Source of the DNA: a virus
Taxonomy: Duplodnaviria; Heunggongvirae; Uroviricota; Caudoviricetes
Virus record (IMG/VR): IMGVR_UViG_2751185957_000009
Direction: 5' to 3' (one strand)
Length of the DNA stretch: 13,336 nucleotides
Shown here: in pieces, positions 1 to 13,336 of the stretch
How the letters are laid out: every line of letters begins with the position of its first letter
How positions within the stretch are numbered: position 1 is the first letter of the stretch
Translations under genes and position numbers: made by a program
The notes under the pieces: model-generated
Databases searched by the model: none
The model's input: the letters and a program-made list of their open reading frames with translations, nothing else
What the model was told of the DNA's origin: nothing

Positions 1-285
1 ACACGCCAGTTCGCCCGGATGTTGGGACTTGAACCGAAGAACACGGCGGTGCGGAGTCCGGAGAGTAACGGAATAGCAGAGAGCTTCGTGAAAACGATAA
101 AGCGTGACTACATCAGTATCATGCCCAAACCAGACGGGTTAACGGCAGCAAAGAACCTTGCAGAGGCGTTCGAGCATTATAACGAATGGCATCCGCATAG
201 TGCGCTGGGTTATCGCTCGCCACGGGAATATCTGCGGCAGCGGGCTTGTAATGGGTTAAGTGATAACAGATGTCTGGAAATATAG
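1..285 (+). CDS. insD: IS2 transposase OrfB (InsD) C-terminal fragment; 5' end outside window
   Basis: Reading frame is open from position 1. The translation ends ...[34 protein letters not shown], the conserved C-terminus of IS3-family integrase-core transposases ([12 protein letters not shown] motif). Confidence 0.8.
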
Positions 286-296
286 GGGCAAATCCA
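1..296 (+). mobile_element. IS2 (IS3 family) right-end fragment; the rest of the element lies left of the window
   Basis: Transposase OrfB C-terminus followed by a sequence I recognise as the IS2 right terminal repeat (GTTAAGTGATAACAGATGTCTGGAAATATAGGGGCAAATCCA), ending at 296. Confidence 0.8.
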
Positions 297-2510
297 GATC
301 CCACGATTAAAGGCGGGCGCTTAATCGTTGAAAAAGATGGGATTACCGTCCTTGCCGCTATCGAAAAGGGAGGATTACTGGAGGTTAAAGAGGGGGGATT
401 AGCGATTGCGGTAGATCAGAAAGCAGGCGGTGCTATTAAAGCAAGCACGCGGGTCATGGAGGCATTCGGAATAAACCGTCTCGGTCAGTTCGAAATCAAG
501 AATGGTATTGCTAACAATATGCTGTTGGAAAACGGCGGAAGTTTGCGAGTTGAAGAAAATGACTTCGCTTATAATACTACTGTAGATAGTGGCGGCTTAC
601 TGGAGGTTATGGATGGCGGGACTGCAACTGGCGTTGATAAAAAAGCAGGCGGAAAATTAATTGTCTCAACGAATGCGCTGGAAGTGAGTGGTACAAACAG
701 TAAAGGCCAATTTAGTATAAAAGATGGTGTGTCAAAAAATTATGAACTGGATGATGGTTCCGGGCTCATTGTTATGGAGGACACGCAGGCCATTGATACT
801 ATCCTTGATGAGCATGCCACTATGCAATCGCTGGGAAAGGATACTGGTACGAAAGTGCAGGCAAATGCGGTATATGATCTCGGTCGATCAGACCAGAATG
901 GAAGTATCACGTATTCCTCTAAAGCCATCTCTGAAAATATGGTTATCAACAATGGCCGCGCTAATGTCTGGGCTGGCACAATGGTTAACGTGTCAGTCAG
1001 AGGGAATGATGGCATTCTTGAGGTCATGAAGCCGCAAATAAATTATGCACCCGCTATGTTGGTGGGTAAGGTAGTGGTTTCTGAGGGCGCTTCTTTTAGA
1101 ACGCATGGTGCCGTGGATACCAGCAAAGCGGACGTTTCGCTCGAAAATAGCGTATGGGCCATCATTGCCGATATCACTACGACGAACCAAAACACCCTCC
1201 TCAACTTAGCCAACCTTGCGATGTCTGACGCAAATGTGATTATGATGGATGAGCCAGTGACTCGTTCATCAGTGACGGCAAGTGCGGAAAATTTCATTAC
1301 GTTGACCACCAATACCCTGTCGGGAAACGGCAATTTTTATATGCGTACCGATATGGCTAATCATCAGAGCGATCAGCTCAACGTCACCGGTCAGGCAACA
1401 GGTGATTTCAAAATATTCGTGACGGACACCGGTGCCAGCCCGGCAGCAGGAGATAGCCTTACACTGGTAACAACGGGCGGCGGTGATGCTGCATTTACGT
1501 TGGGCAATGCCGGAGGCGTTGTTGATATCGGTACGTATGAATATACCTTGCTGGATAATGGCAACCATAGCTGGAGTTTGGCAGAGAATCGCGCGCAAAT
1601 TACCCCTTCAACCACTGATGTGCTGAATATGGCGGCCGCACAACCGCTGGTATTTGATGCAGAACTGGACACCGTGCGTGAGCGTCTTGGTAGCGTAAAA
1701 AGCGTTAGTTACGATACGGCGATGTGGAGTTCGGCAATTAACACCCGCAACAACGTGACCACTGATGCGGGAGCTGGTTTTGAGCAAACATTGACGGGCC
1801 TGACGCTCGGTATCGATAGCCGTTTCTCCCGTGAAGAAAGCAGTACAATTCGCGGCTTGTTCTTTGGTTACTCTCATTCTGATATTGGTTTTGATCGCGG
1901 CGGAAAAGGTAATATCGATAGCTATACCCTGGGGGCTTATGCCGGTTGGGAGCATCAGAACGGTGCCTATGTTGATGGGGTGGTGAAAGTTGACCGTTTT
2001 GCCAACACCATCCATGGCAAGATGAGTAATGGGGCAACAGCGTTTGGCGATTACAATAGTAACGGCGCGGGTGCTCATGTTGAGAGCGGGTTCCGTTGGG
2101 TTGACGGATTGTGGAGTGTTAGACCCTATCTGGCCTTTACCGGCTTTACCACAGATGGTCAGGACTACACGTTATCAAACGGCATGCGCGCTGATGTGGG
2201 AAATACCCGGATATTACGCGCTGAAGCGGGAACGGCGGTAAGCTATCACATGGACCTGCAAAATGGTACGACGCTGGAACCCTGGCTGAAAGCCGCCGTA
2301 CGTCAGGAATACGCCGATTCTAACCATGTGAAAGTTAATGACGATGGCAAATTTAATAATGATGTGGCTGGAACCCCTGGCGTTTATCAGGCTGGGATAA
2401 GGTCATCGTTTACCCCGACGTTAAGCGGTCATTTGTCAGTCAGCTATGGCAATGGCGCAGGGGTAGAATCGCCGTGGAATACTCAGGCGGGAGTGGTCTG
2501 GACGTTCTGA
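270..2510 (+). CDS. Autotransporter (AIDA-I/Ag43-like) truncated by IS2 insertion; passenger beta-helix repeats plus C-terminal beta-barrel; probably a pseudogene
   Basis: 746-aa ORF whose first 9 codons, including the ATG, lie inside the IS2 terminal repeat. Passenger region has ~19-aa repeats (GGxLxVxxGGxAxxVDxKAGG). C-terminal ~270 aa has alternating aromatic/hydrophobic beta-strands and ends in WTF, typical of autotransporter barrels. No signal peptide or native N-terminus is visible. Confidence 0.75.
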
Positions 2511-2571
2511 TAACAGAAAATAAACAGGCTGTGATGTGTCACGGTCTGTTTATCAAATTAATTGCAGATAT

Positions 2572-2600
2572 AAAAAACCAACCGTAAAGGTTGGTTTTTT
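2572..2600 (+). terminator. Rho-independent terminator after the autotransporter gene (symmetric, possibly bidirectional)
   Basis: AAAAAA-CCAACC-GTAAA-GGTTGG-TTTTTT: perfect 6-bp stem flanked by an A-run and a T-run, 60 nt after the stop at 2510. Confidence 0.6.
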
Positions 2601-3014
2601 CTTGGGATTTTTCACGAGAGTAGTTTAATTGAGCGTGTAACTTCATGATTTAAAATAATGTATATGATTCAACTTTTAAACCGTATAACCAAACGTATAA
2701 CTAAAATGATTTGCTGAAAAAATGCACAATTCAGGGTCGGATTTTCCCGGATGTTTAATTTATAAAAACGAAGCTGGTGGATGATCTGCGTGGTGATTTC
2801 CACCATTCAGAGCAGGGGCGGTCATCATGCCCATGCCATAACAAAAACCCCATATTCGTGGTTTTTCTGTGTTGTGGCTATTCTGCCGTTGCCGTGCTGG
2901 TGGATATTTCCGTTATGGGGATCACCATATCGGCATCATGCCCACCAGCCAGCGCAATTTTGCGCTTTGCTTTAAGTTCAGCAAGTTACCGCGCCGGATT
3001 ACGCCAATGGCTGT

Positions 3015-3194
3015 TTCCGAAAGAATCAACGGGTTAGGCCTTAATGGGCTGCGTGGTAATTATCAGCATCCAGAATATGACGGGTTATGTTTCCGACCTC
3101 CTCAATTTGAGGTTCCCGAAAATATCAACGGGTTAGGCTGGTTTCCCCGATGTTCGCCGCTGGCGAATTTCGAAAATATCAACCAGTTACCGCC
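3015..3194. repeat. Four direct repeats of an ~18-bp motif (AA(A/G)AAT(A/C)TCAACGGGTTAGG-like) with ~50-bp period
   Basis: Copies centred near 3024, 3073 (degenerate), 3119 and 3174. Largely non-coding; the last copy overlaps the 3' end of ORF 3187-3468. Confidence 0.5.
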
Positions 3195-3468
3195 GCAACC
3201 GCTCCGGCTTCTTCCAGTGGTATGTAATTTTCTCCGTTTCCCGATACAGTGCCACGCGGCGATTGTAGGCCAGCATTTCAAGAACGCGGATCCGTATGTT
3301 GCGCATATCCACATCATTAAGCTGGATACCATCACGGCGCATCACCTCAGCAACAACACGCGCATAATTTTCGGCTGTCACGCTGTCCGGCTGCGTGGCC
3401 TGTTCGTCAGTCTGCTGGCTGATTCCACCAGCACGGCGGATTAATCCCAGTATTTCGGCTTCTGTCAT
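3187..3468 (-). CDS. Hypothetical protein (93 aa) at the distal end of the satellite
   Basis: ORF with ATG preceded by AGGTG; non-repetitive, charged/helical composition. No family recognised. Confidence 0.45.
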   Translation of the reverse strand: MTEAEILGLIRRAGGISQQTDEQATQPDSVTAENYARVVAEVMRRDGIQLNDVDMRNIRIRVLEMLAYNRRVALYRETEKITYHWKKPERLRR

Positions 3469-3501
3469 TGTGCACCTATCGTTCTGATTGTCTGGTGTCG
3501 T

Positions 3502-3684
3502 CGGGTCCTTCCTGGAATTATGGACCCGTTACGGGGCGGCGACCTCGCGCGTTTTCACTATTTATGAAAATTTTTCGGGATCCATGTCCGGTTTCTCTAC
3601 AAGTTAACCATATGAAAAATATAAAAACATGCTTTCCATGAACCGGACATGCGCAAAAAACAGACACTAAAACCGGACATCGAA
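3502..3684 (+). other. Lambda-type cos site copy 1: cosN core plus cosB-like array of three AACCGGACAT sites around an AT-rich segment
   Basis: 3531-3578 (ACGGGGCGGCGACCTCGCGCGTTTTCACTATTTATGAAAATTTTTCGG) is near-identical to the lambda left end as I recall it (GGGCGGCGACCTCGCGGGTTTTCGCTATTTATGAAAATTTTCCGG); the 12-nt cohesive-end sequence GGGCGGCGACCT is at 3534-3545. AACCGGACAT occurs at 3641-3650 and 3671-3680 and inverted at 3584-3593. Confidence 0.75.
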
Positions 3685-3748
3685 CCAGTTAACCGAAAGT
3701 GTGCACAAATCACATGCATTGCTGCGAGTGATTAACAAGTTATCGGCT

Positions 3749-4183
3749 TTACTGTTCTGTATCGGCTGATTGCTCCATGCTGGCACGGCGAACGCTTACG
3801 GCATGACGCCACCCAGCCAGAAAGCCAGCCATTTTATTTCGTGCCTTGCTCACATCTTCCGGTGAATAGCCGTAAATCTGCAAACCTTCATCAAATCGAT
3901 GTTCTGTTTCTTCACTGGAGTACTCGTCACGCTCAGATGAAAGCAGCCTGGCAAACATAATTTTTTCCAGCGCACTGGTTTCTACGTGATATCTGATGGC
4001 CTCAAGACGGCTTTTACCTGAAGACCAAAGCAATGTATGCCCGATGTGATAACCGCCAGACTTTCCGCGATCCGCATTAAGATACGGCATCCCCTGTTTG
4101 GTCCATGCGCGAATAGTGGTTCTGTTAACCTTGAAATGTTCAGCTATTTCCTGCTGACTTACAAAACAAGCTTTATCAATCAT
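3749..4183 (-). CDS. Nu1-like small terminase subunit / packaging-specificity protein (144 aa, shorter than lambda gpNu1)
   Basis: The N-terminus (DKACFVSQQEIAEHFKVNRTTIRAWTKQGMPY) parallels the lambda gpNu1 winged-HTH region (NKKQLADIFGASIRTIQNWQEQGMPV). AAGGT Shine-Dalgarno 6 nt before the ATG. Lies between two cosN copies. Confidence 0.7.
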   Translation of the reverse strand: MIDKACFVSQQEIAEHFKVNRTTIRAWTKQGMPYLNADRGKSGGYHIGHTLLWSSGKSRLEAIRYHVETSALEKIMFARLLSSERDEYSSEETEHRFDEGLQIYGYSPEDVSKARNKMAGFLAGWRHAVSVRRASMEQSADTEQ

Positions 4184-4251
4184 AATGTTACCTTAACTGC
4201 ATGGTTAAATATTAATCAAGTGGTGGTGGTGTCACCTTCACGGAAAAACGT

Positions 4252-4316
4252 CATAAATAGCGAAAACCCGCGAGGTCGCCGCCCCGTAACGGGCCATAAT
4301 TCCAGGAAGGACCCGC
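4252..4316 (-). other. Lambda-type cosN copy 2, inverted relative to copy 1, upstream of the Nu1-like gene
   Basis: Reverse complement of 4252-4316 (GGGTCCTTCCTGGAATTATGGCCCGTTACGGGGCGGCGACCTCGCGGGTTTTCGCTATTTATGA) matches copy 1 over ~70 bp and matches lambda cosN including GGGCGGCGACCT (4274-4285 on the minus strand). No AACCGGACAT sites follow it. Confidence 0.75.
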
Positions 4317-4338
4317 AAAAAAGCCGGATTTCTCCGGC
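4317..4338 (-). terminator. Rho-independent terminator ending the capsid operon
   Basis: On the minus strand: GCCGGA-GAAA-TCCGGC followed by TTTTTT, 7 nt after the stop at 4345. Confidence 0.7.
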
Positions 4339-4344
4339 CTTGTC

Positions 4345-4758
4345 TCAGATGGTTTTCAGTATGCGATCGATGTCGCCGTCATCGCCTGGGTTTCTGCCAT
4401 CGTATGCCATGCCAGCTGATACGGTTTGTGGGCTGTGCATGTCCATAAAGTTTTCAAAGGCTGCGGTAAGCTCTGGTGCAACCTTCGGGCGTTCCTGCTC
4501 TATGGTCATGTTCAGGATGTTTTTAGCCGTATCAACATCGATACAAGGCACGTTTGCCATTGCACGCAACAGCGGCTGATAGTCTTTATGCTCATGAAGC
4601 GCCATAATCGCATCAGCGCGCGGCTTGTCCTGCTCTTCCAGTTTGTTGAGTTGATATACGGCCTCGTAGGTTGATAAACCTCTGTCAGCCATTGCCCGCG
4701 CTTCGGCTTTAAATTTACTCGCCAGCGGTAGCGCCATGATGCTTTCATTCGTTGCCAT
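4345..4758 (-). CDS. Hypothetical protein (137 aa), last gene of the capsid operon
   Basis: ORF with GGGGGA Shine-Dalgarno, starts 12 nt after the D-like stop. Acidic C-terminus. No family recognised. Confidence 0.55.
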   Translation of the reverse strand: MATNESIMALPLASKFKAEARAMADRGLSTYEAVYQLNKLEEQDKPRADAIMALHEHKDYQPLLRAMANVPCIDVDTAKNILNMTIEQERPKVAPELTAAFENFMDMHSPQTVSAGMAYDGRNPGDDGDIDRILKTI

Positions 4759-4770
4759 CGTTCCCCCTGC

Positions 4771-5106
4771 TTATCGGGCCAGCGGCTGAACGGATACGCC
4801 AGAACCCGCAAAGGCGGCGCATTTTTTCGCATCGGTGTCGACGCTCTCAGGCCAGTTAACGGCGGCAATATTGAATATCCCCGTCTTGTAACACTGTGCT
4901 GATTTCTGCTTTGACGTGTCCACGAGGTACGAAGTCAGATAAACAGCCTTGCCAGATTCCTGACCATCCCACGGCTTAAACTCGCCATTGTCCACCAGCA
5001 TCAGCGGGGTAAATTCCTGAATAACGCCAGCATCAGCGGCAAAATGTACCAGTGTCGTTGATACCTGCTGACTGCCTGCAAATAACTCAATATATGGAGT
5101 GTCCAT
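4771..5106 (-). CDS. Head decoration protein, lambda gpD homolog (111 aa)
   Basis: Similarity to lambda gpD as recalled: TPLMLVDNGEFKPWDG vs TPLMLDTSSRKLVAWDG; CYKTGIFNIAAVNWPESVDTDAKKCAAFAGSGVSV vs [35 protein letters not shown]. Same length class. GGGGGA Shine-Dalgarno. Confidence 0.85.
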   Translation of the reverse strand: MDTPYIELFAGSQQVSTTLVHFAADAGVIQEFTPLMLVDNGEFKPWDGQESGKAVYLTSYLVDTSKQKSAQCYKTGIFNIAAVNWPESVDTDAKKCAAFAGSGVSVQPLAR

Positions 5107-5117
5107 ATAATCCCCCG

Positions 5118-6173
5118 TTAACCAATTTTGACGGTAACAAATTTGCGAATATCTGCCGGAACCGGCTGCGGTGCGCTGTGTGTCTGCACGTACTCAATCG
5201 CCGGATCGCCGTCCTCAATCCAGTTTTTCGGGTAGTACATGTTTTGCGTTGCGCCCGTTCTTACCGCTTCCTGATCCATAATCGCACCATAGGCCACCAG
5301 CCCTTTATTGTTGGTGTTGCCCAGGACCAGCAAATCAGGCTCAAGGAAATATTTTTCGGTGCCGTCGCTGTCAGTGTATTTGCCGGAATAGACAATAAGA
5401 GCAATATCGCCCAGATAGCCTTTAAAGCTCACCACTTCGCCCAGGTTTTTACAGGCCATTTCTGCGGCGGATTCTGAACCACGGGAAAGATCGTACAGTT
5501 CACGGAATTTTTTAAAGCTGCGTAACGTGCGCCATACCTCAGCGCCCATAATCATGACGTTGGCGGGGCAACCTGCCTGATCTGCGTATAGTTCGATGTC
5601 ATAGATTGGATCGTAAATATCTTTATCATGCTCGGACCATTTTTTGCCGTCGGACTGCTCTATGATGTTTTTTTCCGGTATCTTCCAGTCGATTTCATAG
5701 CGTTCTATGCCTTCGCCCTCAATGATGTTTTTTCCGGTCGTTACCGCATTCACCGCCAGCCATTCCACGCGTGCCTTAATGGCGTTTATCTGGCGGCGCA
5801 TGTTGCCAGTAATCAGGCGCATACGGCGATAGGTAGGGTCGTTAAGCTGTGCCGGATCTTCTCCAGCCATGCGCATGATGGTTTTCGTTGGATCGATTTC
5901 GTGCTTTGGCTTCATGTAGCCAGGTTTGATTGTGCTGGTTTCGTACCCTTTATCGCGCTGAACCTGGCTACCCACCATAGGCGAACAAAACGCCGACATG
6001 GTGACTTCTTCAATGTCCAGGGTATCCAGCATGATGTTTTGCGTGCTGAATGTCGCCACGTTCGGGAAAAACAGCGTGGTAAACAGAGGGCTGAATTTAA
6101 AATCCGCAATATCCCCGCGATTCAGGTACATAAAAAGCTGGTTAGTGTTAAGTGCCGTTGCTTTGCCTGCCAT
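5118..6173 (-). CDS. Major capsid protein, lambda gpE homolog (351 aa)
   Basis: Conserved blocks shared with lambda gpE along the whole length: DFKFSPLFTTLFF, IKPGYMKPKHEIDP, GEDPAQLNDPTYRRMRLI, VSFKGYLGDIALIVYSG, YPKNWIEDGDPAIEY. Roughly 45-50% identity by eye. Confidence 0.9.
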   Translation of the reverse strand: MAGKATALNTNQLFMYLNRGDIADFKFSPLFTTLFFPNVATFSTQNIMLDTLDIEEVTMSAFCSPMVGSQVQRDKGYETSTIKPGYMKPKHEIDPTKTIMRMAGEDPAQLNDPTYRRMRLITGNMRRQINAIKARVEWLAVNAVTTGKNIIEGEGIERYEIDWKIPEKNIIEQSDGKKWSEHDKDIYDPIYDIELYADQAGCPANVMIMGAEVWRTLRSFKKFRELYDLSRGSESAAEMACKNLGEVVSFKGYLGDIALIVYSGKYTDSDGTEKYFLEPDLLVLGNTNNKGLVAYGAIMDQEAVRTGATQNMYYPKNWIEDGDPAIEYVQTHSAPQPVPADIRKFVTVKIG

Positions 6174-6379
6174 TATTCACCCCCATAATTTTTATGCATC
6201 CCAAGCGCCGCAAGTAAATAAGAGCGTACAAGTGAACCTATCGACGGCTCCGGCGTCATCAGCGGATCCAGTCCAGCCGCCACGCCAGCCTCATAGTTTT
6301 TTTTGTGGCGCTGCTTGAGCACCTCCACGATTTCGGGGCTTATGTACACCGAAACACCGCCTTTTTTCTCTTCAGCCAT
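6173..6379 (-). CDS. Hypothetical small protein (68 aa), first gene of the capsid operon, coupled to the E-like gene
   Basis: Its stop overlaps the E-like start (TAATG). AGGAA Shine-Dalgarno. No family recognised. Confidence 0.55.
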   Translation of the reverse strand: MAEEKKGGVSVYISPEIVEVLKQRHKKNYEAGVAAGLDPLMTPEPSIGSLVRSYLLAALGMHKNYGGE

Positions 6380-6407
6380 AGTAAGAAATTCCTCTTCGAC
6401 TAAAAAA

Positions 6408-6463
6408 ATCAGGACTGGATGTTTATCCAGTCCTGATTATAATCAGAATTGCATTTTATGCAA
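6408..6463 (-). promoter_or_regulatory. Putative sigma70 promoter (TTGCAT-16-TATAAT) overlapped by a perfect 13-bp inverted repeat, upstream of the capsid operon
   Basis: Minus strand: -35 TTGCAT (6463-6458), -10 TATAAT (6441-6436). Palindrome ATCAGGACTGGAT-GTTT-ATCCAGTCCTGAT at 6408-6437, followed on the minus strand by seven T. A second small palindrome TTGCATTTTATGCAA at 6449-6463. Confidence 0.5.
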
Positions 6464-6540
6464 TAATATTGAGTTATGTTGCAAATTATGAAATGATTAT
6501 CCCGATCACGAACGCCAGTGCATCCAAAAACCTCATATGC

Positions 6541-6609
6541 AAAAGCCCGATAAGAACCCTCTGACCTTATCGGGCTTTTTTGGGCGCAAAAAAGCCGGAT
6601 TGCTCCGGC
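6541..6609 (-). terminator. Tandem rho-independent terminators after the 74-aa gene
   Basis: Hairpin 1 (6545-6575): 9-bp stem GCCCGATAA/TTATCGGGC flanked by A4 and T6, so bidirectional. Hairpin 2 (6594-6609): GCCGGA-TTGC-TCCGGC with an A6 run, which is a T-run on the minus strand. Confidence 0.65.
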
Positions 6610-6629
6610 TATGTGTGCTGTGTGCTGGA

Positions 6630-6854
6630 TCAGTCTCTGATCTCTTTCAGAAATTCTATCAATGCATCTATCTGTTCAGGATTTACCGCCAGCATTTCAC
6701 CGGATAGAGCACATCTCACAAAACCATGCTGATCCTTTTCAATCAGTGCGCCCGTCTCCAGGAATGCGCGGTAATCATTGATGCTCATCGTCTCCATGTT
6801 GTCAGCATGGTATTTATCACGCTGTTTTAATATCTCATCAAATTTCATCGGCAT
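6630..6854 (-). CDS. Hypothetical small protein (74 aa), stand-alone gene bracketed by terminators
   Basis: ORF with its own upstream intergenic region (6855-6950), terminators on both sides. No family recognised. Confidence 0.5.
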   Translation of the reverse strand: MPMKFDEILKQRDKYHADNMETMSINDYRAFLETGALIEKDQHGFVRCALSGEMLAVNPEQIDALIEFLKEIRD

Positions 6855-6950
6855 TGTTTTTTTCCTCTGTTGTGTCTGTTTGTTTCAGATAGTAACTATG
6901 CCTGACCGTGACGAAAACCCGGTAATGCGCCATACCGTTTCAACTGGTGC

Positions 6951-6972
6951 AAAAAAGCCGGATTTCTCCGGC
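6951..6972 (-). terminator. Rho-independent terminator after the PerC-like gene
   Basis: AAAAAA-GCCGGA-TTTC-TCCGGC, reading hairpin then T6 on the minus strand, 8 nt after the stop at 6980. Same module as 4317-4338. Confidence 0.7.
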
Positions 6973-6979
6973 TGTTTGA

Positions 6980-7252
6980 TTAGCTGTCCTGGTAATTGCG
7001 CCATATTTCATCACCAGCACCATCTATACCCATTTCGGCATAAGTGCGATCGACTGCCTTTTTCAGGTCTCCGAAATTATCCGGCGGCTCCGGTGCCCTC
7101 TGTGCCTTCCTTGAACATTCCAGCCGTCGCATCGTGATGTGATGCCGTTCCTTGTCTGTCTCCACCAGCTGCATGACTTCACCCCATCGCGCCGCCGCCC
7201 TCCGGTAAAAGCCTTTCGCCTCCAGTTCCTCCGCTATGCGGTCATGTACCAT
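6980..7252 (-). CDS. PerC-family transcriptional regulator homolog (about 90 aa; an upstream in-frame start at 7372 is possible)
   Basis: Motif IAEELEAKGFYRRAAARWGEVM matches the PerC-family signature as I recall it (AExLExxGxWRRAAxRW). The ATG at 7252 is preceded by GAGGGGG and lies 11 nt after the SSB stop. Family assignment from memory. Confidence 0.6.
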   Translation of the reverse strand: MVHDRIAEELEAKGFYRRAAARWGEVMQLVETDKERHHITMRRLECSRKAQRAPEPPDNFGDLKKAVDRTYAEMGIDGAGDEIWRNYQDS

Positions 7253-7262
7253 CGTCACCCCC

Positions 7263-7673
7263 TCAGAACGAAATATCATCACCGTAAGGGTCATCGCCTC
7301 CCGCTGGTGGCTGATTACCCTGTGTGCCTGTGGTTTTGCGTCTGTTCCCGCCTGGACGTGCCGCGCGGGCACTGATTACGCTGTCTGCGATAACCTGCCA
7401 GCCCTGCCGCGTTTCTCCGTTCTGTCCGGTCCACTGGCTTACCTGCATCGTGCCGGATACGCTGGCAACATCGCCTTTTTGATGTTTAGCCAGGAAGTCG
7501 GCCTGTTTGCCAAATGCGATGACCGATAACCATAACGTCGCCTGTCCGTCCTGTGCCTGGCTGCATGGCAAAGATACCGCCATACGCGCCAGCGTCATCG
7601 GTGTGCCCTTGCTGGTCTGTTTTACCTGCGGGTCGTCCACCAGCCGCCCGTAAGCGGCTATCTGTGCCGTCAT
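7263..7673 (-). CDS. ssb: Single-stranded DNA-binding protein (136 aa)
   Basis: OB-fold pattern (GRLVDDP..., WLSVIAFGKQADFLAKHQKGDVASVSGTMQVSQWTGQNGETRQGWQVIADSV), Gly/Pro-rich linker and acidic C-terminal tip DDPYGDDISF resembling the SSB DDDIPF tail. Strong GGAGAGGTGG Shine-Dalgarno. Confidence 0.8.
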   Translation of the reverse strand: MTAQIAAYGRLVDDPQVKQTSKGTPMTLARMAVSLPCSQAQDGQATLWLSVIAFGKQADFLAKHQKGDVASVSGTMQVSQWTGQNGETRQGWQVIADSVISARAARPGGNRRKTTGTQGNQPPAGGDDPYGDDISF

Positions 7674-7921
7674 AATTCCACCTCTCCGGTTTTAACGTTG
7701 ATGGTTGTTACCTGTTCCGCTTCGGCAATCTCCCGTTCTGTCAGCGTGGCAAAGTTTGCCGCCGCCGTGGTCATGAATGCGCTTATCAGGTCGGGATGTT
7801 CCTTCGCGTATCCTTCCCGCGTGTGGCGGTCTATCGTTCTGATTGCCACCTTTAAGGTGTGCTCAGTCATGTCTAACGCTTTATATTTTGGCTCTGTTCT
7901 GTCTCTGCGTTTTTGGGTCAT
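7670..7921 (-). CDS. Hypothetical protein (83 aa), coupled to ssb
   Basis: Its stop overlaps the ssb start (ATGA). ATG at 7921 with GAGAGG Shine-Dalgarno. The longer form in the ORF track would start at a GTG inside the iteron array. Confidence 0.5.
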   Translation of the reverse strand: MTQKRRDRTEPKYKALDMTEHTLKVAIRTIDRHTREGYAKEHPDLISAFMTTAAANFATLTEREIAEAEQVTTINVKTGEVEL

Positions 7922-7930
7922 TTCTCGCAA

Positions 7931-8123
7931 CCTCTCACTTTTTCGCCTCACTTTTTCAAGCGTCTCACTTCGTCGCAGTTGGGATTTTCGGTTTTTCTAT
8001 GTGTGTGTTTTATAAGTATTTTTTTACCCCTCACTTTTGAGGATGTATACAGGTCGAAAAGTGAGGGAGAGCGGGCTAATTTTGGCCCTCTTTCTATCCC
8101 CCTCGCTTTTGCTCCTCACTTTT
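7931..8123. repeat. Putative replication origin: at least six CCTCACTTTT iterons around an AT-rich spacer, directly 3' of the replicase gene
   Basis: Iterons at 7934, 7948, 7964 (variant), 8029, 8101 (variant) and 8114, plus one inverted copy at 8057-8066. AT-rich stretch 7991-8027. The last iteron overlaps the replicase stop codon. Confidence 0.65.
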
Positions 8124-9522
8124 ATAGCGGCGCTACATCATCCCCATCGATACTAATAACCCCATCTTTTTCCAGCTTGTACAGCCAGCGCCGGAAGTTT
8201 TTCATTTCATACCCCAGCTTTTTCATGTCATCACGTAACAGCGGGATCGTGCACTTGTCGCCGTTCTGTGTGCGTGAACGGATGCACCCCCATAGCGCGG
8301 TATGGTTTTCCGTCTTGTTCCCTGCCTCCTCGATGCGCTCCAGTTCAACAGGAGGGCGCGGATCATCCACCACCACCAGCGACGTGATTAATTCACCGTC
8401 AGCGTCGGTAAAAAGCTCCACCACGCGTAAGTCATATGCGGCTTCTTTGAGTTCCTCCGCGTCCTTCATTTTGGTGCATGAGATAACCAGCGCTTTGCTT
8501 CCTGCGTCCTCCCTGCGTATCCGGTATTCAGCATCCAGCGAAGCACGAAATGCACTGGAACCGCGCGCGCCTTTCGTCTCATCCTTGCCGGAATGGTGAA
8601 CCACCAGCACCGTGGCCCCTGTGCGTCGTTTCAGTTCGTCACAACCACGGATAAACGCCCCCATATCACGGGAATCATTTTCATCATTCCCACCAAAGCA
8701 ACGCGCCAGCGTATCCAGAATAATCATGCGTACAGGTTTACCCGTTTCCCGCTCCACCTGACGGGCAGCGATAACCATTTCATCAACATCAAGCGGGGCA
8801 GCCGGAAAGATGGGGCGGTTTACCAGATACAGATTTTTCACCTGCTCATCGTGCACAACCTCCCAGGCTTTTACACGACGCGGAACGCCGATACCGCCTT
8901 CACCAACCACATAGAGAACCGCACCATGTGCAACCCTGCGGCCTCCCCACTGGCGACCAGTGGCAACATGGCACGCCCACGATCCGGCAAGGAATGATTT
9001 ATAGGACCCGCTAGCCCCGTATATGCTGCATAGCGATACCGCCGGAATAATCCCCTTAACCACGTAATCCAGTTGCGTGTCGTATCCGGTAGATCCAACG
9101 CTCATCGGTAGCGTGGTTTTTCGCTGGTGGTTTTTTTCTTCCACCGGCTCTTTCCCGCGCACCCGTTCCAGGTATTCGCGCCAGTTCTCCCGCATATGGC
9201 TGTGCATCCCTTCGGGGTAATAATTCGCATCAGTTACACCCGCCGCCGCCAGCTTGTGCGCAATGGCATTAATATTTGATGGCCTGATGTGGCCTGCCTT
9301 GTACAGCCGGACACAATAGCGCCCCTCGTCGATGATTCTCAGGTCTGCCAGTTCATCCAGTTGATCATCAGCCAGCACAACGGGAGGCACATTATCGCCA
9401 GCCAGTCGCCCGTCCTGTTCCTGCCACTGTTTTGCATGTGCCCAGGCATCACTACCCGCAAAAATAATGACTTCGGTCATCTTGTCGTAAGGCTGTTTTT
9501 TTAAGTTCGGTGCGCTTTTCAT
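8122..9522 (-). CDS. Replication protein with RecA-like AAA_25 ATPase domain (satellite replicase/helicase, 466 aa)
   Basis: P-loop-like YGASGSYKSF, Walker B-like MIILD, and the signature VLVVHHSGKDETKGARGSSAFRASLDAEY typical of AAA_25 replicative ATPases. Its start overlaps the upstream ORF stop (ATGA). Confidence 0.8.
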   Translation of the reverse strand: MKSAPNLKKQPYDKMTEVIIFAGSDAWAHAKQWQEQDGRLAGDNVPPVVLADDQLDELADLRIIDEGRYCVRLYKAGHIRPSNINAIAHKLAAAGVTDANYYPEGMHSHMRENWREYLERVRGKEPVEEKNHQRKTTLPMSVGSTGYDTQLDYVVKGIIPAVSLCSIYGASGSYKSFLAGSWACHVATGRQWGGRRVAHGAVLYVVGEGGIGVPRRVKAWEVVHDEQVKNLYLVNRPIFPAAPLDVDEMVIAARQVERETGKPVRMIILDTLARCFGGNDENDSRDMGAFIRGCDELKRRTGATVLVVHHSGKDETKGARGSSAFRASLDAEYRIRREDAGSKALVISCTKMKDAEELKEAAYDLRVVELFTDADGELITSLVVVDDPRPPVELERIEEAGNKTENHTALWGCIRSRTQNGDKCTIPLLRDDMKKLGYEMKNFRRWLYKLEKDGVISIDGDDVAPL

Positions 9523-9818
9523 TTCTTGCCCCTGAATCCGTTAATCATGGTTTTCAGCTTCTGGATGTTTGCCCGTGCCCTGGCGTTGCTGGTGGGCACG
9601 TTATGCGGCGCGGTCTGTACCAGAGAAAAATCACGCCGGAACTGATAAACAGGCATCACGCAATCATATTCGTAACCTTCACGGCGGTAGGTTACACGCC
9701 GTTCTTCCACGCCCTTAATCATTACCGTGCCGCCGTACTGGTCGCGGTAAATATCACCGCGCGTAAATTTAGGGTGAGTGTTGCCACTGGCAGTTAAGCC
9801 AGAATATTTAAGTTTCAT
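9519..9818 (-). CDS. Hypothetical protein (99 aa), coupled to the replicase
   Basis: ORF with GGAGA Shine-Dalgarno; its stop overlaps the replicase ATG. Confidence 0.5.
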   Translation of the reverse strand: MKLKYSGLTASGNTHPKFTRGDIYRDQYGGTVMIKGVEERRVTYRREGYEYDCVMPVYQFRRDFSLVQTAPHNVPTSNARARANIQKLKTMINGFRGKK

Positions 9819-9823
9819 TATTT

Positions 9824-10057
9824 TTATTCTCCGGTGTGCTGTTCTTTATATCTGTCGTGCAATAGATCTATTTCTTGCAGTTCCATTATTACAGGCTCAA
9901 GAAGCGTTATTAATGCCGTGGCAATTCTTGATTTTTGTTTGTCGCGTTCATTGTCGCCAAGTGTTTCAAGCCATATGCGCAATATTTCCAGCATGTTTTC
10001 ACTGTGAGAAAGTGCAAGAAATGCGCGGTCTATTGTTTCGTGGTAAATATCACGCAT
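9824..10057 (-). CDS. Hypothetical small protein (77 aa)
   Basis: ORF whose ATG overlaps the upstream stop (ATGCGTGA). Helical, acidic composition. Confidence 0.45.
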   Translation of the reverse strand: MRDIYHETIDRAFLALSHSENMLEILRIWLETLGDNERDKQKSRIATALITLLEPVIMELQEIDLLHDRYKEQHTGE

Positions 10058-10283
10058 GGCTTACATCCTCAGGAAATTTTCTTCTGTAACGCGCCTCTGC
10101 CACATATTCCGCATAATCGGCGGCGATATTCAGTACATCAAGCCCCGTTGATTTATATTCTCTCGTGGAAAGTAAGAAAAAAGCCGCTCTAATAAGTTCT
10201 GGCATTGACGAAAGCGCATCAGCCGCATCATCAGGAACGCCGGGAAATTCCTGTTTCAGGGAATTAAAACGATCATCACGCAT
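10050..10283 (-). CDS. Hypothetical small protein (77 aa from ATG at 10283; the ORF track extends to 10331)
   Basis: ATG at 10283 follows a G8 run acting as Shine-Dalgarno and overlaps the upstream stop (ATGCGTGA). Confidence 0.45.
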   Translation of the reverse strand: MRDDRFNSLKQEFPGVPDDAADALSSMPELIRAAFFLLSTREYKSTGLDVLNIAADYAEYVAEARYRRKFPEDVSHA

Positions 10284-10497
10284 AACCCCCCCCATTTTCA
10301 CAATCAGCAACAAGAATATTTTTAGCGTCATTCAGCGACCGCGTTGCGATGTATCGGATACATTCCAGGGCGAACTGTGTCCGGTCTTTCTGTTCTTCTC
10401 CCTGCGCAAGCTCTGCAGTGCATTCAATATCAATAAGCGCGTGCATCAGCGTAGTGAGTGCGGCGGCTGCTGCGTTCGGTGTGGTTTTATTGTGCAT
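10276..10497 (-). CDS. Hypothetical small protein (73 aa from ATG at 10497; the ORF track extends to 10539)
   Basis: ATG at 10497 with GGGGGA Shine-Dalgarno, overlapping the end of the upstream ORF by 11 nt. Confidence 0.45.
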   Translation of the reverse strand: MHNKTTPNAAAAALTTLMHALIDIECTAELAQGEEQKDRTQFALECIRYIATRSLNDAKNILVADCENGGGYA

Positions 10498-10687
10498 AGG
10501 TTTCCCCCTGACGAATACGGGCGGCGAATACAGCAACACAACCGGACGGGCAACGGCTACGCGCTTCGCGTTCCGTCCAGGCGGTTACGTGGATGATTTG
10601 AGATTCTCCGGCACTCAGGGCCAGAAAACGCCACACAAAGGCCGTTTGTGTGTGTACAAGGTGTGGTATATGATTTACGGCAACCAT
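10487..10687 (-). CDS. Hypothetical small protein (66 aa), first gene of the leftward replication operon
   Basis: ATG at 10687 preceded by AGGAG; the longer ORF (to 10786) would run through the palindromic operators, so the short form is preferred. Confidence 0.4.
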   Translation of the reverse strand: MVAVNHIPHLVHTQTAFVWRFLALSAGESQIIHVTAWTEREARSRCPSGCVAVFAARIRQGETYAQ

Positions 10688-10773
10688 AACGGCTCCTAGT
10701 TTACGTTGTTGGTTAGAAGCCCTGCGAGTGGTAATGACACTTGCGGGGCTTTGCTTTTTTAAGTGCTCTTGTG

Positions 10774-10824
10774 TTAAGGTGGCCACCTAACAATGGAAAG
10801 GCTAATTCAATAGGTGACCACTTG
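10774..10824. promoter_or_regulatory. Divergent control region with two palindromic operator-like sites (GGTGGCCACC and GGTGACCAC)
   Basis: TTAAGGTGGCCACCTAA at 10774-10790 and ATAGGTGACCACTTG at 10811-10824, centres ~35 bp apart, between the divergently oriented operons. An imperfect hairpin plus T-run lies at 10718-10760. Confidence 0.5.
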
Positions 10825-10887
10825 TCAATAATCAAACGCGATAAAAGCCCTAAAGGGGACGGGCAATCCCCACAATTCAGAATGCGA

Positions 10888-11013
10888 ATTTCTCCAGAGC
10901 TAAAAGAGCAATTCGACAAAGAAGCACAGAGCGACGGCATAAGCCTAGCCAACTGGCTTAAAGAGTTGGGGCGCACTGAACTAAAGCGGCGCGGCATAGA
11001 ACCCAAAGGATAA
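10888..11013 (+). CDS. Putative ribbon-helix-helix (Arc/CopG-like) DNA-binding protein (42 aa from ATG; the ORF track starts at TTG 10741)
   Basis: MRISPELKEQFDKEAQSDGISLANWLKELGRTEL fits the beta-strand, helix, G-loop, helix pattern of RHH proteins. Start uncertain; weak ribosome-binding site. Confidence 0.4.
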   Translation: MSPELKEQFDKEAQSDGISLANWLKELGRTELKRRGIEPKG

Positions 11014-11070
11014 AAACTATCAGCGCCGTGGTGTGAGGTATTACGGCGCATTGCTATGCAGGACAACACA

Positions 11071-11244
11071 ATGACCGATAAAGAATTGACCAAAACATTA
11101 TCACCGGCACGGAAAAGACGGCGCAGAAAGATAGAGCATGAATCAGAAAGATTCGCACCATGTGCTTTTGCCCTTGAGCAATTCCTTAAAGAGTATAGGG
11201 AAAAGCGCTCATTGCAGGTATGGCAACGAACTGAACCAGACTGA
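11071..11244 (+). CDS. Hypothetical small basic protein (57 aa; alternative start at 11056)
   Basis: ORF with AGGA 8 nt before the ATG at 11071; contains an RKRRRRK basic patch. Convergent with alpA. Confidence 0.35.
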   Translation: MTDKELTKTLSPARKRRRRKIEHESERFAPCAFALEQFLKEYREKRSLQVWQRTEPD

Positions 11245-11337
11245 TTGCATTGCCCACCAGCCTGATAGCGGCTATCATCCCCGTGCTTATGTTTGGGATC
11301 ATATACACATAAGGCGCAGCGGGTTAATTGTTCAGAA

Positions 11338-11366
11338 AGGCGGCTCCATATCGGGGCCGCTTTTTT
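11338..11366. terminator. Terminator-like hairpin between the convergent plus-strand module and alpA
   Basis: GGCGGC...GCCGC stem followed by TTTTTT on the plus strand, 27 nt after the alpA stop on the other strand. Confidence 0.4.
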
Positions 11367-11392
11367 CGTGTTTGTCATATCTGTGATACCCG

Positions 11393-11599
11393 TTAAGCAG
11401 CCGTTCCGCGTGCTTCCTGTTCGCGTTCTTTCTGCCAGGCCAACACATCATCCTCATACCATCCGCGACGGCGTAAACCAACGCGAAAACCCTGCGGAAA
11501 TTCTCCGGCGTTGATCATGCTTTGCAGCGTGCTGTCTGCCTTGATGTGGATAATTTTTTTTACTTCCTGGCGAAAGATAATTTTTCTGATTGCTTCCAT
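11393..11599 (-). CDS. alpA: AlpA-family transcriptional regulator / excisionase-like protein (68 aa)
   Basis: Motif RQEVKKIIHIKADSTLQSMINAGEFPQGFRVGLRRRGWYEDDVLAWQKER matches the AlpA (Phage_AlpA) pattern as recalled (EV..I.....STLY.....G.FP..IKLG.R.V.W...EV..W). AAGGT Shine-Dalgarno. Confidence 0.8.
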   Translation of the reverse strand: MEAIRKIIFRQEVKKIIHIKADSTLQSMINAGEFPQGFRVGLRRRGWYEDDVLAWQKEREQEARGTAA

Positions 11600-11731
11600 C
11601 GTGATTTACCTTGTGAATCCGGTGTATTCCGGTGACAAATACGGTAAATCATCGGATATGGGTAAAAACAGTTCCCACCGTTTTTAAACGGTATACACCG
11701 TTTTTATATTGATGATTTGAAATGGAATTAT

Positions 11732-11754
11732 AAAAAAAGCGGCATTTCTGCCGC
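11732..11754 (-). terminator. Rho-independent terminator after ORF 11766-12017
   Basis: AAAAAAA-GCGGCA-TTTC-TGCCGC: 6-bp stem, TTTC loop, T7 on the minus strand, 12 nt after the stop. Confidence 0.65.
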
Positions 11755-11765
11755 TTCCAGGATTG

Positions 11766-12017
11766 TTACCGCCATTTTTTGGGCCTGCCTCCGATCTTCA
11801 TAGATGCCGGACGTACGACCTTATCAATACTTACCGCCAGATTTCTGGAAGCGCCACGGGATACCAGAAAATCTACTACCTGTTTTTTTGATGGGGCCGT
11901 CGTTCTGTCCTCCGGATCGTAGGTTGACCAAAATTCATGCTGAACCATCAGGGCCAGTTGCAGCCCGTCGCAATTGCATCTGATATTTTTTTGCATCTTA
12001 ACGGTTTCATGTTTCAC
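11766..12017 (-). CDS. Hypothetical small protein next to the integrase, possibly an excisionase-like DNA-binding protein (start uncertain)
   Basis: ORF between int and alpA with basic C-terminal tail KIGGRPKKWR. The track start is a GTG; in-frame ATGs at 11996 and 11948 lack good ribosome-binding sites. Confidence 0.4.
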   Translation of the reverse strand: MKHETVKMQKNIRCNCDGLQLALMVQHEFWSTYDPEDRTTAPSKKQVVDFLVSRGASRNLAVSIDKVVRPASMKIGGRPKKWR

Positions 12018-12094
12018 GGCCTTGTCGTTAAATTTGATGCAATTATACGACGGTTTTACATGGTTTTCGTAGTTTTTACTGGTTTTCTGTACAG

Positions 12095-13336
12095 CTACAC
12101 GGCTCGGATACCCCTTTTACCACTGGCGAGGGTTACGCCCGTCGCCGCAGCCTCGACAAATTCGCCCCACCAGCGCATCAGCACGATGCGTTTTTCTATG
12201 TAGTTGCTCCGGTTGTATGCCCGTCTAACTTCGTTGGTGTCGACGTGGGCAAGTGCCGCCTCTATTACGTCCGGCTCGAATCCTTCCTCGTTCGCTGCTG
12301 TGCTGAATATGGCGCGTAATCCATGAGACACCAGCACGCCAGCGAATCCCATACGCCGCAATGCTGCGTTAGCTGTCTGGCTGTTCATCGGCTGCTGTGG
12401 GTCTTTCAGACTTGGGAAAACGTAATTGCGGTGGTGGCTGATTGGTTTCATGGCCTCCAGCACCGCCATAGCCTGACCGGAAAGCGGGATAACGTGATCC
12501 CTGCGCATCTTCATGCGTCCGGCAGGTATCGTCCATTGCTTCGCGTCCAGGTTGATTTCATCCCACCGCGTTGATGACGCTTCGGCGGGACGGGTTACGG
12601 TCAGTAACTGCCATTCAATCAGTAATCTGGTCTGCCGTTCTGTTGCCGATACTGATAAAGCCTGCATAAGCTCCGGCAGCTGTTCGGGGCGGATTGTTGG
12701 CATATGTTTTTTTACAGGTGAGGGAAACGCCTTACGCACATTCATAGCCGGATTGGCATCAATCAGCCCACTGTTGGCGGCGTAATCCATTACCTCATTA
12801 ACGCGCTGTAAAACCCGCTTGAGTGTTTCCAGGTTGCCGCGCTCCTTGATGGGTGTAAGCACTTCAACGAACCTTCGGGCGGTGAGGGTATCTATTGGCG
12901 TGTTGCCGATGAACGGGAATACATATTTATCCAGCGAACGCCAGATGTCTTTAATCGTGTTGGGGGCCAGATTCTGGCTGATTTTCACCTGGTACCATGC
13001 CGCCGCCACATTTTCGAACGTGTTCCCTTGTCTTCGGGCCTCTGCCTCTCGTTTTTTCTTCTCATGGCCCTGCGGGTCAGTTCCGGCACTGATTAACGCT
13101 CTGTACTCGCTACGGCGTTTTCTGGCATCAGCCAGGGAAACATCATCAAGCGATCCAAAACTCAGCAATATTCTTTTTTTGTCCGATGGCCGGTAGTAGG
13201 AAAATCGCCAGAGTTTTGATCCGGACGGTTTGACCAGGAGAAAAAGCCCTCCGCCGTCCTGTAGGGTGTATTCCTTTTCCGCTGGTCTGGCTGCTTTGAT
13301 CTGCACCGTGGTTAATGGGGGTGTTTTTCTCGCCAT
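12095..13336 (-). CDS. int: P4-type tyrosine integrase (413 aa)
   Basis: N-terminal arm-binding domain typical of P4-like integrases (LTTVQIKAARPAEKEYTLQDGGGLFLLVKPSGSKLWRFSYY), C-terminal catalytic region with HGLR and the tyrosine in RRAYNRSNY. Start codon is the last three bases of the window. Confidence 0.9.
   Translation of the reverse strand: MARKTPPLTTVQIKAARPAEKEYTLQDGGGLFLLVKPSGSKLWRFSYYRPSDKKRILLSFGSLDDVSLADARKRRSEYRALISAGTDPQGHEKKKREAEARRQGNTFENVAAAWYQVKISQNLAPNTIKDIWRSLDKYVFPFIGNTPIDTLTARRFVEVLTPIKERGNLETLKRVLQRVNEVMDYAANSGLIDANPAMNVRKAFPSPVKKHMPTIRPEQLPELMQALSVSATERQTRLLIEWQLLTVTRPAEASSTRWDEINLDAKQWTIPAGRMKMRRDHVIPLSGQAMAVLEAMKPISHHRNYVFPSLKDPQQPMNSQTANAALRRMGFAGVLVSHGLRAIFSTAANEEGFEPDVIEAALAHVDTNEVRRAYNRSNYIEKRIVLMRWWGEFVEAAATGVTLASGKRGIRAV

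Follow-up and report, generated by a model that had tools for sequence, protein, structure and literature searches.

EcCICFT073 is the prototype of the Gram-negative cos/Rpp PICIs (Fillol-Salom 2018, 2019), with the gene order int, alpA, DUF4222, rep, ori, ssb, perC, c1498, c1499, c1500, c1501, cos, rppA, cos, c1504. Its late region has been described as including a 'putative capsid protein (c1499)' and a 'head decoration protein (c1500)' (Fillol-Salom 2018, PMC6092414); for c1501 we found no annotation in the literature on EcCICFT073-type PICIs. With lambda and phi80 as helpers, excision and replication of EcCICFT073 are induced, followed by packaging and high-frequency transfer, and both its cos function and its mobilisation by these phages have been demonstrated (PMC6092414). 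Its DNA is reported to enter phage-sized heads, probably about three copies at a time in concatemeric form (PMC6092414 and later work). Interference with lambda persists when c1499 or c1500 is deleted (PMC6092414), and when genes downstream of the EcCICFT073 origin were expressed singly, lambda was inhibited by c1503 only, the gene encoding the 144 residue RppA. Of 29 reference Gram-negative PICIs (GN-PICIs), 21 encode a major capsid protein, whose gene is the commonest late gene of the group and is dispensable for transfer (PMC10111431). GN-PICIs in the literature also have an iteron origin immediately 3' of the replication gene, and a damaged tRNA fragment at attR is typical of PICIs (PMC10111431).

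The window analysed here is a 13,336 nucleotide stretch of DNA (IMGVR_UViG_2751185957_000009), and the island in it is an ordinary member of the published EcCICFT073-type E. coli PICI family; we consider it very probable that it is specifically a cos-type, Rpp-carrying GN-PICI of this family inserted at the 3' end of tRNA-Pro (proL). Gene order is common to the island and EcCICFT073 from DUF4222 to the last gene, with amino acid identities of 100% (Rpp), 98% (SSB), 96% (Dec), 96% (MCP), 94% (DUF4222), 93% (orf137) and 91% (orf93c), and SSB, PerC, the origin iterons 3' of rep and the size class are likewise shared. The main ORFs are all on the minus strand, in an essentially unidirectional organisation, and the total length of ~10.9 kb falls within the 10-15 kb PICI class. 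The first-pass annotation had proposed a helper-dependent, PICI-like satellite, a prediction borne out at the level of sequence by collinearity with EcCICFT073, the identity of RppA and the PICI att site. The island is a mosaic of published PICIs, its ends resembling EcCIATCC25922 and its rppA cassette EcCICFT073, with a RepA-type replicase as in islands of the L001 type. Its features, in order along the window, are as follows.

2613..2621, no strand: attR junction, where K-12 homology ends and a damaged copy of the tRNA-Pro 3' end, CACGAGAG, follows
2681..2702, minus: GTTATACG-type repeats, a sequence given as the att site of yejM-luxR PICIs
3187..3468, minus: orf93c, 93 aa (c1504 by position), homologue of the gene after rppA in EcCICFT073; phrog_1561
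3502..3567, plus: cos core, downstream copy, inverted relative to the genes; exact cosN 3534-3545
4183-3749, minus: rppA (redirecting phage packaging), 144 aa, 100% amino acid and 100% nucleotide identity to the CFT073 gene
4251..4315, minus: cos core, upstream copy, lambda-like order cosN-cosB-rpp; exact cosN 4284-4273
4315..4338, minus: terminator-like hairpin GCCGGAGAAATCCGGC and T run just after orf137, one of three copies
4345..4758, minus: orf137 (c1501 homologue); phrog_1999 4.4e-65, phrog_53 2.7e-9
5106-4771, minus: head decoration protein (Dec), gpD homologue (c1500); HDPD 6.3e-17
6173-5118, minus: major capsid protein (MCP), gpE homologue (c1499); Phage_cap_E 3.4e-51
6173..6379, minus: orf68 (c1498 homologue), stop overlapping the MCP start
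6407..6438, minus: strong terminator-like hairpin, 14 pairs, upstream of the capsid block
6630..6854, minus: orf74; phrog_1957; in L001, not in EcCICFT073
6980..7372, minus: PerC-family regulator; PerC 1.2e-42
7673-7263, minus: single-strand DNA-binding protein (SSB); SSB 1.7e-16
7670..7951, minus: orf93b; phrog_1231
7933..8123, no strand: replication origin, two AAAAGTGAGG iteron clusters around an AT-rich stretch, directly 3' of rep
9522-8122, minus: replication protein, AAA_25/RepA-type helicase; AAA_25 2.3e-43
9519..9818, minus: DUF4222 protein, conserved partner upstream of rep
9824..10786, minus: small early ORFs, among them an Icd-like protein at 10487-10786
10741..11244, plus: two divergent small ORFs, Arc/YlcI-like (90 aa) and a 62 aa ORF (phrog_21027)
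11599-11393, minus: AlpA-like HTH regulator/excisionase; PHROG 'excisionase and transcriptional regulator' 5.5e-7
11766..12017, minus: orf83, adjoining int; 99% identical in EcCIATCC25922 and kept there next to int
13336-12095, minus: P4-type tyrosine integrase, full length, with Arm-DNA-bind_3, Phage_int_M and Phage_integrase domains

The insertion point lies between yejM and yejO/narP at the proL 3' end, and comparison with K-12 reveals that the 10.9 kb is absent as a single unit from the empty site there. The junction with the empty proL-yejO site sets the left limit at ~2613, outside the span of 3015-13336 given at first pass, whose right end is limited by the window: the integrase start codon is its last base, and in the relatives L001 and L006 attL and tRNA-Pro lie ~220 bp farther out. 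Counting against the assignment, just 8 nt of the tRNA fragment are kept at attR. The GTTATACG-type repeats are possibly integrase arm sites, and similar repeats occur upstream of int in L001. This proL/yejM-narP location is the 'yejM-luxR' PICI site of Table S1 (PMC6092414), where EcCIATCC25922, EcCIED1a.1 and EcCI11128 are named. The P4-type integrase assignment is confirmed by a match to NCBIfam PRK09692 (8e-166 across residues 1-413), and the protein is 98% identical to the EcCIATCC25922 integrase. The AlpA assignment likewise holds through the PHROG match and 100% identity to the EcCIATCC25922 regulator, although the Pfam AlpA match (E=0.0035) is under the Pfam cut-off. The two divergent small ORFs overlap a putative 221-aa minus-strand ORF.

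In the replication module, an AAA_25 replicase, an adjacent iteron origin and SSB had been recognised from the letters alone, and all were found. The replicase is 80% identical to that of L001 over its full length; the part common to it and the EcCICFT073 primase is the N-terminal 125 aa only (62% identity). Six copies of the AAAAGTGAGG iteron occur within the origin, directly 3' of the replicase stop, and the whole window holds 7 matches against 0.81 expected. Relatives of the PerC-family regulator are annotated from an internal start (~90 aa).

The packaging region is that of the prototype. No nucleotide of rppA differs from the CFT073 gene, and the protein matches RppC (PDB 6HLK) at E=5.3e-31. 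It had been called Nu1-like, and its N-terminal wHTH region does resemble lambda Nu1 (30% identity, E=5e-5), but the likeness is limited to that region and the protein is RppA, 100% identical to c1503. The earlier call of a lambda-type cosN was right as to sequence and wrong as to number, there being two exact copies of GGGCGGCGACCT rather than one, each within a 66-bp inverted repeat that also matches the lambda sequence flanking cosN. These flanks follow lambda for ~34-45 nt and then diverge, leaving a putative non-phage cosB. EcCICFT073 likewise has two lambda-type cosN as an inverted pair around rpp, and the inverted downstream cos core recurs in both CFT073 and L001. The last gene, orf93c, is 100% identical to its EcCIATCC25922 counterpart.

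The life cycle has been shown experimentally for EcCICFT073, and by sequence identity this island would be expected to follow it. A lambdoid helper phage would switch on alpA expression, Int together with AlpA would excise the island, and its own Rep, which is unlike that of the tested prototype, would fire the iteron origin just downstream of rep to yield concatemers. RppA would bind the helper small terminase gpNu1 in a heterocomplex predicted to recognise the island cosB and not the phage cosB; the helper large terminase would then cut the lambda-type cosN, and multimers of the ~10.9-kb island would be packaged into helper-made heads and joined to helper tails, with helper packaging meanwhile blocked. 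Multimer packaging fits because four 10.9-kb copies amount to 43.8 kb, 90% of the lambda genome. The small-capsid strategy suggested at first pass is contradicted for the prototype and is without support here, because published work found the capsid gene dispensable and reports multimers in full-size helper heads.

The gpE and gpD homologs had been correctly identified. MCP is 44% identical to lambda gpE and matches the c1499 structure (PDB 3BQW) at E=1.2e-231, and Dec is 36% identical to lambda gpD. Portal, protease, large terminase, head-tail connector, HNH and tail families had no match in any ORF (Pfam, PHROG, NCBIfam), in agreement with the absence of portal, protease, large terminase and tails noted earlier, and lysis or tail gene families had none among the island ORFs (Pfam, PHROG). 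The neighbouring orf137 is a relative of the lambda scaffold protein Nu3 (Nu3/gpC), matching its C-terminal part: Nu3 residues 117-200 match phrog_1999 at 2.7e-26, and the tie also runs via a bridge protein (P0042), direct hhalign being weak. The block orf68-MCP-Dec-orf137 is found in 598 of 5,426 complete E. coli genomes, intact in 592 of them, and is under purifying selection (dN/dS 0.09-0.20; 0.09-0.17 for MCP and 0.11-0.20 for Dec). MCP is of a satellite-specific lineage that accompanies PICI backbones in four genera, and it has at most 47% identity to any of 50,697 phage records and 54-68% to PICIs of Salmonella, Edwardsiella and Serratia; orf68 is kept in the Salmonella and Edwardsiella PICIs. 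The block is compact, with a length maintained in hundreds of genomes and in several genera and intergenic spaces free of gene fragments, and E precedes D, the reverse of the order in phages. It is a conserved, selected, satellite-specific shell gene set whose role is not explained by the Rpp mechanism; in published tests, neither transfer by lambda or phi80 nor interference with lambda depended on it. This selection, the prevalence, the satellite-specific MCP lineage and the orf137-Nu3 relation are what this analysis adds to the literature.

The first-pass annotation had regarded a shell without portal, protease or large terminase as an undescribed intermediate, on the premise that GN-PICIs lack structural genes. 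That premise is wrong, because c1499 and c1500, the capsid gene in 21 of 29 GN-PICIs and the Table S1 PICIs at the same att site were already published, and therefore a family with exactly this gene set, the EcCICFT073 type, is already in print; the same gene order has been published for the prototype itself. A new satellite class building its own small gpE/gpD shell on helper portal, protease, terminase and tails is accordingly improbable: EcCICFT073 DNA is reported in phage-sized capsids, interference persists after loss of either shell gene, c1503 alone inhibited lambda, and transfer does not need the capsid gene. Selection on MCP and Dec, their wide and intact distribution, their lineage in four genera, the Nu3-like protein accompanying them in E. 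coli, and our volume scaling, by which a T=3-sized shell of lambda type would hold a 10.9-kb genome, speak in its favour. We think it unlikely, if a little less far-fetched, that the block is a working shell kit giving satellite-made or chimeric heads on a helper portal, with natural helpers other than the lambda and phi80 laboratory pairs; such heads might differ in size or stability, and would make the classical Rpp-type PICIs partly capsid-forming and a functional link to cf-PICIs.

Descent from a cf-PICI that lost portal, protease, connectors and large terminase is very improbable. Modules with ClpP protease/MCP fusions are found in other strains at this chromosomal site, on a comparable backbone (matches H22/H23), but the island MCP is gpE-type with a gpD partner rather than a protease-MCP fusion, the compact block keeps its length free of fragments, and packaging specificity by Rpp and cos is the published 'classical' strategy. 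Remnants of two unrelated elements, the head region of a decayed lambdoid prophage beside a P4-like island, might be read from lambda-type MCP, Dec and cosN alongside a P4-type integrase; we reject this reading as having next to no likelihood, given the single 10.9-kb insertion unit, intact ORFs with low dN/dS, the divergent MCP, the E-D order opposite to phages, and a contiguous gene order shared with named PICIs that have been mobilised in experiments and with the 592 genomes.

Within its family, then, the island differs from EcCICFT073 in an integrase only 24% identical and an att site at proL-yejO rather than roxA-phoQ, a diverged AlpA, the C-terminal part of the replicase (AAA_25/RepA-type against D5-type primase) and the extra orf74. 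EcCIATCC25922, EcCIED1a.1 and EcCI11128 share its att site beside tRNA-Pro, and EcCIATCC25922 also has similar proteins (Int 98%, AlpA 100%, Dec 99%, c1501 homologue 100%, c1504 homologue 100%, MCP 95%), whereas it has a primase-type replicase, no annotated PerC gene and, between the cos sites where the island has RppA, a full-length 180-aa 'terminase small subunit'; L001 has at this position a 180-aa protein 36% identical to lambda Nu1 across its whole length. The cf-PICIs (EcCIEDL933 type) share the int-alpA-rep backbone type, some att sites and a capsid protein, but carry their own portal, protease, connectors, HNH, TerS and TerL and make small capsids; the island lacks those genes, its head parts are limited to MCP, Dec and the scaffold-like domain, and it does not classify as a cf-PICI. 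Satellite phage P4 resembles the island in its P4-type integrase, Icd-like gene, helper-matched cos and helper-dependent virion, while Pfam and PHROG searches of the island matched neither Sid, Psu or Delta nor an alpha-type primase-helicase, its cosN is lambda-type rather than P2-type, and its specificity comes from Rpp. In lambdoid prophages the order is Nu1-A-W-B-C-Nu3-D-E, against E-D-Nu3-like-cos-rpp here. SaPIbov5 with Ccm offers a Gram-positive parallel, a satellite carrying a homologue of the helper major capsid protein and a helper-type cos (PMC6092414), but Ccm is of a lineage unrelated to the E. coli MCP and makes small capsids, whereas in the E. coli family small capsids have not been seen and the MCP gene is dispensable.

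Domain and sequence searches recovered every feature that the first-pass annotation had listed (integrase, AlpA, replicase, iterons, SSB, the gpE/gpD pair, the 144-aa gene and cosN). The island genes lie nearly all on the minus strand, from approximately 2613 to the final base of the window.

Features of the window (coordinates, strand, description, basis)
19-2510, plus strand: 3' part of yejO, an autotransporter gene (domain search)
13336-12095, minus strand: full-length P4-type integrase (domain searches)
11599-11393, minus strand: AlpA-like regulator (weak Pfam match, clear PHROGs match)
9818-8122, minus strand: DUF4222 protein, then AAA_25/RepA-type replicase (domain search)
minus strand: SSB and PerC (domain searches)
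6173-5118, minus strand: gpE-type major capsid protein, MCP (domain search)
5106-4771, minus strand: gpD-type decoration protein, Dec (domain search)
4183-3749, minus strand: 144-aa HTH protein (domain search)

Immediately 3' of the replicase stop codon, six copies of the iteron AAAAGTGAGG are grouped in two clusters that flank an AT-rich stretch; the entire window contains 7 matches, with 0.81 expected. Portal, protease, large terminase and tail families matched no window ORF in domain and PHROG searches, as the first-pass annotation had claimed. Pfam and NCBIfam yielded no match for orf137, orf68 or orf93c, nor did Rfam for the window at gathering thresholds. yejO is split into two ORFs in different frames (19-285, 270-2510) and is probably a pseudogene here; it is also a pseudogene in K-12 (IS5 insertion) and in a related E. 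coli island locus, L001 (internal stop). Two plus-strand ORFs with PHROG matches (Arc/YlcI-like, phrog_21027) overlap a 221-aa minus-strand ORF (10713-11378); relatives of the latter carry annotations as partial Icd-like pseudogenes.

The island is a helper-dependent PICI, a new mosaic within a family that is known and experimentally characterised. It is collinear with the prototype of the Gram-negative PICIs, EcCICFT073, found in the CFT073 chromosome, and its 144-aa protein is 100% identical, with 0 nucleotide differences, to the CFT073 protein in the same position; RppA is c1503, of 144 residues (2019 Molecular Cell paper), and the window protein matches crystallised RppC at 5.3e-31. The first-pass reading of a helper-dependent, PICI-like satellite is thus borne out by collinearity and an identical RppA. 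The window MCP shares 96% identity with the product of the CFT073 gene and has a match at 1.2e-231 to PDB 3BQW ('putative capsid protein of prophage'), while Dec, orf137, orf93c, SSB and DUF4222 share 91-98% identity with their CFT073 counterparts. By contrast, integrase (24% identity), AlpA and the C-terminal portion of the replicase differ from those of EcCICFT073. Table S1 of Fillol-Salom 2018 lists 'yejM-luxR' site PICIs; EcCIATCC25922, a PICI from that table, has the same gene order as the window island, with identities of 98% (Int), 100% (AlpA), 99% (Dec), 100% (orf137) and 100% (orf93c). Matches to both islands identify the window island as a mosaic of published ones. The replicase (8122-9522) is itself chimeric: over its first 125 aa it shares 62% identity with the N-terminal end of the EcCICFT073 primase (L003 10242-11996 in the CFT073 chromosome), whereas beyond them lies an AAA_25/RepA helicase unrelated to that primase, and the iteron set is different as well. 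This arrangement suggests that the two proteins have an N-terminal domain in common, which may have DUF4222 as its partner, and that the initiator/origin module is swappable.

In related E. coli chromosomes the island lies between tRNA-Pro (proL, adjoining yejM) and yejO/narP. A search for the 3' end of the tRNA as a direct repeat in the window returned only chance 9-10-mers, so the yejO-side junction was defined by alignment with the empty K-12 site, at window 2613-2621. The first-pass annotation was right that an island is present, but its start at 3015 falls approximately 400 bp too far inside. At this junction only CACGAGAG is left of the tRNA 3' end, and a damaged attR tRNA fragment is reported to be typical of PICIs (PMC10111431). 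The tRNA scan found no tRNA in the window, tRNA-Pro being located past its end; the window runs only as far as the integrase start codon, and because the tRNA in relatives lies ~220 bp farther out, the island measures ~10.9 kb. At the same proL-yejO site, E. coli OkiPb01698/OkiPb01682 carry an island with a similar int/RepA backbone and a ClpP-protease/MCP fusion (cf-PICI-type head module), so that two head-gene strategies alternate on one backbone at one att site.

The lambda cohesive-end sequence GGGCGGCGACCT has two exact occurrences in the window, one in each copy of a 66-bp inverted repeat (3502-3567, 4315-4251; copies 95% identical) on either side of rppA. The order in the upstream copy is that of lambda, cosN-cosB-gene, and the downstream copy is directed back at the gene, an inverted arrangement that also occurs in CFT073 and L001. 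Similarity to lambda extends ~34-45 nt past cosN in both copies, after which they diverge, and this fits the published statement of a differing cosB. The gene between the cos sites is that for RppA (144 aa) in the window (3502-4315) and in CFT073; a 180-aa protein with full-length similarity to lambda Nu1, at 36% identity, in L001 (6345-7284); a 180-aa protein annotated 'terminase small subunit' in EcCIATCC25922 (L006 12946-13488); and a Phage_Nu1 protein in a Salmonella PICI (L007 10678-11235). Since otherwise similar islands carry different genes here, this position seems to house an exchangeable cassette for packaging specificity.

The adjoining capsid block, orf68-MCP-Dec-orf137, is neither in decay nor a recent loan from a helper. 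Pairwise dN/dS is low for MCP (0.09-0.17) and Dec (0.11-0.20), which argues against the alternative of a decayed prophage remnant that the first-pass annotation had named as its own refutation. The 2,035-bp block occurs in 598 of 5,426 complete E. coli genomes, with at least 80% of its length covered in 592 of the 598; over all 598 records, the best-place identity falls within 90-99% for 597, with the remaining record at 81%. Recent borrowing from a helper is likewise rejected, because none of 50,697 phage genome records contains an MCP more than 47% identical and orf137 finds no phage match by tblastn. MCP relatives at 54-68% identity occur in Salmonella, Edwardsiella and Serratia, and all three inspected loci have the PICI backbone of P4-type integrase, AlpA and primase, then MCP and HDPD. 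A small ORF upstream of MCP is called in the Salmonella and Edwardsiella loci but not in that of Serratia; orf68 is conserved in E. coli, Salmonella and Edwardsiella, and in all three its stop overlaps the start of MCP. In an Edwardsiella tarda contig (MBLV01000009.1, L008 1-14626) the PICI interrupts the portal gene of a lambdoid prophage and is thus helper-embedded, with the satellite MCP-Dec (E-D) and prophage Dec-MCP (D-E) pairs 3 kb apart in opposite gene order.

A 24-nt terminator-like hairpin, GCCGGAG(A/C)AATCCGGCTTTTTTGC, has three copies on the minus strand (4315-4338, 6586-6609, 6949-6972), each directly after the end of a gene or module (orf137, orf74, perC), with 0 expected by chance, and a stronger 14-pair hairpin (6438-6407) lies upstream of orf68. 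With hairpins on either side, the capsid block is bracketed by terminators, which hints at control by read-through or antitermination.

Within the block, orf137 (4345-4758) is likely, though not proven, to be homologous to the C-terminal domain of the lambda scaffold Nu3/gpC. It belongs to phrog_1999 (4.4e-65), which residues 117-200 of Nu3 match at 2.7e-26, and it has a further match (2.7e-9) to a 'head maturation protease' PHROG, at the C-terminal end of the latter. orf137 and Nu3 are bridged by P0042, a metagenomic protein of 195 aa: it aligns with the orf137 alignment by hhalign (96.6% probability, E=5e-10) and with Nu3 by BLASTP (2.8e-15, 47% identity). Two copies of the IM-x-L...A-x-x-L motif of Nu3 are present in orf137. 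Direct BLASTP and phmmer comparison of orf137 with lambda Nu3, gpC and FI gave nothing significant, and hhalign run directly between the shallow orf137 alignment and Nu3 gave a weak score (E=0.014, probability 3%) while aligning the expected region; the Nu3 link therefore rests on the PHROG profiles and the one bridging protein. An exhaustive HMMER search found only 9 relatives, the inspected Salmonella, Edwardsiella and Serratia islands lack orf137, and a single-sequence AlphaFold model (pLDDT 42, helices only) was too poor to use. NCBI names close relatives 'phage head-tail connector protein', probably wrongly; a connector role was rejected because no connector family matched, as was an FI-like chaperone role, lambda FI falling in other PHROGs.

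The first-pass annotation went astray in holding that Gram-negative PICIs lack structural genes and that this architecture was undescribed, since capsid genes, and the same gene set, are published for the EcCICFT073 family, the very finding that it had said would refute it. Fillol-Salom 2018 described in EcCICFT073 a 'putative capsid protein (c1499)' and a 'head decoration protein (c1500)', and its supplement gives c1498 as 68 aa, c1499 as 'capsid' of 351 aa, c1500 as 111 aa and c1501 as 137 aa without annotation, exactly the lengths found in the window. Among 29 reference GN-PICIs, 21 carry a capsid gene; it is their commonest late gene and is dispensable for transfer (PMC10111431). The suggested small-capsid strategy is likewise unsupported: EcCICFT073, with two cosN sequences that are both functional, is mobilised by lambda and phi80 and packaged in full-size heads (Fillol-Salom 2018), and the family is placed in large capsids, probably as ~3 copies (Dokland's review, cf-PICI paper). 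By arithmetic, four 10.9-kb copies come to 43.8 kb (90% of the length of the lambda genome), a size that agrees with packaging as multimers. The 2019 Molecular Cell paper shows Rpp binding to helper TerS and steering it to the cos of the island, and c1503 as the sole gene downstream of the origin that blocks lambda; deletion of c1499 or c1500 did not restore lambda plaques (Fillol-Salom 2018), and our literature searches found no paper giving c1498-c1501 a function.

The window island adds one more mosaic copy to a satellite family that has been studied well, and its att site was catalogued before; as a finding in itself it matters little. It does correct a misconception, as classical E. coli PICIs usually do carry a capsid and a decoration gene. 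A gpE/gpD pair that purifying selection maintains in the PICIs of four or more enterobacterial genera must have some role, yet all published tests have been negative; the present evidence sharpens, rather than solves, this already recognised puzzle. The likely relation of c1501 of EcCICFT073 to the C-terminal domain of lambda Nu3 is a small gain in annotation that makes an assembly role of the block easier to test.

Follow-up and report, generated by a model that had tools for sequence, protein, structure and literature searches.

An array of putative IHF sites and small palindromes at the operon end of enterobacterial PICI-type phage satellites

Introduction

Among the vehicles of virulence and defence genes are the PICIs, a widespread kind of satellite. 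At one end of such an island, in a 13,336-nt stretch of DNA recorded in IMG/VR (IMGVR_UViG_2751185957_000009; hereafter the window), a short motif recurs at nearly even spacing just beyond the last gene of the operon. What might such an array be for? An earlier note on this DNA took it for a protein-binding array and offered integrase arm-type sites, a partition-like site and binding sites for the adjacent 93-aa protein as candidates. That some protein binds here is probably right, judging from the sequence; the protein to which the boxes point, host IHF, was not named there. Here we describe the array and its relatives in other satellites, compare it with known systems and weigh the ways in which it may be read.

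The Island and Its Left Boundary

The window holds a PICI-type phage satellite inserted at tRNA-Pro beside yejO (Table 1), and its positions 2625-3200 are 100% identical to E. coli Nissle 1917. The left boundary had been thought impossible to fix from the window. Most E. coli genomes stop matching it at 2612, and in these yejO is followed directly by tRNA-Pro. The match to the empty site of K-12 also ends at 2612, with the core CACGAGAG immediately after it, and the repeats therefore lie inside the island. Repeats outside the island in empty-site strains, the case that the earlier note had set against its own proposal, are not what was found. The 3′ end of tRNA-Pro is duplicated at the distal junction, over only 8 bp in the window and over 10 bp in a related island, L001. 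The 8-bp duplication agrees with the truncation (‘damage’) of tRNA fragments reported for PICIs at Pro tRNA genes (PMC10111431).

Table 1. Positions of the array and of the other features of the window discussed in the text
Feature	Position	Strand	Remarks
Left (integrase-distal) junction, 8-bp tRNA-Pro 3′ end remnant CACGAGAG	2613-2620		Alignment with K-12 empty site and both L001 junctions
Doubled CGTATAAC	2682-2689 and 2694-2701	+	62-81 bp inside the distal junction; outside the array
Unit 0 (variant)	2951-2992	+	Hairpin AGCGCAATTTTGCGCT 2951-2966; box-like GTTCAGCAAGTTACCGC 2976-2992
Unit 1	3003-3036	+	Dyad GCCAATGGC 3003-3011; IHF-consensus box AATCAACGGGTTA 3024-3036
Unit 2	3071-3089	+	Degenerate copy CAGAATATGACGGGTTATG; read from sequence
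Unit 3	3100-3135	+	Dyad CCTCAATTTGAGG 3100-3112; IHF-consensus box TATCAACGGGTTA 3123-3135
Unit 4	3153-3189	+	Dyad TTCGCCGCTGGCGAA 3153-3167; IHF-consensus box TATCAACCAGTTA 3177-3189
Island genes	3187-13336	− (all)	Gram-negative PICI-type satellite
93-aa protein	3187-3468	−	Last gene of the operon; PHROG 1561; function unknown; almost always adjoins the array
GGGTCCT, cosQ-like	3503-3509; 4308-4314	− (4308-4314)	One per cosN
Lambda-type cosN GGGCGGCGACCT, perfect	3534-3545; 4273-4284	+; −	Inverted orientation, flanking rpp
Rpp-like 144-aa winged-helix protein	3749-4183	−	Has residues described for Rpp (PMC9026076)
Lambda E-like capsid, D-like decoration and scaffold-like proteins		−	Island capsid module
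SSB gene		−	Island gene
Candidate origin iterons TTTTNCNCCTCACTTTT, three copies	7939-7955, 8022-8038, 8107-8123		83-85 bp apart, just 3′ of the helicase/primase gene
Helicase/primase, AAA_25 domain	8122-9522	−
P4-type integrase with arm-binding domain (PF13356)	12095-13336	−
Chi GCTGGTGG	2773, 2896, 7303, 9123, 9588	+
Chi GCTGGTGG	2942, 3425, 4992, 5294, 7162, 7637, 8373, 8601, 11254, 12167	−

The Repeat Array

The direct repeats of about 50 bp described earlier are borne out: the boxes lie on the plus strand, start at 3020, 3070, 3119 and 3173, and are thus spaced by 50, 49 and 54 bp. The 20-mer GAAAATATCAACGGGTTAGG, with up to three mismatches allowed, matches 3019-3038 and 3118-3137 only (0.01 matches expected), and a repeat search groups 3013-3039, 3112-3138 and 3166-3192 as one family. 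Compared by eye with the consensus first proposed, copies 1, 3 and 4 agree at 17, 19 and 15 of 19 positions, respectively. Copy 2 agrees at 15 of 19 and has lost one base, a deletion that destroys its ATCAA core; the homologous segment of other islands reads CAGAATWTGAAGGGTGAYG. Upstream of the interval first reported, 48 bp before copy 1, lies a fifth and more diverged unit (unit 0). Its box departs from the IHF core by a single mismatch (TTCAG for ATCAG), and its homologue in L003 has a perfect box, TATCAGCAAGTTA, after ACGCAATTTTGCGT.

Only the box, ~20-27 nt long, is repeated; the sequence between boxes differs, which is why Tandem Repeats Finder, run at a minimum score of 30, found nothing in the array. 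The array is thus not a strict tandem repeat, one whose head-to-tail copies are similar over the whole period. It had been called mostly non-coding, and this appears to hold: a 191-aa plus-strand ORF across it has no PHROG match, and RefSeq places no gene there in identical or related islands. An Rfam scan of 2400-3800 gave no match overlapping 2945-3200 even at E ≤ 10.

The surrounding DNA is itself rich in small inverted repeats. A perfect 14-bp inverted repeat containing Chi (GCCGTGCTGGTGGA at 2891-2904, TCCACCAGCACGGC at 3424-3437) encloses the array together with most of the 93-aa gene. More hairpins recur in the terminal non-coding region without an IHF box, as at 2791-2805 and at homologous positions in L003-L007 and L033; examples are TGGTNATTNNNACCA followed by TTCAGAAT, ATGGGGATCCCCAT, and CCGGA-T(n)-TCCGG. 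The array belongs to a wider patchwork of such hairpins.

The IHF Consensus in the Boxes

The boxes of units 1, 3 and 4 are exact matches to the 13-bp IHF consensus WATCAANNNNTTR and are the only such matches in the 13.3 kb on either strand. Three thus fall on one strand within 166 bp, whereas 0.65 are expected in the whole window, a comparison to be read with the knowledge that the match was noticed post hoc. In wider usage the consensus is given as WATCAR. The consensus is retained in arrays linked to Salmonella and to Citrobacter, while the N positions and the flanks vary. In L033, which is Salmonella-linked, five successive hairpin-linked boxes keep W-ATCAA-N4-TTA, with CGAG, TGAG, TCGA, CGGG and TAAC as N4 and with both flanks and the hairpins differing as well. 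These boxes were located with the consensus pattern, and even so they give the least circular support available here for conservation of the IHF consensus itself. Most units were gathered with a pattern requiring ATCA..GTTA, and conservation at those positions is therefore partly circular.

The base preceding ATCA is A or T in all 42 distinct units (~30 loci), and the immediate upstream flank is A/T-rich. The lambda H′ site has an A/T-rich tract ~8 bp upstream of its IHF core. In the array the sequence directly upstream (GAAAAT, GAAAGA or CTTTTA) touches the core rather than standing ~8 bp away. Within E. coli, bases outside the consensus are also conserved, namely Y after ATCAR, G before TTA, and GGC/CCGC after TTA; either recent common descent or a second protein might account for this. 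The segment at 3071-3089 and its homologues are conserved yet contain no IHF site, and IHF therefore leaves some of the conservation unexplained.

Dyads Before the Boxes

The boxes are preceded by short dyads. In the window the centres of those at 3003-3011, 3100-3112 and 3153-3167, and of the variant at 2951-2966, each lie 18 bp upstream of the A in ATCA; over the 42 distinct units, the centre is at −18 or −17.5 in almost every one from E. coli. The dyads have GC arms and an AT centre, and their sequence varies while the symmetry is kept. At least eight stems occupy this fixed position: CCTCA/TGAGG, TTCGCC/GGCGAA, ACGCAA/TTGCGT, CCCCC/GGGGG, CAGCC/GGCTG, CCTGC/GCAGG, CCCA/TGGG and GCC/GGC. 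In the anchored alignment the covariation score is 0.273 vs. 0.138 when shuffled, a value that none of 500 shuffles reaches, and each of the six inner-helix pairs shows change at both of its bases. Because the units are paralogues and related, the covariation is supportive and does not amount to a probability.

Single unit segments are more stable than their shuffles (mean z = −2.1), whereas the folding of the whole region as RNA, on either strand, is no better than that of shuffles (z about −1.1). The density of hairpins in 2621-3200 is mildly raised (5 vs. 2.8 ± 1.7 in shuffled sequence). As to strand, the fixed outer columns pair better on the minus strand (60 C.A vs. 18 G.T on the plus strand) and the minus-strand fold is the more stable in 26 of 37 units, but a Wilcoxon test of the stability difference gives p = 0.2, which is not significant. 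No strand bias appeared when the first mismatch past each stem was counted in an unbiased way. With no robust strand preference of wobble pairs, structure in RNA and structure in DNA are therefore not distinguishable here.

Distribution Among Satellites

In other E. coli strains arrays occur at satellite ends beside phoQ, clpS and yejO and on the ydgV side; five insertion sites are represented in total (yejO/proL, phoQ, clpS, the ydgV side and ileX). Twenty-two satellite-sized IMG/VR contigs carry the array, and two of the terminal units were detected in 868 of the 5426 complete genomes of E. coli. The number of units per array varies from 1 to 7. EcCICFT073 (NC_004431.1, 1377930-1389200), which lies next to phoQ, has the array too; the detailed studies of that island do not mention it (PMC6092414; PMC6739421). 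In the limited collection of papers searched, those that treat IHF together with PICIs do not treat this region and none contains the box sequences; the array thus appears not to have been described, in EcCICFT073 or elsewhere in that literature.

The pattern of the array matched none of 50,697 phage records, and in the plasmid collection it matched four only, all of them E. coli ‘plasmid’ records. A strict two-unit pattern found three unrelated matches among the GTDB representative genomes, none in an enterobacterium. A generic search of IMG/VR for three IHF cores in a row returned more than 120 matches, mostly AT-rich or unrelated, and was of no diagnostic value.

The islands that carry the array are otherwise diverse. 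Near-identical units accompany integrases that are 22-24% identical to that of the window. Three packaging modules occur with the array: lambda cos with Rpp or a Nu1-like TerS; a P27-type TerS with TerL and HNH; and TerS with capsid. Two replication proteins or modules are found, and the terminal region is a mosaic of pieces common to several islands. The position at the operon end is the sole constant across array-bearing islands.

The 93-aa Gene and the Operon End

How closely is the array tied to the last gene? From the stop codon of that gene it extends toward the integrase-distal attachment junction. Of 15 distinct 3′ contexts of the 93-aa gene, 13 have an IHF-consensus box lying across the stop codon, over protein identities from 100% to ~38%, a count scored, like the boxes of L033 and L037, with the IHF-consensus pattern and thus only partly independent support. 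Each of the 13 boxes has a different hairpin before it, and the box TTA reads on the opposite strand as the stop codon TAA, which in unit 4 occupies 3187-3189. The homologue beside the L033 array is ~40% identical. Homologues beside diverged arrays cluster with Salmonella enterica proteins, and one array is in a Citrobacter assembly. The gene is absent from the islands L004, L005, L020, L030 and L032, which keep the array.

The protein belongs to a narrow family, has no Pfam match and falls in a PHROG family without assigned function. Its AlphaFold model has three helices at low confidence (pLDDT 68); comparison of the model with PDB structures gave no significant match and it shows no recognisable DNA-binding fold. 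The nine C-terminal residues, WKKPERLRR (3187-3216, minus strand), form a basic tail that is nearly invariant even at 42% identity, with some synonymous codon variation. The RLRR codons and the stop make up a small hairpin, after which comes the last box, U-rich in its reverse complement. On the sense strand, a hairpin with a U-rich run at the stop receives a weak terminator-like call in three islands.

Neighbouring Sites and Rejected Candidates

Doubled CGTATAAC motifs are likely to be the real arm-type sites of the window's integrase, and we regard them as candidates from their sequence and placement. Besides the pair near the distal junction, four more (two inverted pairs, 25414-25461) lie on the integrase side of L001, between int and tRNA-Pro, together with a single conventional IHF consensus at 25531, which stands between these motifs and the core. 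Doubled motifs whose geometry resembles that of the CGTATAAC pair have been reported in other PICIs (PMC10111431). Islands at the phoQ site have a different doubled motif, TGACTACACC/TAACTACACC.

The cos site of the earlier note is indeed present, as one of two: the two cosN of the window match the cos2/cos1 pair of EcCICFT073 (PMC6092414; PMC6739421). The array was rejected as a part of cos, as it lies on the cosQ side of the nearer one and more than 1 kb from the second, and a cloned cos is enough for transfer (PMC6739421). Nor does it have the layout of a lambda-type cosB, in which terminase R sites and an IHF site lie close to cosN, ~170 bp away at most, on its Nu1 side. A PICI origin lies directly 3′ of pri-rep and has an AT-rich stretch with a set of iterons on either side (PMC6092414). 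The array lies ~4.9 kb from the helicase/primase gene, and other iteron-like repeats occupy the expected place (Table 1); it was rejected as the origin.

Several further candidates were dismissed. A CRISPR-like array was one, since a short constant part and a palindromic variable part, as found here, are the opposite of the CRISPR arrangement. The repeats of type III toxin-antitoxin systems sit before the toxin gene and are near-identical. Integron attC sites were also rejected. Intrinsic terminators are not indicated, there being no T-runs after the dyads, and no DnaA, Fis, MatP or SlmA box could be matched by eye.

Two other repeats of the island deserve a record. Fifteen Chi octamers occur in the 13.3 kb, where ~0.2 are expected per strand from base composition; the ten on the minus strand are, as we reason, oriented so that they would stop RecBCD entering from the cut rpp-proximal cos, which suggests protection of a Gam-less satellite. 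In the non-coding DNA between the capsid module and the SSB gene, a 33-nt element is present in two copies, 88% identical and 363 bp apart (6583-6615 and 6946-6978). It carries a GCCGGA....TCCGGC hairpin preceded by an A-run and may be terminator-like or another structured repeat.

Comparison With Known Systems

The nearest relatives in design are the RIB/RIP elements (BIME-1) of E. coli, in which, at the 3′ ends of transcription units, two REP palindromes reportedly enclose an IHF site. Both they and the array combine an IHF consensus with hairpin-forming palindromes just downstream of the last gene. The array shares their place at the 3′ end of a transcription unit (13 of the 15 contexts), whereas the two convergent REP (PU) sequences flanking the IHF site are missing: the array has no REP seed, the only one in the window being at 9282. 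A 50-kb scan of the RefSeq copy of K-12 returned no REP/RIP features, and we compared the array directly with the K-12 sequence that we take to be RIP1. There, two REP units of ~35 nt are inverted around one near-consensus IHF site; the array, in contrast, has one short dyad (arms of 3-11 bp) upstream of each site and up to seven units in direct tandem, and it is restricted to satellites whereas RIB/RIP elements are genome-wide. No sequence resemblance was seen between RIP1 and the array. Given the two long REP units and this lack of resemblance, the relation is one of functional analogy and not of membership.

The IHF sites of lambda (H1, H2 and H′ of attP; I1 of cosB) share with the array the 13-bp consensus and a location near att or cos in a mobile element. 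They differ in being single, at fixed distances from the core or cosN and with Int or terminase sites as neighbours; the array is reiterated, at a long and variable distance from the core, and independent of the type of integrase and of packaging.

A partition-like site had also been suggested. In the sopC locus of F, a 43-bp unit containing a short inverted repeat is reiterated in tandem, and in P1 parS an IHF site is flanked by ParB boxes. Regularly spaced dyad units recall sopC, and the involvement of IHF recalls P1 parS. Unlike these, the array has no neighbour with a Par-type domain among the ORFs scanned, and its dyads vary between units; we found neither the cognate ParA/ParB genes nor the identical repeats of a partition centromere, and this suggestion found no support. 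Finally, the iterons of PICI origins and the array are both short direct repeats in a PICI, but the array is common to islands with different replication proteins.

Alternative Readings

Could the array serve recombination or packaging, or nothing at all? The earlier idea of integrase arm-type sites, here widened to any accessory part of attP, draws on the non-coding DNA next to the attachment junction, on the arm-binding domain of the integrase and on the fact that IHF sites are normal in attP regions. Arm sites would be found on both attP arms at fixed short distances and would change with the integrase. The array, however, lies 330-575 bp from the integrase-distal junction and its core, on one arm only, and the distance varies even between islands that share an att site (~260 bp in L004, ~410 bp in the window); its units stay the same when the integrases are unrelated, as in EcCICFT073. 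The CGTATAAC pairs on both arms, with a single IHF site near the core, fit better, and the idea is now the least probable of all. A role in packaging is scarcely more probable. The array would here be a reiterated cosB-like set of R-like GTTTCC motifs and IHF sites in alternation, serving to recruit or titrate the small terminase of the helper, or Rpp. GTTTCC(G) is reminiscent of the lambda R-site core and recurs beside the dyads in E. coli units, lambda cosB pairs R sites with an IHF site (PMC9026076), and the array lies downstream of a cos-rpp or terS-terL module in each island type. But GTTTCC is missing from the Salmonella-linked array, and islands with P27-type TerS/TerL/HNH carry the same array units. 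Of the two cos, the nearer is 345-560 bp from the array, which lies on its cosQ side, and the rpp-proximal one is 1.1-1.3 kb away; cloned cos fragments alone confer transfer (PMC6739421). That the array has no function, being a decaying tandem duplication carried by recombination between satellites, seems quite unlikely. The varying number of units, the degenerate ones at 3071-3089 and 2976-2992 and the mosaic of shared pieces are what decay would leave; the consensus positions and the spacing of the hairpins, however, are kept down to ~38% identity of the neighbouring protein while the rest changes, and the stems covary.

Two readings put another molecule first. The hairpins may act in RNA, the array being the 3′ UTR of the late (minus-strand) transcript and giving exonuclease protection or processing like REP, with the box secondary or an AU-rich spacer. 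We think this possible but doubtful. The dyads covary, the stop codon of the last gene is where the array starts, the outer columns and 26 of 37 units lean to the minus strand, and three islands have the weak terminator-like hairpin with its U-rich run. Against it, the strand difference is not significant and disappears in the unbiased mismatch count, no Rfam family matches, the region as a whole folds like shuffles, and nine IHF consensus positions kept in diverged arrays are left unaccounted for. Alternatively, a protein of the island, most obviously the 93-aa protein and possibly with IHF as cofactor, or a protein of the helper phage may bind the array as a regulatory or sequestering platform. 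The 93-aa gene is tightly linked to the array in Escherichia and in relatives from clusters that include Salmonella and Citrobacter proteins; its basic tail is nearly invariant, and conservation within E. coli reaches beyond the IHF consensus. Yet five islands keep the array without the gene, the protein has neither a recognisable DNA-binding fold nor a structural match, and the Salmonella-linked array keeps the IHF core and not the flanks. Because the dyad sequences differ, one sequence-specific protein cannot read them. We consider such binding unlikely.

A Proposed Terminal Element of the Late Operon

With a probability of roughly one half, we favor the view that the phased IHF-site array with its hairpins is a terminal cis element of the unidirectional operon in enterobacterial PICI-type satellites. 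It builds on what was observed: the consensus matches and their clustering, the covarying dyads, the last-gene position, and the independence from integrase, att site, packaging and replication. From these we infer both the binding of IHF and the function. IHF would occupy three to seven sites, 48-54 bp apart (about five helical turns), and, once bound, would draw the 200-350 bp that follow the last gene together into a compact, folded nucleoprotein structure. Hairpins would arise from the dyads, either in the transcript or, possibly, in DNA. Together, the IHF sites and the dyads may mark the end of a heavily transcribed late operon and insulate it from att and int in the excised circle. Since the excised circle places the array after the late operon and before att/int, the role that fits most simply is one at the operon end or as an insulator; the insulating part is modelled, by analogy, on the role proposed for RIB/RIP.

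A bolder proposal, which we advance tentatively, is that the array may be an unrecognised, lineage-wide cis element that Gram-negative PICIs require, acting through an IHF structure or through processed RNAs. In one version, an IHF nucleoprotein structure would control read-through from the late operon, which in the excised circle leads into int/alpA, or, alternatively, would couple host physiology (the level of IHF) to excision, replication or transfer of the satellite. In the other, units would be cut from the late transcript as structured RNAs that act on the helper phage or on the 93-aa protein.

Implications

EcCICFT073 is the Gram-negative model that has been dissected gene by gene, and we found nothing written on its non-coding end of ~0.5 kb. 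If the array proves to be merely a passive structure at the operon end, the finding is an ordinary one. The array can serve as an inexpensive sequence marker of the island end distal to the integrase. If the boxes are conserved IHF sites, a host architectural protein enters the biology of the satellites. The array is also an easily mutated target for asking how the operon ends and how late transcription is kept from the integration functions after circularisation. As a second, independent case of an IHF site plus palindrome at an operon end, it would bear on the function of RIB/RIP as well.

Follow-up and report, generated by a model that had tools for sequence, protein, structure and literature searches.

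The window, by which we mean the whole analysed stretch of 13,336 nucleotides (IMGVR_UViG_2751185957_000009), is a phage satellite of E. coli, namely a cos-type phage-inducible chromosomal island (PICI) of the EcCICFT073 family. Over 1 kb, the region is 97.8% identical to the CFT073 genome, and the CFT073 locus at this place is EcCICFT073. The gene content is that of a PICI: an integrase, an AlpA-type activator (a weak match, E=0.0035, below the Pfam cut-off) and its own replication module with an AAA_25 replicase, while a search by open reading frames and protein families found no TerS or TerL genes in the window. The other context genes encode a DUF4222 protein, an SSB, an E-like capsid protein and a D-like decoration protein. 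The two islands differ in location and replication genes: the one in the window adjoins yejO and has the AAA_25 replicase, whereas the CFT073 island lies beside phoQ and has a primase. The features considered below are as follows.

3187..3468, minus strand: p93, a conserved island ORF of 93 aa flanking the left arm
3502..3580, plus strand: left inverted-repeat arm, consisting of cosQ, cosN (3534-3545) and a lambda-like spacer of ~35 bp; core of the published cos2
3581..3690, plus strand: cosB of type A, composed of an AT-rich spacer and three R-like elements arranged as in lambda (R3 inverted, then R2 and R1)
3584-3593: R-like element ATGTCCGGTT (inverted)
3641-3650 and 3671-3680: R-like elements AACCGGACAT
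3749..4183, minus strand: rppA (orthologue of c1503), 144 aa, a "redirecting phage packaging" protein mimicking the DNA-binding domain of TerS
4103..4243, minus strand: cosB of the published cos1 (the segment swapped into phi80), covering the promoter and RBS region of rppA and its first ~80 nt
4238..4316, minus strand: right inverted-repeat arm, consisting of cosQ, cosN (4273-4284) and spacer; core of the published cos1
4317..4341, minus strand: hairpin resembling a terminator, GGCCGGAGAAAUCCGGC and then U6, immediately beyond the right arm (folding energy -18.4 kcal/mol, z = -2.4)
4345..4758, minus strand: p137, a conserved island ORF of 137 aa flanking the right arm
8122-9522: AAA_25 replicase, a PICI context gene
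12095-13336: integrase, a PICI context gene

The arms form an inverted repeat of ~79 nt (3502-3580 and 4238-4315) with a single 1-nt indel, enclosing 657 nt. The repeat search yields it in two pieces, 3525-3580/4238-4293 (56 nt, 88%) and 3502-3526/4291-4315 (25 nt, 96%). Each arm contains one exact copy of GGGCGGCGACCT, at 3534-3545 on the plus strand and at 4273-4284 on the minus strand; the number of matches expected by chance is 0.04 per window even with one mismatch allowed, and none of 200 shuffled windows had two. The preliminary description had placed two lambda-type cos copies here in inverted orientation, which is confirmed by the repeat search, the exact pair of GGGCGGCGACCT and the alignment with lambda cos; its coordinates were off by no more than a few bases, apart from the inner boundary of the right arm, which is at 4238 and not at 4252.

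The cos site of lambda is composed of cosQ, cosN and cosB (R3, I1, R2 and R1), and it is followed by the Nu1 and A genes. Both island copies retain cosQ (GGGTCCT..), the exact 12-nt cosN and ~35 bp of spacer to the right of it, and both part from lambda exactly at the start of R3. Thus the comparison of the two copies with lambda cos, suggested in the preliminary description, shows a preserved cosQ-cosN-spacer core and divergence from R3 on. In neither copy is cosB built from the R elements of lambda (R3, R2 and R1 of the CGTTTCC type). The same was stated for the island cosB in earlier work (PMC6092414, PMC6739421), the supplement of which is also our source for the lambda R3/R2/R1 layout. 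The array behind the left arm shares with lambda the presence of three short repeats starting at the R3 position, the first being inverted relative to the other two, but the sequences of its elements are unrelated to CGTTTCC, and the island has two facing copies of the core. The cosB sides of both cores point inward, across the 657-bp cassette, so that the layout is convergent. Instead of a single site followed by Nu1 and A there are two sites without TerL, and the adjoining gene, rppA, lacks the C-terminal part of Nu1; the earlier remark that such a pair departs from the lambdoid arrangement holds.

The only ORF inside the cassette is rppA. The preliminary description had taken it for a small-terminase gene similar to Nu1, and this was correct as far as the TerS-like DNA-binding domain is concerned. 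The product is 100% identical to that of c1503 in CFT073 and matches RppC (PDB 6hlk/6hn7) with E=5.3e-31; hence it is a homologue of the RppA/B/C proteins located at the packaging site. Through this homology RppA has the N-terminal winged-helix DNA-binding domain expected of Nu1, and the DNA-binding domain of RppC has the TerS fold (PMC6739421). On the other hand, the family search with RppA yielded weak HTH matches and no match to PF07471 (Phage_Nu1) at E<=0.01, so that the C-terminal part responsible for oligomerisation and TerL binding is not seen, whereas the TerS of the PhiR12 phages discussed below matches PF07471 at 1e-18 across its C-terminal part. We therefore reject the assignment of the enclosed gene to Nu1 or TerS. 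RppA is a satellite protein that captures the TerS of the helper and is not a small terminase (PMC6739421, PMC6092414). The hairpin at 4317-4341, supported by folding although a simple terminator scan did not flag it, closes the upstream capsid-gene operon, and hence rppA should have its own promoter within the cassette. Promoter-like hexamers, assigned by match to the consensus, are present at 4235-4208 and 4208-4179.

The combination of two cos sites with RppA is already known: it is the cos1-rppA(c1503)-cos2 packaging module of EcCICFT073 (Fillol-Salom et al., ISME J 2018, PMC6092414; Mol Cell 2019, PMC6739421). In the CFT073 and window islands alike there are two cosQ/cosN cores, the cosB of cos1 lies upstream of rppA, and cos2 is followed by the array. 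They differ in that the right arm in the window has the cosQ variant of the left arm, and since the two arms share it, the repeat is longer than in CFT073. The supplementary sequences and primers of these papers identify the right copy as cos1 and the left copy as cos2. The preliminary description implied that the copy followed by the array was the key one, and we considered it as a candidate for the essential, Rpp-responsive cos1; this candidate was rejected, as the supplementary sequences and the primers of the phi80 chimera show the opposite. It is the copy without the array, directly upstream of rppA, on which efficient transfer by lambda and phi80 depends (PMC6092414, PMC6739421). The words inverted, orientation, bidirectional and, for the cos sites, opposite are absent from the main text of both papers.

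The functional tests of which copy is needed have been published (PMC6092414, PMC6739421). In these experiments deletion of cos1 lowered transfer, and deletion of both sites abolished it; RppA boosted plasmids with cos1 only. The cosB swaps mapped the effect of RppA to the cosB of cos1 and not to that of cos2, and a phi80 chimera with the cosB of cos1 became Rpp-dependent. RppA and the TerS of the helper (lambda, phi80) form a heterodimer that recognises cos1, whereby the terminase is diverted from the phage to the island. All experiments on helper-dependent induction, packaging, transfer and interference with the helper were done with the CFT073 element (PMC6092414, PMC6739421). The Rpp-responsive segment, CCGTGAAGGTGACACCACCACC ... 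CAGAACCACTATTCGCGCATGG, extending from upstream of rppA into the gene, is present in the window at 4103-4243, where it was placed by eye from the primers phi80quimera-cosB-3m/4c. Its core, ACACCACCACCAC at 4220-4232, is retained in all Rpp islands, including relatives at 83% and 70%. A search for this core in IMG/VR, aimed at a phage ancestor of the Rpp site, found it in PICI contigs only.

The array ATGTCCGGTT/AACCGGACAT is present only after the left arm, as noted previously, and none follows the right arm. The segment 3501-3680 aligns without gaps, at 92% identity, with the cos regions of the phages PhiR12_1, PhiR12_2, PhiR12_4 and PhiR12_5, all three R-like elements and the spacer included, and in the matching phages this cos lies directly upstream of the phage's own Nu1 and A. 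An identical array precedes the TerS gene (WP_000235436.1) and TerL in prophages of the strains AR_0013 and IAI39. The inverted ATGTCCGGTT and two copies of AACCGGACAT are equally spaced in the island and in the PhiR12-type phages; in the island they are followed not by the cognate TerS and TerL but by the 3' end of rppA. Judging by these matches, a lambdoid lineage of PhiR12 type has the AACCGGACAT array as its genuine cosB, an assignment made here for the first time. We found no account of the PhiR12 phages in a literature search, nor later work on cos1 and cos2.

An alternative is that the array binds RppA, serving as an operator or a titration site downstream of the gene for this protein, rather than being recognised by a terminase. 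The array is at most 70 bp from the rppA stop codon, the winged-helix domain of RppA resembles that of TerS, and the R elements of the island were left undefined in the published work (PMC6739421). However, the same array, equally spaced, occupies the canonical cosB position in rppA-less phages and prophages with a TerS of their own, it persists in islands that have lost rppA, and the published swaps place the action of RppA at the cosB of cos1, not of cos2. We consider this explanation extremely improbable.

The second site is not the same in all islands. In eight distinct islands the type A cosB is replaced by another one, type B, containing three copies of GGTTGTTGT. In an exact-motif scan of IMG/VR, from which the phage context of this allele is taken, about 43 of 65 loci have the motif 250 nt upstream of TerS followed by TerL; when the type B cosB was searched against the phage collection, nothing past cosQ/cosN matched. 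By these motif positions the type B allele, also described here for the first time, matches another phage lineage. The TerS proteins adjoining the two types are only 18% identical over the N-terminal 62 residues and 85% identical over the C-terminal part, as is classically seen where a specificity domain has been swapped. Moreover, eight distinct island sequences, and nine complete genomes, lack rppA and contain the A and B sites face to face; in these islands, which have no cos1 either, two phage-type cos sites are the sole packaging signals. A rare cosN variant, GGGCGTCGACCT, occurs in PICIs as well as type B phages, and one genome has it in both a PICI and a phage. Thus the cos sequence tracks between island and phage.

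Could cos2 then be a functionless or mildly harmful scar of recombination between island and phage cos, linked to rppA and cos1, only the latter site being important for spread? The arms clearly exchange sequence with phages, and the identity of the island and phage cos could come from passive recombination at cos rather than from selection for a second entry point. Furthermore, cos1 by itself accounts for the Rpp-dependent packaging, and the functional data on cos2 do show a cost, since its deletion raises transfer by lambda and phi80 (PMC6092414, PMC6739421). CFT073 has no type A prophage: the array occurs in that genome once, in the island, and hence the resident helper phi4 is without a type A cosB; in the published supplement the phi4 sequence is of a kind different from type A (PMC6092414, PMC6739421). 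Against this, all type A islands examined have an exact cosN and three intact R-like elements, the one exception being a single change in L019, and the second allele is equally intact and matches a different phage lineage. The islands without rppA and cos1 keep two phage-type sites as their only packaging signals. Finally, the transfer left after deletion of cos1 was abolished in the double deletion (PMC6092414, PMC6739421), and therefore cos2 is cut and used. On balance we regard the scar explanation as unlikely, although it deserves to be kept in mind. The suggestion that one of the sites is a decoy finds weak support in the same deletion, as raised lambda-mediated transfer makes cos2 a cost with lambda.

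The orientation of the cassette was scored relative to p93 and p137, which have no family match and served as fixed outside markers. All of the approximately 40 cassettes examined are convergent (cosN> ... <cosN). In 15 complete genomes the rppA cassette is reversed between unchanged flanks, and these genomes are one clone: four of them (from Japan, Thailand, China and New Zealand) were compared, and they have equal gene layout and, with one exception, equal protein accessions in the island and its chromosomal flanks. In the islands without rppA, three have an inner segment that is a 99.6% reverse complement of that in their sisters. The remaining distinct rppA islands, nine of nine of type A and eight of eight of type B, are uniform in orientation. 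A true flip was defined by 100% coverage in one piece, which yields the 15 genomes. A count of 53 flipped genomes was rejected: 38 of the 53 have the orientation of the window and reach 81% coverage because the repeat and the inner segment align on the other strand, and the figure of 83 likewise lumps both states. Hence the cassette occurs in nature in both orientations, which had not been described before, with no sign of programmed switching.

The preliminary description had suggested an invertible segment, and as a natural polymorphism it is real. As a programmed switch, in which the arms would bound a segment toggling rppA expression or the direction of packaging by phase variation, it is very improbable. 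It is true that an inverted repeat brackets a short cassette with a gene and its promoter, that cassettes of two kinds are each found both ways round, and that those rppA-less islands which are flipped have unflipped islands as their closest relatives, a pattern suggestive of repeated events. But no invertase was found in or adjoining the cassette, the sole recombinase in the window being the integrase of the island, at a distance of 8 kb; the 15 genomes with a flipped rppA cassette belong to one clone, while the 9 other type A and 8 type B distinct rppA islands have one orientation; and since the cos sites point inward either way round, a flip alters nothing obvious for packaging. The absence of an invertase and the clonal fixation of the flipped form are the grounds on which we reject the switch as the main explanation. 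The arms recombine occasionally, and the flipping looks incidental.

The explanation that we consider probable, from sequence comparison combined with the published tests, is that packaging can start from either of two inward-facing sites, which differ in terminase specificity, and that their arms occasionally recombine. The phage matches suggest that each cos site is served by a different terminase. By the rules known for lambda, packaging from cos1 would proceed leftwards, with rppA entering first. The left site and its array would be a complete copy of a cos from a different lambdoid lineage, the PhiR12 type. As the TerS of this lineage appears to have a DNA-binding domain of its own at the N-terminus, cos2 most likely serves as a further point of entry that does not depend on Rpp. 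The comparative data are consistent with the type A terminase using cos2 directly and packaging rightwards. With lambda as the helper, cos2 would be only a liability because a stray cut at it lies 740 bp inside the DNA that is packaged from cos1. In sister islands the second site is exchanged for one with the type B cosB, or rppA is lost and A and B are kept. Given that both sites point inward and that the inverted arms each have cosN at their centre, an exchange between the arms can flip the cassette and disable neither site; such recombination, probably stimulated by cutting at cos, may account for the rare flipped forms. The earlier suggestion of bidirectional packaging fits this well, as the sites have opposite directions and both proved functional when plasmids and deletions were tested in the published work.

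A more far-reaching possibility, which we think quite unlikely, is that the convergent pair is a recombinase-free cassette addressable by terminase, so that terminase cutting or repair of cos breaks flips and shuffles cassettes and homogenises the arms, the two arms being adapted to the terminases of different helpers (the hybrid of RppA and TerS, or native TerS of type A or type B). If both inverted cosN sites were cut, the inner fragment would have identical cohesive ends, both 5'-GGGCGGCGACCT, and could therefore re-anneal and be ligated in either orientation. Cutting and religation as the sole mechanism of the flips was rejected, since the exchange point in the island L093, 7-13 bp inside cosN, is better explained by homologous exchange. 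If the possibility were true, DNA could be inverted, and satellites rapidly retargeted to new helpers, by a new route.

Copying of the helper's packaging signal by a satellite, the principle proposed here for cos2, is known from SaPIbov5 and 11capE. The helper-embedded PICI 11capE shares 258 bp at 90% identity with the cos region of its helper (PMC10111431). A satellite carrying the complete signal is packaged by the unmodified phage terminase. Unlike these elements, the island analysed here combines the copied cos with a second, Rpp-dependent and oppositely oriented one, and there are at least two alleles of the copied cos, which correspond to two phage lineages. Two putative cos sites have been noted also in SaPIbov4 (cited in PMC6092414), which shares the presence of two cos-like sites in one satellite but is a Gram-positive element. 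With Hin/Gin/Cin, fimS and shufflons the cassette has in common its short length, the bounding inverted repeats and the occurrence of both orientations among natural isolates; it differs in that a dedicated recombinase is absent, the repeats are terminase cut sites, and there is neither evidence of switching within a lineage nor an obvious phenotypic difference between the states.

The second packaging site of these islands thus has at least two interchangeable alleles and stands alone in the islands without rppA. The natural flips indicate that inverted cos sites are prone to recombination, which is relevant to cosmid-like vectors and engineered PICIs. If the favoured explanation is confirmed, one satellite would employ two strategies of hijacking, terminase reprogramming and mimicry of the helper cos, and since phages of the PhiR12 series are in culture, this idea is directly testable. 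The range of helpers would then be wider, which would be relevant to predicting the spread of islands that carry virulence genes.

The repeat search revealed an inverted repeat in the window with arms at 3502-3580 and 4238-4315, separated by 657 nt and consisting of two blocks, 56 nt (88%) and 25 nt (96%), with a 1-nt indel between them. Each arm carries an exact cosN sequence, GGGCGGCGACCT, which in shuffled windows has on average 0.04 matches and never occurred twice (0 of 200 shuffles). In the alignment with lambda, cosQ, cosN and the next 35 bp or so on the right are kept in both arms, and both part from lambda exactly at the start of R3. An array of three R-like elements (3581-3690) follows the left copy only. 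The main features are as follows.

3534-3545, plus strand: cosN of the left arm, exact GGGCGGCGACCT
3584-3593, inverted: array element ATGTCCGGTT
3641-3650 and 3671-3680: array element AACCGGACAT
3749-4183, minus strand: rppA, 144 aa, between the arms
4273-4284, minus strand: cosN of the right arm, exact GGGCGGCGACCT

Thus the preliminary description was correct in reporting two inverted lambda-type cos copies, in their coordinates, and in placing the array after the first copy only. The observation is real; the assignment of the enclosed gene and the copy implied to be functional were wrong.

Over 1 kb the region shows 97.8% identity with E. coli CFT073 positions 1,387,441-1,388,441, whose annotated neighbourhood is the island EcCICFT073. 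The gene between the arms had been taken for a Nu1-like small terminase. Its 144-aa product has no Phage_Nu1 match, matches the crystal structure entry "Redirecting phage packaging protein C (RppC)" with E=5e-31, and is 100% identical to the CFT073 copy, the product of c1503, named RppA (Mol Cell 2019, PMC6739421); this rules out a small terminase. The rest of the window encodes an integrase, a weak AlpA-like ORF, DUF4222, an AAA_25 replicase, SSB, and lambda E-like capsid and D-like decoration proteins; no terminase genes were found in the window, and the chromosomal autotransporter gene yejO lies on its left. This content fits a phage-inducible chromosomal island (PICI), a phage satellite. 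The genes for the D-like head decoration protein (PF02924, 6e-17; 4771-5106) and the E-like major capsid protein (PF03864, 3e-51; 5118-6173), both on the minus strand, differ from the published account, in which EcCICFT073 is without capsid morphogenesis genes and relies on phage capsids of full size (PMC6092414). The replication gene differs as well, being of the AAA_25 type here (8122-9522) and encoding a DNA primase family protein in CFT073 (13447-15201 of the comparison locus L001). Between yejO and the last island ORF, at 3013-3192, a 27-nt direct repeat, GTTTCCGAAAGAATCAACGGGTTAGGC, occurs in three copies (at 3013, 3112 and 3166; 63-89% identity with the first copy), which may be integrase arm sites or a part of the attachment region.

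The two-cos feature itself is already known: EcCICFT073 "carries two cosN sequences" (Fillol-Salom et al., ISME J 2018, PMC6092414). Cloned singly, either site allows lambda and phi80 to transfer a plasmid, and island transfer is lowered by deletion of cos1, raised by deletion of cos2 and abolished by deletion of both (PMC6092414). RppA binds the helper's TerS; the resulting hybrid has lost recognition of the phage cosB and recognises that of cos1. Among plasmids, a response to RppA is limited to those carrying the cosB of cos1, and phi80 given this cosB becomes Rpp-dependent, so that redirection of the lambda and phi80 terminases to the island by cos1 and RppA is experimentally shown (PMC6739421). 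Functional tests of the two copies, which the preliminary description called for, had therefore been published for EcCICFT073 (PMC6092414, PMC6739421).

The published names were assigned to the window copies using the sequences in both supplements and the chimera primers (PMC6092414, PMC6739421). Published cos1 is the right-hand, minus-strand copy directly upstream of rppA, and its cosB, at about 4103-4243, extends into rppA; the left-hand copy, followed by the array, is cos2. The same sequences and primers rule out the array-bearing copy as cos1. Hence the implied functional assignment is reversed, the array-bearing copy not being the one needed with lambda or phi80. In the main texts of these two papers the words inverted, orientation and bidirectional are absent, and "opposite" refers to transcription direction only; both state that no phage cosB is recognisable in the island. 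Our literature search found no later paper answering the published open question of the two cos sites.

In the phage collection, the left copy with the array matches phages PhiR12_1, _2, _2_star, _4 and _5 at 92% identity, gap-free, over 3501-3680, that is, over cosQ, cosN, the three repeat elements and the spacer. The matching stretch lies directly upstream of the phage's own Nu1 and A genes. Similarly, a search of complete E. coli genomes found the array upstream of the "terminase small subunit" WP_000235436.1 and a large terminase gene in prophages of AR_0013 and IAI39. Judged by these matches, the array is a genuine cosB of a lambdoid phage lineage, denoted here type A. Its arrangement resembles lambda R3/R2/R1, with an inverted first element, an AT-rich spacer and two direct elements.

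In the 25 IMG/VR loci fetched via RppA, a conserved cosB of cos1 lies upstream of rppA in all islands. Relatives whose RppA is 83% identical still have the core of this cosB, ACACCACCACCACTTGATTAA, a 70% relative has the ACACCACCACCAC part, and within IMG/VR the core is confined to PICI contigs. The site downstream of rppA is variable, being either type A or type B, the latter with three GGTTGTTGT/ACAACAACC elements. An exact-motif scan of IMG/VR yielded the type B motif at 65 loci, in about 43 of them in a phage context, 250 nt upstream of TerS followed by TerL, the latter mostly 91-99% (in a few cases 78-86%) identical to PhiR12 TerL. The TerS proteins of the two types share 11/62 residues in the N-terminal part and 92/108 in the C-terminal part. 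This fits the pattern established for lambda and phage 21, where the DNA-specificity domain is swapped on a common TerL-binding body.

A PICI with a 70%-identical Rpp and a single cos, at 3600-9200 of the 59.8-kb IMG/VR contig L027, is inserted in a prophage major capsid gene, with a truncated E-like gene at 8378-9142 followed by tail genes. It matches the "helper-embedded PICI" type known from the literature.

Some islands, forming a third class, lack rppA and have a type A cos site facing one of type B. This class comprises 8 distinct sequences and occurs in 9 complete E. coli genomes; what remains of rppA in it is the 3' end, as tail-to-tail pieces that meet at a GGCTG microhomology. These islands, and those from other hosts with a non-lambda cosN, are listed here.

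L031, 6460-7120: no rppA, at yejO like the window
L032, 3900-4570: no rppA, at yejO like the window
L040, L060, L063, L067, L071, L082: no rppA
L024, L025, L026, about 5890-6700 each: RppA about 83% identical, non-lambda cut-site region

In the islands from other hosts the arms differ even in the presumed cut-site core (GGGGGTACGTGTACGCGC vs GGGGGTAGCCATACGCGC in L025); similar cores combined with type B cosB are found in phages L047, L050, L056, L081 and L088. A few PICIs have the rare cosN variant GGGCGTCGACCT, among them L104, and L023 and L032, in which both arms are visible and both carry it; two type B phages, L079 and L080, have it as well. One IMG genome (2778261447) is the source of both island L104 and phage L079, which also have a rare cosQ variant in common, single-base indels apart. 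These sequence matches suggest that islands track the cos of co-resident helpers.

In all of about 40 cassettes examined the cosN sites are convergent, with the cosB sides inward. Since lambda packaging runs from cosN through cosB, the two sites would direct packaging in opposite directions round the island, the cassette entering first each time. The earlier suggestion of bidirectional use gains partial support.

Cassettes in the other orientation exist in nature. The segment 3581-4237, reverse-complemented between the same flanks, gave a full-length, single-piece match in 15 complete E. coli genomes; a count of 53 was rejected, as 38 of these are unflipped and reach 81% coverage via the repeat itself. 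Locus L003, at the chromosomal position that the island has in CFT073, carries the same RppA protein accession with its strand reversed against unchanged neighbours. Four fetched flipped rppA loci from four countries have the same gene layout and share all but one protein accession across the island and chromosomal flanks; hence the flipped rppA genomes are one clone and one event. In this clone the arms share a perfect 47-bp block with cosN, and the exchange occurred inside it.

Independently of this clone, in three rppA-less islands, L036, L043 and L093, the inner segment is a 99.6% reverse complement of that of their sisters, with unchanged flanks. The stretch common to their two arms is short, about 25 bp (CCCGTTACGGGGCGGCGACCTCGCG), which places the exchange at cosN to within a few bases, except in L093, where it is 7-13 bp further inward. 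The nearest relative of each by the 2-kb flank is unflipped (99.9%, 99.5% and 98.7%), which points to more than a single event, subject to the mosaic nature of the islands. As a less probable alternative, cutting at both sites might free the segment between them, whose identical 5'-GGGCGGCGACCT ends would allow religation either way; the L093 exchange point speaks against this as the sole route. Programmed switching is improbable, given the absence of an invertase, the fixation of the flipped rppA form in a single clone, and the one orientation shared by every other rppA island sampled. The proposed invertible segment is partly supported, both orientations occurring in natural isolates.

Exchange between the arms is seen in cosQ as well. 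In the window the cosQ parts compared are 3502-3533 and 4285-4316. The right-arm cosQ is CCGGCATATGGA in most islands, including CFT073, whereas in the window, L003, L004, L005, L006, L011 and L022 it has been converted to the left-arm variant CCTGGAATTATGG, which looks like gene conversion between the arms. With CCTGGAATTATGG on both arms, the lineage to which the flipped clone belongs has a longer perfect repeat, of 47 bp. From these sequences, the arms clearly recombine. Between the window and other islands the cassette is conserved at 99.4-99.9%, as opposed to 92-98% for the flanks; the cos-rppA-cos cassette appears to move between mosaic island backbones.

The flips can be explained, at a weaker level, as by-products of arm recombination, for which terminase breaks are a plausible stimulus; they would be tolerated because both sites face inward in either state. 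With lambda, cos2 would be only a liability, because of a stray cut 740 bp into DNA packaged from cos1, in agreement with the published transfer gain on its deletion. We consider it rather probable that cos2 provides another entry point, independent of Rpp and used directly by the terminase of the phage lineage from which it was copied. The phage matches of cos2, its alternative alleles, the rppA-less two-cos islands and the natural flips are the additions made here, and they make the published open question of the two cos sites directly testable. If a second terminase uses cos2 directly, the island would combine two strategies and two helper ranges.

Follow-up and report, generated by a model that had tools for sequence, protein, structure and literature searches.

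Organisation of the locus

The sequence analysed here (IMG/VR record IMGVR_UViG_2751185957_000009), 13,336 nucleotides long and called the window below, is a phage-inducible chromosomal island (PICI) of the EcCICFT073 family in which two complete, inverted cos sites flank the gene rppA. Besides the two cos sites and rppA it holds an integrase gene, a 466-aa replication ORF, a lambda gpE-like gene (Pfam Phage_cap_E, 3e-51) and a gpD-like gene (HDPD, 6e-17). The island genes are unidirectional, without a full set of phage morphogenesis genes, and follow the gene order of CFT073 and AST198; the 144-aa ORF (rppA) and a 93-aa ORF lie on the minus strand, as the other island genes do. The chromosomal autotransporter gene yejO adjoins the island. 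The coordinates of the features are collected in Table 1.

Table 1. Features of the two cos sites, rppA and the integrase gene in the window
Feature	Position	Strand	Remarks
cosQ (GGGTCCT) of cos2	3503..3509	+	from the sequence; conservation extends to lambda, phage 21 and the PhiR12 phages
cosN GGGCGGCGACCT of cos2	3534..3545	+	exact lambda match; that of the published EcCICFT073 cos2
Segment between the inverted cosN (cosB2-rppA-cosB1)	3546..4272	.	both orientations occur in natural genomes
I2-equivalent CTATTTATGAAAATT	3558..3572	+	identical to IHF site I2 annotated in the phage 21 record M81255
R3-type box CCATGTCCGGTTTCTCT, holding inverted AACCGGACAT	3582..3598	+	bp 49-65 from the cohesive end
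AT-rich I1-equivalent spacer, 38 bp	3599..3636	.	conserved between phages and islands; possible IHF bend
R2-type box, plus strand TGAACCGGACATGC	3639..3652	-	inverted relative to R3; nearly invariant in phages
Third box AAAACCGGACATCG	3669..3682	-	left half of the phage palindromic R1 element AAACCGGACATGACCGGTTTT
Island-specific spacer, from the end of phage homology to the rppA stop codon	3681..3748	.	
rppA (144 aa; redirecting phage packaging protein)	3749..4183	-	convergent with cos2
cosB of cos1, RppA-responsive in experiments	4103..4243	-	phi80-chimera primers, Table S5; reaches the rppA 5' end
Proposed R3-PICI AGGTGACACCACCACCAC	4220-4237	-	bp 48-65 of cos1
cosN of cos1	4273..4284	-	exact match
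cosQ of cos1	4308..4314	-	read from the sequence
P4-type integrase	12095-13336	-	

The product of rppA is identical to the published RppA over residues 1-50, with R21/T22 present; it matches RppC in the PDB (6hlk, E=5e-31), and its N-terminus falls in the TerS family phrog_57. The cosB region between 3570 and 3725 is 99.4% identical to that of CFT073, where rppA and the two inverted cos are arranged alike. A scan of genome contigs gave no RppA relatives, and therefore the diversity of the island was sampled from complete E. coli genomes.

An inverted repeat of about 80 bp (3502-3580 and 4238-4315, 88-96% complementary) brackets rppA, and each of its arms contains one exact cosN. The left one is the lambda-like cosN that a preliminary description of this DNA had placed beside a group of short repeats, and it is indeed exact. 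The right one had been overlooked in that description, and the Rpp mechanism, itself known, was attributed there to the wrong cos.

Using the sequences of Fig S1A and the primers of Table S5 in Fillol-Salom et al. 2019 (PMC6739421), the published cos2 maps to 3500-3720 of the window, and the published 'cosB' of cos2 coincides exactly with the interval of the repeats. The repeat region and the EcCICFT073 cos2 of Fillol-Salom et al. (2018, 2019) are thus the same element. Regarding the cosB of cos1, we found no phage homolog of it beyond I2.

The repeats and the anatomy of cos2

The decamer AACCGGACAT occurs in three exact copies, one on the minus strand (3584-3593) and two on the plus strand (3641-3650 and 3671-3680). 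The direct pair is spaced by 30 bp, as the preliminary description had reported, and the inverted copy lies 57 bp upstream; a fourth copy is absent from the 13.3-kb window, even when one mismatch is allowed. When the 203-bp interval between cosN and rppA was shuffled 20,000 times with its dinucleotides preserved, any 10-mer reached three copies in only 22 of the shuffles, and therefore the triplet is real and not a product of chance.

The arrangement of the boxes resembles the cosB of lambda and phage 21. The cosN is identical and I2 lies to the left of the boxes; an AT-rich spacer follows the first box, and the second box is inverted. The first box occupies bp 49-65 in cos2 and R3 occupies bp 49-64 in lambda, whereas the distance between the R3 and R2 cores is 57 bp in cos2 and 61 bp in lambda. 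The third box shares the orientation of R2, which is inverted relative to R3, and so it points in the direction opposite to lambda R1. The mirror of the lambda order R3-I1-R2-R1 that had been claimed is therefore only approximate: the position of R3, the spacer and the inverted R2 agree with it, but the third copy does not. Similarly, the stretch described as AT-rich and possibly bent by IHF is AT-rich, but the IHF consensus WATCAANNNNTTR has no match within one mismatch in this I1-equivalent spacer, so that bending by IHF is suggested by the position and the AT-richness of the spacer.

The R1 element of the parent phages is palindromic: a rightward box, CATGACCGGTTTT, which by its position is R1, overlaps the leftward third box. 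The phage homology of the island breaks off after ...CCGGACAT at 3680, and thus the island is without the rightward half of R1. Downstream of cosB the phages have terS, whereas the island has the 3' end of the convergent rppA.

What had been proposed as a cosB-type region for TerS binding, with a recognition sequence other than that of lambda, agrees with this anatomy both in layout and in the sequence of the boxes, which makes it a good candidate for such a region. We also considered a role of the repeats as an operator or a terminator, and this was unsupported: when 3400-4400 was scanned for promoters and terminators, the repeat region was free of promoter-like sites, and the sole hairpin there was a weak one of 5 bp that overlaps the R3 box. 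The promoter-like sites of the scan were upstream of rppA, within the cosB of cos1.

The same cosB in a class of lambdoid phages

Over 3501-3680, which spans cosQ to the third repeat, the window shows 92% identity with the phages PhiR12_1, PhiR12_2, PhiR12_2_star, PhiR12_4 and PhiR12_5. In the PhiR12 phages the matching cos lies directly upstream of a gene for a 169-aa Nu1/TerS, which is followed by terL. An O157:H7 prophage has the same cos, likewise immediately before terS. CFT073 itself carries this cos in its prophage 2 (the potB prophage), just before a terS encoding WP_000235436, the same TerS accession; this prophage has an IS200 insertion, and one substitution in each of the R2 and third boxes. 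The icd prophage (phage 4) was considered as the second match of CFT073 and rejected, because it is of the 21 type and has no AACCGGACAT; the match is the potB prophage.

Taking 3570-3680 as query, matches were found in 1,185 of 5,426 complete E. coli genomes. Among the best 80 of the 264 IMG/VR contigs encoding this TerS, nearly all have the motif at positions near -145, -88 and -58 relative to the start of terS, with the same 57/30-bp spacing; of the others, one contig lacks upstream sequence and in a few one copy is substituted or deleted. The cosB of the window differs from one phage subvariant at only about 2 in 100 positions. Therefore the repeats, which the preliminary description had taken to be the island's own, are the native cosB of phages and of many prophages, where they precede the phage terS.

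A second match to the cosB query was present in 44 of the 60 listed genomes bearing the island, as against around 21% of the other genomes, which is weak evidence of co-occurrence because the genomes are phylogenetically non-independent and the second match was confirmed as a prophage in CFT073 only.

As a feature of the sequence, then, the cosB of cos2 belongs with those of the lambda type and exemplifies helper-cos mimicry, by which we mean a near-identical copy of a complete phage cos that includes the specificity determinant. Two satellites are comparable: SaPIbov5 and the helper-embedded satellite 11capE carry a near-identical helper cos including its specificity region (11capE shares 258 bp at 90% identity with the helper cos), and such a copy allows the unmodified helper terminase to package the satellite. 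The EcCICFT073 copy differs from both in being the second of two cos, inverted relative to the one that depends on Rpp.

Conservation of the boxes

We aligned 36 distinct phage cos sequences and compared them with a set of 8 distinct island sequences. Four elements were invariant or nearly so among the phage cos, namely CCATGTCCGGTTTCTCT, the AT-rich spacer, GAACCGGACATG and AA(A/G)CCGGACATGACCGGTTTTGTTG, and the spacers between the conserved elements varied. The R3-type box CCATGTCCGGTTTCTCT was invariant in all 36 phage and all 8 island sequences. In the phages 3 of 30 columns were variable inside the boxes versus 22 of 70 elsewhere (Fisher p=0.025). Among the 8 island sequences, all 13 variable columns fell outside the boxes (P=0.007). 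Both statistics are modest, and the variants are haplotype blocks and not independent events. The rightward half of R1, missing from the island, was nearly invariant in the phages. Moreover, the haplotypes of the island cosB2 mirror those of the phages, which points to continuing exchange with them.

One island, Ch1, carries four substitutions in the cosN of cos2, as would be expected for a decaying site.

A probable fourth specificity of the lambda type

Feiss and colleagues (PMC4669245) name just three lambda-like packaging specificities as documented: lambda, 21 and N15/Monarch. The R boxes of these phages are of the CGTTTCC type in lambda, CATGTCGG in 21 and GGTTGTTGTTT in N15, and those of the PhiR12 class are CATGTCCGGTTT. 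In the phage 21 record R3 is CGTGTCGGTACTT, R2 is CATGTCGGACCTT (reverse complement) and R1 is CATGTCGGGCCTT; the boxes of phage 21 and those of the PhiR12 class share their 5' half, ATGTC. The R3 of N15 lies at bp 48-60 and is unrelated to the box of the PhiR12 class.

The 169-aa TerS falls entirely in the PHROGs TerS family phrog_57. Against Nu1 only its C-terminal part aligns (34% overall identity, with Pfam Phage_Nu1 covering residues 49-150), and against N15 gp1 the alignment is confined to residues 59-164, the C-terminal two-thirds. Its N-terminal 48 or so residues are unlike those of lambda Nu1, phage 21 gp1 and N15 gp1, and a sequence search of the PDB with the PhiR12-class TerS gave no significant match. 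N15/Monarch shares the architecture of cosQ and cosN but differs in the DNA-binding domain of its TerS and in its R sequence; we considered whether the PhiR12 class has the N15/Monarch specificity and rejected it, as the N-terminal domains of the TerS proteins and the R3 sequences are unrelated.

Thus the sequence of the R box co-varies with the DNA-binding domain of TerS over four classes, which leads us to infer that the AACCGGACAT boxes are recognition sites of the PhiR12-class TerS.

RppA acts at cos1

The preliminary description regarded the repeats as the target through which RppA would redirect the helper terminase. Redirection by Rpp is real and known, but it acts at cos1. Two observations speak for the proposal that RppA, alone or together with the helper TerS, binds the repeats as R sites of the island: its winged helix-turn-helix is of the TerS kind, with recognition residues that differ, and the repeats stand where R sites are expected relative to cosN. 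Nevertheless, the published experiments point to the other cos: stimulation by RppA was restricted to cos1 plasmids, swaps of cosB gave transfer with RppA only from the cosB of cos1, and a phi80 chimera carrying that cosB became RppA-dependent. Deletion of cos1 strongly reduced transfer by lambda and phi80, whereas deletion of cos2 increased it (PMC6092414).

The position and the sequence of the repeats tell the same story. For Rpp, Murialdo & Feiss 2022 (PMC9026076) proposed a site, R3-PICI, that covers bp 48-65 of cos1 and belongs to a cosB that is simple like that of N15; cos2 is unmentioned in their paper. The corresponding bp 48-65 of cos2, TCCATGTCCGGTTTCTCT, are unrelated to the R3-PICI AGGTGACACCACCACCAC of cos1. 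The cosB of cos1 has no I1, R2 or R1 and lies upstream of rppA, co-oriented with it, whereas that of cos2 has a lambda-like, complex layout. The repeats of cos2 are found past the 3' end of rppA and beside the other, inverted cosN, and not, as in the Rpp-type placement, between a cosN and the start of rpp in the same orientation. Furthermore, phages without an Rpp have these repeats as their own, and the boxes are kept intact in islands lacking rpp. RppA binding to the repeats is therefore largely refuted for lambda and phi80 as helpers, and we consider it very improbable in general. Both cosB of the island are nevertheless alike in having their specificity determinants to the right of a lambda-type cosN.

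Sister islands

The cos2 of related islands was compared with that of the window. The DLL557 island (L001) encodes a 180-aa TerS with an N15-like N-terminal domain and has an N15-like R3 in cos1, and its cos2 is homologous over the full length to the cosB of PhiR5_1 and lambda. Five islands (B771, LH50-c, STEC2018-607, ST130 and SCU-172) are without rpp and have no specificity protein at all; one of their cos sites carries the AACCGGACAT cosB with intact boxes, and the other has GGTTGTTGTTTAAT at bp 50-63, an N15-type R3 at the N15 position. From these sequences, the cos2 position in the island family holds a phage-type cosB whose class differs by lineage.

A probable copied helper cos

The explanation that we favour, with a probability of about 0.6, is that cos2 was copied from the cos of a helper phage and would be read directly by the TerS of the PhiR12 class, which would make up a fourth packaging specificity of the lambda kind. 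According to it, the cassette cosQ-cosN-I2-R3-I1-R2-half R1 (3501-3680) would have been copied from lambdoid phages of a class that is widespread and counts PhiR12_1-5, O157:H7 prophages and CFT073 prophage 2 among its members. The TerS of such a phage would bind the boxes and position TerL at the cosN of cos2, and the island concatemer would then be packaged rightwards, on the plus strand, from one cos2 to the next without Rpp. RppA together with a TerS of the lambda, phi80 or 21 type would use cos1 on the other strand, so that one island-specific and one helper-mimicking cos could give the island a wider range of helpers.

Fillol-Salom et al. called the cosB of cos2 'completely divergent' from phage cosB, the comparison being with lambda, phi80 and CFT073 phage 4 (phi4). 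These three, of which phi80 has a lambda-type cosB and phage 4 a cosB identical to that of phage 21, were also the only helpers in the published cos2 experiments. The helpers in those experiments were thus of the lambda, phi80 and 21 types, and none was of the PhiR12 class. The boxes are intact in all eight island sequences in spite of the increase of transfer upon deletion of cos2, which suggests that the site is of benefit in another context.

Several points speak against the copied helper cos: the missing half of R1, the changes in the cosN of Ch1, the unmatched IHF consensus and the behaviour of CFT073 prophage 2. Deletion of prophage 4 abolishes the transfer of the island in CFT073 and the deletion of other prophages is without effect; prophage 2, which has the cognate TerS, is therefore neither necessary nor sufficient there. 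It may have become defective, or it may fail to induce alpA.

All of these points but the IHF consensus also favour a serious rival, unlikely in our view, by which cos2 is a relic of recombination between the island and a co-resident prophage at the shared cosQ-cosN core, recent or nearly neutral, or slightly costly, and without a role in transfer. The identity of 92-98% to phage cos would fit a relic, and so would the ongoing exchange implied by the mirrored haplotypes and the improved transfer by lambda and phi80 once cos2 is deleted; the degenerate cosN of Ch1, the truncated R1 and a prophage 2 that does not mobilise the island are also as a relic would have them. However, the boundaries of the homology are those of a functional cos unit, from cosQ to the last box, and in the eight islands the boxes are intact while the spacers and the downstream island DNA vary. 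Loss would be the expected fate of a costly site, and the occurrence of phage-type cosB of different classes in three island lineages argues for repeated selection.

If cos2 is a copied helper cos, helpers beyond those hijacked by Rpp could package the island directly through it, and the presence of two cos sites in some PICIs, a question raised in the published work, would then be explained. The cognate phage class is carried by about a fifth of the complete E. coli genomes, including O157:H7 and CFT073. The candidate R boxes may be useful for the study of terminase recognition and for predicting which prophages mobilise islands that carry virulence genes.

Inversion of the cassette between the cosN sites

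The segment between the two cosN is found in both orientations in natural genomes. A synthetic query in which 3581-4237 was reversed matched end to end in 15 genomes, and junction-specific queries of 261 bp gave 41 genomes with the orientation of the window and CFT073 and 15 with the flipped one; these 15 share an identical junction and may be a single lineage. The counts at >=80% coverage from 1-kb queries were not used for orientation, because the inverted arms give the opposite orientation about 81% coverage. For instance, in WP4-S17-ESBL-08 rppA is opposite in strand to all the other island genes, while its phoQ site, RppA and the 93-aa protein are the same as in CFT073. The variant without rpp is likewise present in both orientations, and it is likely that at least two independent inversion events took place.

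Comparison of the arms showed that the cosQ side remains with its flank and that the I2 side moves with its own cosB, which maps the crossover to CCCGTTACGGGGCGGCGACCTCGCG, that is, to cosN itself. In B771 and LH50-c the same G-to-T change is present in both copies of cosN, a sign that the arms have exchanged sequence. These data fit homologous recombination within the short core that the arms share. The inversion might also arise from cutting of both cosN by terminase, as the interior fragment would then have two identical 5' overhangs and could re-anneal either way. The observations suggest that cos sites can act as recombination points.

They also bear on another explanation of cos2, namely that it is a decoy that binds the PhiR12-class TerS, or an unredirected terminase, and sets off non-productive cutting or packaging to the detriment of the phage, or that it serves mainly as the inversion partner of the rppA cassette. 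The inverted pair of cos, the crossover at cosN and the two orientations found in nature would fit a partner in inversion; as for a decoy, PICIs are known from published work to interfere with helper packaging, and initiation at an unpaired prophage cos leads to dead particles (Feiss and colleagues, PMC4669245). Nevertheless, cos2 recurs in the same orientation one island length apart in the concatemer, and therefore packaging from it should terminate normally. We regard a decoy or a mere inversion partner as improbable.

Combining the copied helper cos with the inversion, the region can be seen, rather tentatively and with more doubt than belief on our part, as an invertible cassette of dual specificity, in which cos1 would be used through RppA and TerS, cos2 would be of the fourth specificity (CATGTCCGGTTT, 169-aa TerS) and the segment between them would flip by breakage and rejoining at cosN.

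Regarding novelty, the cos2 site and the Rpp paradigm are already published. The R boxes of cos2, the identity of its cosB with that native to a widespread fourth class of TerS, the parallel in the sister islands and the inversion at cosN were not found in the searchable literature; a full-text search with the motif gave only unrelated primer matches, and the joint search for PICI, cos site and inversion gave nothing.

After the inversion each cosN is still linked to its own cosB. The inversion reverses the packaging direction of each cos and leaves rppA antisense to the island operon; the promoter-like sites upstream of rppA fall inside the invertible cassette.

Inversion of the cassette between the cos sites

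The segment formed by cosB1, rppA and cosB2 (the cosB of cos1, the gene of the redirecting packaging protein and the cosB of cos2) was flipped in 15 E. coli genomes, compared with 41 genomes that had it in the window orientation, and we placed the crossover of this inversion at cosN itself. Once flipped, the cassette leaves rppA antisense to every other gene of the island. Regarding its expression, two sigma-70-like matches lie inside the cosB of cos1, so that the invertible cassette could itself supply the promoter for rppA whichever way round it lies.

Coordinates of the features, in the window unless a comparison locus is named
Feature	Position	Strand	Remarks
Invertible segment cosB1-rppA-cosB2	3546-4272; L089 9134-9884; L090 1059-1809		between two inverted cosN sites
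Two sigma-70-like promoter matches	4179-4235	minus	directly upstream of rppA start
27-nt repeat GTTyCCGAAArAATCAACGGGTTAGGC	3013-3039, 3112-3138, 3166-3192		three direct copies
IS3-family transposase C-terminal fragment and yejO autotransporter ORF (746 aa)	19-285 and 270-2510		abutting
137-aa protein, gpD-like and gpE-like genes	4345-4758, 4771-5106, 5118-6173	all minus	three ORFs
cosB region of CFT073 potB prophage ('prophage 2')	L092 38480-38760		
Full-length 180-aa TerS and cos features of DLL557 island	L001 6326-6868 and 6870-7044		TerS between inverted cos sites

Other specificity arrangements and cosN variants

In the family of sister islands without rpp (L087, L094, L095, L096 and L098; interior of 539 bp), rppA was reduced to a rearranged remnant of its 3'-end. 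At bp 50-63 of one cos, these islands have an N15-type R3, GGTTGTTGTTTAAT, and their second cos has the AACCGGACAT cosB. Both of their cos sites are thus of phage type, and a specificity protein of the island itself is absent. Two of the rpp-less islands, B771 (L087 1465-2000) and LH50-c (L098 865-1400), had the identical G-to-T change in both inverted cosN copies, GGGCGTCGACCT, which indicates a concerted change or an exchange between the arms.

The DLL557 island encodes a TerS whose N-terminal domain is similar to N15 gp1. Its cos1 has an N15-like R3, GGTTTTGTTGTTTG, and its cos2 a 21-like R3 together with lambda-like R2 and R1. Regarding the Ch1 island, the cos1 cosN and the three R boxes were intact, and the cohesive-end sequence of cos2 was GGGAGTCGAACC (L097, around 860-885), with four changes with respect to lambda. 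Either cos2 is decaying in this island, or it has adapted to a different cohesive end.

CFT073 prophage with the same cosB

The potB prophage of CFT073, located around 36 kb from the island, encodes the cognate TerS (WP_000235436) and has a cosB of the cos2 type, with one substitution each in R2 (GAACCGGGCATG) and in the third box (AAGCCGGACATG). It also contains an IS200 insertion. As published, deletion of this prophage did not affect the transfer of the island.

Capsid-related genes

The island encodes homologues of lambda gpE (major capsid) and gpD (decoration protein). Residues 45-119 of the 137-aa protein match the C-terminal part of the head maturation protease family phrog_53, and this protein may be scaffold-like. 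Capsid morphogenesis genes were said to be absent from the island in a 2018 paper; a later preprint reported that Gram-negative PICIs commonly have capsid genes.

Repeats and chromosomal flank

Near the island end, the 27-nt repeats are directly downstream of the 93-aa ORF, which they slightly overlap, and each of the three copies contains a perfect IHF consensus, WATCAANNNNTTR. They may represent an attachment-site arm or IHF sites, or else iterons. Beside the island, the chromosomal yejO abuts the IS remnant, and the gene is 2,592 bp long in strain AST198, so the yejO of the window appears to be cut short at its 5'-end by this remnant.

Follow-up and report, generated by a model that had tools for sequence, protein, structure and literature searches.

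In this study, we analysed a 13,336-nucleotide stretch of viral DNA (IMG/VR record IMGVR_UViG_2751185957_000009; the whole stretch is referred to as the window) and identify the open reading frame (ORF) at 3749–4183 as rppA, the gene by which a phage-inducible chromosomal island (PICI) of the EcCICFT073 type redirects packaging, a reading to which we give a probability of about 95%. It has been established previously that c1503 of the island EcCICFT073 encodes a protein of 144 residues, RppA, and that this protein founded the Rpp ('redirecting phage packaging') family (Fillol-Salom et al., 2019, Mol Cell, PMC6739421). The original prediction, made from the sequence alone, had described the product of this ORF as a shortened homologue of lambda gpNu1 that might redirect packaging in the manner of Rpp proteins. 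The guess of redirection was right, as the protein is RppA itself, identical at 144 of 144 residues to c1503 of Escherichia coli CFT073 (C_RS07025, WP_000565609.1). RppA is already characterized and the finding is therefore not a new one; the protein is a textbook example of a satellite reprogramming the small terminase of its helper, and the presence of an identical protein elsewhere adds no new biology.

The ORF is read on the minus strand from an ATG at 4183 to a TAA at 3749–3751 and comprises 144 codons plus the stop, so that its predicted coordinates hold, and that it is a true gene is established by the 100% protein identity to CFT073 WP_000565609.1. The encoded protein has a winged helix-turn-helix (wHTH) at about residues 1–64 and a helical, C-terminal dimerization domain. 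The RppA sequence given in Fig. S1C of the original description starts with MIDKACFVSQQEIAEHFKVNRTTIRAWTKQGMPYLNADRGKSGGYHIGHT (MIDKACFVSQQEIAEHFKVN...), as does the protein in the window, and the rest agrees except for letters garbled in the PDF (PMC6739421). In addition, the homology arms of the primers published for the deletion of c1503 have exact matches at 3753–3807 and 3977–4031, within rppA. On the DNA level, the 1-kb rppA region is near-identical to E. coli CFT073 and HM670, the rppA–cos DNA shows 98.6–99.3% identity to CFT073 and other E. coli, and a megablast search of complete E. coli genomes with rppA and both flanks found 83 that carry the entire 901-nt segment, including CFT073 (98.6%). 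In all 40 RefSeq genomes among the matches listed, the region bears no Rpp annotation, nearly all entries reading 'hypothetical protein', and rppA is therefore easily missed in annotation. The coordinates of rppA and of the other features discussed here are collected in Table 1.

Table 1. Features of the window, with the two cos sites listed on either side of rppA and the island genes below
Feature	Position	Strand	Remarks
cosQ-like element of cos2	3498–3512	plus	TCGTCGGGTCCTTCC; published cos2 sequence
cosN of cos2	3534–3545	plus	GGGCGGCGACCT; convergent with cos1
cosB region of cos2	3546–3685	plus	three ACCGGACAT repeats; near-identical to PhiR12-type lambdoid cos
ACCGGACAT repeats in cos2	3584–3592, 3642–3650, 3672–3680	minus, plus, plus	bp 51–59, 109–117, 139–147 from the cohesive end
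rppA (c1503 homologue)	3749–4183	minus	144 aa; N-terminal winged HTH and C-terminal helical dimerization domain
cosB region of cos1	4184–4272	minus	island-specific; site read by RppA–TerS (published)
R3-PICI (proposed) in cos1 cosB	4237–4220	minus	AGGTGACACCACCACCAC; bp 48–65; PMC9026076
cosN of cos1	4273–4284	minus	GGGCGGCGACCT; 12-nt lambda cohesive-end sequence, exact match
cosQ-like element of cos1	4305–4319	minus	TTTGCGGGTCCTTCC; compared with cosQ in PMC6739421 and PMC6092414 supplement figures
gpD-like decoration protein	4771–5106	minus	111 aa
gpE-like major capsid protein	5118–6173	minus	351 aa; Phage_cap_E, E = 3e-51
AAA_25/RepA-type helicase	8122–9522	minus	466 aa; replication gene
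AlpA-like HTH protein	11393–11599		Pfam Phage_AlpA below threshold
Tyrosine integrase	12095–13336		

The sequence features by which an Rpp protein can be recognized were all found, namely homology to the family, a wHTH, the key residues, the lack of a TerL-binding tail and a position behind an island cos site whose cosB is not that of a phage. When compared by phmmer with the sequences in the PDB, RppA matched RppC of EcCIEC2733.1 (6HLK; 6HN7 for the complex with residues 1–98 of lambda TerS) over residues 2–125 with E = 5e-31. The translation contains R21-T22 (...KVN-R21-T22-TIRAW...), L51 (...GHT-L51-LW...) and F121 (...MAG-F121-LAGW...), which have been assigned to the DNA recognition helix, the TerS heterodimer interface and helix alpha-6 of the homodimer, respectively (PMC6739421). 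RppC is a clear homologue in which R21-T22 and L51 are conserved; however, it has 153 rather than 144 residues, and its identity to RppA has been reported as 43.65% (PMC6739421). The two proteins do not interact with each other (PMC6739421), and RppC has been reported to be the tighter binder of lambda TerS. The functional properties of the family, that is, binding of helper TerS, block of the helper and the requirement for island transfer, have been shown for a protein identical to that in the window (PMC6739421), and no sequence evidence contradicting the identification as RppA was found in the window.

The relationship to gpNu1 is more limited than had been predicted. With 144 amino acids against 181, RppA falls 37 residues short of lambda gpNu1, close to the roughly 40 residues of the original prediction, and the proposal that the N-terminal region of gpNu1 is kept is borne out insofar as a similarity exists: in a pairwise BLASTP comparison, residues 8–71 of RppA aligned with residues 3–55 of Nu1 at 30% identity over 64 columns (E = 3e-6, for this single comparison); the N-terminal winged HTH is of the same type as that of gpNu1 (PF07471, NMR structure 1J9I), the likeness covering about 50–60 residues. 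However, the similarity is not a strong one. By phmmer, RppA reached only E = 0.08–0.13 over about residues 8–57 with the N-terminal domain of lambda TerS in the PDB (chains 6hn7_B, 1j9i), and with the Pfam family Phage_Nu1 (PF07471) it scored 14.7 bits where 30 are required, with residues 8–40 placed on positions 3–36 of the 164 in the profile, a score level with those of several generic HTH families. BLASTP gave no alignment with lambda Nu1 beyond about residue 71, and over the central oligomerization and C-terminal gpA (TerL)-binding domains of Nu1 no significant alignment of RppA to the lambda protein was found. RppA is therefore not a C-terminally truncated Nu1, and the earlier description as such was imprecise; it combines a wHTH resembling that of Nu1 with a C-terminal domain of another kind. 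Membership of the Phage_Nu1/TerS family was likewise considered and rejected, given the sub-threshold Pfam score and the lack of an oligomerization or TerL-binding domain. The wHTH fold of Rpp proteins is known from the crystal structure of RppC, and according to the published structure RppA differs from gpNu1 in that it dimerizes via its C-terminal helices and not via the DNA-binding domain (PMC6739421). A tblastn search with RppA against 50,697 phage records gave no match at E <= 1e-3; Rpp therefore does not appear to be phage-borne, and the similarity between RppA and Nu1 is invisible at database scale.

The missing C-terminus has been discussed before, as Murialdo and Feiss (2022, PMC9026076) noted that Rpp proteins are 30–40 residues shorter than TerS and hence lack the TerL-binding C-terminus, which is essentially the argument of the original prediction. 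It could nevertheless be proposed that RppA is a self-sufficient small terminase of the island, which binds island DNA and recruits helper TerL directly without any need for helper TerS. This would fit with its gpNu1-like N-terminal wHTH and with the location of the gene, since nu1 in lambda and rppA both lie directly downstream of a cosQ-cosN-cosB arrangement, and also with the finding that sister islands of the Nissle 1917 type carry a genuine Nu1-like terS of 180 aa at the same position. However, RppA shows no similarity to the TerS of the Nissle island (BLASTP E = 1.4) and, as described above, none to the Nu1 domains needed for such a function, and no conserved candidate TerL-binding motif is present among Rpp proteins (Murialdo and Feiss, PMC9026076). 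Furthermore, it has been published that phage terS is needed for island transfer, its deletion abolishing transfer. We therefore regard a self-sufficient terminase as very improbable, and the related suggestion that the protein might make a different, direct contact with helper TerL finds no support. The other suggestion made originally, heterodimerization with helper TerS, has been demonstrated in published work for the identical protein with the TerS of lambda and phi80 (PMC6739421).

It is just as improbable that RppA acts in the island as a common HTH transcription regulator of the MerR/Xre-like kind and has no role in packaging. Its best Pfam matches are to generic HTH families (HTH_28, HTH_36, HTH_17 and MerR_1), and the -35 box of a sigma-70-like sequence upstream of rppA overlaps the proposed R3-PICI, so that some autoregulation of rppA is conceivable; however, all of these HTH matches are below threshold and confined to residues within about 2–45, and the packaging role has been shown genetically for the identical protein and structurally for its homologue (PMC6739421).

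The published experiments on RppA can be summarized as follows. When expressed, RppA blocks lambda and phi80, whereas HK97 is not blocked, and mutants that escape the block map to TerS (E65K and others); in two-hybrid assays RppA forms homodimers as well as complexes with TerS, and island transfer is lowered by deletion of rppA and by the substitutions L51D and F121R (PMC6739421). In the presence of RppA, transfer increases for a plasmid with cos1 and decreases for plasmids with a phage cos, and a phi80 chimera with the cosB of cos1 is better packaged (PMC6739421). The R21A-T22A variant retains interference but has lost island targeting, and interference does not therefore require DNA binding (PMC6739421). 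That RppA might be a pure anti-phage decoy, which sequesters TerS and has no part in DNA targeting, would be in line with the continued block of phage packaging by R21A-T22A, but the same variant loses the preferential packaging of cos1, deletion of rppA reduces island transfer and the cos1-plasmid and chimeric-phage experiments refute the idea for the identical protein (PMC6739421), which leaves it a negligible chance. In the crystal structure of RppC with TerS(1–98), the DNA-binding domain of the Rpp protein is seen in the position of one of those of TerS (PMC6739421).

Based on these results, the identification as RppA leads to the following model for the gene in the window. Upon induction of a lambda- or phi80-type helper, RppA, itself a dimer, would bind the gpNu1/TerS of the helper, with its winged HTH replacing one of the TerS DNA-binding domains and its C-terminal helices packing on helix alpha-3 of TerS. 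The resulting hybrid RppA–TerS module would no longer recognize the cosB of the phage, and packaging of the helper would therefore be blocked. Instead, the hybrid would recognize the island-specific cosB by cos1, immediately upstream of rppA. Since RppA is without a TerL-binding tail, it would be the TerS partner that brings in TerL, which would then nick the lambda-type cosN of the island and package island concatemers into helper capsids. Both the exact DNA bases that RppA–TerS would contact and an EcCICFT073-like behaviour of the mosaic island of the window are inferred. A similar strategy is used by the Staphylococcus aureus pathogenicity islands (SaPIs), where a satellite protein also binds the small terminase of the helper, so that the helper is stopped and satellite DNA is favoured. 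In SaPIs, Ppi blocks the phage TerS while a TerS of the island's own targets its pac site, whereas RppA unites the two functions, converting the helper TerS into a hybrid of new specificity. The SaPI proteins are unrelated to RppA in sequence, and such SaPIs use headful (pac) packaging and not cos.

The rppA gene sits between two convergent sites, cos2 and cos1, which face each other across it. The lambda cohesive-end sequence GGGCGGCGACCT occurs in two exact copies in the window, where 0.04 would be expected by chance, and the copy in cos1 is identical to the cosN of the published EcCICFT073 cos1 (PMC6739421, PMC6092414 supplements). The first base of the cos1 cohesive end corresponds to position 4284, which places the ATG of rppA 102 bp away, and the start codon of rpp in PICI-C has likewise been located at 102 bp (Murialdo and Feiss, 2022, PMC9026076). 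The published cloned cos1 fragment extends past cosB into the 5' part of rppA, and swapping cosB between cos1 and cos2 has shown that only the cosB of cos1 supports RppA-dependent transfer (PMC6739421). When cos1 was compared with the 50,697 phage records, as a control for the cos2 comparison described below, no match beyond about bp 50 was obtained.

An inverted repeat of about 80 nt, the arms of which span 3502–3580 and 4238–4315, contains both cosN copies. On the cosQ side of cos1, the flank at 4291–4315 is a near-exact reverse complement of the cos2 flank at 3502–3526 (25 nt, 96%), as is also the case in HM670, and the inverted repeat is therefore lengthened to about 80 nt. This flank is one of the differences from EcCICFT073, as CFT073 has GGGTCCATATGCCGGAAAGGACCCAT at this place; the matching flanks look like the outcome of sequence homogenization between the two cos sites. 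A second difference is found in cos2, where a single base is inserted between cosQ and cosN (3524–3526, GGACCC in the window and GGCCC in CFT073 and HM670), so that the cosQ–cosN spacing is one base longer than in CFT073. We also observed, between the stop codon of the gene for a 137-aa protein and cos1, a hairpin GCCGGAGAAAUCCGGC followed by UUUUUU (4318–4342, minus strand; -18.4 kcal/mol, z = -2.4), the U-run of which overlaps cosQ. As a terminator signal its folding energy is only suggestive, and a consensus terminator scan did not report a hairpin at 4318–4342; should it act as a terminator, a separate promoter would be required for rppA. On the minus strand, sigma-70-like matches are present at 4235–4208 and 4208–4179, the first of which overlaps the proposed R3-PICI.

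The second site of the window is the cos2 published for EcCICFT073 (sequence in the PMC6739421 and PMC6092414 supplements). Papers from 2018 and 2019 (PMC6739421) state that neither cos site of the island has an identifiable phage cosB. We show here that the stretch of cos2 from cosQ to about bp 147 matches the cos of the lambdoid phages PhiR12_1 to PhiR12_5, the identity to PhiR12_1 being 92% over 180 nt and 96.8% over 155 nt. Three copies of ACCGGACAT are present in the shared stretch against 0.10 expected by chance, in positions like those of R3, R2 and R1, and the first is located at the position of lambda R3, which spans bp 50–65 (PMC9026076). In the PhiR12 phages this cos stretch lies directly upstream of nu1, and the homology to cos2 ends just before that gene. 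The PhiR12 Nu1 (169 aa) aligns with lambda Nu1 over the C-terminal half only, and its DNA-binding domain is therefore a different one. Of the 5426 complete E. coli genomes, 1141 (about 21%) carry the PhiR12 cos–nu1 segment at >=80% coverage, and a search for literature on the PhiR12 phages and their accession numbers found none that was relevant. The phage counterpart of the cos2 cosB is a side observation of this work and the only element in it that may be new.

It has been published that RppA does not use cos2 and that deletion of cos2 raises lambda-mediated transfer of the island. The match to PhiR12 suggests, as judged by sequence comparison, a second packaging route through a common type of helper that would be independent of Rpp. 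Tentatively, and with somewhat less than even odds, cos2 could be seen as a faithful and full PhiR12-type packaging site rather than a redundant or decaying copy, which would give the cassette a dual specificity: cos1 together with RppA would serve to hijack terminases of the lambda/phi80 type, while cos2 would allow the island to be packaged directly by PhiR12-type terminases, without Rpp. If true, this would account for the retention of a second cos site despite its non-use by RppA and the effect of its deletion, and the match thus offers a testable explanation for a feature that the original papers did not account for.

Elsewhere the window has the make-up of a typical Gram-negative PICI, with genes for a DUF4222 protein, SSB and PerC in addition to those listed in Table 1; no helper phage was found within the window. 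The island shares with EcCICFT073 not only the identical RppA (144/144) within the same cos2-rppA-cos1 cassette (98.6% DNA identity over 901 nt) but also the neighbouring 137-aa, gpD-like and gpE-like genes, and positions 3021–6628 resemble EcCICFT073 at 94.7%. For the corresponding genes of EcCICFT073 (c1499, c1500), published work detected no phenotype, packaging occurring only in full-size capsids. In contrast to EcCICFT073, the integrase and alpA end of the window is of the Nissle 1917 type (99%); the left end (2481–3580) and the alpA–int end (11016–13336) are both 98–99% identical to the Nissle 1917 island, which has the same integrase and adjoins tRNA-Pro. A third portion, 7924–9375, is found in neither EcCICFT073 nor the Nissle 1917 island. 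A full-length copy of the island at high identity is absent from the complete E. coli genomes, the best match covering 85% of it at 93% identity. Taken together, these matches mean that the island in the window is, to judge by its composition, a mosaic and not EcCICFT073 itself.

At the position of the AAA_25/RepA-type helicase, a primase of about 584 aa is encoded in both CFT073 and Nissle 1917. The segment 7924–9522 matches neither island, and we therefore conclude that the replication module has been exchanged. The identical rppA–cos cassette is combined here with a different integrase and replication module, which shows that it moves as a unit between PICI backbones. On the left side of the island, an ORF for an AIDA/pertactin-type autotransporter (270–2510) is abutted by the C-terminal part of an IS transposase (rve_3, 19–285, plus strand). 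The autotransporter ORF is without an obvious signal-peptide start and is therefore probably a gene interrupted by the IS; its counterpart in Nissle 1917 is annotated as a pseudogene and adjoins narP.

In the Nissle 1917 island (L001, 2405–3340), two convergent cos sites surround the 180-aa Nu1-like terS, which takes the place of rppA. We considered whether rppA could be a diverged allele of this terS and rejected the idea, as the BLASTP comparison of the two proteins (E = 1.4) indicates that the gene was replaced and has not diverged. The Nu1 proteins of lambda, PhiR12 and the Nissle island can be aligned with each other over their C-terminal halves, unlike RppA. It appears that the gene for packaging specificity and the outer cosB are modules that can be exchanged, and the fact that the two-cos layout recurs in Nissle 1917 suggests that such a modular design may be general. 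The outer cos of that island has a phage-like cosB with the R elements CATGTCGGTACT, GAAACGACACG and CATGTCGTTTC. With regard to the inner sites, CACCACCACCAC is found at about bp 54–65 within the R3-PICI proposed for cos1 (4220–4237 of the window, minus strand), and the inner cos of the Nissle island (L001, about 3258–3275) contains the complementary run GGTGGTGGTGG at a similar distance from cosN in inverted orientation, a correspondence that may be due to chance or may reflect a shared recognition element.

Follow-up and report, generated by a model that had tools for sequence, protein, structure and literature searches.

The stretch of DNA analyzed here (the window, 13,336 nucleotides) contains a classical Gram-negative PICI of the EcCICFT073/EcCI042 family and of the Rpp/cos type, and the capsid operon that constitutes its "late zone" is predicted to encode a scaffold, shell and decoration kit: a Nu3-type scaffold, a lambda gpE-type major capsid protein (E) and a gpD-type decoration protein (D). 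Island-borne capsid genes as such are not new; they were published in 2018 and taken up again in 2019 and 2023. New in this analysis are the purifying selection on these genes, the integrity of the capsid ORF, the carriage of the operon by 11% of complete E. coli genomes, the satellite-specific nature of the lineage, and the Nu3-type identity of the c1501 homolog.

Profile and sequence searches of the window recovered an integrase, a RepA-type replicase, SSB, PerC, Rpp and two lambda-like cos sites (Table 1), and the ORF list places nearly all island ORFs on the minus strand. Relatives of the 466-aa replicase carry the annotation helicase RepA family, and the 042-island gene equivalent to the small ORF beside the integrase is annotated only as an HTH regulator. 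The island of E. coli 042 is 98% identical to the one studied here, and none of the complete RefSeq E. coli genomes matches the window island at 99% or above. EcCICFT073 has the same architecture (int, pri, SSB, PerC, capsid operon, cos, rpp, cos), including the four genes c1498-c1501 in the same order and with the same lengths (68, 351, 111 and 137 aa), but the window island has a different left flank, made up of an autotransporter gene and an IS fragment, with no prophage around the island. A PADLOC search of the island and an Rfam search of the window returned zero matches. Helper-dependent induction and high-frequency transfer have been shown for EcCICFT073 only, and the 042 island, a close relative, gave no transfer in the published test (PMC6092414).

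Past the end of the 137-aa gene, the order of elements is terminator, cos and rpp. The first cos faces rpp as the cos of lambda faces Nu1, and the Rpp protein itself has an N-terminal helix-turn-helix and similarity to the small-terminase family phrog_57, such that the succession of cos and HTH protein mirrors that of cos and Nu1. Both cosN matches are exact, with 0 expected by chance, and most related loci also have both sites. EcCICFT073 is known to have cos1 and cos2, and the action of Rpp on helper TerS explains both interference and preferential packaging (PMC6739421).

Table 1. Features of the island, numbered from the first nucleotide of the window
Feature	Position	Strand	Evidence
Second cos site	3502-3580	plus	cosN at 3534-3545; inverted relative to the first
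Rpp (redirecting phage packaging) family protein, 144 aa	3749-4183	minus	PDB 6HLK RppC, 5.3e-31
Lambda-like cos site (first)	4238-4315	minus	cosN GGGCGGCGACCT at 4273-4284; inverted-repeat arms; matches lambda left end
Intrinsic terminator closing the operon	4317-4340	minus	GCCGGA-gaaa-TCCGGC then T6, directly after the 137-aa gene; read from sequence
Homolog of Nu3-type scaffolds, 137 aa (c1501 homolog)	4345-4758	minus	phrog_1999, 4.4e-65
gpD / phage 21 SHP-type head decoration protein, 111 aa (c1500 homolog)	4771-5106	minus	Pfam HDPD, 6.3e-17
Lambda gpE-type major capsid protein, 351 aa (c1499 homolog)	5118-6173	minus	Pfam Phage_cap_E, 3.4e-51
68-aa protein (CFT073 c1498 homolog)	6173-6379	minus	phrog_3255 (unknown function), 8.5e-46
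14-bp-stem hairpin and U7 run	6407-6438	minus	Terminator scan; just upstream of the 68-aa gene RBS, overlaps the candidate -10
Candidate sigma-70 promoter of the capsid operon	6436-6463	minus	TTGCAT (6463-6458), 16-nt spacer, TATAAT (6441-6436)
Replication initiator, 466 aa	8122-9522	minus	AAA_25, 2e-43
68-aa ORF where AlpA is expected, beside the integrase	11393-11599	minus	Position; no Pfam match at E<=1e-3
Tyrosine integrase	12095-13336	minus	Phage_integrase, Phage_int_M and Arm-DNA-bind_3 domains; one island end

The capsid operon reads 68 aa, E, D and 137 aa, and its genes are tightly coupled: the stop codon of the 68-aa gene overlaps the start of E (TAATG at 6173), and the spacers between E and D (11 nt) and between D and the 137-aa gene (12 nt) each contain GGGGGA. 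The ORFs, the overlap, the short spacers and the closing hairpin with its T6 run all agree with an earlier note on this DNA, which had described a coupled four-gene operon with a terminator. That note had also pointed out that E precedes D, the reverse of lambda, and the coordinates in both genomes confirm this order (in lambda, D lies at 5747-6079 and E at 6135-7160). The hairpin sequence of the closing terminator recurs at 6973-6956 and 6610-6593, both of which are in the terminator scan list. Three terminators separate the replication genes from the capsid operon, and the region upstream of the operon is conserved.

A candidate promoter for the operon can be read from the sequence within that upstream region. 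Its -10 element and surroundings are kept in nine of 10 aligned loci (the tenth has TAAAAT), and the element was missed by the consensus scan because its -35 hexamer matches at only 3 of 6 positions. The overlapping hairpin folds as RNA at -26.1 kcal/mol (z = -5.5 relative to shuffles), and its outer stem shows compensatory variants, with GG/CC in the window, TA/TA in locus L001 and CA/TG in locus L004. The region from 6380 to 6560 has no match among 50,697 phage records (blastn distant mode), and with the Rfam search also empty, a helper-Q-type late promoter and terminator is unsupported.

The earlier note had taken E and D to be diverged homologs of lambda gpE and gpD, and the searches agree. 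E scores 174.7 bits against PF03864 (cut-off 22.9), in an alignment that spans profile positions 16-328 of 329. Over 327 residues it shares 44% identity with lambda gpE, with no gaps. Its PDB matches include the lambda structure 7VI9 (3e-83) and 3BQW (1.2e-231), a crystal structure of the CFT073-type capsid protein, which is folded and of the HK97 type. The Nissle-type copy shares 95% identity with E, and a Salmonella copy 67%, the latter likewise 351 aa long and gap-free. D scores 62.2 bits against PF02924 (cut-off 29.1), is 36% identical to lambda gpD, and matches 1TD0 (SHP; 2.9e-12) and 7VII (gpD; 4e-9) in the PDB.

The 137-aa protein changes the picture of the operon as a whole. The note had held that there was no scaffold gene, while naming the 137-aa protein among its candidates for a scaffold-like factor; the first statement was wrong and the second a good guess. 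Residues 117-200 of lambda Nu3 match phrog_1999, the family of the 137-aa protein, at 2.7e-26. The protein itself matches the head-protease family phrog_53 at 2.7e-9, over positions 494-567 of 583, which is the C-terminal, Nu3-equivalent part. The repeat protein P0009 connects phrog_1999 and phrog_53 to phrog_8399, annotated "head scaffolding protein", and the 137-aa protein can be aligned end to end with the final 131 residues of Nu3. The link came to light only through the PHROG profiles and P0009: direct BLASTP against Nu3 is weak (E = 0.11), a single-sequence search of 1.8 billion representatives gave only 9 matches, and there was no tblastn match in the 50,697 phage records and no PDB match. 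These profile links and the Nu3 alignment identify the protein as a homolog of the lambda scaffold, and the island thus does carry a putative scaffold gene. The gene stands alone with its own ribosome-binding site and is not nested in frame within a protease gene. In the EcCICFT073 literature c1501 was left unannotated, the published deletions being those of c1499 and c1500 (PMC6092414).

The kit is nonetheless far from a complete head. Compared with lambda, the island has homologous scaffold (similar to the C-terminal 131 residues of Nu3, and that weakly), decoration and HK97-fold shell proteins in the order E-D-Nu3-like rather than Nu3-D-E, and lacks W, B, the C protease, A, FI and FII. Apart from the integrase, the replicase and E, no island ORF exceeds 300 aa, and the ORF list together with Pfam and PHROG searches of the window revealed no portal, protease, large terminase or connector on the island, in keeping with the earlier note as regards portal and protease. 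The cf-PICIs (EcCIEDL933; Alqurainy et al.) are likewise E. coli PICIs with an int-alpA-rep backbone and capsid proteins of their own, but they encode an HK97-type capsid protein, protease, portal, connectors, HNH, TerS and TerL, and form their own small capsids. The island in the window is not of this kind: portal, protease, connectors, TerS, TerL and HNH domains were not found on it, and with only scaffold, shell and decoration it depends on Rpp and the helper terminase.

The capsid module is under purifying selection. Among 10 loci, with dS reaching 0.8-1.8, dN/dS is 0.11 for E, 0.12 for D and 0.31 for the 137-aa gene. A non-functional or frameshifted E in relatives would have spoken against a working shell protein, as the earlier note had remarked; instead, an intact capsid ORF was seen in 90 of 90 loci. 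Conservation within the operon is lowest for the scaffold gene, which has two frameshift alleles and is missing or replaced in a few loci; in a Salmonella relative, an unrelated 79-aa gene occupies its position. A comparison of the N-terminal arm of E with the scaffold alleles over the 90 loci gave no clear pattern of covariation, and recombination shuffles the alleles. Of 5426 complete E. coli genomes, 598 (about one in nine) carry the whole operon, and in 594 it is full-length; the carriers include O157:H7, Nissle 1917 and uropathogenic strains. All 405 phage capsid matches lie below 60% identity, the best at about 47%, and the IMG/VR contigs that encode the 137-aa protein are almost all 4-15 kb long. 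Since no sequenced phage capsid protein exceeds 47% identity, this is an old satellite-specific lineage, and a recent capture from a helper is rejected.

Against this conservation stand published genetic results. The study that described c1499 and c1500 (Fillol-Salom et al. 2018, ISME J) also removed each gene in turn; either deletion left lambda interference unchanged and did not reduce island transfer with the natural CFT073 helper, lambda or phi80 (PMC6092414). Any contribution of c1499 or c1500 is therefore dispensable under laboratory conditions. The island marker c1501::tetA does not confound the absence of a phenotype, as the recombineering primers put the cassette between the c1501 stop codon, which it follows immediately, and the terminator, with the ORF intact. 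A capsid operon that is conserved in about one-ninth of E. coli genomes and yet needless for laboratory transfer is a standing puzzle. The Nu3-type fourth gene bears on it by turning what looked like a stray capsid gene into a coherent scaffold-shell-cement kit. If the kit is functional, these islands lie on a continuum from whole-capsid thieves to own-capsid builders; if it is not, the strong purifying selection needs some other explanation.

What might the kit do? The reading that we tentatively favor, giving it a little less than an even chance, is that it serves as an accessory shell set used with the helper head machinery and producing full-size, redundant shells. Helper induction would lead to transcription of the operon from its own promoter, whose location inside a terminator hairpin would insulate it from the early island genes. 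The island scaffold would nucleate island E on the helper portal and would then be removed by the gpC-type protease of the helper. Rpp would steer the helper terminase to the adjacent island cos, the shells would be filled, and island D would cement them. The resulting full-size shells, wholly or partly of island protein, would be redundant with those of the helper, and it is because of this proposed redundancy that deletions would have no phenotype when the helper is fully competent. An advantage from the kit would be expected only under special circumstances, such as limits on the supply of helper shells or on their compatibility. Island E is only about 45% identical to helper E, and co-assembly and the fit to portal and protease are assumptions of this accessory-shell model.

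Perhaps the Nu3-type scaffold, E and D form a complete, co-evolved trio with which the satellite could assemble shells of its own on a portal borrowed from the helper, although we regard this as rather unlikely. If true, the island could be mobilized even where the shell genes of the helper are broken, carry an embedded PICI or are incompatible, and with some helper the shells might even differ in size. Such islands would then stand midway between the classical PICIs, which take everything from the helper, and the cf-PICIs, which take only its tails.

It is unlikely, to about the same degree or slightly more, that the kit is a backup that replaces interrupted or defective shell genes, so that helpers with no shell of their own still mobilize the island. 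Scaffold, E and D are the exact set needed to replace the helper shell, and purifying selection fits a conditionally essential role that would leave no phenotype with intact helpers. Some PICIs integrate in the E gene of the helper, and many resident lambdoid prophages are cryptic. Backup was proposed for helper-embedded PICIs, which lie mostly in the helper gene E while carrying an E of their own (Tommasini et al. 2023, PMC10111431). These islands, such as 11capE (Tommasini, Mageeney and Williams 2023), also have a late zone with an E-type capsid gene, the commonest late-zone gene in the reference PICIs (21 of 29; PMC10111431). However, 11capE-type islands are integrated inside helper late genes, whereas the window island is chromosomal and not embedded in a prophage, and its 042 relative is inserted in tqsA. 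The authors themselves call the redundancy non-essential (PMC10111431), and here, too, it is an assumption that proteins about 45% identical would fit the portal and protease of the helper.

Satellites are known to use homologs of helper head proteins for a different purpose, the redirection of capsid size. Ccm of SaPIbov5 and the scaffolds CpmB and Rcm are such homologs, and the putative island scaffold shares with CpmB/Rcm the feature of having the C-terminal region of the helper scaffold. With certain helpers, E and the Nu3-like scaffold might likewise form small capsids that exclude helper DNA, as the earlier note had suggested in proposing altered-size capsids or exclusion of helper DNA. 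Scaffolds are the usual size determinants, and small capsids are known from PmCI172, a PICI of Pasteurella that has a capsid homolog (PMC6092414). Whereas size redirection and interference with the helper are both established for Ccm, CpmB and Rcm, the EcCICFT073 genes, nearly identical to those in the window, show neither under the conditions tested: the packaged DNA of EcCICFT073 is all phage-sized, deletion of c1499 or c1500 did not relieve interference (PMC6092414), and the marker in those experiments left c1501 undisrupted. Later work has EcCICFT073-type islands packaged as concatemers of about three units in large capsids. The suggestion was not borne out for these genes under those conditions, and we consider size redirection improbable.

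An anti-phage role, in which island E, D or scaffold co-assembles with or titrates head parts and so poisons the heads of non-helper lambdoid phages, is more doubtful still. PICIs often carry interference and defense functions, and a lineage that is diverged yet homologous would suit a dominant-negative subunit. However, interference with lambda was the same in the deletion mutants, Rpp accounts for it (PMC6739421), PADLOC found nothing, and the full-length, gap-free conservation relative to gpE resembles that of a functional shell protein more than that of a decoy. Finally, the idea that the operon is inert cargo, late genes once captured from a helper by recombination and now decaying, is in line with the proposed capture and later loss of such genes (PMC10111431) and with the deletion results, but is scarcely credible given dN/dS values of 0.11-0.31 at dS up to above 1, an E ORF intact throughout, conserved translational coupling, and a nearest phage relative so distant (47%) that the capture must be old and the genes maintained.

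The first gene of the operon encodes the 68-aa protein, whose counterpart c1498 is listed at the same length in the supplement of the published work (PMC6092414). It has no sequence match in Pfam, NCBIfam, PADLOC or the PDB. Its AF2 model (mean pLDDT 70) has an extended, strand-like N-terminus and two helices, and Foldseek against the PDB gave nothing significant, the top hit being the TraM DNA-binding domain at E = 0.37. A ribbon-helix-helix identity was considered and found no support in the Foldseek and sequence searches. The protein is possibly a small DNA-binding regulator; its gene is present in 79 of 80 IMG/VR loci, with a dN/dS of 0.26 (10 loci).

The window holds a classical Gram-negative phage-inducible chromosomal island (PICI), encoding an integrase, a RepA/AAA_25 replicase, SSB and PerC. 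Downstream of its capsid operon lies a gene whose 144-aa product matches the solved structure of the packaging-redirecting protein RppC (6HLK, 5e-31). The capsid operon is already known: it is the same operon as c1498-c1501 of strain CFT073, listed in the supplement of Fillol-Salom et al. 2018 (PMC6092414) as genes for proteins of 68 aa, 351 aa (capsid), 111 aa (head decoration) and 137 aa, the last without annotation. What is added here is modest, namely the recognition of the fourth gene as Nu3-type, data on selection and lineage, and a promoter-in-terminator layout.

Features of the island and its left flank, in map order
Feature	Position	Strand	Basis or detail
IS3-family-like transposase fragment	19-285		C-terminal part
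Autotransporter ORF	270-2510	plus	746 aa, AIDA/pertactin
27-nt repeat array	3013-3192		three direct copies
cos site, inverted relative to the other	3502-3580	plus	lambda-type, exact cosN GGGCGGCGACCT at 3534-3545
cos site	4238-4315	minus	lambda-type, exact cosN GGGCGGCGACCT at 4273-4284
Terminator hairpin	4340-4317	minus	GCCGGA-gaaa-TCCGGC and T6 run, directly after the 137-aa gene; from sequence
137-aa ORF	4345-4758	minus	ORF listing
D, 111-aa ORF	4771-5106	minus	ORF listing
E, 351-aa ORF	5118-6173	minus	ORF listing
68-aa ORF	6173-6379	minus	ORF listing
Intrinsic terminator	6438-6407	minus	terminator scan
Candidate promoter	6463-6436		TTGCAT-16-TATAAT
Intrinsic terminator	6610-6593	minus	terminator scan; after 74-aa ORF
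Intrinsic terminator	6973-6956	minus	terminator scan; after PerC
RepA/AAA_25 replicase	8122-9522		
90-aa ORF	10741-11013	plus	
Integrase	12095-13336		

The 351-aa protein (E) matches Pfam Phage_cap_E (3.4e-51) and phrog_29 'major head protein' (2e-107), aligns with lambda gpE at 44% identity over 327 residues with two gaps, and matches the crystal structure 3BQW ('putative capsid protein of prophage', 1e-231), which other groups have taken as a model. The 111-aa protein (D) matches Pfam HDPD (6.3e-17) and shows 36% identity with gpD; its closest solved relative is the SHP of phage 21 (1TD0, 3e-12). All four genes share one orientation, the stop of the 68-aa gene overlaps the start of E in TAATG, and GGGGGA occurs both in the 11-nt spacer ahead of D and in the 12-nt spacer ahead of the 137-aa gene. 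The order is E, D, 137-aa gene, whereas that of lambda is C/Nu3, D, E. ORFs, profiles and sequence thus agree with the earlier note in its description of an operon with E-like and D-like proteins, coupled starts, reversed order and a terminator, except for the claim that there is no scaffold. That note was also correct in finding no portal or protease: besides E, only the integrase and replicase ORFs of the island exceed 300 aa. In Pfam and PHROG profile searches, no other island ORF matched head or packaging families, the Rpp helix-turn-helix excepted.

Why should the 137-aa protein be considered a scaffold? It is taken in by phrog_1999 (4e-65), and residues 117-200 of lambda Nu3 itself match positions 42-129 of 135 in that profile (2.7e-26). 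The 137-aa protein also matches phrog_53 'head maturation protease' at positions 494-567 of 583 (2.7e-9), the counterpart of the Nu3 portion at the C-terminus of lambda gpC, and a 195-aa repeat protein recovered in the exhaustive search (P0009) matches phrog_53, phrog_8399 'head scaffolding protein' and phrog_1999 at once. In a multiple alignment, the last 131 residues of Nu3 align end to end with the 137-aa protein, and the two have in common the repeated motif xIMxL...A..P.......AK.IL and an acidic-hydrophobic C-terminal tail. Direct BLASTP against Nu3 is marginal (E = 0.11), and the case therefore stands on the profiles, by which the protein is identified as a Nu3-type scaffold homolog. The title of the earlier note, with its 'no scaffold', was wrong in this respect, although its guess that the 137-aa protein might be scaffold-like was a good one. 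A literature search, mostly without subscription journals, found no paper that names c1501 a scaffold or gives the operon a function.

Of 5426 complete E. coli genomes, 598 carry the operon (4300-6500), and 594 of these have it as one continuous full-length match at 92-97% identity. Across ten loci none of the four ORFs is broken, and the Nei-Gojobori dN/dS values (dS up to 0.8-1.8) are 0.11 (E), 0.12 (D), 0.26 (68-aa gene) and 0.31 (scaffold homolog). E has an intact ORF in 90/90 loci (80 from IMG/VR plus others); among the 80 IMG/VR loci, the 68-aa gene is full-length in 79, D in 78 (both exceptions lying at contig ends) and the scaffold homolog in 68, with two frameshift alleles and a few replacements or absences. 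An island of Salmonella enterica subsp. diarizonae has the small protein, E and D in the same arrangement, and its E aligns without gaps at 67% identity, both proteins being 351 aa. Among 50,697 phage records there is no capsid protein more than about 47% identical to island E, and no tblastn match to the scaffold homolog; with few exceptions, the contigs on which the operon lies measure 4-15 kb. Intact ORFs, low dN/dS, distant phage relatives and small contigs together point to an old, satellite-specific lineage maintained by selection. Recent capture of the module was rejected on the distance of the phage capsid proteins, and a decaying remnant on the dN/dS values and the uniformly intact E.

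The island thus has a scaffold, shell and decoration set that adjoins cos and Rpp, lacks portal, protease and terminase, and is selected for. Fillol-Salom et al. 2018 described c1499 and c1500, asked whether they act like Ccm, the SaPIbov5 capsid homolog that redirects capsid size, and deleted each gene. Neither deletion changed lambda interference or transfer by the resident helper, the packaged DNA was all phage-sized, and by the authors' own account c1499 gave no phenotype (PMC6092414). The marker c1501::tetA might be suspected of disrupting the scaffold homolog, but its recombineering primers run precisely up to the c1501 stop codon and resume at the terminator; the cassette therefore lies after an intact ORF, and the published negative results remain valid. 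In Fillol-Salom et al. 2019 (PMC6739421), which also described the two cos sites, binding of helper TerS by Rpp accounts for both the interference and the preferential packaging. Dokland's 2019 review noted both the capsid homolog and the full-size capsids.

How might such a set be used? We infer that it would assemble on the helper's portal, that the helper's protease would mature the island shells, and that terminase redirected by Rpp would then fill them. The resulting full-size shells would duplicate those that the helper makes, and this redundancy would account for the missing phenotype. Alternatively, the set could serve as a backup where the helper's shell genes are broken or interrupted. 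Among the 29 reference Gram-negative PICIs of Tommasini et al. 2023 (PMC10111431), 21 have a capsid gene; these authors defined a 'late zone' and suggested that its genes were captured from helpers and may act as a backup. Altered capsid size or exclusion of helper DNA, as proposed in the earlier note, was reasonable, but the deletions in a near-identical island were negative and the packaged DNA phage-sized, so that size redirection would have to occur with helpers other than those used so far. Dominant-negative interference is a further rival. Inert cargo is strongly disfavoured by the selection data. The unexplained conservation of the operon is a fair question for satellite biology.

Three intrinsic terminators separate the replication genes from the operon. 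The nearest has a 14-bp stem and a U7 run (-26 kcal/mol, z = -5.5 by RNA folding), with compensatory stem variants among loci, and is overlapped by the conserved candidate promoter. A transcript from this promoter would start without the 5' arm of the hairpin and would therefore escape termination there. The three terminators and this layout suggest that early island transcription is kept out of the operon, which would have a regulated promoter of its own. The upstream region showed no link to any helper late promoter among the 50,697 phage records, and Rfam found no family in the window. For the 68-aa protein, a role as a small DNA-binding regulator is possible; a fold search with its predicted structure gave no significant match. 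A nearly identical hairpin, (A/G)GCCGGAG(A/C)AATCCGGC with a T-run behind it, follows PerC, the 74-aa ORF and the capsid operon alike, and looks like a duplicated terminator cassette.

The two cos sites flank rpp as an inverted repeat with arms of roughly 80 nt, and are the counterparts of cos1 and cos2 as published for EcCICFT073 (PMC6739421), in which transfer needed cos1 alone. Both are kept in most related loci, with one exact cosN only in L006 and L008. In two related loci (L005, from Nissle 1917, 798-1340; L056, 8605-9159), a TerS-like gene of 180-184 aa, unrelated to the 144-aa Rpp by BLASTP (E = 1.4), takes the place of rpp beside a near-identical capsid operon; the packaging-specificity gene has therefore been swapped independently of the capsid module. 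Between the window and Nissle 1917, the 137-aa gene is identical in DNA (dS = 0), while the 68-aa gene has dS 0.49 and dN 0.19 and falls into two main allele classes differing at ~32% of residues. The operon is mosaic, and this pattern implies recombination within it.

In the Salmonella island (L091, 7727-9025), an unrelated 79-aa ORF replaces the Nu3-like gene; its C-terminal tail (…EPAPAPV…AEDIAAINNLLLSVPAH) loosely resembles that of lambda Nu3 (…GAPAPLAAGNPASDAVNDLLNTPV), without statistical support. The same locus carries two Rpp-like genes in tandem (141 and 146 aa). The most divergent E. coli copy (L003, 1-5157; 81% identity, with a 115-aa scaffold variant) directly adjoins P2-like tail sheath, baseplate and tail-fibre genes; this PICI may lie inside, or border on, a prophage of myovirus rather than lambdoid type.

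The E. coli 042 island is 98% identical to that in the window over 75% of the island length. Its tqsA insertion site differs from the left flank here, where the transposase fragment continues straight into the autotransporter ORF, which starts without an obvious signal peptide and is therefore probably truncated. Near the non-integrase end of the island, the 27-nt unit GTTTCCGAAAGAATCAACGGGTTAGGC is present at 100%, 89% and 63% identity, with copies 99 and 54 nt apart. The array might serve the integrase as arm sites or bind another protein. The sole sizeable plus-strand ORF within the island encodes 90 aa with a weak HicB-like match (9e-4), its 042 equivalent being annotated as YlcI/YnfO family; this gene, which would diverge from the early operon, may have an antitoxin-like or regulatory role.

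Follow-up and report, generated by a model that had tools for sequence, protein, structure and literature searches.

An optional 74-codon gene in a two-state cassette between duplicated terminator hairpins of enterobacterial phage satellites

The locus and its island

The window (the whole 13,336-nucleotide stretch of IMG/VR virus record IMGVR_UViG_2751185957_000009 analysed here) carries all of its island genes on the minus strand, in the order integrase, AlpA-like HTH protein, Icd-like proteins, a DUF4222 protein with an RGD motif that we take to be RgdR, RepA-type helicase, SSB, PerC, the 74-aa ORF that is the subject of this study, a 68-aa protein, lambda-E-type major capsid protein, gpD-like decoration protein, a Nu3-like 137-aa protein and a 144-aa HTH protein. 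The last of these shares 144/144 residues with the protein that CFT073 encodes at the position of c1503 (RppA). Since this gene set, with int, AlpA-like HTH, RgdR/DUF4222, replicase, lambda-E-type capsid, gpD homologues and RppA all present, is the one published for EcCICFT073 (PMC6092414; PMC6739421), and given the RppA identity, the window belongs to the EcCICFT073-like phage-inducible chromosomal islands (PICIs). O157:H7 clade 8 strains, e.g. TW14359, have near-identical islands between roxA and phoQ. The features referred to below are as follows.

12095-13336, minus strand: integrase
8122-9522, minus strand: RepA-type helicase
6980-7252, minus strand: PerC-family (PchE-like) gene (Pfam PerC, E = 1.2e-42), directly upstream of the 74-aa ORF
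6973-6956, minus strand: PerC-proximal terminator hairpin, copy R, AGCCGGA-GAAA-TCCGGCT, then T6 at 6955-6950; immediately follows the PerC stop
6855-6955, minus strand: 101-nt leader of the ORF with its GAGG Shine-Dalgarno (from sequence and promoter scans)
6630-6854, minus strand: 74-aa ORF, ATG start, 74 codons (ORF list; phrog_1957; homologue EDL933_1785 / WP_001132080.1)
6610-6593, minus strand: terminator hairpin 3' of the ORF, copy L, loop GCAA, then T6 at 6592-6587; a duplicate of copy R
6541-6579, no strand assigned: second hairpin of the 'double terminator', 14-bp arms, with an A-run and a T-run at either side
4318-4339, minus strand: third copy of the terminator hairpin, 3' of the capsid-assembly operon and 5' of rppA

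The initial annotation had described a 74-aa gene insulated by a PerC terminator on one side and a double terminator on the other, and each of these elements was recovered. The ORF starts with ATG on the minus strand, and a GAGG Shine-Dalgarno at 6867-6864 lies 9 nt 5' of it. The copy R hairpin has a centroid energy of -12.6 kcal/mol and its enclosing 41-nt segment folds at -13.2 kcal/mol (z = -3.9), whilst on the other side the segment holding copy L folds at -15.9 kcal/mol (z = -4.4) and that of the hairpin at 6541-6579 at -22.1 kcal/mol (z = -4.3). The two hairpins flanking the ORF are predicted intrinsic terminators, with a 7-bp stem containing 5 GC pairs, a 4-nt loop and T6. The hairpin at 6541-6579 is also present at an empty lambda-E-type site (L004) and absent from two HK97-type backbones (L002 and L003), and is assigned to the upstream region of the lambda-E-type capsid module, outside the unit that carries the ORF.

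The terminators that bracket the ORF share one 22-33 nt sequence with a GNRA loop, of which each is a copy, a point that the initial annotation had passed over. Copies R and L form a 33-nt direct repeat, 88% identical and 363 bp apart, and the window contains three occurrences of the 22-nt core of the repeat where chance would give 0.00.

A small acidic protein family of phage satellites

The ORF product matches phrog_1957, a prophage/satellite protein family of unknown function, with E = 2.3e-42, residues 1-74 aligning to profile positions 1-74 of 82. It is an 8.6 kDa protein with a pI of 4.8 and a net charge of about -6, and its AF2 prediction is confident (pLDDT 91.7), giving a fold of three helices, three strands and one helix for which no solved relative was matched. 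The structural match and basic recognition surface of a winged-helix (wHTH) DNA-binding domain were both looked for and not found, and the 74 residues contain no enzymatic or DNA-binding signature. Searches of Pfam, NCBIfam and PADLOC returned nothing significant for the ORF product or for 18 members of its family. The anti-phage reading of the gene is not supported, the PADLOC-DB 2.0 HMMs giving 0 families at E <= 0.1 and no known defence protein matching the product.

Among 13 E. coli nucleotide alleles of the ORF, 16/26 variable sites fall at codon position 3 and pN/pS is about 0.13, indicating purifying selection. An exhaustive HMMER search covering 1.84 billion representative proteins yielded homologues in about 20 clusters, all single-domain proteins of 66-106 aa with identities reaching down to ~33%; the sole other match, a 1383-aa repeat protein, was regarded as spurious. 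A profile search added family members from Klebsiella, Citrobacter, Ewingella and Arsenophonus, annotated as hypothetical proteins throughout, and tblastn of the ORF product against 50,697 phage records gave zero matches.

The protein has also been seen directly. Amigo et al. (2016) reported 'phage protein EDL933_1785', a 9-kDa product of CP-933C, by TMT mass spectrometry in exponential DMEM-F12 cultures grown with no inducer, at a level 5.35-fold higher in the hypervirulent clade 8 strain Rafaela II than in EDL933, together with a PchE-like (PerC-family) protein that was 3.76-fold higher in the same comparison (PMC5120812). These authors described the intergenic region upstream of EDL933_1785 as 406 nt long with 385 positions identical between TW14359 and EDL933, the pchE-like gene being unannotated in EDL933 (PMC5120812). 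We measured 407 nt from the SSB stop to the ORF homologue in EDL933, 387 of them identical to TW14359, and EDL933_1785 is therefore the ORF homologue WP_001132080.1, which differs from the window's product at one residue (E71G); Rafaela II carries an allele identical to that of the window. Detection in uninduced culture fits a constitutive moron, leaky expression of an early operon or spontaneous induction in a subpopulation equally well.

The ORF is thus a real, expressed gene for a small acidic protein, confined to phage satellites of the Enterobacterales, namely classical EcCICFT073-like PICIs and capsid-forming PICIs (cf-PICIs). It is a previously uncharacterised addition to a known group, the small accessory genes of PICI satellites.

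Two states of the slot within a variable interval

A comparison of the slot across related islands had been proposed as the check on whether it is a hotspot for variable cargo, and it was run here on 80 IMG/VR loci anchored on PerC. The ORF was present in 37/80 loci (23 E-type, 14 HK97-type) and the slot was empty in 43/80, with alternative cargo between the hairpins in 0/80, leaving a variable-cargo hotspot unsupported. Islands without the ORF have exactly one copy of the hairpin after PerC and islands with it have two, about 345-355 nt apart. This pattern holds on both the lambda-E-type backbone (the window vs L004) and the HK97-type cf-PICI backbone (L002 vs L003), the 101-nt leader being near-identical in L002, and a third backbone, with a protease-capsid fusion, likewise meets PerC at a single hairpin. 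EcCICFT073 represents the empty state, with 255 nt from PerC to the 68-aa gene, and EcCIEDL933, the prototype cf-PICI, carries an ORF homologue sited between PerC and the capsid gene. Across 5426 complete E. coli genomes the ORF was found in 541 and PerC homologues in 964.

The loop of the hairpin was GNRA at all 80 loci (GAAA, GCAA, GTAA or GGAA), a restriction which argues for an RNA hairpin under selection, i.e. a terminator. The proximal loop was GAAA in 34/36 occupied sites where two hairpins were detected, and GAAA proximal was combined with GCAA distal in 32/37 occupied sites; loops at empty sites were GCAA (21), GTAA (11), GAAA (8) and GGAA (1).

A second census was anchored on the capsid gene (E-type, n = 71; HK97-type, n = 35) and scored the content of the interval from SSB to capsid, as follows.

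Nothing: E-type 30, HK97-type 0
PerC only: E-type 21, HK97-type 18
PerC and the ORF: E-type 19, HK97-type 16
Divergent PerC (PerC2) and a ProQ/FinO-domain protein: E-type 1, HK97-type 0
Divergent PerC and a divergent family member: E-type 0, HK97-type 1

The interval as a whole is therefore variable, with at least four states (empty, PerC, PerC with the ORF, and PerC2 with the ProQ/FinO-like protein), and PerC itself is optional, whereas the slot of the ORF itself has two states only. The ORF was always accompanied by PerC in E. coli-type islands (35/35 ORF-positive loci in this census). A tie to replicase type was considered and rejected, the ORF being both present and absent with all four types, as was specificity for a capsid type, given its occurrence on both E-type and HK97-type capsid backbones; the cassette thus reassorts freely.

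The ORF is dispensable, being found in 37/80 PerC-anchored islands and, among capsid-anchored ones, in 19/71 of lambda-E type and 16/35 of HK97 type. Otherwise near-identical islands do without it in roughly half of cases or more, the experimentally mobile EcCICFT073 being one of them, and the basic satellite cycle therefore does not require it. As regards the earlier description of the site as a moron or accessory slot, what stands is the dispensability of the gene and its place in a variable interval that separates the replication genes from the packaging genes; what does not is exchangeable content, since all 80 loci hold either the ORF or nothing.

In cf-PICIs of other Enterobacterales (Klebsiella, Citrobacter and others) the corresponding position, 3' of a primase or AAA_25 helicase and 5' of an HK97 capsid gene, is taken by homologues with 33-42% identity. 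One family at one position in such distant cf-PICIs is the opposite of swappable cargo. Most of the distant islands with a homologue are without PerC: at least eight loci (L005/L140, L006, L007, L009-L011, L132 and L133) have the family and no PerC, and none of their tested neighbours matched the Pfam PerC profile. Two divergent loci do combine the genes, L138, where the PerC stop overlaps the start of the homologue, and L131, where 45 nt separate a divergent PerC from the divergent homologue downstream of it.

Several distant lineages have unrelated, mostly reverse-strand genes separating the homologue from the capsid gene, as listed here together with one locus that has such genes and no homologue.

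L132: gene of 157 aa between homologue and capsid gene
L133: 136-aa repeat protein between homologue and capsid gene
L006: genes of 170 and 254 aa between homologue and capsid gene
L007: gene of 261 aa between homologue and capsid gene, forward strand
L139: 139-aa and 230-aa reverse genes before the capsid gene; no homologue

None of the cargo genes at these five loci matched PADLOC or Pfam. The cf-PICI interval before the packaging operon has been described as variable and as a place where immune systems are to be expected (He et al., 2025, bioRxiv 10.1101/2025.02.11.637232). The ORF shares this location, immediately before the packaging operon, but it is a conserved forward gene at the upstream edge and not part of the variable content, and known defence families matched neither the ORF nor the neighbouring cargo of its distant relatives. 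The real variable-cargo site in related cf-PICIs is the gap just downstream of the ORF family and before the capsid gene; the family is the last semi-conserved forward gene ahead of it. The ORF thus stands beside a hotspot and is itself a conserved satellite-lineage gene, not variable cargo. Together the comparisons establish a cassette with two states that keeps its position across genera and adjoins a variable region.

Expression and possible roles of the ORF

The claim that the ORF has a promoter region of its own was not upheld. A consensus scan of the minus strand of 6855-6955 found no sigma-70-like site at >= 9/12, the best relaxed match being 7/12 (TTTTCG-17-TACTAT at 6917-6889). Folding of the 101-nt leader gave no significant RNA structure (z = +0.95), and an Rfam scan of 6000-7400 returned sub-threshold chance matches only. 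Given the lack of a recognisable promoter and the direct coupling to PerC in divergent islands, the ORF is probably expressed from the co-directional early operon through the PerC terminator, by read-through or antitermination. This assumes that a canonical terminator, with a 7-bp GC-rich stem and T6, can be read through. AlpA-family proteins can be antiterminators, as in Pseudomonas; our search found no literature linking AlpA, antitermination and PICIs.

The reading that we tentatively prefer, and which we would put just short of probable, is of an optional satellite gene in a binary cassette, expressed by read-through, whose product modulates a helper or host factor by binding it. In E. coli islands the cassette consists of leader, ORF and terminator, about 355-363 bp in all, flanked on both sides by the GNRA-loop terminator, which in islands lacking the cassette follows PerC (PchE-like) as a single copy, and it closes the early replication/regulation block just ahead of the packaging operon. 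Empty sites may most simply have arisen by deletion through recombination between the two hairpin repeats. The empty site of L003, for instance, has a distal-type loop joined to the PerC-side flank. Loss rather than gain of the cassette would then be the direction of the change. The same hairpin may also be a module-exchange joint: the early block adjoins three different packaging modules there.

For the protein itself, binding to another protein appears most likely, with low confidence, on the grounds of its size and charge, the absence of DNA-binding or enzymatic signatures and an analogy to RppA-like factors; in the satellite life cycle it would then modulate, as an optional component, some factor of the helper phage or the host. 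RppA of EcCICFT073 is a small satellite protein that binds the helper TerS (PMC6739421). Like RppA, the ORF product is a satellite-specific small protein encoded 3' of the replication origin, the usual location of PICI interference and hijacking genes; unlike it in sequence and fold, it resembles RppA by inferred likeness, and we favour an RppA-type protein-binding factor as the functional analogy. The pBAD interference screen that found RppA used EcCICFT073 (PMC6739421), an island in the empty state, and the ORF could therefore not have been among the genes screened.

Two other readings of the gene's role are each unlikely in our estimation. One is that the ORF is a stand-alone moron or hotspot cargo, serving anti-phage defence or host (virulence) modulation in the lysogen and expressed independently of the satellite cycle. 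Phage morons are promoter-gene-terminator units added between conserved genes of lambdoid phages. The ORF is like them in being discrete and dispensable, in lying between two conserved modules and in having a protein detectable without deliberate induction, which spontaneous induction of a prophage or satellite in a subpopulation could also explain; its presence and absence have precise boundaries, with 37/80 sites occupied and empty sites keeping one hairpin, and it has its own downstream terminator in the hairpin at 6610-6593 with T6. This reading also draws on the four or more content states of the SSB-to-capsid interval, on the immune systems expected before the cf-PICI packaging operon (bioRxiv 10.1101/2025.02.11.637232), on the 5.35-fold rise of the uninduced protein in clade 8 beside a 3.76-fold rise of the PchE-like protein (PMC5120812) and on the gene's position outside the packaging-module set required for transfer (Alqurainy et al.). 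It is set back by the slot itself, which is bounded by duplicated terminators and holds the ORF or nothing in 80/80 PerC-anchored loci, and by a family that keeps its position at 33-42% identity in other genera with the differing cargo lying downstream. The leader, moreover, has no recognisable promoter in 6855-6955, although an activator-dependent promoter would be compatible with the scans, and a protein of 74 aa with no catalytic or membrane features, and no PADLOC, Pfam or NCBIfam match, would be an unusual single-gene defence.

The other reading, which we regard as equally improbable, is that the ORF product works with the PerC/PchE-like regulator as its partner or co-factor, an anti-activator or co-activator acting on late genes of the island or on host genes, e.g. 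LEE. The invariable company of PerC in the 35/35 ORF-positive E. coli-type loci of the census, the pairing of divergent PerC with a divergent family member in L131, the stop/start overlap in L138, which suggests translational coupling, and the raised level of both proteins in the same strain (PMC5120812) all point this way, and PerC-like proteins resemble ANR-type protein-binding regulators (PMC11773190). Set against this are the at least eight distant cf-PICI loci that have the family without PerC and the absence of the ORF from about half of PerC-bearing islands; the nesting could moreover be a structural matter only, since the PerC terminator forms one boundary of the cassette. Close known counterparts in layout are the accessory genes of the PerC/PchE-like kind in E. 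coli PICIs (Fillol-Salom 2018, PMC6092414; Pick 2025, PMC11773190): both they and the ORF are small and optional, lie in the same replication-packaging interval, are co-directional with the island operons and are ended by the same hairpin terminator. The ORF has no sequence or Pfam relationship to PerC, and its family extends to distant cf-PICIs without PerC.

A function in the packaging or capsid module, either as 'hypothetical gene 1792' of EcCIEDL933 or as an essential activator or antiterminator of the late operon, is largely refuted, and we consider it very improbable. [quoted passage not shown] Alqurainy et al. mutated each EcCIEDL933 packaging-module gene and found that transfer of the 'hypothetical gene 1792' mutant was severely reduced, so that a hypothetical gene is needed for efficient transfer. 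The ORF, however, maps to EDL933_1785, and its identity with gene 1792 was rejected on that ground; gene 1792 (1785+7) would be the small ORF between HNH and TerS, a gene order supported by locus tags 004188, 004195 and 004198 of a single assembly. Lying outside the packaging-module set, the ORF was therefore not among the genes mutated there. Near-identical capsid operons and upstream regions also exist without it, including those of the transfer-proficient EcCICFT073, and it occurs with two unrelated capsid modules. Finally, that the ORF might be a chance non-coding reading frame between terminators, short as it is and annotated only as a hypothetical protein, is refuted by its third-position bias and pN/pS of 0.13, homologues of the same length at 33-42% identity, confident fold prediction, good Shine-Dalgarno and peptide evidence (PMC5120812), and has a negligible chance of being correct.

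A bolder reading can also be sketched, which is speculative and on balance doubtful. phrog_1957 might represent a new class of satellite-specific small acidic effector, which either tunes, with PchE/PerC, the expression of host (LEE/virulence) or helper-phage genes in EHEC, or neutralises a helper or host protein in interference or anti-defence, gain and loss of the cassette via the duplicated terminator adapting islands to their helpers and hosts.

The ORF is a real gene, specific to satellites, conserved in position and either cleanly present or cleanly absent, and these properties make it a well-defined candidate for a factor that acts on the helper or the host. EcCIEDL933, the prototype of the intensively studied cf-PICIs, carries it, its product has already been seen by mass spectrometry, and natural, isogenic-like pairs of islands with and without it exist. 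The move of the variable-cargo site to the gap between ORF and capsid gene in related cf-PICIs is useful for mining defence and accessory genes, and the duplicated GNRA-loop terminator at module joints offers a sequence-level handle on the exchange and loss of modules in mosaic satellites. Terminator-like sites are enriched across the window as a whole, with 34 found against 15.4 +/- 4.2 in shuffles.

Terminator reuse and the SSB-to-capsid interval

The GNRA-loop terminator that brackets the 74-aa open reading frame (ORF) has a third copy in the window, and since this copy ends the capsid-assembly operon before rppA, a single hairpin sequence is used repeatedly at several module boundaries in these islands. 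Matching copies were found in two related loci.

Further copies of the GNRA-loop terminator
Window 4318-4339, minus strand: third copy, end of capsid-assembly operon, before rppA
L001 5919-5938: matching copy
L004 2200-2219: matching copy

The same hairpin also ends a unit of different gene content in the SSB-to-capsid interval of two E-type PICIs, those with a lambda-E-type capsid backbone (L197 2052-3036 and L204 256-1240), where a 106-aa divergent PerC-like gene overlaps one whose 226-aa product carries a ProQ/FinO RNA-chaperone domain (Pfam E = 2.1e-26). The PerC gene is an optional component of E-type islands: 30 of the 71 (L152, L163, L198, L207 and about 26 more) have none, and in these SSB is followed by the upstream region of the capsid operon, with the hairpin detected once in 20 and not detected in 10.

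RefSeq places a 42-aa ORF named ‘hypothetical protein’, or a pseudogene labelled ‘trigger factor, frameshifted’, over a stretch that runs from the 3′ end of PerC through the terminator hairpin into the leader; this annotation is almost certainly spurious.

Positions of the RefSeq 42-aa ORF or pseudogene annotation
Window about 6896-7024, minus strand
L001 8498-8626
L002 4417-4532
L227 15452-15567

Upstream region of the capsid operon

Three features are arranged in order ahead of and at the start of the capsid operon.

Window 6492-6463, minus strand: promoter-like site
Window 6407-6438, minus strand: hairpin with perfect 14-bp arms followed by T7 (fold -22.2 kcal/mol, z = -7.3)
Window 6379, minus strand: start of the 68-aa gene, the first of the operon

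Because a promoter-like site followed by a hairpin and T7 ahead of the operon resembles the lambda PR′-tR′ layout, the analogy suggests that the satellite late operon may be under attenuation or antitermination control.

Accessory genes, regulators and chromosomal context

In distant capsid-forming PICIs the gap between the homologue of the 74-aa ORF and the capsid gene holds unrelated, mostly reverse-strand genes, one encoding a 136-aa ‘SRQGTDGRV’ repeat protein.

Genes in the gap to the capsid gene
L006 6164-7494
L132 2754-3227
L133 2807-3217
L139 2077-3185
L007 2814-3599

As none of the gap genes in these five loci had a PADLOC or Pfam match, they are candidates for novel accessory or defence cargo.

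The DUF4222 protein of the window (9519-9818, minus strand) contains the motif TRGDIY and, going by the RGD motif of RgdR, is probably this regulator. RgdR is encoded by all E. coli PICIs analysed (PMC6092414). The rppA gene (3749-4183, minus strand), annotated elsewhere as ‘terminase small subunit’, encodes a product that shares 100% identity with the protein found at the c1503 position in CFT073; that protein is RppA, a packaging redirector that binds TerS (PMC6739421).

Judged from translations, the left end of the window (1-2600) differs from O157 and CFT073, where phoQ stands; as it instead carries part of an IS3-family transposase (19-285) together with an autotransporter-like ORF of 746 aa (270-2510), the island appears to lie in another or a rearranged chromosomal context.

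Follow-up and report, generated by a model that had tools for sequence, protein, structure and literature searches.

The gene at positions 6980 to 7252 of the analysed viral DNA (13,336 nucleotides in all, hereafter the window) is, judged by its sequence, an allele of pchE, a 'group 3' PerC homologue, and belongs to a phage satellite of Escherichia coli. Its product probably acts as an optional accessory regulator which, by contacting other proteins at silenced, AT-rich promoters, changes the transcription of host genes. The earlier note had also proposed the protein as an activator of the satellite's own late genes; this is not supported by the comparisons reported here, which point to perC not being required for late-gene expression of the island and leave it a weak candidate for the late switch.

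Almost the whole window is a single mobile element transcribed from the minus strand. Its gene content marks it as a Gram-negative PICI of the EcCICFT073/EcCI042 type and confirms the satellite context assumed for the gene: it has int, an alpA-like regulator, a replication gene, a single direction of transcription and a length of around 10-15 kb, and genes for lysis or tails are absent. It shares 98% identity with EcCI042, the island of E. coli 042, and its late module is that of EcCICFT073. The island adjoins yejO and, by comparison with a related genome, tRNA-Pro, and its late module occurs in 598 complete E. coli genomes. Induction and transfer of EcCICFT073 have been shown with lambda and phi80, and the resident prophages of E. 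coli 042 did not transfer its island (PMC6092414, there in Table 1). The features on which the following argument draws are these:

12095 to 13336, minus strand: integrase gene (int)
11393 to 11599, minus strand: gene for an AlpA-like HTH regulator
9519 to 9818, minus strand: gene for a 99-aa RgdR homologue (DUF4222, phrog_285), with an RGD motif at residues 20-22, one of the small early genes
8122 to 9522, minus strand: RepA/AAA_25 helicase gene
7932 to 8121, minus strand: intergenic AAGTGAG iteron region, presumed ori and candidate place for the promoter of the perC unit
7670 to 7921, minus strand: 83-aa gene (orf83), ECs1586 homologue, first in the perC-containing unit (phrog_1231, full length)
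7263 to 7673, minus strand: SSB gene, immediately upstream of perC (PF00436, E=1.7e-16)
7258 to 7264, minus strand: putative Shine-Dalgarno sequence GAGGGGG of perC, read from the sequence and sharing bases with the SSB stop codon
6980 to 7252, minus strand: perC, or pchE-like gene, 90 aa and stop codon, named from PF06069, its identity to PchE and RefSeq usage
6956 to 6973, minus strand: predicted intrinsic terminator at the end of the orf83-SSB-perC unit, AGCCGGAGAAATCCGGCT and then TTTTTT (-13.2 kcal/mol, z -3.9)
6630 to 6854, minus strand: 74-aa gene, ECs1589 homologue (phrog_1957), an optional cassette
6610 to 6593 (with T-run) and 6583 to 6541, minus strand: two predicted hairpins 3' of the 74-aa gene (-15.6 and -22 kcal/mol)
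6436 to 6463, minus strand: predicted sigma-70-like late promoter, -35 TTGCAT at 6463-6458, 16-nt spacer, -10 TATAAT at 6441-6436
6407 to 6438, minus strand: predicted 14-bp hairpin and seven-T run overlapping the -10 element (-22.7 kcal/mol, z -7.1)
6173 to 6379 and 5118 to 6173, minus strand: start of the late operon, a 68-aa gene and the lambda E-like major capsid gene (PF03864, E=3.4e-51; phrog_3255)

The perC reading frame runs from an ATG at 7252 to a stop codon at 6982-6980, and the limits originally assigned to the gene are therefore exact, stop codon included. A longer frame beginning with a GTG at 7372 (130 aa), which a mechanical list of open reading frames offers, is unsupported and overlaps the SSB gene in another frame. 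The Shine-Dalgarno sequence lies 5 nt ahead of the ATG, with the SSB stop codon at 7265-7263, and the same junction, TTCTGAGGGGGTGA(C/G)GATG, is found in related perC-positive islands. Since perC is joined so tightly to the SSB gene and its G+C content resembles that of its neighbours (56-58%), it is unlike a classic moron with its own promoter. Membership of the PerC family, hitherto proposed from the sequence, is borne out by the profile search: PF06069 matches with 146.1 bits (E=3.9e-43; gathering cut-off 22.6 bits), aligning residues 1-89 with profile positions 1-89 of 90, and phrog_994 matches the 90-aa product over its full length. The identical protein, WP_000233304.1, is a 'PerC family transcriptional regulator' in RefSeq and occupies the equivalent position in E. 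coli 042 (EcCI042) and other strains; out of 5426 complete genomes of E. coli, 726 carry the gene at a nucleotide identity of at least 80%.

Both the size of the protein and its N-terminal core (Y-R-R-A-A-x-R-W and R-R-x-x-C) are those of the family. Across 52 aligned relatives, all matching PF06069 and with identities down to 43%, 13 positions are invariant, among them E11, G14, R17, R18, R22, W23, R42, R43 and C46, and 19 more, including Y16, are nearly so. The core E11, G14, Y16-R17-R18, R22-W23, R42-R43 and C46 is common to PerC and PchABC, and the same Pfam family holds the LEE1/ler activators EPEC PerC, from perABC of pEAF, and EHEC PchA/B/C, the 'group 1' proteins. These are nonetheless not the closest relatives of the island protein, which shares about 42% identity with plasmid-borne members and 57% with the cluster named PchABC (P0091, 122 aa). 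Among named proteins, PchE (ECs1588) of E. coli O157:H7 Sakai comes closest, with 90% identity over 90 residues and no gaps.

The likeness to PchE extends to the neighbourhood. Both loci lead from an ECs1586 homologue through the SSB gene and perC to the 74-aa ECs1589 homologue (99% identical between the window and Sp7) and then to a structural module, and the same terminator follows perC in each, so that the high identity to ECs1588 and the ECs1586-SSB-pchE-ECs1589 arrangement that mark 'group 3' are both present. PchE is carried by Sp7, also known as CP-933C or OI-51, which corresponds to the cf-PICI EcCIEDL933 (PMC3378721). Outside this shared segment the two elements differ: the island has a RepA-type helicase whereas Sp7 has a primase, and its late module comprises a lambda E/D-like capsid and decoration pair with Rpp, whereas Sp7 encodes a full HK97-type capsid and packaging set. 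PICI origins are located 3' of the replication gene (PMC6092414), and in the window AAGTGAG(G/A) occurs at least six times, once in inverted orientation, in the region that separates the helicase gene from the 83-aa gene; Sp7 instead has ATAACCCGCA iterons, a difference which matches the differing replication proteins. An attempt to place the mapped pchE transcription start in the window was abandoned, as the two ori regions differ completely. A second counterpart, EcCICFT073, carries the PerC-family gene WP_000233305.1 254 nt upstream of an orf68-capsid-decoration-scaffold-Rpp operon like that of the window, lacks the 74-aa gene and occupies a different chromosomal site, adjoining phoQ.

Much of what can be said about the behaviour of the island gene comes from PchE, which has been under study since 2004 and is treated as a 'group 3' perC homologue (PMC6265319, PMC7369912); all these functional data concern PchE of the O157 cf-PICI, and most were obtained by over-expression from plasmids. 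In the O157 strain PA20 the pchE transcript is polycistronic and starts 10 nt upstream of ECs1586, with no shorter pchE-proximal transcript (PMC7369912). Uninduced PA20 cells express the gene at both 30 and 37 °C, and prophage/SOS induction by SMX-TM lowers its level more than 6-fold (PMC6265319); the activity of the pchE promoter is likewise lowered by SMX-TM (PMC7369912). This fall on induction is the opposite of what would be expected from a late activator, with the caveat that a helper for that island may have been inactive in PA20; it also sets pchE apart from PchABC, lambdoid prophage proteins inducible by SOS (PMC6265319). Over-expression of PchE raises flagellar genes 5- to 24-fold (for flagella, PMC7369912 gives 12-24 fold), increases motility, represses csgD, curli, biofilm, eae and lpfA1, and raises ler about 2-fold (PMC7369912, PMC6265319), whereas deletion phenotypes are weak, with slightly raised curli (PMC6265319, PMC7369912). 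The LEE is little affected by PchD and PchE (PMC6265319), and a lack of effect of PchE on LEE1-lacZ is ascribed to Porter 2005 where that study is cited in PMC11773190. The proposed cross-talk with host virulence regulons thus holds in part: by analogy with PchE it would reach flagella, csgD and curli (PMC6265319, PMC7369912), but hardly the LEE.

The position of perC was likewise only partly as described. It ends the orf83-SSB-perC unit, which follows the replication helicase gene and is closed by a terminator, yet it does not lie directly upstream of the capsid module: the 74-aa gene and three terminator hairpins intervene. The 74-aa gene, present in 19 of 73 related islands, every one of them perC-positive, is flanked by near-identical terminators, AGCCGGAG[A/C]AATCCGGCT, at 6956-6973 and 6593-6610. 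It looks like a cassette gained or lost by recombination between these terminators, or else one functionally paired with PerC. The adjacency of SSB gene and perC is retained more widely, in loci of E. albertii, Kluyvera, Enterobacter, Shimwellia and Buttiauxella, and this linkage across several genera hints at a role in the island's own cycle, for which the tight junction and the base composition of perC also speak.

The evidence that perC is optional comes from 80 fetched loci carrying the same capsid gene at an identity of at least 93%, of which 73 are complete between the SSB gene and the 68-aa gene and form the basis of the counts. perC is present in 42 of these islands and absent from 31, all with the same capsid operon and conserved leader, so that the consistent co-occurrence with late operon and leader that would mark a core late regulator is not found. 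The SSB gene is followed by the terminator alone in 12 loci, by the terminator and a further approximately 170 nt in 19, by perC and the terminator in 21, and by perC, terminator, 74-aa gene and terminator, as in the window, in another 19; in the remaining two, a PerC of 44% identity is followed by a gene for a 226-aa protein. Within about 20 nt of the SSB stop codon, the perC-less forms have a near-identical terminator, (A)GCCGGAG..ATCCGGCT with a T-run, and this is the one that stands 3' of perC in the window. Several perC-less loci, among them L033, L053, L068 and L074, look complete, with int, alpA, replication genes and late operon, and one identical 110-nt leader variant is shared by four perC-positive loci and one perC-negative locus. 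Because perC is polymorphic in islands that share a leader, we regard it as an optional last gene of its unit with no fixed partner in the late operon; in islands lacking it, PerC encoded elsewhere in the genome might act in trans. A small hotspot for cargo may exist between the SSB gene and the late leader. The 226-aa protein beside the divergent PerC (IMG/VR loci L064:5582-6800 and L071) is basic, and one E. coli genome match of this island type lists a 'ProQ/FinO family protein'.

The leader of the late operon gives a similar picture. With 37-38.5% G+C it is AT-rich, surpassed in this respect within the island only by 9800-9999, and among its 48 distinct variants the 125 nt that precede the 68-aa gene show 93% conservation. 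The predicted promoter at 6436-6463 was read from the sequence; all six positions of its -10 element are invariant or at least 90% conserved among these variants, one of which has TGTAAT. It had been named, as a promoter at 6408-6463, as the target of PerC, but the near-consensus TTGCAT-16-TATAAT overlapping a terminator gives no hint of dependence on an activator; relief of repression or silencing appears a more likely requirement than recruitment by an activator. The hairpin at 6438-6407, of which the last three bases of the -10 element form the start, is paired in 95.8% of cells across the 48 variants. Two positions have changed on both sides, and 18 cells hold G-U wobbles, all in the orientation of the genes, which fits a hairpin formed in RNA. 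Transcription from the embedded promoter would begin within the 5' arm, near 6429, so that the RNA would retain only a remnant hairpin of -4.8 kcal/mol and escape; for this reason the hairpin is read as a terminator that would stop transcripts arriving from upstream while the embedded promoter fires past it. Candidate sources of such upstream transcription are perC, the 74-aa gene and a weaker TTCATA-18-TATTAT promoter at 6492-6463. Together with this hairpin and the one at 6583-6541, the terminators at 6973-6956 and 6610-6593 are predicted to insulate the late operon strongly from the perC unit. Control of the lambdoid PR'/qut type, which the hairpin and T-run at first suggest, was rejected, as TATAAT overlaps the hairpin, from which the transcript would escape, and a sensitive blastn search of 50,697 phage records with the leader (6370-6640) returned no match; the hairpin is thus not read as an antitermination target. 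Two related 15-mers occur on the minus strand at a distance of 30 nt, TTTCATAATTTGCAA starting from 6493 and TTGCATAAAATGCAA starting from 6463, and most of their positions are invariant in the 48 variants; the pair is a candidate for regulator sites, perhaps of AlpA or of a helper protein.

Against this background, it is quite unlikely that PerC is a late-gene activator or de-silencer of the island which switches on the 6436-6463 promoter, for instance by lifting H-NS silencing. The placement of perC at the end of an early unit upstream of the late operon, an order of SSB, perC and late module that recurs in EcCICFT073 and Sp7, would suit such a role, as would the AT-rich leader and the precedent of PchA, an H-NS anti-silencer without a strict binding site (PMC4764244). 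However, the 31 perC-less islands, complete-looking ones included, retain the same leader and capsid operon, the promoter does not look activator-dependent, a further gene and three terminator hairpins separate it from perC, and pchE is expressed basally and lowered by prophage induction (PMC6265319). An activator acting on a specific sequence would be expected to travel with its site, and the unrelated leaders and modules found beside PerC therefore count against one: Sp7 combines its 90%-identical PerC with an unrelated late leader, which shares no word of at least 9 nt with that of the island beyond the terminator of the 74-aa gene, and the homologues in E. albertii, E. ruysiae, Kluyvera, Enterobacter, Shimwellia and Buttiauxella, which belong to PICI-like islands of the int-rgdR-primase type, mostly stand directly after the SSB gene and are followed by quite different, unrelated modules. 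The known late activators of satellites and phages, the proteins which turn on capsid genes, are P4 Delta and P2 Ogr, Mu C/Mor and lambda Q; PerC has no profile or fold match to the Ogr/Delta, Mor/C and Q families. Two published results weaken the idea further. Deletion of the capsid or decoration gene leaves transfer and interference of EcCICFT073 unaffected (PMC6092414), and the element is still transferable when c1498-c1501 are swapped for cas9 (PMC10530653); since these capsid-like genes are dispensable for transfer (PMC6092414, PMC10530653), an effect of PerC on the late operon would be hard to detect in the spread of the island. A broader version, in which PerC and PchE are ANR/TPR-like protein-binding modules that serve the island by being produced along with the SSB at the close of the early unit and by loosening silencing of the AT-rich late leader by H-NS-family proteins, with the flhDC and csgD effects secondary and perC-less islands reliant on PerC encoded elsewhere or on the helper, seems to us improbable as well.

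Other roles have to be weighed beside that of a host regulator. PerC could belong to a group of ANR-like anti-activators which, in the manner of Aar, bind AraC/XylS-type activators, H-NS or both and damp virulence genes. Members of the ANR family are built of three helices and bind AraC-type activators as well as H-NS, and PerC shares with them the three-helix module and the lack of a DNA-binding domain (PMC5570504). The NCBIfam ANR model finds sub-threshold matches at residues 7-52, approximately, in 46 of the 52 PerC members (best E=1.1e-5, island PerC 3.3e-4), PchE represses csgD, eae and lpfA1 (PMC7369912), and EcCIMP1_025, a PerC-family protein of the E. coli PICI EcCIMP1 that affects host virulence expression, silences LEE1 in C. 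rodentium, for which its authors suggested an ANR-like role (PMC11773190). Yet the ANR score (NF033650) is 20.4 bits against a curated cut-off of 32, the hhalign comparison of the PerC alignment with Aar is negative (probability 0.4%), and PerC has an additional C-terminal half of some 40 residues compared with the small ANR proteins Aar, Cnr and Rnr. PchE strongly raises flagellar genes, and ler 2-fold (PMC7369912), while EcCIMP1_025 is only about 40% identical to the PerC proteins of EcCICFT073 and EcCIEDL933 and comes from an island devoid of capsid genes (PMC11773190). Given the negative Aar profile comparison, homology of PerC and ANR is not claimed, and we consider the anti-activator reading unlikely. 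An action on the helper phage or on other prophages, such as tuning helper expression in favour of the satellite, would accord with the manipulation of helpers by PICIs (PMC6739421) and with the PerC-like N-terminal domains present in a few phage genomes and in several families of phage proteins that carry the annotation of transcriptional activator. It is nevertheless very improbable: when the EcCICFT073 genes downstream of ori were cloned singly, c1503 (Rpp) alone interfered with lambda (PMC6739421), and sequenced phages seldom carry a close PerC homologue (7 records, none reaching 42% identity). That perC is a hitch-hiking remnant without current function might be thought from its dispensability in many islands and from the weak phenotypes of pchE deletion (PMC6265319, PMC7369912); however, an intact and strongly conserved reading frame, a good ribosome-binding site, the wide distribution of the gene and the strong and specific phenotypes of PchE over-expression make this scarcely credible.

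The preferred reading, an optional accessory regulator of host genes, can be set out as a putative sequence of steps. perC, as an accessory gene, would stand last in the orf83-SSB-perC unit and, by analogy with pchE, would be transcribed with the two genes upstream in uninduced cells and lowered on SOS or prophage induction. Again by analogy, the protein would raise flagellar genes and lower csgD, curli and biofilm, leaving the LEE hardly changed. At the molecular level, PerC would contact nucleoid-associated or regulatory proteins at AT-rich promoters silenced by H-NS, in line with the H-NS anti-silencing shown for PchA, and is probably not a classical site-specific activator. The fold is predicted to be all-helical and TPR-like, without a recognisable DNA-binding domain, and action via protein contacts is for that reason the most likely; a sequence search of solved structures returned chance-level PACSIN matches only, and a fold search of viral models returned PerC-like phage proteins only. 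Activation of LEE1 by PchA depends wholly on silencing by H-NS, StpA and Hha, requires no strict upstream activating sequence and is accompanied by lowered H-NS occupancy (PMC4764244). In the same work, Fukui et al. saw no co-precipitation of PchA with H-NS and found Pch associated with DNA by ChIP, and the contact mechanism is on these grounds not established (PMC4764244).

The presence of PerC alleles in E. coli PICIs has been known since 2018, when Fillol-Salom et al. noted that some of these islands encode them (PMC6092414), and Pick et al. 2025 described PerC-family regulators as common in Gram-negative PICIs, naming EcCICFT073 and EcCIEDL933 (PMC11773190). PerC and Pch proteins connect mobile elements with the virulence, motility and biofilm programmes of the host, and a satellite that carries perC can spread such regulatory input among strains at high frequency, as has already been published (PMC6092414, PMC11773190, PMC6265319, PMC7369912). 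What is added here is modest: the quantified presence and absence of perC in collinear islands and the description of the late-operon leader. The polymorphism argues for perC as cargo and against a place in the core circuitry of the satellite, and perC is not a strong candidate for the late-operon switch of Gram-negative PICIs.

Several further features of the element and its surroundings were noted. The late operon continues from the 68-aa and lambda E-like capsid genes with a lambda D-like decoration gene, a gene for a 137-aa protein, an Rpp-type HTH gene and a gene for a 93-aa protein. The 137-aa protein (4345-4758, minus strand) matches the C-terminal part of phrog_53, a head-maturation-protease family (positions 494-567 of 583), which is a Nu3-like scaffold domain; the island thus encodes capsid, decoration and scaffold-like proteins, yet EcCICFT073 is reportedly packaged in full-size helper capsids. 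The HTH protein (144 aa; 3749-4183, minus strand) gives weak MerR/BldC-like and terminase-small-subunit matches, and its gene occupies the place of EcCICFT073 c1503 (Rpp), which redirects helper packaging; this slot holds a different gene in many related islands, and rpp is missing from it in about two thirds of the compared loci. With the RgdR homologue, the island carries two small regulators with reported host effects, the RGD motif of O157 RgdR being required for activation of type III secretion (PMC3378721). To the left of the element lies chromosomal DNA, in which a 746-aa autotransporter frame (270-2510) adjoins a fragment of an IS3-family transposase (19-285) and is, by comparison, yejO, a pseudogene in the compared strain, and not island cargo; its resemblance to Ag43 merely reflects a common autotransporter architecture.

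Follow-up and report, generated by a model that had tools for sequence, protein, structure and literature searches.

A probable vegetative replication origin with Rep-cognate iterons, located directly 3' of an AAA_25 replicase gene in a Gram-negative phage-inducible chromosomal island

The stretch of DNA analysed here, to which we refer as the window (13,336 nucleotides), is occupied by an island whose genes all lie on the minus strand, with yejO as a plus-strand gene at the left end. A gene for a tyrosine integrase (12095-13336) is accompanied by a putative AlpA-like ORF of 68 aa (11393-11599), annotated in relatives only as 'helix-turn-helix transcriptional regulator', and by genes for a DUF4222 protein (9519-9818), a replicase of 466 aa (rep, 8122..9522; Pfam AAA_25, E = 2.3e-43), an 83-aa protein (7670..7921; phrog_1231, E = 3.3e-53), SSB (7263-7673), a lambda-E-like major capsid protein (5118-6173) and a D-like decoration protein (4771-5106); a PerC gene is listed between those of SSB and the capsid protein. 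The features that serve to recognise a phage-inducible chromosomal island (PICI), namely integrase, AlpA-like protein, rep-ori, unidirectional genes and phage-like morphogenesis genes in an element of about 10-15 kb that lacks the complete gene set of a phage, were all found. Since the island shares its backbone with EcCIEDL933 (L008), the prototype of capsid-forming PICIs, and since rep-ori is near-identical in E. coli islands, we regard it, on sequence grounds, as a Gram-negative PICI. Hundreds of E. coli genomes, O157:H7 among them, carry the rep-ori stretch at 99.6-99.8% identity (one O157:H7 example of the island sits between phoQ and roxA); of 5,426 complete genomes, about 1,500 have it.

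Even at 99.8% rep-ori identity, islands vary at their packaging end. Window 3749-4183 encodes a 144-aa hypothetical protein, found also in L002 at the same yejO site, whereas the O157:H7 copy has an annotated small terminase subunit there (L001:4995-5537). At the other end, a perfect DnaA box, TTATCCACA, lies at 11545-11553, inside the AlpA-like coding sequence. Direct and inverted copies of ACCGTTTTTA/TAAAAACGGT were seen close to where this gene begins, as well as just upstream (11659-11706), and look like an operator region at the regulatory end of the island.

The gap of 200 nt between the rep stop codon and the next gene (7922-8121; the ATG of the 83-aa ORF is at 7921) is filled by an array of a 10-nt repeat, CCTCACTTTT. 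Seven copies lie at 7933-8123. Four of them are perfect (7946-7955, 8029-8038, 8114-8123 and the sole inverted copy, 8057-8066, on the minus strand), two carry one mismatch (the distal-most copy at 7933-7942, TCTCACTTTT, and that at 8101, CCTCGCTTTT), and the copy at 7962-7971 (TCTCACTTCG) is degenerate, with two mismatches, and was found via its 7-nt core CTCACTT. When up to one mismatch was allowed, six sites fell within 7933-8123 and a single match, at 364, in the rest of the 13.3 kb; no second cluster of the motif was found elsewhere in the window at this tolerance. The seven matches observed in the whole window compare with 0.81 expected from dinucleotide-preserving shuffles, and none of the 200 shuffles reached seven.

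The iterons form two clusters around an AT-rich stretch. The rep-proximal cluster (8101..8123, minus strand) consists of two direct copies (AAAAGTGAGG and AAAAGCGAGG as read on the rep strand), of which the first, at 8114-8123, shares two bases with the TAA stop codon of rep (8122-8124). The rep-distal cluster (7933..7971, minus strand) consists of three direct copies, the last of which overlaps the Shine-Dalgarno sequence of the next gene. This distal-most copy, AAAAGTGAGA on the minus strand, covers part of a Shine-Dalgarno-like GAGAGG that precedes the ATG of the 83-aa ORF by 9 nt, and in islands with GGGG-type iterons the equivalent copy abuts the ATG directly. Binding of Rep at this site might affect expression of the downstream genes.

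Between the clusters, the copies at 8029-8038 and 8057-8066 form an inverted iteron pair (8029..8066). The arms of the inverted repeat extend to 11 nt each (8028-8038 and 8057-8067), are 100% complementary and are separated by 18 nt; as single-stranded DNA the repeat folds at -9.7 kcal/mol (z = -3.5). The 18-nt gap contains, on the rep strand, the sequence CTGTATA (window 8046-8052), which is invariant in 11 E. coli/E. albertii origins regardless of their iteron type and may serve as a nucleus of melting or be bound by a host factor. In more distant origins a TGTATATA-like sequence was seen at the same position, again with any iteron type. The AT-rich spacer between the iteron sets (7972..8027), which we propose as the strand-opening site, belongs to a region with a GC content of 0.32 at 7980-8039 and of 0.32-0.33 across 7980-8059, compared with about 0.5-0.65 in the flanking genes. 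Related loci have an A-rich gap at the corresponding place, about 100-150 nt after the rep stop.

Other signals were sought in and around the gap. No DnaA box (with at most one mismatch) was found in 7900-8140, and the number of such boxes in the whole window was at chance level; a DnaA-dependent origin was rejected on these grounds. Similarly, the idea of a promoter in the gap was abandoned, as no sigma-70-like site was found in 7500-8500. A terminator scan detected none on the minus strand within the gap, and no T run follows the hairpin on the rep strand; the inverted repeat was therefore rejected as a terminator. The preliminary description of this region had spoken of at least six copies placed just 3' of the AAA_25 replicase gene and overlapping its stop, of an inverted copy pairing with a neighbour, and of an AT-rich spacer. 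The placement, the pairing and the spacer were all borne out by the coordinates and values given above. The count stands if one mismatch is tolerated, with the degenerate copy as a seventh, but only four copies are perfect.

Three regions were distinguished in Rep. The N-terminal one is of alpha/beta type (about residues 1-124), the middle one (about 148-390) is an AAA_25/RepA-like helicase core of RecA fold, and the C-terminal one (about 400-466) is a predicted winged helix. The full-length protein matches phrog_2850. Residues 150-320 match RepA of RSF1010 (PDB 1g8y), the sequence match being weak (E = 0.0056), and residues 3-124 weakly match a part of phrog_864, 'DNA primase'. No primase was identified with confidence, and the Pfam scan of ten window ORFs gave no other replication initiator or primase.

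The full-length AF2 model of Rep was poor (mean pLDDT 61.5), and its matches in a fold search were to the cores of Rad51, RadA, KaiC and T7 gp4, consistent with the weak sequence match to RSF1010 RepA. Because this model was poor outside the core, only the RecA-like core was recovered from it, and it was set aside as a means of finding the reader domain. Residues 391-466 were modelled separately with AF2. The C-terminal domain alone gave a mean pLDDT of 86.5 and is predicted to have the order helix-helix-helix-strand-strand, with three main helices and a beta hairpin, preceded by a short N-terminal helix of low confidence. Its Foldseek matches were winged-helix DNA-binding domains (LexA-DNA 3jso, DtxR/IdeR, MotA, MarR and IclR types, and the winged helix of MCM), with a probability of 0.9-0.97, TMq of 0.6-0.67 and rmsd of 2-3 A; the E-values were weak (0.1-0.4), which is usual for a domain of 65 residues. 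The region coding for the putative winged helix corresponds to 8125..8325 (minus strand; Rep residues 400-466). Helix 3 of the winged-helix fold is the usual recognition helix, and Asn442, the proposed specificity residue (codon 8197-8199, minus strand), stands directly before helix 3 (443-452).

Bona fide phages share with this protein only the helicase core, at 41% identity or less, and lack the C-terminal domain, so that phage origins could not serve in the comparison. The homologues of Rep that other genera encode (L010-L035 from Xenorhabdus, and L050-L066) are about 680-730 aa long and have a long, different N-terminal region, as against 466 aa in E. coli; the helicase core and the winged helix are common to the homologues across genera, and the N-terminal module is swapped.

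The comparison of E. coli islands pointed to Rep as the reader of the repeats. Window 7600-7923 has a counterpart of about 93% identity in many of these islands, where the similarity breaks off at the start codon of the 83-aa ORF; toward islands that carry a different replicase, homology is lost at window 7923-7928 (query positions 324-329). The 83-aa ORF, which directly follows the array, thus lies at the edge of the rep-ori cassette and outside the origin proper. In E. coli islands, three unrelated replicases were found to occupy the place between the gene for DUF4222 and the 83-aa ORF, each with iterons of its own in the gap after it. The AAA_25/RepA-like protein is accompanied by AAAAGTG[A/G]GG, a P4-family primase (TIGR01613) by at least nine copies of GGTAGA[C/T]A (L002:7955-8242), and the DUF927/Cch-like Rep of EcCIEDL933 by 11 copies of TGCGGGTTA (L008:3323-3692). 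At the same time, the DUF4222 proteins of the window and L002 are identical in 98 of 99 positions, and the 83-aa proteins of the window and L008 in 75 of 83. As the repeats are replaced while these two proteins barely change, neither neighbour can be what reads them. Judged from these comparisons, rep and the repeats are one exchangeable cassette and are inherited together.

The same arrangement was found in other genera. A scan of one genome per species detected homologues of Rep, 50-70% identical, at 80 loci distributed among Xenorhabdus, Pantoea, Pectobacterium, Serratia, Morganella, Citrobacter, Kluyvera and other Enterobacterales. In a segment of 315 nt around the rep stop (15 nt of the gene itself and the next 300 nt downstream), at least seven copies of one 8-mer, with at most one mismatch, were present in 67 of 83 loci, the E. 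coli ones included, compared with 8 of 424 control windows; the latter were dismissed as iteron arrays, being AT-rich low-complexity sequence or short tandem repeats. In about 70 Enterobacterales loci, one motif is repeated 5-13 times within 300 nt downstream of rep, in a shared layout. Counted from the rep stop, 2-4 direct copies come first (0-40 nt), followed by a single inverted one (about 55-72 nt), a direct one (about 86-102 nt), an A-rich gap and a further 3-4 direct copies (about 150-207 nt). The proximal iteron positions are occupied in all aligned relatives, and about seven loci lack a clear array. Two loci from Pantoea/Enterobacter have short tandem repeats about 1 kb downstream of the origin, made of GCCTACAT-type 9-mers present eight times (L059:4570-4640) and of 7-nt units (L044:4567-4600); these are unrelated to the iterons.

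Within the Rep family, the iterons vary together with a single residue. The core of the iteron on the rep strand is GTG-N-GG, and N tracks the Rep residue which precedes F/M/L-x-R-W-L near the C-terminus. Asn, as in the window (N442), is paired with A in 28 of 28 loci, Lys with G in 33 of 33, His with G in 14 of 15, and Ser or Gly (RKSF/RKGF) with C in 8 of 8; the only exception is a His-type locus without clear iterons (L082). The pairing was thus held in 83 of 84 loci, a figure that overstates the number of independent events, since the residue classes are partly clade-specific. For the same reason, matched pairs of closely related loci weigh more. The last 70 residues of the Reps P0047 and P0004 differ by N/H alone, and their origins carry AGTGAGG seven times and AGTGGGG seven times, respectively, at the same positions. 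The Reps of L093 and L094 are identical in 462 of 468 positions and have N and H, with GAGG and GGGG in the respective proximal iterons. The Rep of L006 is 94% identical to that of the window, but has His and is accompanied by GGGG iterons.

The E. albertii locus L093 (2593-2826), with its Asn-type Rep, has a hybrid origin, with GAGG in the proximal set and the inverted pair and GGGG in the distal set; this sequence suggests a recombination breakpoint in the AT-rich spacer. The covariation is thus not absolute, as is also seen from a Salmonella locus (L095) whose repeats are mixed or degenerate. Another residue, N420, covaried with the iterons in the first six E. coli Reps and was dropped as a determinant, as P0047 and P0004 both have Arg at this position and yet their iterons differ. 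Preference of Asn for adenine, and of His or Lys for guanine, is usual in direct readout of DNA, and we infer that it applies to the pairs of Asn442 with A and of His and Lys with G. Accepted as a rule, the pairing would mean that Asn reads GTGAGG, His or Lys GTGGGG, and Ser or Gly GTGCGG.

The anatomy of the array, its position 3' of rep, its behaviour as a cassette, its covariation with a Rep residue, the predicted winged helix and the published layout of PICI origins together make it very probable that a Gram-negative PICI has its vegetative replication origin at window 7933-8123, with iterons cognate to Rep, and that it is here that binding, melting, helicase loading and replication would take place. 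That Rep is the cognate reader of the iterons is strongly suggested by the sequence comparisons (co-inheritance in the cassette, the covariation and the matched pairs) and by the modelled winged-helix fold. The preliminary description had likewise proposed an iteron-type origin 3' of the replicase gene, and this proposal gains support from a layout conserved among relatives and from repeats which change with the replicase type and with one winged-helix residue. It had also named conservation in related islands as the point on which the proposal could fail; the iterons proved to be conserved in E. coli relatives and in about 70 other Enterobacterales loci. Its remark that such placement is the usual arrangement in satellites agrees with the organisation described for Gram-negative PICIs (PMC6092414).

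On the basis of these observations, a course of initiation may be proposed. Upon induction of the island, Rep would be made, and its C-terminal winged helix would bind the 10-nt iterons (AAAAGTGAGG on the rep strand), with Asn442, at the start of the recognition helix, reading base 5 of the core, the A of GTG-A-GG. By means of the head-to-head pair and the flanking direct sets, Rep molecules would gather on both sides of the AT-rich spacer. Bound Rep could then open the AT-rich DNA, the TATA-like centre of the inverted pair, or both. The RecA-fold, RSF1010-RepA-like helicase core of Rep itself might load at this opening without DnaA, and the first primer could be provided either by host primase or by the small N-terminal domain of Rep. 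All steps after the reading of the iterons are modelled here by analogy with the Reps of SaPIs and with RSF1010 RepA.

It might be argued that the repeats serve as Rep-binding operators in regulation only, either in autoregulation of rep or in control of the downstream genes (those of the 83-aa protein, SSB, PerC and capsid), and that the origin lies elsewhere. Iterons of plasmid initiators often double as operators, the distal-most copy overlaps a Shine-Dalgarno sequence, and covariation with Rep speaks to binding rather than to initiation. However, the array is located downstream of rep, away from its promoter, 7500-8500 gave no match to a sigma-70-like promoter, the motif has no other cluster in the window, and two sets with an AT-rich centre and an inverted pair constitute the architecture shown to matter in EcCICFT073 and SaPIs. 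We consider a purely regulatory function quite unlikely; a regulatory side role is compatible with the array being an origin. Still less probable is that the repeats bind another regulator of the island or of the helper phage (AlpA, PerC, DUF4222 or the 83-aa protein) as a promoter or operator for late (packaging) genes. The intergenic gap does precede an operon with PerC and capsid genes, but it contains no promoter-like site, and both the replacement of the repeats next to unchanged DUF4222 (98/99) and 83-aa (75/83) proteins and the one-base change accompanying one C-terminal residue of Rep argue against such a reader.

Formation of a hairpin by the 11-nt inverted repeat, at the folding energy given above, could indicate a transcription terminator of rep, or the region could be a packaging (cos/pac) site, the direct repeats being incidental in either case. 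On the rep strand, however, an A run rather than a T run follows the hairpin, and the minus-strand scan of the gap was negative. A packaging site would stand 3-4 kb away from the head and terminase genes. Moreover, the stem is the iteron itself and changes with Rep, and seven copies are far above chance; we find both variants hardly credible. A separate problem is whether the origin, real in kind, is dead in this copy, the island being a decaying, non-mobile remnant. Signs of decay are present in relatives: the distal half of the origin is lost, next to pseudogenes, in L007, a Salmonella locus (L095:2587-2860) has mixed or degenerate iterons, and the capsid and integrase genes of L002 contain internal stops. 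In the window, three of the seven copies carry mismatches. On the other hand, functional-looking relatives have mismatched copies at the same positions, the Rep ORF is intact, and the near-identity of rep-ori in hundreds of E. coli genomes speaks against decay. A dead copy is thus unlikely, and we return to the reading of the region as an origin served by its own Rep.

The PICI origin as a kind of element, with its layout, is already known, and the current picture of satellite replication is left unchanged by our results. What they provide is a candidate cis-acting replication site for a very common type of E. coli island, carrying PerC-type virulence regulators and capsid genes. With the origin and its cognate Rep assigned, minimal replicons could be constructed, islands could be tested for incompatibility, and copy number could be assayed once a helper phage has induced the island; the region is also a possible source of orthogonal small replicons. 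In the open-access literature we found no description of a class of Rep composed of a RecA-fold helicase and a winged helix with AAAAGTG-N-GG iterons, nor of a one-residue/one-base covariation; searches of this literature with the iteron strings returned unrelated primer coincidences only, and no experimental test of the AAA_25-Rep type of origin was found there.

Tentatively, and with slightly less than even confidence, we suggest that the rep slot of PICIs takes a third non-homologous class of initiator, an RSF1010-RepA-like helicase of RecA fold with a winged-helix reader, in which essentially a single residue, where the recognition helix begins, decides replicon specificity. If this is true, natural single-residue switches would create mutually orthogonal origins and several islands could coexist in one cell, and hybrid origins such as that of L093 would have been caught in the middle of a switch. 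The natural series from Asn, His and Lys to A and G offers a simple, testable case of initiator and origin changing their specificity jointly.

Among known replication systems, the classical iteron plasmids (pPS10, R6K, RK2, F and P1) share with the window repeated initiator sites beside an AT-rich unwinding element, and a winged-helix reader. Their iterons, however, are 17-22 bp long, tandem and helically phased, whereas the repeats described here are of 10 nt and irregularly spaced. These plasmids have DnaA boxes and need DnaA, DnaB and DnaC, in contrast to window 7900-8140 with no DnaA box, and their initiator is not a helicase, whereas that of the window has a helicase core. The origin thus departs from the classical plasmid type in repeat length, spacing, DnaA box and initiator type.

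The closest solved relative of the helicase core of Rep is RepA of the IncQ plasmid RSF1010 (PDB 1g8y). The oriV of RSF1010 has iterons and an AT-rich region and is DnaA-independent. In that system, iterons of about 20 bp are bound by a separate protein, RepC, and a separate primase, RepB', acts at ssi sites, whereas the helicase of the window carries its own predicted winged-helix reader; no homologue of RepC or RepB' was seen in the Pfam scan of ten window ORFs. The helicase core alone is therefore shared, and the origin does not group with IncQ oriV.

Satellite P4, with its ori and crr sites and alpha protein, is similar in context, as it too is an enterobacterial phage satellite with integrase, AlpA-like and Icd-like genes. 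The type I iteron of P4, TGTTCACC, is unrelated to that of the window. P4 has two separated cis elements, ori and crr, and its alpha protein is a primase with an SF3 helicase; the window has one compact array 3' of the gene and a Rep of AAA_25 RecA fold, which sets its origin apart from the P4 type, although a P4-family primase does occupy the rep slot in the sister island L002. The likeness lies in a single multifunctional replicase, the C-terminal domain of which binds short repeated octamers, direct and inverted, in the case of alpha (PMC6092414).

The most extensive correspondence is with other PICIs. According to Fillol-Salom et al. 2018, the origin of Gram-negative PICIs is the region directly 3' of rep, in which two sets of iterons flank an AT-rich region, and the rep-ori of EcCICFT073 maintains a ts plasmid, maintenance being impaired by deletion of rep or ori (PMC6092414). 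The Rep of EcCICFT073, as reported in the cf-PICI paper, is the same as that of EcCIEDL933 and unrelated in type to the Rep of the window, and thus the support from this island concerns position and architecture, not homology. Autonomous replication driven by rep-ori has been demonstrated for SaPIs too, again with Reps of another type than that of the window (PMC6092414). SaPI origins contain six to twelve iterons of 5-6 nt just downstream of rep, divided equally between the two sides of an AT-rich centre, with no fewer than two per side in opposite orientation; the protein that binds them is a self-loading helicase, which does so through its C-terminal winged helix (PMC9371898). The window differs in having fewer inversions, namely one inverted copy (8057-8066, facing 8029-8038), as do its relatives, and in iteron sequences unrelated to those of the other PICI origins. 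The SaPI Reps are described as superfamily-3/AAA+ helicases (PMC9371898), whereas the Rep of the window has a RecA-fold, AAA_25/RSF1010-RepA-like core. On the other hand, the origins of SaPIs, EcCICFT073 and EcCIEDL933 and that of the window are all located directly 3' of rep and have short iterons (about 6-10 nt), particular to the cognate Rep (very probably so in our case), which form two sets around an AT-rich region and include one or more copies of opposite orientation. They also share an initiator that is a helicase with a C-terminal winged helix (predicted in our case) and a context of int, alpA, unidirectional genes and PerC.

Follow-up and report, generated by a model that had tools for sequence, protein, structure and literature searches.

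Five small ORFs that run head to tail along the minus strand of the 13,336 nt stretch of viral DNA analysed here (the window), encoding products of 66, 73, 77, 77 and 99 aa (O1 to O5), are real genes, and selection on them is purifying. Closely packed, stop-to-start, they lead into the gene for a RepA-type helicase, a layout that is conserved in every related island examined. We estimate at roughly 60% the probability that these are the promoter-proximal genes of the early, or replication, operon of a phage-inducible chromosomal island (PICI), controlled by a ribbon-helix-helix (RHH) protein and an antisense RNA and translationally relayed to the replicase. PICIs are present in most Escherichia coli genomes, and the genes between their regulator and replicase have never been given a role in the satellite life cycle.

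Organization and conservation of the gene chain

The genes of the chain, in the order in which they would be translated, are as follows.

10487..10687, minus strand: O1, 66 aa, ATG start, Shine-Dalgarno AGGAG; Icd-like leader ORF, first in the chain
10276..10497, minus strand: O2, 73 aa, Shine-Dalgarno GGGGGA; acidic, pI 4.9; family F3
10286..10293, minus strand: poly-G tract (G8 here), encoding Gly-Gly of the O2 tail and forming the Shine-Dalgarno for O3
10050..10283, minus strand: O3, 77 aa, the G8 run as Shine-Dalgarno; acidic, pI 4.8; family F4
9824..10057, minus strand: O4, 77 aa, Shine-Dalgarno GAGGA; acidic, pI 5.0; family F2
9519..9818, minus strand: O5, 99 aa, Shine-Dalgarno GGAG; basic, pI 10.2; DUF4222, RgdR family
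8122..9522, minus strand: RepA-type helicase (AAA_25), 466 aa, Pfam AAA_25 at 148.5 bits; the replicase at the end of the chain

A preliminary description of this DNA, made from the sequence alone, had proposed five real, co-directional ORFs coupled through their stop and start codons, with the same overlap at two junctions, and the minus-strand coordinates and junctions bear this out. O1 and O2 overlap by 11 nt (-11, ATGCACAATAA), O2/O3 and O3/O4 share an identical 8 nt overlap (-8, both ATGCGTGA), and O5 meets repA in an ATGA overlap. The packing by overlap that was described thus holds for O1/O2, O2/O3 and O3/O4 but not for O4/O5, which are separated by a 5 nt gap (+5). Stop/start overlaps of this kind indicate a potential for translational coupling.

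When ORFs with an ATG start and 60 aa or more are counted, they take up 99.6% of the cassette strand; in 2000 shuffles such ORFs covered 10% on average and never more than 64%. None of the unique variants (53, 42, 24, 47 and 44 for O1 to O5) interrupts the sense frame, and dN/dS values between close pairs (0.31, 0.31, 0.17, 0.50 and 0.27, respectively) show that selection on the cassette is purifying and not diversifying. The antisense frame that mimics the sense dN/dS is free of stops in only 0/53, 8/42, 0/24, 0/47 and 0/44 variants, and we rejected the plus-strand ORFs at 9510-9797, 9778-10089, 10165-10596 and 10349-10699 as coding sequences, their homologues not being open and their dN/dS being about 1 or higher. 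Neither of the two outcomes that had been named as counting against the cassette was found: the chain is kept in relatives, and antisense frames are not maintained.

The chain runs unbroken from the Icd-like ORF to the DUF4222 ORF, with recurrent junction offsets, in 76/76 related loci, this count being of loci that include the Icd-like anchor. The gene order of the window is the commonest architecture (19/76), although loci were chosen for their resemblance to O5 (87% identity or more), which biases the frequencies. O1, O4 and O5 are fixed anchors, between which small genes have been inserted, lost, swapped or fused; these comprise O2, O3 and no fewer than five further families. The resulting mosaic runs gene by gene, with identity swinging from about 50% to 100%; at least seven families are optional in the middle of the cassette, and fusions or truncations account for F6, F10, F12 and P0075. 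Scans of the optional families F5, F7, F8, F9, F11, F13 and F14 against Pfam and PHROG return unknown function only. The ATGA overlap between O5 and the replicase is found in 85/85 loci with three types of replicase, the RepA-type helicase being swapped for a primase in 31 loci and for a DUF927 protein in five with the junction kept. The cassette region is matched in 1790 of 5426 complete genomes, and parts of the island in 4454 of them. As a separate observation, F9 contains a second Icd-like domain.

The suggestion that the element is a phage satellite can be made more specific: its context, gene content and identity to E. coli 042 place it among the EcCICFT073/EcCIO42-type PICIs, with yejO on one side and tRNA-Pro/yejM on the other. 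In the window yejO occupies 270-2510 and a tyrosine integrase ORF 12095-13336, and in a sister island (L001) the same integrase adjoins tRNA-Pro, between yejM and yejO. The island is 98.1% identical to E. coli 042 over 72% of its length, and apart from the genes named so far its content is confined to SSB, PerC, capsid E, decoration D and an HTH protein, with no lysis or tail genes. The 68-aa candidate AlpA-like HTH protein (11393-11599) matches a PHROG 'excisionase and transcriptional regulator' family (E=5.5e-7) and, weakly, Pfam Phage_AlpA (17.6 bits, below the 21-bit cutoff). Published islands of this type (PMC6092414, PMC6739421) resemble it in carrying an integrase followed by an HTH gene, in the window a candidate AlpA-like one, and by small ORFs, a replicase, SSB, PerC and homologues of capsid E and decoration D, in their length of about 10.7 kb and in being integrated beside a tRNA.

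Putative control elements upstream of the chain

The elements that we propose to control the chain lie around its 5' end.

10799..10828, minus strand: putative cassette promoter read from the sequence, -35 TTGACA (10828-10823), 18 nt spacer, -10 TAGCCT (10804-10799)
10777..10822, no strand assigned: two operator-like repeats, AGGTGGCCACCT (10777-10788) and AGGTGACCACT (10812-10822), around the promoter
10822..11013, plus strand: divergent RHH gene, 63 aa, TTG start; YlcI/YnfO-, Arc/HicB-like; putative cassette repressor
10646..10674, plus strand: candidate antisense promoter by consensus match only, -35 TTGTGT (10646-10651), -10 TATGAT (10669-10674)
10681..10761, plus strand: candidate cis-antisense sRNA (about 80 nt) with complementarity to O1 at its Shine-Dalgarno (10693-10697) and start codon (10685-10687)
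10716..10752, plus strand: intrinsic-terminator hairpin from a terminator scan, followed by a T-run to 10760

Transcription of the operon would begin at a sigma-70 promoter that lies some 100 nt before O1. Its -10 (TAGCCT) is weak in the island of the window, and other island variants have the same layout, TTGAC(A/G)-17/18-TAnnnT. Two operator repeats appear to overlap this promoter and to match the divergently encoded RHH protein as their repressor. The latter resembles a PHROG Arc-like repressor (E=1.4e-6) and Pfam HicB (E=9e-4), its gene is annotated as YlcI/YnfO family in a related island, and at least ten types of operator repeat are found across islands, every type going with a different variant of the divergent RHH protein. 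The placing of the ORFs between a regulator and the replicase in the preliminary description therefore stands in the form of the divergent RHH gene with its matched operators on one side and the replicase on the other. A 221-aa minus-strand ORF at 10713-11378, which is antisense to the RHH gene and to ORF 11056-11244, is not regarded as real; it corresponds to 'ash/Icd-like' pseudogene fragments in relatives.

As a cassette repressor, the RHH protein would represent a departure from the published model for Gram-negative PICIs, in which AlpA acts as activator and there is no repressor (PMC6092414). With AlpA as the sole master regulator, the EcCICFT073-type model describes neither the small-ORF chain, nor a divergent RHH gene with operators, nor an RNA regulator.

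A second level of control may be exerted by an antisense RNA of about 80 nt that would start inside O1, end at the conserved terminator and pair with the O1 ribosome-binding site, which would silence the entire chain down to the replicase until induction of the island. Its candidate promoter sits inside the first O1 codons on the opposite strand. The region 10678-10764 folds with -36 kcal/mol (z = -4.3), and the terminator hairpin has 13 pairs, eight of them with compensatory changes, with 97.9% of cells paired, values equalled in 0/500 shuffles. G-U cells number 34 when the hairpin is read as plus-strand RNA and none when it is read as minus-strand RNA. On this comparative evidence we regard the conserved terminator hairpin as functional on the plus strand, antisense to O1; in roughly one variant in four, the T-tail that follows it is weak. 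A -10-like hexamer, mostly TATGAT with some TATAAT or TATGCT, occurs in 48/48 hairpin-bearing upstream variants and 0/4 C4-type variants, and it lies inside the O1 coding sequence, the whole 5' end of which is conserved, so that coding constraint is not cleanly separable. A simple promoter scan of 7900-12200 returned neither the cassette promoter nor the antisense promoter, and a literature search for sRNAs in CP-933C or antisense RNAs in PICIs yielded nothing relevant.

Ribosomes loading at O1 would be passed from gene to gene by termination-reinitiation, so that replicase synthesis would depend on translation of the leader genes. Arrangements of this sort are familiar from other elements. 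In P1 immI, the C4 RNA keeps ant from being expressed by blocking the translation of icd; in plasmid R1, repA translation is coupled to that of the tap leader peptide, which the CopA RNA blocks; and in P22 the antisense RNA sar is complementary to the ribosome-binding site of ant. The cassette is like the P1 immI and P4 CI RNA immunity systems (Rfam C4 RF01695, IsrK RF01394) in having an Icd-like ORF at the head of a translationally coupled operon, and eight related loci carry C4 and isrK before the Icd-like gene. These eight loci, which may reach the same control with RNAs of the P1/P4 type, include L001 at the same tRNA-Pro site, where the Icd-like start is preceded, at a distance of about 55 nt, by C4 (77.6 bits) and isrK (66 bits). 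In contrast, the window has a candidate cis-antisense RNA on the opposite strand together with a protein repressor; Rfam matches at the gathering threshold were absent from it, and the search that detects C4 and isrK in L001 matched neither of them in 10400-11800 at E<=10. Furthermore, the downstream cargo is a replicase here and not an antirepressor as in P1 immI. R1 CopA/tap/repA and P22 sar/ant offer a functional comparison, implying no relationship of sequence or family: in each the downstream gene needs a leader gene to be translated, and a short antisense RNA covers the ribosome-binding site of that leader, and in P22 immI (Arc/Mnt) an RHH repressor is divergent from the operon that it controls. 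Unlike those of R1 and P22, the relay here would involve five genes, all of which code for conserved proteins.

Should the antisense RNA and the RHH/operator pairs prove real, a layer of repression would be added to satellites that have been described as AlpA-activated alone, and the coexistence of islands with different "immunity types" would be explained. More tentatively, and at odds well short of even, we suggest that many E. coli PICIs, here 66 of the 74 loci with enough upstream sequence, gate their replication by a hitherto undescribed switch, in which a cis-antisense sRNA of about 80 nt takes the place of the P1/P4-type C4/IsrK RNA and, with immunity-specific RHH/operator pairs, blocks translation of the Icd-like leader; that the block is relayed to the replicase through at least four coupled, functional small genes; that the last of them, RgdR, is a Tudor-like factor binding RNA polymerase or the replicase, with its virulence effects being secondary; and that a hypermutable poly-G tract fuses or splits two accessory proteins.

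The encoded proteins and their possible roles

The five products had been described as being without recognizable domains, which is correct for O2 to O4 as regards named families but not for O1 and O5. O1 matches the Icd-like family NCBIfam NF033153 (64.6 bits, cutoff 25), and its family (F0) is present in 76/76 loci. A tblastn search with O1 of 50,697 phage records (E<=1e-3) returned one match, to a satellite-like element, and none to P1; a link to P1 Icd is thus unsupported by this search, and 'Icd-like' is used here as a family name. By that name O1 might block cell division. Searches of solved structures with the O1 and O5 sequences gave no significant match.

O2 to O4 are small acidic proteins restricted to Escherichia and Shigella, and may be accessory proteins; family searches matched them to no named function, only to PHROG families of unknown function. 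O2 matches PHROG 5146 and the N-terminal half of PHROG 2512, and its family stands alone in 52 loci, is fused to O3 in 17 and is fused to F5 in two. O3 has 114 homologues, most of 73-89 aa and all from E. coli or Shigella where named. Structure prediction with a fold search, the course suggested in the preliminary description, gave an AF2 model of O3 with helices only (pLDDT 80) and nothing below E=1 in the PDB and BFVD, together with a model of the O5 core; the AF2 cores of both proteins are confident. The O4 family is found in 73/76 loci, with one distant member (F13), and has only nine representatives among 1.84 billion protein clusters; the 120 matches listed for O4, mostly at least 94% identical (lowest 92%), offer too little depth to predict a structure. 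BLASTP does not support paralogy within the trio O2, O3 and O4, of which O3 and O4 both start with MRD.

O5 matches Pfam DUF4222 (PF13973) with 85.7 bits (cutoff 27) over its full length of 99 aa, carries the R20-G21-D22 motif and is identical to annotated RgdR at 80/99 positions. When one genome was scanned for each species, matches to the O5 family were confined to Shigella flexneri and E. albertii. We take the co-ordinates of CFT073 prophage CP073-3 to be those of EcCICFT073. The RgdR homologue C1493 lies on CP073-3, and activation of LEE1 and repression of motility have been reported for both RgdR (ECs1581) and C1493 (PMC3378721). The resemblance of O5 to RgdR of O-island 51 / CP-933C extends to its length, the DUF4222 assignment, the R20-G-D motif and its place directly upstream of a replicase, whereas the published account is of a prophage virulence regulator and does not include the coupling to the replicase or the conserved chain (PMC3378721). 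O5 may thus be a small basic, Tudor/SH3-like modulator of transcription, as RgdR is for LEE1 and motility, and its partner may be RNA polymerase or the replicase. RgdR, hitherto known solely as a regulator of virulence and motility in EHEC, is hereby placed as a fixed, replicase-coupled gene of a PICI early operon, which provides a concrete reason for its presence in strains without LEE.

The preliminary description favoured a different role, in sensing or interfering with a helper phage. On such a reading O2 to O4, and perhaps O1 and O5, would act in this way or counter host or phage defences, and their turnover between islands would reflect an arms race. The variability of the cassette middle in both content and alleles, with its optional families, fits this, as do the small size, acidity and narrow taxonomic range of the proteins, which are typical of inhibitor-type proteins, and their position is analogous to that of P4 epsilon, which lies upstream of alpha. 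We nonetheless consider this role unlikely, no result of the analysis having pointed to helper sensing or interference. O1, O4 and O5 are invariant anchors and not variable cargo, the dN/dS values (0.17-0.50) are those of purifying selection, the fold search with O3 was uninformative, and comparison of O1 to O5 and RepA with the PADLOC defence-system protein models (E<=1) matched 0 families, with no match to defence or anti-defence models. In EcCICFT073, the one PICI in which interference has been mapped, the genes cloned and tested were those after ori, which leaves the cassette neither implicated nor cleared, and the interference known in that family is that of rpp, which lies after ori (PMC6739421).

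Still less probable, in our judgement, is a role as host-directed regulators (morons) that rewire the transcription or physiology of the lysogen independently of the replication cycle of the island. RgdR and CFT073 C1493 do alter type III secretion and motility when expressed (PMC3378721, PMC10877973), O5 retains the RGD motif, and the same island carries a PerC-family gene, PerC of another PICI being a repressor of LEE (PMC11773190). However, O5 is coupled to the replicase in all 85 loci whatever the replicase type, and its position behind a presumably repressible promoter and a leader that an antisense RNA may cover would fit expression in the induction phase better than constitutive expression in the lysogen. 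Moreover, most carriers are not LEE-positive, and variants in strains without LEE have been noted (PMC3378721).

A length-variable poly-G tract at the O2/O3 junction

The poly-G tract is a rarity in E. coli, a length-hypervariable run that acts as a frameshift hotspot and is made harmless by the restart site directly after it. Its lengths among 52 loci are 7 (15 loci), 8 (21), 9 (12), 10 (2), 11 (1) and 12 (1), and length determines whether O2 and O3 are fused (about 150 aa), split with the -8 overlap or split with a -28 overlap. All three frames occur in finished genomes, the eight RefSeq complete-genome loci and the window having tracts of 7, 7, 7, 8, 8, 9, 9, 9 and 12, and tract length differs in three of nine groups with identical 200 nt flanks on both sides. 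Whatever the tract length, the O2 domain is translated and the ATG and G-rich Shine-Dalgarno of O3 are retained, so there is no ON/OFF switch. The tract resembles the contingency loci of Neisseria, Haemophilus and Campylobacter in being a coding run of G7-G12 whose length varies between near-identical islands and changes the frame. It differs from them in that the outcome is fusion or splitting with the O3 start and Shine-Dalgarno always kept, in that such homopolymer tracts are unusual in E. coli, and in that the variation seen here is between islands.

A reading of the ORFs as purely regulatory leaders or decaying remnants, in which only translation, or nothing, matters and the peptide sequence is unimportant, would accommodate the tolerance of all three frames at the poly-G junction, the fusions and truncations (F6, F10, F12 and P0075) and a copy flagged as frameshifted, but it is disfavoured and very improbable given dN/dS well below 1 for all five genes, frames that are open in all variants, N-terminal residues of O3 that are invariant across homologues 62-96% identical, and the confident cores of O5 and O3.

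The annotation of O2 and O3 in L001 as a frameshifted pseudogene was likewise rejected, stand-alone O3 being the commonest form (47 loci) and all three frames being represented in finished genomes. NCBI flags one copy as 'frameshifted'. Other homopolymer runs are far less variable than the poly-G tract.

The cassette and its five genes

The cassette is encoded on the minus strand and comprises five small ORFs, numbered O1 to O5 from the promoter-proximal end towards the replicase gene:

10487-10687, minus strand: O1, 66 aa, ATG start
10276-10497, minus strand: O2, 73 aa, ATG start
10050-10283, minus strand: O3, 77 aa, ATG start
9824-10057, minus strand: O4, 77 aa, ATG start
9519-9818, minus strand: O5, 99 aa, ATG start
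8122-9522, minus strand: RepA-type helicase (AAA_25), 466 aa, next after O5

O1 and O2 overlap by 11 nt, the O2/O3 and O3/O4 junctions use an identical overlap, ATGCGTGA, O4 and O5 are separated by a 5 nt gap, and O5 meets repA at ATGA; a purine-rich Shine-Dalgarno sequence precedes all five ORF starts. The preliminary description, which had five packed ORFs with the shared ATGCGTGA junctions, holds in these respects, with the corrections that O4 and O5 do not overlap and that the strand, which it left unstated, is the minus strand. Coverage of the cassette strand by ORFs of 60 aa or more is 99.6%, compared with a mean of 10% and a maximum of 64% in shuffled sequences (n=2000).

We compared the window with 93 related loci (11 RefSeq Escherichia coli stretches, 2 from a one-genome-per-species collection and 80 from IMG/VR), which were chosen by similarity to O5, so that the frequencies reported here are not population estimates. 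Linking ORFs greedily from stop to start gives an unbroken chain between the Icd-like ORF and the DUF4222 ORF in each of the 76 loci with the upstream anchor, with recurrent junction offsets of -11, -8, -4, -1, +1 and +5, and the concern that the ORFs might be unconserved in related islands is thereby removed. Neither does the opposite strand carry the conserved coding signal: the sense frame is open in all unique DNA variants of each of O1 to O5, and the antisense frames are interrupted and not maintained. Close-pair dN/dS ratios are 0.31, 0.31, 0.17, 0.50 and 0.27 for O1 to O5 respectively; in the antisense frame whose third codon positions coincide with those of the sense frame the ratio is similar, as expected from those shared positions, and stops occur in nearly all variants. 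O1 to O5 are therefore real genes.

Two of the five belong to named families, contrary to the earlier view that none has a recognisable domain, and one of these two has been studied experimentally. O1 scores 64.6 bits (cutoff 25) against NCBIfam NF033153, 'host cell division inhibitor Icd-like', and O5 matches Pfam DUF4222 (85.7 bits) and is identical at 80 of 99 positions to the NCBI-named RgdR, with the R20-G-D motif kept. RgdR (ECs1581) is an activator of LEE1 and a repressor of motility, and its CFT073 homologue, C1493, is located on prophage CP073-3 (PMC3378721, PMC10877973). The alignment for modelling O5 was shallow (76-93% identity). O2, O3 and O4 are acidic (pI 4.8-5.0), their sole PHROG matches are to families of unknown function, and a search of the three against defence-system models gave zero matches. 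Species-named homologues of O3 are without exception from E. coli or Shigella, and O4 has only 9 representatives in 1.84 billion protein clusters. O3 is predicted to form a small helical bundle (pLDDT 80), for which a fold search returned zero fold matches.

Module exchange and the poly-G junction

Clustering of the chain members reveals three anchors and a variable middle. The anchors are the Icd-like family (76/76 loci), DUF4222 (76/76) and the O4 family (73/76, plus one distant member); the middle is made up of O2, O3 and the optional families F5, F7, F8, F9 and F11, and the order seen in the window is the commonest (19 of 76 loci). O1 is 98% identical to its counterpart in locus L003 and 56% to that in L005, and O2 is 97% identical to that in L005 and 51% to that in L003; such gene-by-gene shifts in identity show that modules are swapped at the junctions. 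The ATGA overlap of O5 with the replicase start is present in 85/85 loci, of which 49 have a RepA helicase as replicase, 31 a primase and 5 a DUF927 protein.

The N-terminal segment of about 70 aa (TEVIIFAGSDAWAHAKQWQE...) is apparently common to the RepA, primase and DUF927 replicases (8122-9522 in the window; L002 and L005), as judged by eye, and could be a docking or origin-related domain. Neighbouring cassette genes are repeatedly fused or truncated at junctions (P0075, F6, F10 and F12; L003, L006, L035 and others), as in a 126-aa O3'-O4 fusion (36 contigs), a 146-aa F5-O2 fusion and a 50-aa truncated O3. Four loci (family F9 in L017, L058, L060 and L081) encode, inside or just before the cassette, an additional, longer protein whose C-terminal domain is Icd-like, and in L094, a cf-PICI-like element from an induced lysate (LR881103), a 324-aa Icd-like-domain version (8200-9174) precedes two small ORFs and a primase.

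The O2/O3 junction contains a further feature:

10286-10293, minus strand: poly-G tract (G8), the Shine-Dalgarno sequence of O3, also coding Gly-Gly near the end of O2

Over 52 loci the tract has 7 (15 loci), 8 (21), 9 (12), 10 (2), 11 (1) or 12 (1) residues. With 7 or 10 G a single fused O2-O3 protein of about 150 aa is encoded, with 8 or 11 the genes are split with ATGCGTGA as in the window, and with 9 or 12 O2 is longer and shares 28 nt with O3. The start of O3 itself is retained whatever the length, so that the tract toggles between fused and split forms rather than between ON and OFF. The length varies within three of nine locus groups with identical 200-nt flanks on both sides. Much less variation is seen in the other homopolymers of these loci, among which a few A/T runs of 7-8 show one-base differences. 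Homopolymer sequencing error is a caveat for single-base differences; it accounts neither for tracts of 10-12 G nor for the way in which finished genomes are consistently annotated. All three frames are present among eight RefSeq complete-genome loci together with the window (7, 7, 7, 8, 8, 9, 9, 9 and 12).

The probable upstream control region

The region from the start of O1 to the divergent neighbour of the cassette contains the following features:

10828-10823, minus strand: -35 (TTGACA) of the predicted cassette promoter, with a weak -10 (TAGCCT), from consensus reading; about 100 nt upstream of O1
10777-10788 and 10812-10822: operator-like repeats flanking the cassette promoter
10822-11013, plus strand: Arc/HicB-like ribbon-helix-helix (RHH) gene, 63 aa, TTG start at 10822, divergent from the cassette
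10716-10752, plus strand: terminator hairpin followed by a T-run, between the promoter and O1
10669-10674, plus strand: -10 hexamer (TATGAT) of a candidate antisense RNA, from consensus reading
about 10681-10761, plus strand: candidate cis-antisense sRNA of about 80 nt (promoter and RNA region 10646-10761), covering the O1 start codon and Shine-Dalgarno sequence

Across 18 divergent variants the 13 pairs of the hairpin are paired in 97.9% of cells, with compensatory changes at 8 pairs, a number matched by 0 of 500 shuffles. Wobble cells comprise 34 G-U pairs when the hairpin is read as plus-strand RNA and 0 when it is read as the cassette's own RNA, and as minus-strand RNA only 194 of 233 cells pair. 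This covariation and the strand-specific G-U cells argue that selection on the hairpin acts in a transcript antisense to the cassette. The -10 hexamer (mostly TATGAT, with some TATAAT or TATGCT) accompanies the hairpin in 48/48 variants scored hairpin-positive, where it precedes the complement of the O1 start codon by 4 or 10 nt, and is missing from all four variants that lack the hairpin. The candidate RNA has a predicted folding energy of -36 kcal/mol (z = -4.3), and zero Rfam families match its region.

In the hairpin-lacking variants the Icd-like gene is instead preceded, at a distance of about 55 nt, by Rfam C4 (77.6 bits) and isrK (66 bits), an arrangement like that of P1 immI and P4; both RNAs are absent from the window. 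C4, isrK and c4-a1b1 targets lie just upstream of the Icd-like ORF in L001 (11338-11536, minus strand), and also in L017, L046, L049, L067, L069 and L077. These C4-carrying sister islands lack the window's hairpin and -10 module, and L001 is at the same tRNA-Pro site as the studied island type.

We propose that the Icd-like O1 is a translated leader whose ribosome-binding site would be the control point, and that the stop/start chain, from the coupling that its geometry implies, would relay the decision made at O1 to the replicase. The logic would be functionally that of P1 c4-icd-ant, R1 CopA-tap-repA and P22 sar-ant.

The RHH start codon overlaps the -35 of the predicted promoter. The layout of promoter, repeats and divergent RHH gene recurs in other islands with differing repeat sequences, and there are at least 10 repeat types, each with its own RHH variant, a co-variation characteristic of repressor/operator specificity pairs. 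Beyond the RHH gene, a 62-aa plus-strand ORF without a family match (11056-11244) is followed by a terminator-like hairpin (11334-11366, plus strand), convergent with the AlpA-like gene (11393-11599, minus strand); a long minus-strand ORF (10713-11378) overlapping both the 62-aa ORF and this hairpin looks spurious.

The island and the role of the cassette

The island occupies about 10.7 kb of the window and is bounded on one side by yejO; the window terminates within the integrase gene, with the tRNA side outside it, and a related island that shares this integrase is located between yejO and tRNA-Pro/yejM. The gene order (integrase, weak AlpA-like HTH, plus-strand RHH, cassette, RepA, SSB, PerC, capsid-E and decoration-D homologues, HTH protein) is the layout of EcCICFT073 and EcCIO42, which are phage-inducible chromosomal islands (PICIs). 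We take the co-ordinates of prophage CP073-3 to be those of EcCICFT073, the prototype PICI. The match to E. coli 042 covers 72% of the island at 98.1% identity, and the cassette region is matched in 1790 of 5426 complete E. coli genomes; the cassette itself is ordinary for the PICI family, with annotated copies in thousands of genomes. Searchable literature yielded no account of RgdR as a constant member of the PICI early operon that is coupled to the replicase, of an antisense-RNA module as an alternative to C4/IsrK, of the RHH/operator specificity pairs, or of the poly-G junction.

The evidence speaks neither for nor against the proposal that the cassette serves in helper sensing or interference. 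The best remaining candidates for conflict functions are the optional families and the variable, acidic O2 and O3. For O1, O4 and O5 at least, the fixed anchors and purifying selection argue for a role in the island's programme of induction and replication. In interference work on EcCICFT073-type PICIs the genes cloned and tested were all located after ori, and the activity was mapped to rpp (PMC6739421); c1499 and c1500 of this PICI family gave no phenotype when tested (PMC6092414).

The island that encodes the RgdR homologue also has a gene for a PerC-family regulator (6980-7372, minus strand; Pfam, 144.6 bits), so that homologues of two LEE regulators are present in one PICI. The actual start of the PerC gene probably lies further inside the ORF, since the ORF as listed and the SSB gene (7263-7673) overlap. 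Three minus-strand ORFs (4345-4758, 3749-4183 and 3187-3468) that lie distal to the genes for capsid and decoration proteins have either no match or only a weak HTH match, and from their position Rpp/TerS-like packaging genes could be among them.

Follow-up and report, generated by a model that had tools for sequence, protein, structure and literature searches.

In the immI region of phage P22, Arc binds between the -35 and -10 elements of Pant, and sar is an antisense RNA against ant. P22 immI contains two ribbon-helix-helix (RHH) genes, Arc and Mnt, and its operator is one of 21 bp. In the c4-icd-ant (immI) region of P1/P7, and likewise under the CI immunity RNA of P4, an Icd-like first gene is silenced by a small RNA, which is processed and comes from the same strand; Rfam C4/isrK relatives have been reported from some Gram-negative PICIs (PMC10111431). 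The SaPI Stl/Rpr regulator is counter-oriented; it separates the int side from the replication operon, and the control region occupies the divergent gap (PMC6092414). Stl/Rpr is derepressed by a helper-phage protein; in Gram-negative PICIs the activator AlpA is required as well.

Both Gram-negative PICIs and the capsid-forming kind (cf-PICIs) are widespread gene-transfer vehicles; their induction has so far been understood only in that AlpA is needed and that the helper switches alpA on. AlpA is required for induction of EcCICFT073 and overexpressed AlpA is sufficient, and Gram-negative PICIs are not known to have a global repressor (PMC6092414). In the literature on EcCIEDL933/EcCICFT073, ECs1576/ECs1577 and RHH/HicB repressors in PICIs, we also found no Gram-negative PICI repressor. 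The control module analyzed here is a good candidate for such an undescribed 'off switch' of the enterobacterial satellites.

The DNA analyzed, referred to as the window, is one stretch of 13,336 nucleotides (IMG/VR record IMGVR_UViG_2751185957_000009); it contains the control region between alpA and the replication genes of an E. coli phage satellite (Table 1). As an earlier note on this DNA had described, two plus-strand ORFs converge on alpA and diverge from the Icd-like/replication operon, and two palindromic operator-like sites are present. The leftward operon begins with the Icd-like gene, followed by replication and capsid genes; no ant gene is present within the window. The Icd-like product matches NCBIfam NF033153 (phage_ICD_like, E=6e-18) and the gene was annotated by PGAP in a 99.7% identical genome; it is a putative cell-division inhibitor. 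The two-gene module had been regarded as an insertion that departs from the described Gram-negative PICI layout. However, a counter-oriented module is also present in both prototype islands, at 98% identity in EcCIEDL933 (Sp7; the corresponding region is NC_002695.2, about 1,597,170-1,597,500) and as a YlcI-type counterpart in EcCICFT073, whose 57-aa protein is identical; enterobacterial PICI/cf-PICI islands, the prototypes included, normally have this layout. The gene order of the window recurs in islands of Proteus and E. coli; in these, no gene other than RHH is counter-oriented between alpA and the Icd-like/primase operon, and the same control-region layout is found in satellites across enterobacteria. 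In both prototype islands, the module is un- or mis-annotated. A search of a phage collection gave only three weak, unannotated matches.

Table 1. Features of the control region and its flanks, with positions in the window
Feature	Position	Strand	Remark
Icd-like gene	10487-10687	minus	first gene of the leftward (replication/packaging) operon
TATGAT, -10-like, candidate antisense-RNA promoter	10669-10674	plus	inside the first codons of the Icd-like gene
Candidate cis-antisense RNA, ~80 nt	10681-10760	plus	conserved promoter, strand-specific hairpin
221-aa ORF (PGAP WP_001329530.1; ECs_1576 in Sakai)	10713-11378	minus	annotation
Predicted extended -10 TGtTAAGGT, rightward RHH promoter	10772-10780	plus	conservation
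O1, perfect 12-bp palindrome AGGTGGCCACCT	10777-10788	both	conserved position, covariation
Predicted -10 TAGCCT, leftward promoter	10799-10804	minus	conservation
O2, AGGTGACCAC, second copy of the site	10812-10821	both	conserved position, covariation
RHH gene, Arc-family ribbon-helix-helix repressor, 63 aa, TTG start	10822-11013	plus	homology, fold, frame tests
-35 TTGACA, predicted leftward promoter (Icd-like/replication operon)	10823-10828	minus	conservation
Hairpin between the RHH gene and p57, without T tail	11023-11049	plus	-17.7 kcal/mol
p57, 57-aa basic protein	11071-11244	plus	own Shine-Dalgarno AGGA, 7 nt before ATG
Predicted intrinsic terminator, end of the RHH-p57 transcript	11334-11366	plus	-21.7 kcal/mol
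alpA	11393-11599	minus	

Our comparison covered 71 distinct control regions from many Enterobacterales; these sequences are phylogenetically related, so the counts given below overstate the number of independent events, and at least seven distinct specificity classes are seen nonetheless. We consider it likely that the region is the switch of the leftward Icd-like/replication/packaging operon and that this switch is built on a 63-aa Arc-family RHH repressor. The placement of an RHH gene and operator-like sites in the manner of a repressor switch, which the earlier note had pointed out, gains support from the covariation of the operator cores with the RHH β-strand and from the overlap of the sites with promoter elements.

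The RHH gene exists, but it is longer than the 42/43-aa reading from ATG 10882 given before. Its homologues are 61–70 aa in length across Enterobacterales, with a conserved N-terminal arm under purifying selection, and O2 supplies a Shine-Dalgarno sequence; the start was therefore placed at TTG 10822. Apart from the N-terminal arm and the RHH domain, the resulting protein has only an 8-residue tail. Profile searches had been suggested for both small proteins. The profile of 24 RHH homologues matches P22 Arc (1b28) over residues 11–58 with an E-value of 0.002, and the protein matches PHROG 228 'Arc-like repressor' (E=1.4e-6); its Pfam matches, Arc at 12.7 bits and PF05534 (HicB) at 19.5 bits (cut-off 21), are both below cut-off. 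The AF2 model (mean pLDDT 81.6) contains helices at 25–37 and 42–56. In the Foldseek search of the PDB, Arc structures (1myl, 1par, 1bdv and 1baz) came out on top, followed by other RHH proteins; the probability for Arc was up to 1.0 and the TM values were 0.63/0.86, and the small size of the protein keeps the E-values weak. The monomer model does not form the β-strand; the sheet of solved RHH structures is made by two chains together. Sequence and modelled fold place the satellite protein in the Arc family; it is homologous to P22 Arc and shares with it the P-Q-F-x-h-R β-strand motif. In NCBI and UniRef, its homologues are named 'HicB family antitoxin'.

The 221-aa minus-strand ORF covers both plus-strand genes, and the opposite assignment, in which this ORF is the real gene and the plus-strand ORFs are its shadows, has to be weighed. 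The ORF is open over 666 nt, is annotated in RefSeq, and its antisense frame is open in 5/5 diverged p57 homologues. Since the RHH gene, p57 and the 221-aa ORF share wobble positions, a codon-position test was unusable, and the coding strand was judged by dN/dS in both frames and by stop-codon counts, which were decisive for the RHH gene. The plus frame of the RHH gene is intact in 74/74 distinct genes; the equivalent antisense frame is intact in 33/74 and interrupted in the other 41. Over the RHH gene, dN/dS is 0.14 in the plus frame versus 0.24 antisense; for p57, dN/dS likewise favors the plus frame, and the evidence is only moderate and suggestive. The shared wobble positions also bear against the minus-strand reading, as do the lack of any family match, an N-terminus that would be read out of a terminator hairpin, an odd composition (14% Ser, 5.9% Cys and 1.8% Glu) and a C-terminal half that would differ completely between Arc-type and YlcI-type islands. 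A real minus-strand gene is thus hardly credible, and the 221-aa ORF is most likely a shadow ORF. Recognizing this corrects a systematic mis-annotation, in which the locus is labelled as a 221–247-aa antisense 'hypothetical protein' or as a 'HicB antitoxin'.

The sequence GGTGGCCACC at 10778-10787 is embedded in the O1 palindrome, and O2 repeats the site next to the RHH start codon. The number of sites in the window is weakly above chance: four matches with at most one mismatch were counted versus 1.05 expected, and 12 of 200 shuffles of the window reach four. No further operator copies were found elsewhere in the window, including near alpA and int. The weight of the operator case lies instead with the 71 control regions, which keep the positions and the covariation of both sites. 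O1 is conserved ~45 nt before the RHH start in this set, and its left flank is more conserved than the symmetric right flank. Measured between their centres, O1 and O2 are 35 bp apart, a distance that does not amount to whole helical turns.

The central 6 bp of O1 and O2 covary with each other and with three outward-facing β-strand positions of the RHH motif P-x-F-x-h-R; where the residues at the positions of Arc Q9 and N11 differ, the six central base pairs of the two sites differ with them. At least seven classes could be told apart. Proteins with PTFQIR go with the core TACGTA in 38/49 cases, and those with PQF[RK]MR go with TG[AG]CCA at 10 of 11 loci, the remaining locus carrying the reverse complement TGGTCA. 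The other classes pair PAFQ[IV]R with TACACA, PPFHMR with TGTACA or TGTGCA, PMFNVR with TCTATA, PIFSVR with TCCATA and PPYQMR with GTAATTAC. A match to O2 of at least 9/10 was present upstream at 81% of the loci, compared to 4.6% when O2 was set against loci from a different β-strand class. These observations are strong comparative evidence that the RHH protein binds O1 and O2. The classes also represent natural repressor/operator pairs with at least seven specificities on a 63-aa scaffold, which could serve as orthogonal parts.

A simple σ70 scan of 10690-10880 called no promoter; promoters were instead inferred from conservation, and the start sites given here are predictions. The letters of the predicted leftward -35 element come from the RHH gene, with TG taken from its start codon, then the Ser codon TCA and one further A. 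TTGACA is invariant in the 71 distinct control regions and the Ser codon is always TCA, while synonymous sites elsewhere are near saturation (pS ~0.8). TAnnnT is present 18 nt from TTGACA in 46/71 regions; at 16, 17 or 19 nt it is present in 0–8 of 71. On the plus strand, TGnTAnnnT is found in 55/71 regions, 46 of them at -50/-49 from the RHH start, at a background rate of 0.042 per 40 nt. The last four bases of this extended -10 are the left half of O1. O2 adjoins the RHH start codon, includes its Shine-Dalgarno sequence (AGGT) and occupies the spacer of the leftward promoter. The operators thus overlap conserved predicted promoter elements on both strands. Both -10 elements are weak (TAGCCT, and TAAGGT with an upstream TG), and the promoter assignment could therefore be wrong in detail. 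The predicted start sites, ~10792 leftward and ~10787 rightward, face each other, so that RNA polymerase could occupy only one promoter at a time.

The conservation of the leftward elements also speaks against a more modest role, in which the RHH protein regulates only its own accessory cassette, made up of itself and p57, AlpA alone controls the leftward operon, and the leftward promoter elements are coincidental. The weak leftward -10 and the behavior of AlpA in EcCICFT073, required and, when overexpressed, sufficient (PMC6092414), would fit this role. Coincidence, however, accounts poorly for the TCA/TTGACA retained in every region against saturated synonymous change and for the concentration of TAnnnT at one spacing; in addition, the RHH gene is kept beside the Icd-like operon across genera even where there is no second gene. 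We regard a purely local role as unlikely. Given that AlpA is needed for this induction and suffices when overexpressed, the repressor may nevertheless only modulate it instead of exerting master control.

In the favored reading, that of a switch for the leftward operon, RHH protein at O2 would block the leftward promoter; at O1, a short way downstream of the predicted leftward start, it would shut off its own promoter and so autoregulate. The protein p57 would be co-transcribed with RHH as an add-on. Derepression may come from an anti-repressor encoded by the helper or the satellite, or AlpA may allow transcription from alpA to read through the module and on into the operon. P22 immI offers parallels: like Arc at Pant, O2 is located between the -35 and -10 elements of the promoter predicted to be repressed, and, like mnt, the RHH gene faces away from the operon to be repressed. 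Different from the P22 phage region, the satellite has one RHH gene and two separate 10–12-bp sites 35 bp apart; the repressor gene's start codon forms part of the predicted -35 of the target promoter, the operon behind that promoter is Icd-like-first with replication and capsid genes, and there are many interchangeable specificity classes.

Whether this scheme extends to the satellites in general is a more tentative matter. It is possible, although we would not yet count it as probable, that Gram-negative PICIs, cf-PICIs and related satellites have their maintenance repressor in the Arc-like RHH protein or its YlcI/YnfO-type replacement, as the functional counterpart of Stl. Such a repressor would keep the Icd-like/anti-repressor/replication/capsid operon off through face-to-face promoters placed partly in its own start codon, would come in many exchangeable specificity ('immunity') classes, and would be overridden during helper infection by an anti-repressor or by AlpA-modified RNA polymerase. 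The modified polymerase might proceed from alpA through a weak terminator, silence the RHH gene by collision and continue into the operon. In position, as a counter-oriented gene on the int side of the replication operon, the RHH gene matches Stl; beyond that, the likeness would be one of functional class at most, for Stl is not an RHH protein and its fold is unrelated. YlcI/YnfO proteins (DUF3950), known from lambdoid cryptic prophages and PICIs, occupy the same slot in other islands, including EcCICFT073, and have an RHH-like pattern by eye. Their loci have their own locus-specific repeats, an opposite-strand TTGAC(A/G), the same antisense-RNA element and the p57 cassette; they differ from the Arc type in sequence family, operator repeats and promoter-element spacing. 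With a conserved putative repressor of readable operator specificity, placed over the predicted replication-operon promoter in the model island EcCIEDL933, and its YlcI-type equivalent in the other model island, EcCICFT073, the question of control becomes directly testable.

The control region extends further to the left than the region marked off before (10688-11244), whose left edge cuts a conserved plus-strand RNA element at ~10681-10760; this element is absent from the earlier note. Among ~50 distinct loci, a TAnnnT hexamer (variants TATGCT, TACACT, TAGACT, TAGAAT and TACTAT) is fixed 7–8 nt ahead of AGCCAT, where the ATG of the divergent gene appears as its reverse complement. Because the overlapped genes differ in N-terminal sequence and in reading frame, this -10 is conserved at the nucleotide level. 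The candidate RNA spans the anti-start codon CAT (10685-10687) and the anti-Shine-Dalgarno CTCCT (10693-10697), the latter presented by a short stem-loop and followed by a conserved GGTTAG. Its 3' part is a GC-rich hairpin (10716-10752) with a T tail (10753-10760), called as terminator-like on the plus strand. RNAalifold on a MAFFT alignment missed this hairpin because its arms vary in length, and both strands were folded sequence by sequence instead. The plus strand gives the more stable hairpin in 52/52 distinct sequences, with means of -21.4 against -15.9 kcal/mol, and G·U pairs make up 98/698 of its pairs on the plus strand versus 14/599 on the minus strand. In stem 1, each pair has 6–12 double compensatory changes, and the outer pairs are G·U only on the plus strand.

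Taken together, the plus strand probably encodes an ~80-nt RNA antisense to the Icd-like ribosome site, as far as conservation and folding tell. As a second layer of control, this RNA would run from the -10 inside the Icd-like gene to the terminator at 10716-10760; perfectly antisense to the Icd-like ribosome-binding site and start codon, it would silence leaky Icd-like expression. It thereby resembles P22 sar, a possible second layer on the ribosome site of a downstream gene, and, like c4 and CI, it would act on an Icd-like first gene. Different from c4 and CI, it would be cis-antisense and come from the opposite strand. Rfam gave no family at E<=1 for the whole window or at E<=10 for 10560-10900, and no C4/isrK match; the sole match, to the Pseudomonas rnk-leader, was rejected, as it reached 26 bits against a cut-off of 55 and was driven by the terminator. 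At Pectobacterium/Brenneria loci the hairpin has no T tail, and the plus-strand RNA may there be a leader of the RHH mRNA instead of a small RNA of its own. A link is drawn here between satellite control regions and immI of the phages P22 and P1.

The second plus-strand gene, p57, is present as described. In profile searches, it matches PHROG 21027 (E=1.6e-15), and it has no Pfam, NCBIfam or PADLOC family and no relative of solved structure. The AF2 model is one long helix (pLDDT >90) with a disordered basic N-terminus. Homologues are almost all from E. coli/Shigella; an exhaustive profile search found only nine representatives among 1.8 billion proteins, and none was present in 80 loci of other species. 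The view that the RHH and 57-aa genes form an obligatory pair was not borne out, since RHH is monocistronic in other genera and p57 is also located 3' of an unrelated YlcI/YnfO-type RHH gene in EcCICFT073. Judged by this distribution, p57 is an optional, lineage-restricted cassette, present only in E. coli relatives.

The same distribution weakens the alternative of a small type II toxin-antitoxin cassette, also raised before, in which RHH is an autoregulating antitoxin, p57 is the toxin, the replication operon is not controlled and the role is island stabilization or abortive-infection defence. The order of a small RHH gene followed by a small basic protein, with operators over their own promoter, is the usual layout of such cassettes; RHH antitoxins such as HicB share the DNA-binding domain and autoregulation through palindromic operators, and both the database name and the weak PF05534 match point in this direction. 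However, PF05534 covers the RHH DNA-binding domain only, and the 63-aa protein has no HicB N-terminal domain, no toxin-neutralizing domain and only eight residues past the fold, that is, no toxin-binding extension. In Pfam, NCBIfam and PADLOC, neither p57 nor any neighboring ORF matched HicA or another toxin. Nor is the partner conserved: it is missing at the 80 other-species loci as well as in those islands of Proteus and E. coli that carry RHH alone, and most genera have RHH as a monocistronic gene without a toxin partner; elsewhere p57 follows the YlcI/YnfO-type gene. Moreover, the predicted promoter of the opposite operon incorporates both O2 and the start codon of RHH. A toxin-antitoxin cassette is therefore quite improbable.

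The hairpin at 11023-11049 is the start of a mobile 'module B', and in EcCICFT073 it is kept together with p57 behind the different RHH gene. At the far end of the module, the minus strand of 11334-11366 also forms a hairpin directly after alpA, which is weaker (-14.0 kcal/mol) than that on the plus strand.

The plus-strand ribbon-helix-helix (RHH) gene belongs to a family of proteins of 61-70 aa; their alignment begins at an N-terminal arm (MS[TI]xKRD...PKG.G), which is under purifying selection like the remaining protein (pN/pS 0.35). Because of this length and this selected arm, we place the start at TTG 10822, giving 63 aa, with the AGGT within the second operator-like site as putative Shine-Dalgarno. 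The other start considered, ATG 10882, is without Shine-Dalgarno. Both plus-strand ORFs of the earlier note are present; its 42-aa RHH product, however, becomes one of 63 aa. The RHH family profile matched P22 Arc with an E-value of 0.002, residues 11-58 falling onto Arc 2-49 with the PQF-x-h-R motif included, and the protein matched PHROG 228 "Arc-like repressor" (E=1.4e-6). In the AF2 model (pLDDT 81.6) both helices are present and the top PDB matches are Arc structures; by profile and predicted fold, the protein is best regarded as an Arc-family repressor homologue. Its database name, "HicB family antitoxin", derives from a near-threshold PF05534 match, which spans the RHH domain only.

Features of the window and of the predicted control region
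Feature	Coordinates	Strand	Remarks
Integrase	12095-13336	minus	
83-aa ORF	11766-12017	minus	between integrase and alpA; without family
alpA	11393-11599	minus	
PGAP "hypothetical protein", 221 aa	10713-11378	minus	fills the interval of the earlier note's two-gene module
p57 ORF, 57 aa	11071-11244	plus	AGGA 7 nt upstream
RHH gene	10822-11013	plus	
Leftward promoter, -35	10828-10823	minus	predicted; spacer to -10 contains O2
Leftward promoter, -10 (TAGCCT)	10804-10799	minus	predicted; start near 10792, toward Icd-like operon
Rightward promoter, extended -10	10772-10780	plus	predicted; 3′ half is the O1 left half; start near 10787
Icd-like gene	10487-10687	minus	
Several small ORFs and DUF4222 gene		minus	between Icd-like gene and RepA-type helicase
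RepA-type helicase	8122-9522	minus	
SSB, PerC, major capsid, decoration protein, TerS		minus	in that order after the helicase

Codon periodicity cannot settle the coding strand, since third-codon positions coincide in the RHH gene, in p57 and in the 221-aa antisense ORF. Among 74 distinct RHH genes (80 loci), none has an interrupted plus frame, whereas 41 have a broken antisense frame; dN/dS over the RHH region is 0.14 in the plus frame and 0.24 in the antisense frame, and the plus-frame protein has a recognisable fold. That the 221-aa ORF is a real gene, as its PGAP annotation implies, is extremely improbable, since stop codons in homologous loci contradict it. Family searches with this ORF gave no match; it begins within a terminator hairpin, is composed of 14% Ser and 5.9% Cys, and its distal half would be wholly different in islands with another module. 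It is most likely a shadow ORF. Antisense to the RHH gene and p57, RefSeq/PGAP and the Sakai annotation place a 'hypothetical protein' of 221-247 aa (Sakai ECs_1576, 11024-11767 of locus L097); some other genomes label this stretch a truncated 'Icd-like protein'. Given the shadow-ORF behaviour, calls of the ECs_1576 type are a systematic mis-annotation in hundreds of E. coli genomes.

The two palindromic operator-like sites reported earlier are indeed found at 10777-10788 (O1) and 10812-10821 (O2). O1 contains GGTGGCCACC (10778-10787) within the perfect palindrome AGGTGGCCACCT, O2 is a second copy, AGGTGACCAC, and no further copy occurs elsewhere in the window. For a single window this count barely exceeds chance, as 12 of 200 shuffles attain it. 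We examined 80 loci with RHH relatives, taken from species-representative genomes (Erwinia, Xenorhabdus, Yersinia, Pantoea, Rahnella, Pectobacterium, Brenneria, Citrobacter, Morganella, Providencia, Serratia and others). Nearly all of them have a palindrome ∼45 nt before the RHH start codon and a second copy abutting it. The operator core varies among loci, yet matches between both sites within one locus; site 2 has an upstream match of at least 9/10 in 81% of loci, compared to 4.6% when the partner locus is from a different class. The core follows the β-strand residues at the Arc Q9 and N11 positions: PQF[RK]MR goes with TG[AG]CCA in 10 of 11 loci (TGGTCA in one), PTFQIR with TACGTA in 38 of 49, PAFQ[IV]R with TACACA, PPFHMR with TGTACA or TGTGCA, PMFNVR with TCTATA, PIFSVR with TCCATA, and PPYQMR of an O157 island with GTAATTAC. 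Such covariation is the pattern expected if the RHH protein reads O1 and O2 via its β-sheet, and speaks strongly for both as binding sites.

Promoter elements were deduced from conservation over 71 distinct control regions. The string xTGTCAA, made up of the start-codon TG, a Ser codon and the next base, reads as TTGACA on the minus strand and is present in 71/71 regions; the Ser codon is invariably TCA, though the synonymous sites of the gene are near saturation. A minus-strand TAnnnT lies 18 nt beyond it in 46/71 regions, versus 0-8 at other spacings. On the plus strand, TGnTAnnnT is found in 55/71 regions, mostly at -50/-49 from the RHH start (background 0.04 per 40 nt). From their positions, the two predicted promoters face each other and overlap, with O1 and O2 inside the pair. 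With RHH at O2, the leftward promoter would be blocked; at O1, RHH would block its own promoter and lie over positions +4 to +15 of the leftward transcription unit. A protein that acts on its own promoter only is an unlikely reading, because it leaves the invariant TTGACA and the spacing-specific -10 unexplained.

Upstream of O1, a hairpin that resembles a terminator and ends in a T tail lies on the plus strand (10716-10760). Its position is conserved, and the plus strand is the more stable one in 52 of 52 distinct sequences, with 98 G·U pairs on the plus versus 14 on the minus strand. Ahead of it are a conserved GGTTAG, a short stem and the anti-start codon of the Icd-like gene; the stem shows many compensatory changes, and its loop bears CTCC, the anti-Shine-Dalgarno of that gene. 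A conserved TAnnnT, 7-8 nt further upstream within the Icd-like coding sequence, is kept whatever the reading frame or N-terminal sequence of this gene. The hairpin, stem and TAnnnT lead us to predict an RNA of ∼80 nt (∼10681-10760, plus strand), perfectly antisense to the Icd-like translation-initiation region; an Rfam search returned no family for it. Since the T tail is absent in the Pectobacterium/Brenneria loci, the RNA may continue there as the RHH mRNA leader.

We consider it likely that the Arc-family repressor regulates its own gene and represses the leftward Icd-like/replication operon via O1/O2, with the cis-antisense RNA, which would block Icd-like translation, as backup. There is good support for the module as a new member of an ordinary class of devices, the phage immI-like RHH switches. 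Two ways of release can be conceived. Two reports describe P. aeruginosa AlpA as an antiterminator whose loading onto RNA polymerase takes place at the promoter (PMC7969949, PMC9371919). The hairpin after alpA is the weaker terminator on the alpA strand (-14.0 kcal/mol, versus -21.7 on the opposite strand), and alpA is oriented through the module into the leftward operon; hence AlpA-dependent read-through might bypass the RHH gene and silence it. Alternatively, an anti-repressor could come from the helper phage or from Bro-N, AntA or Rha genes of the islands. Its target might be the C-terminal GIEPKG tail of the RHH protein (residues 58-63, window 10993-11010), which is exact or has one change in most of the 71 distinct proteins. 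The tail is kept whatever the operator specificity, which suggests that it serves a shared partner, for example an anti-repressor or a protease, or contacts between dimers.

A toxin-antitoxin cassette, the other option raised in the earlier note, is very unlikely, as it fails on both conservation of the p57 partner and domain content. The plus frame of p57 has the higher pS in 10/10 pairs, matches a PHROG family (E=1.6e-15) and is called as a gene by PGAP in CFT073; the antisense frame over it is open in 5/5 diverged homologues, and support for its coding strand is weaker than for the RHH gene. The AF2 model is a confident single long helix with a disordered basic N-terminus (KRRRRK); searches matched neither a known family nor a relative of solved structure. 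p57 is very narrowly distributed: 1.8 billion proteins include only 9 representatives, and named matches are nearly all from E. coli or Shigella. It was not found in the 80 loci of other species, and many E. coli and Proteus islands lack it, having RHH alone or then a minus-strand Bro-N/AntA/Rha gene. Together with a hairpin (11023-11049) and a terminator (11334-11366), p57 forms a cassette that in E. coli recombines separately from the RHH part and is also found after YlcI/YnfO-type genes.

The view that this layout departs from described PICIs did not hold. In O157:H7 EDL933 and Sakai, the same Arc-type module recurs at 98.2% identity inside the prophage-like element Sp7 (15.46 kb, 1,594,711-1,610,171; integrase, primase, capsid, protease, portal and terminase), where its region is annotated as minus-strand ECs_1576. 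Judged from size, gene content and strain, Sp7 would be the prototype cf-PICI EcCIEDL933, given as 15.4 kb. In the prototype PICI EcCICFT073, the slot between alpA and the Icd-like gene is taken by a counter-oriented YlcI/YnfO gene that has direct repeats of its own (GGTGTGGCCCAC, twice); the antisense-RNA hairpin recurs there, and the p57 is 100% identical to that of the window. By eye, YlcI/YnfO proteins have an RHH-like pattern. Such a gene replaces the Arc-type one in L099 (EcCICFT073, NC_004431.1 1380242-1381052), L003 and L093-L096, with locus-specific repeats (GGTGTGGCCCAC, GGATTCCAGT, GAAACACAC, CTTACA...) as well as TTGAC(A/G) on the opposite strand and an extended -10 of the form TGnTATACT. 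The sequence suggests a second repressor/operator family of analogous kind that occupies this slot. Our literature search found no discussion of the module and no repressor of EcCIEDL933 or EcCICFT073; in a 2026 survey, "HicB" and "YlcI/YnfO" appear only among the accessory or toxin-antitoxin genes (PMC13612085). The place of the module is important and uncharacterised, its record of protein-DNA co-variation is unusually clean, and experimental models are already in hand.

Modules seem to be exchanged at two conserved junctions, GGTTAG before the RNA hairpin and the C-terminal RRGIEPKG codons (window 10711-10716 and 10990-11013; 2290-2560 in locus L002). In an O157 island the flanks are identical, but the RHH allele between them is another one (PPYQMR, GGTAATTACC sites). 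E. coli O178:H19 (L093, 1193-2444) has tandem modules, YlcI-type with p57-like and then Arc-type with p57-like, with an 'ash' (P4 epsilon-like) pseudogene between them, beside the Icd-like gene. In many islands (L085-L088, L091; Proteus mirabilis, E. coli), an anti-repressor-like gene (Bro-N, AntA or Rha) on the minus strand lies between alpA and the RHH gene and converges on the latter; it would be co-transcribed with alpA, and its product is a candidate anti-repressor that would act on either the RHH protein or the repressor of the helper.

The window is 99.7% identical to a chromosomal island of E. coli that is inserted at a tRNA-Pro gene beside yejM. In that genome, the proteins annotated as capsid, decoration and TerS are close to their EcCICFT073 counterparts, one being identical, whereas EcCIEDL933/Sp7 additionally carries portal, protease and TerL; because of this, we assign the window, by gene content, to PICI-like satellites of the EcCICFT073 type. 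Of two overlapping minus-strand ORFs, the one at 10276-10539 matches the N-terminal half of phrog_2512 and the one at 10050-10331 its C-terminal half. PGAP marks this gene (10050-10539) as frameshifted in the near-identical genome; either a pseudogene or a programmed frameshift is the probable explanation. After the 83-aa ORF, a strong minus-strand terminator (11735-11758) precedes alpA, which therefore seems to own a separate promoter region (11600-11735). The RHH operator is absent from the repeat region before alpA (11630-11710, minus), which contains AAAACGGTG twice, flanking a GGTGTATACC palindrome, and, nearer the alpA start codon, ACACCGGA-like repeats; these are candidate binding sites for AlpA or a helper factor.
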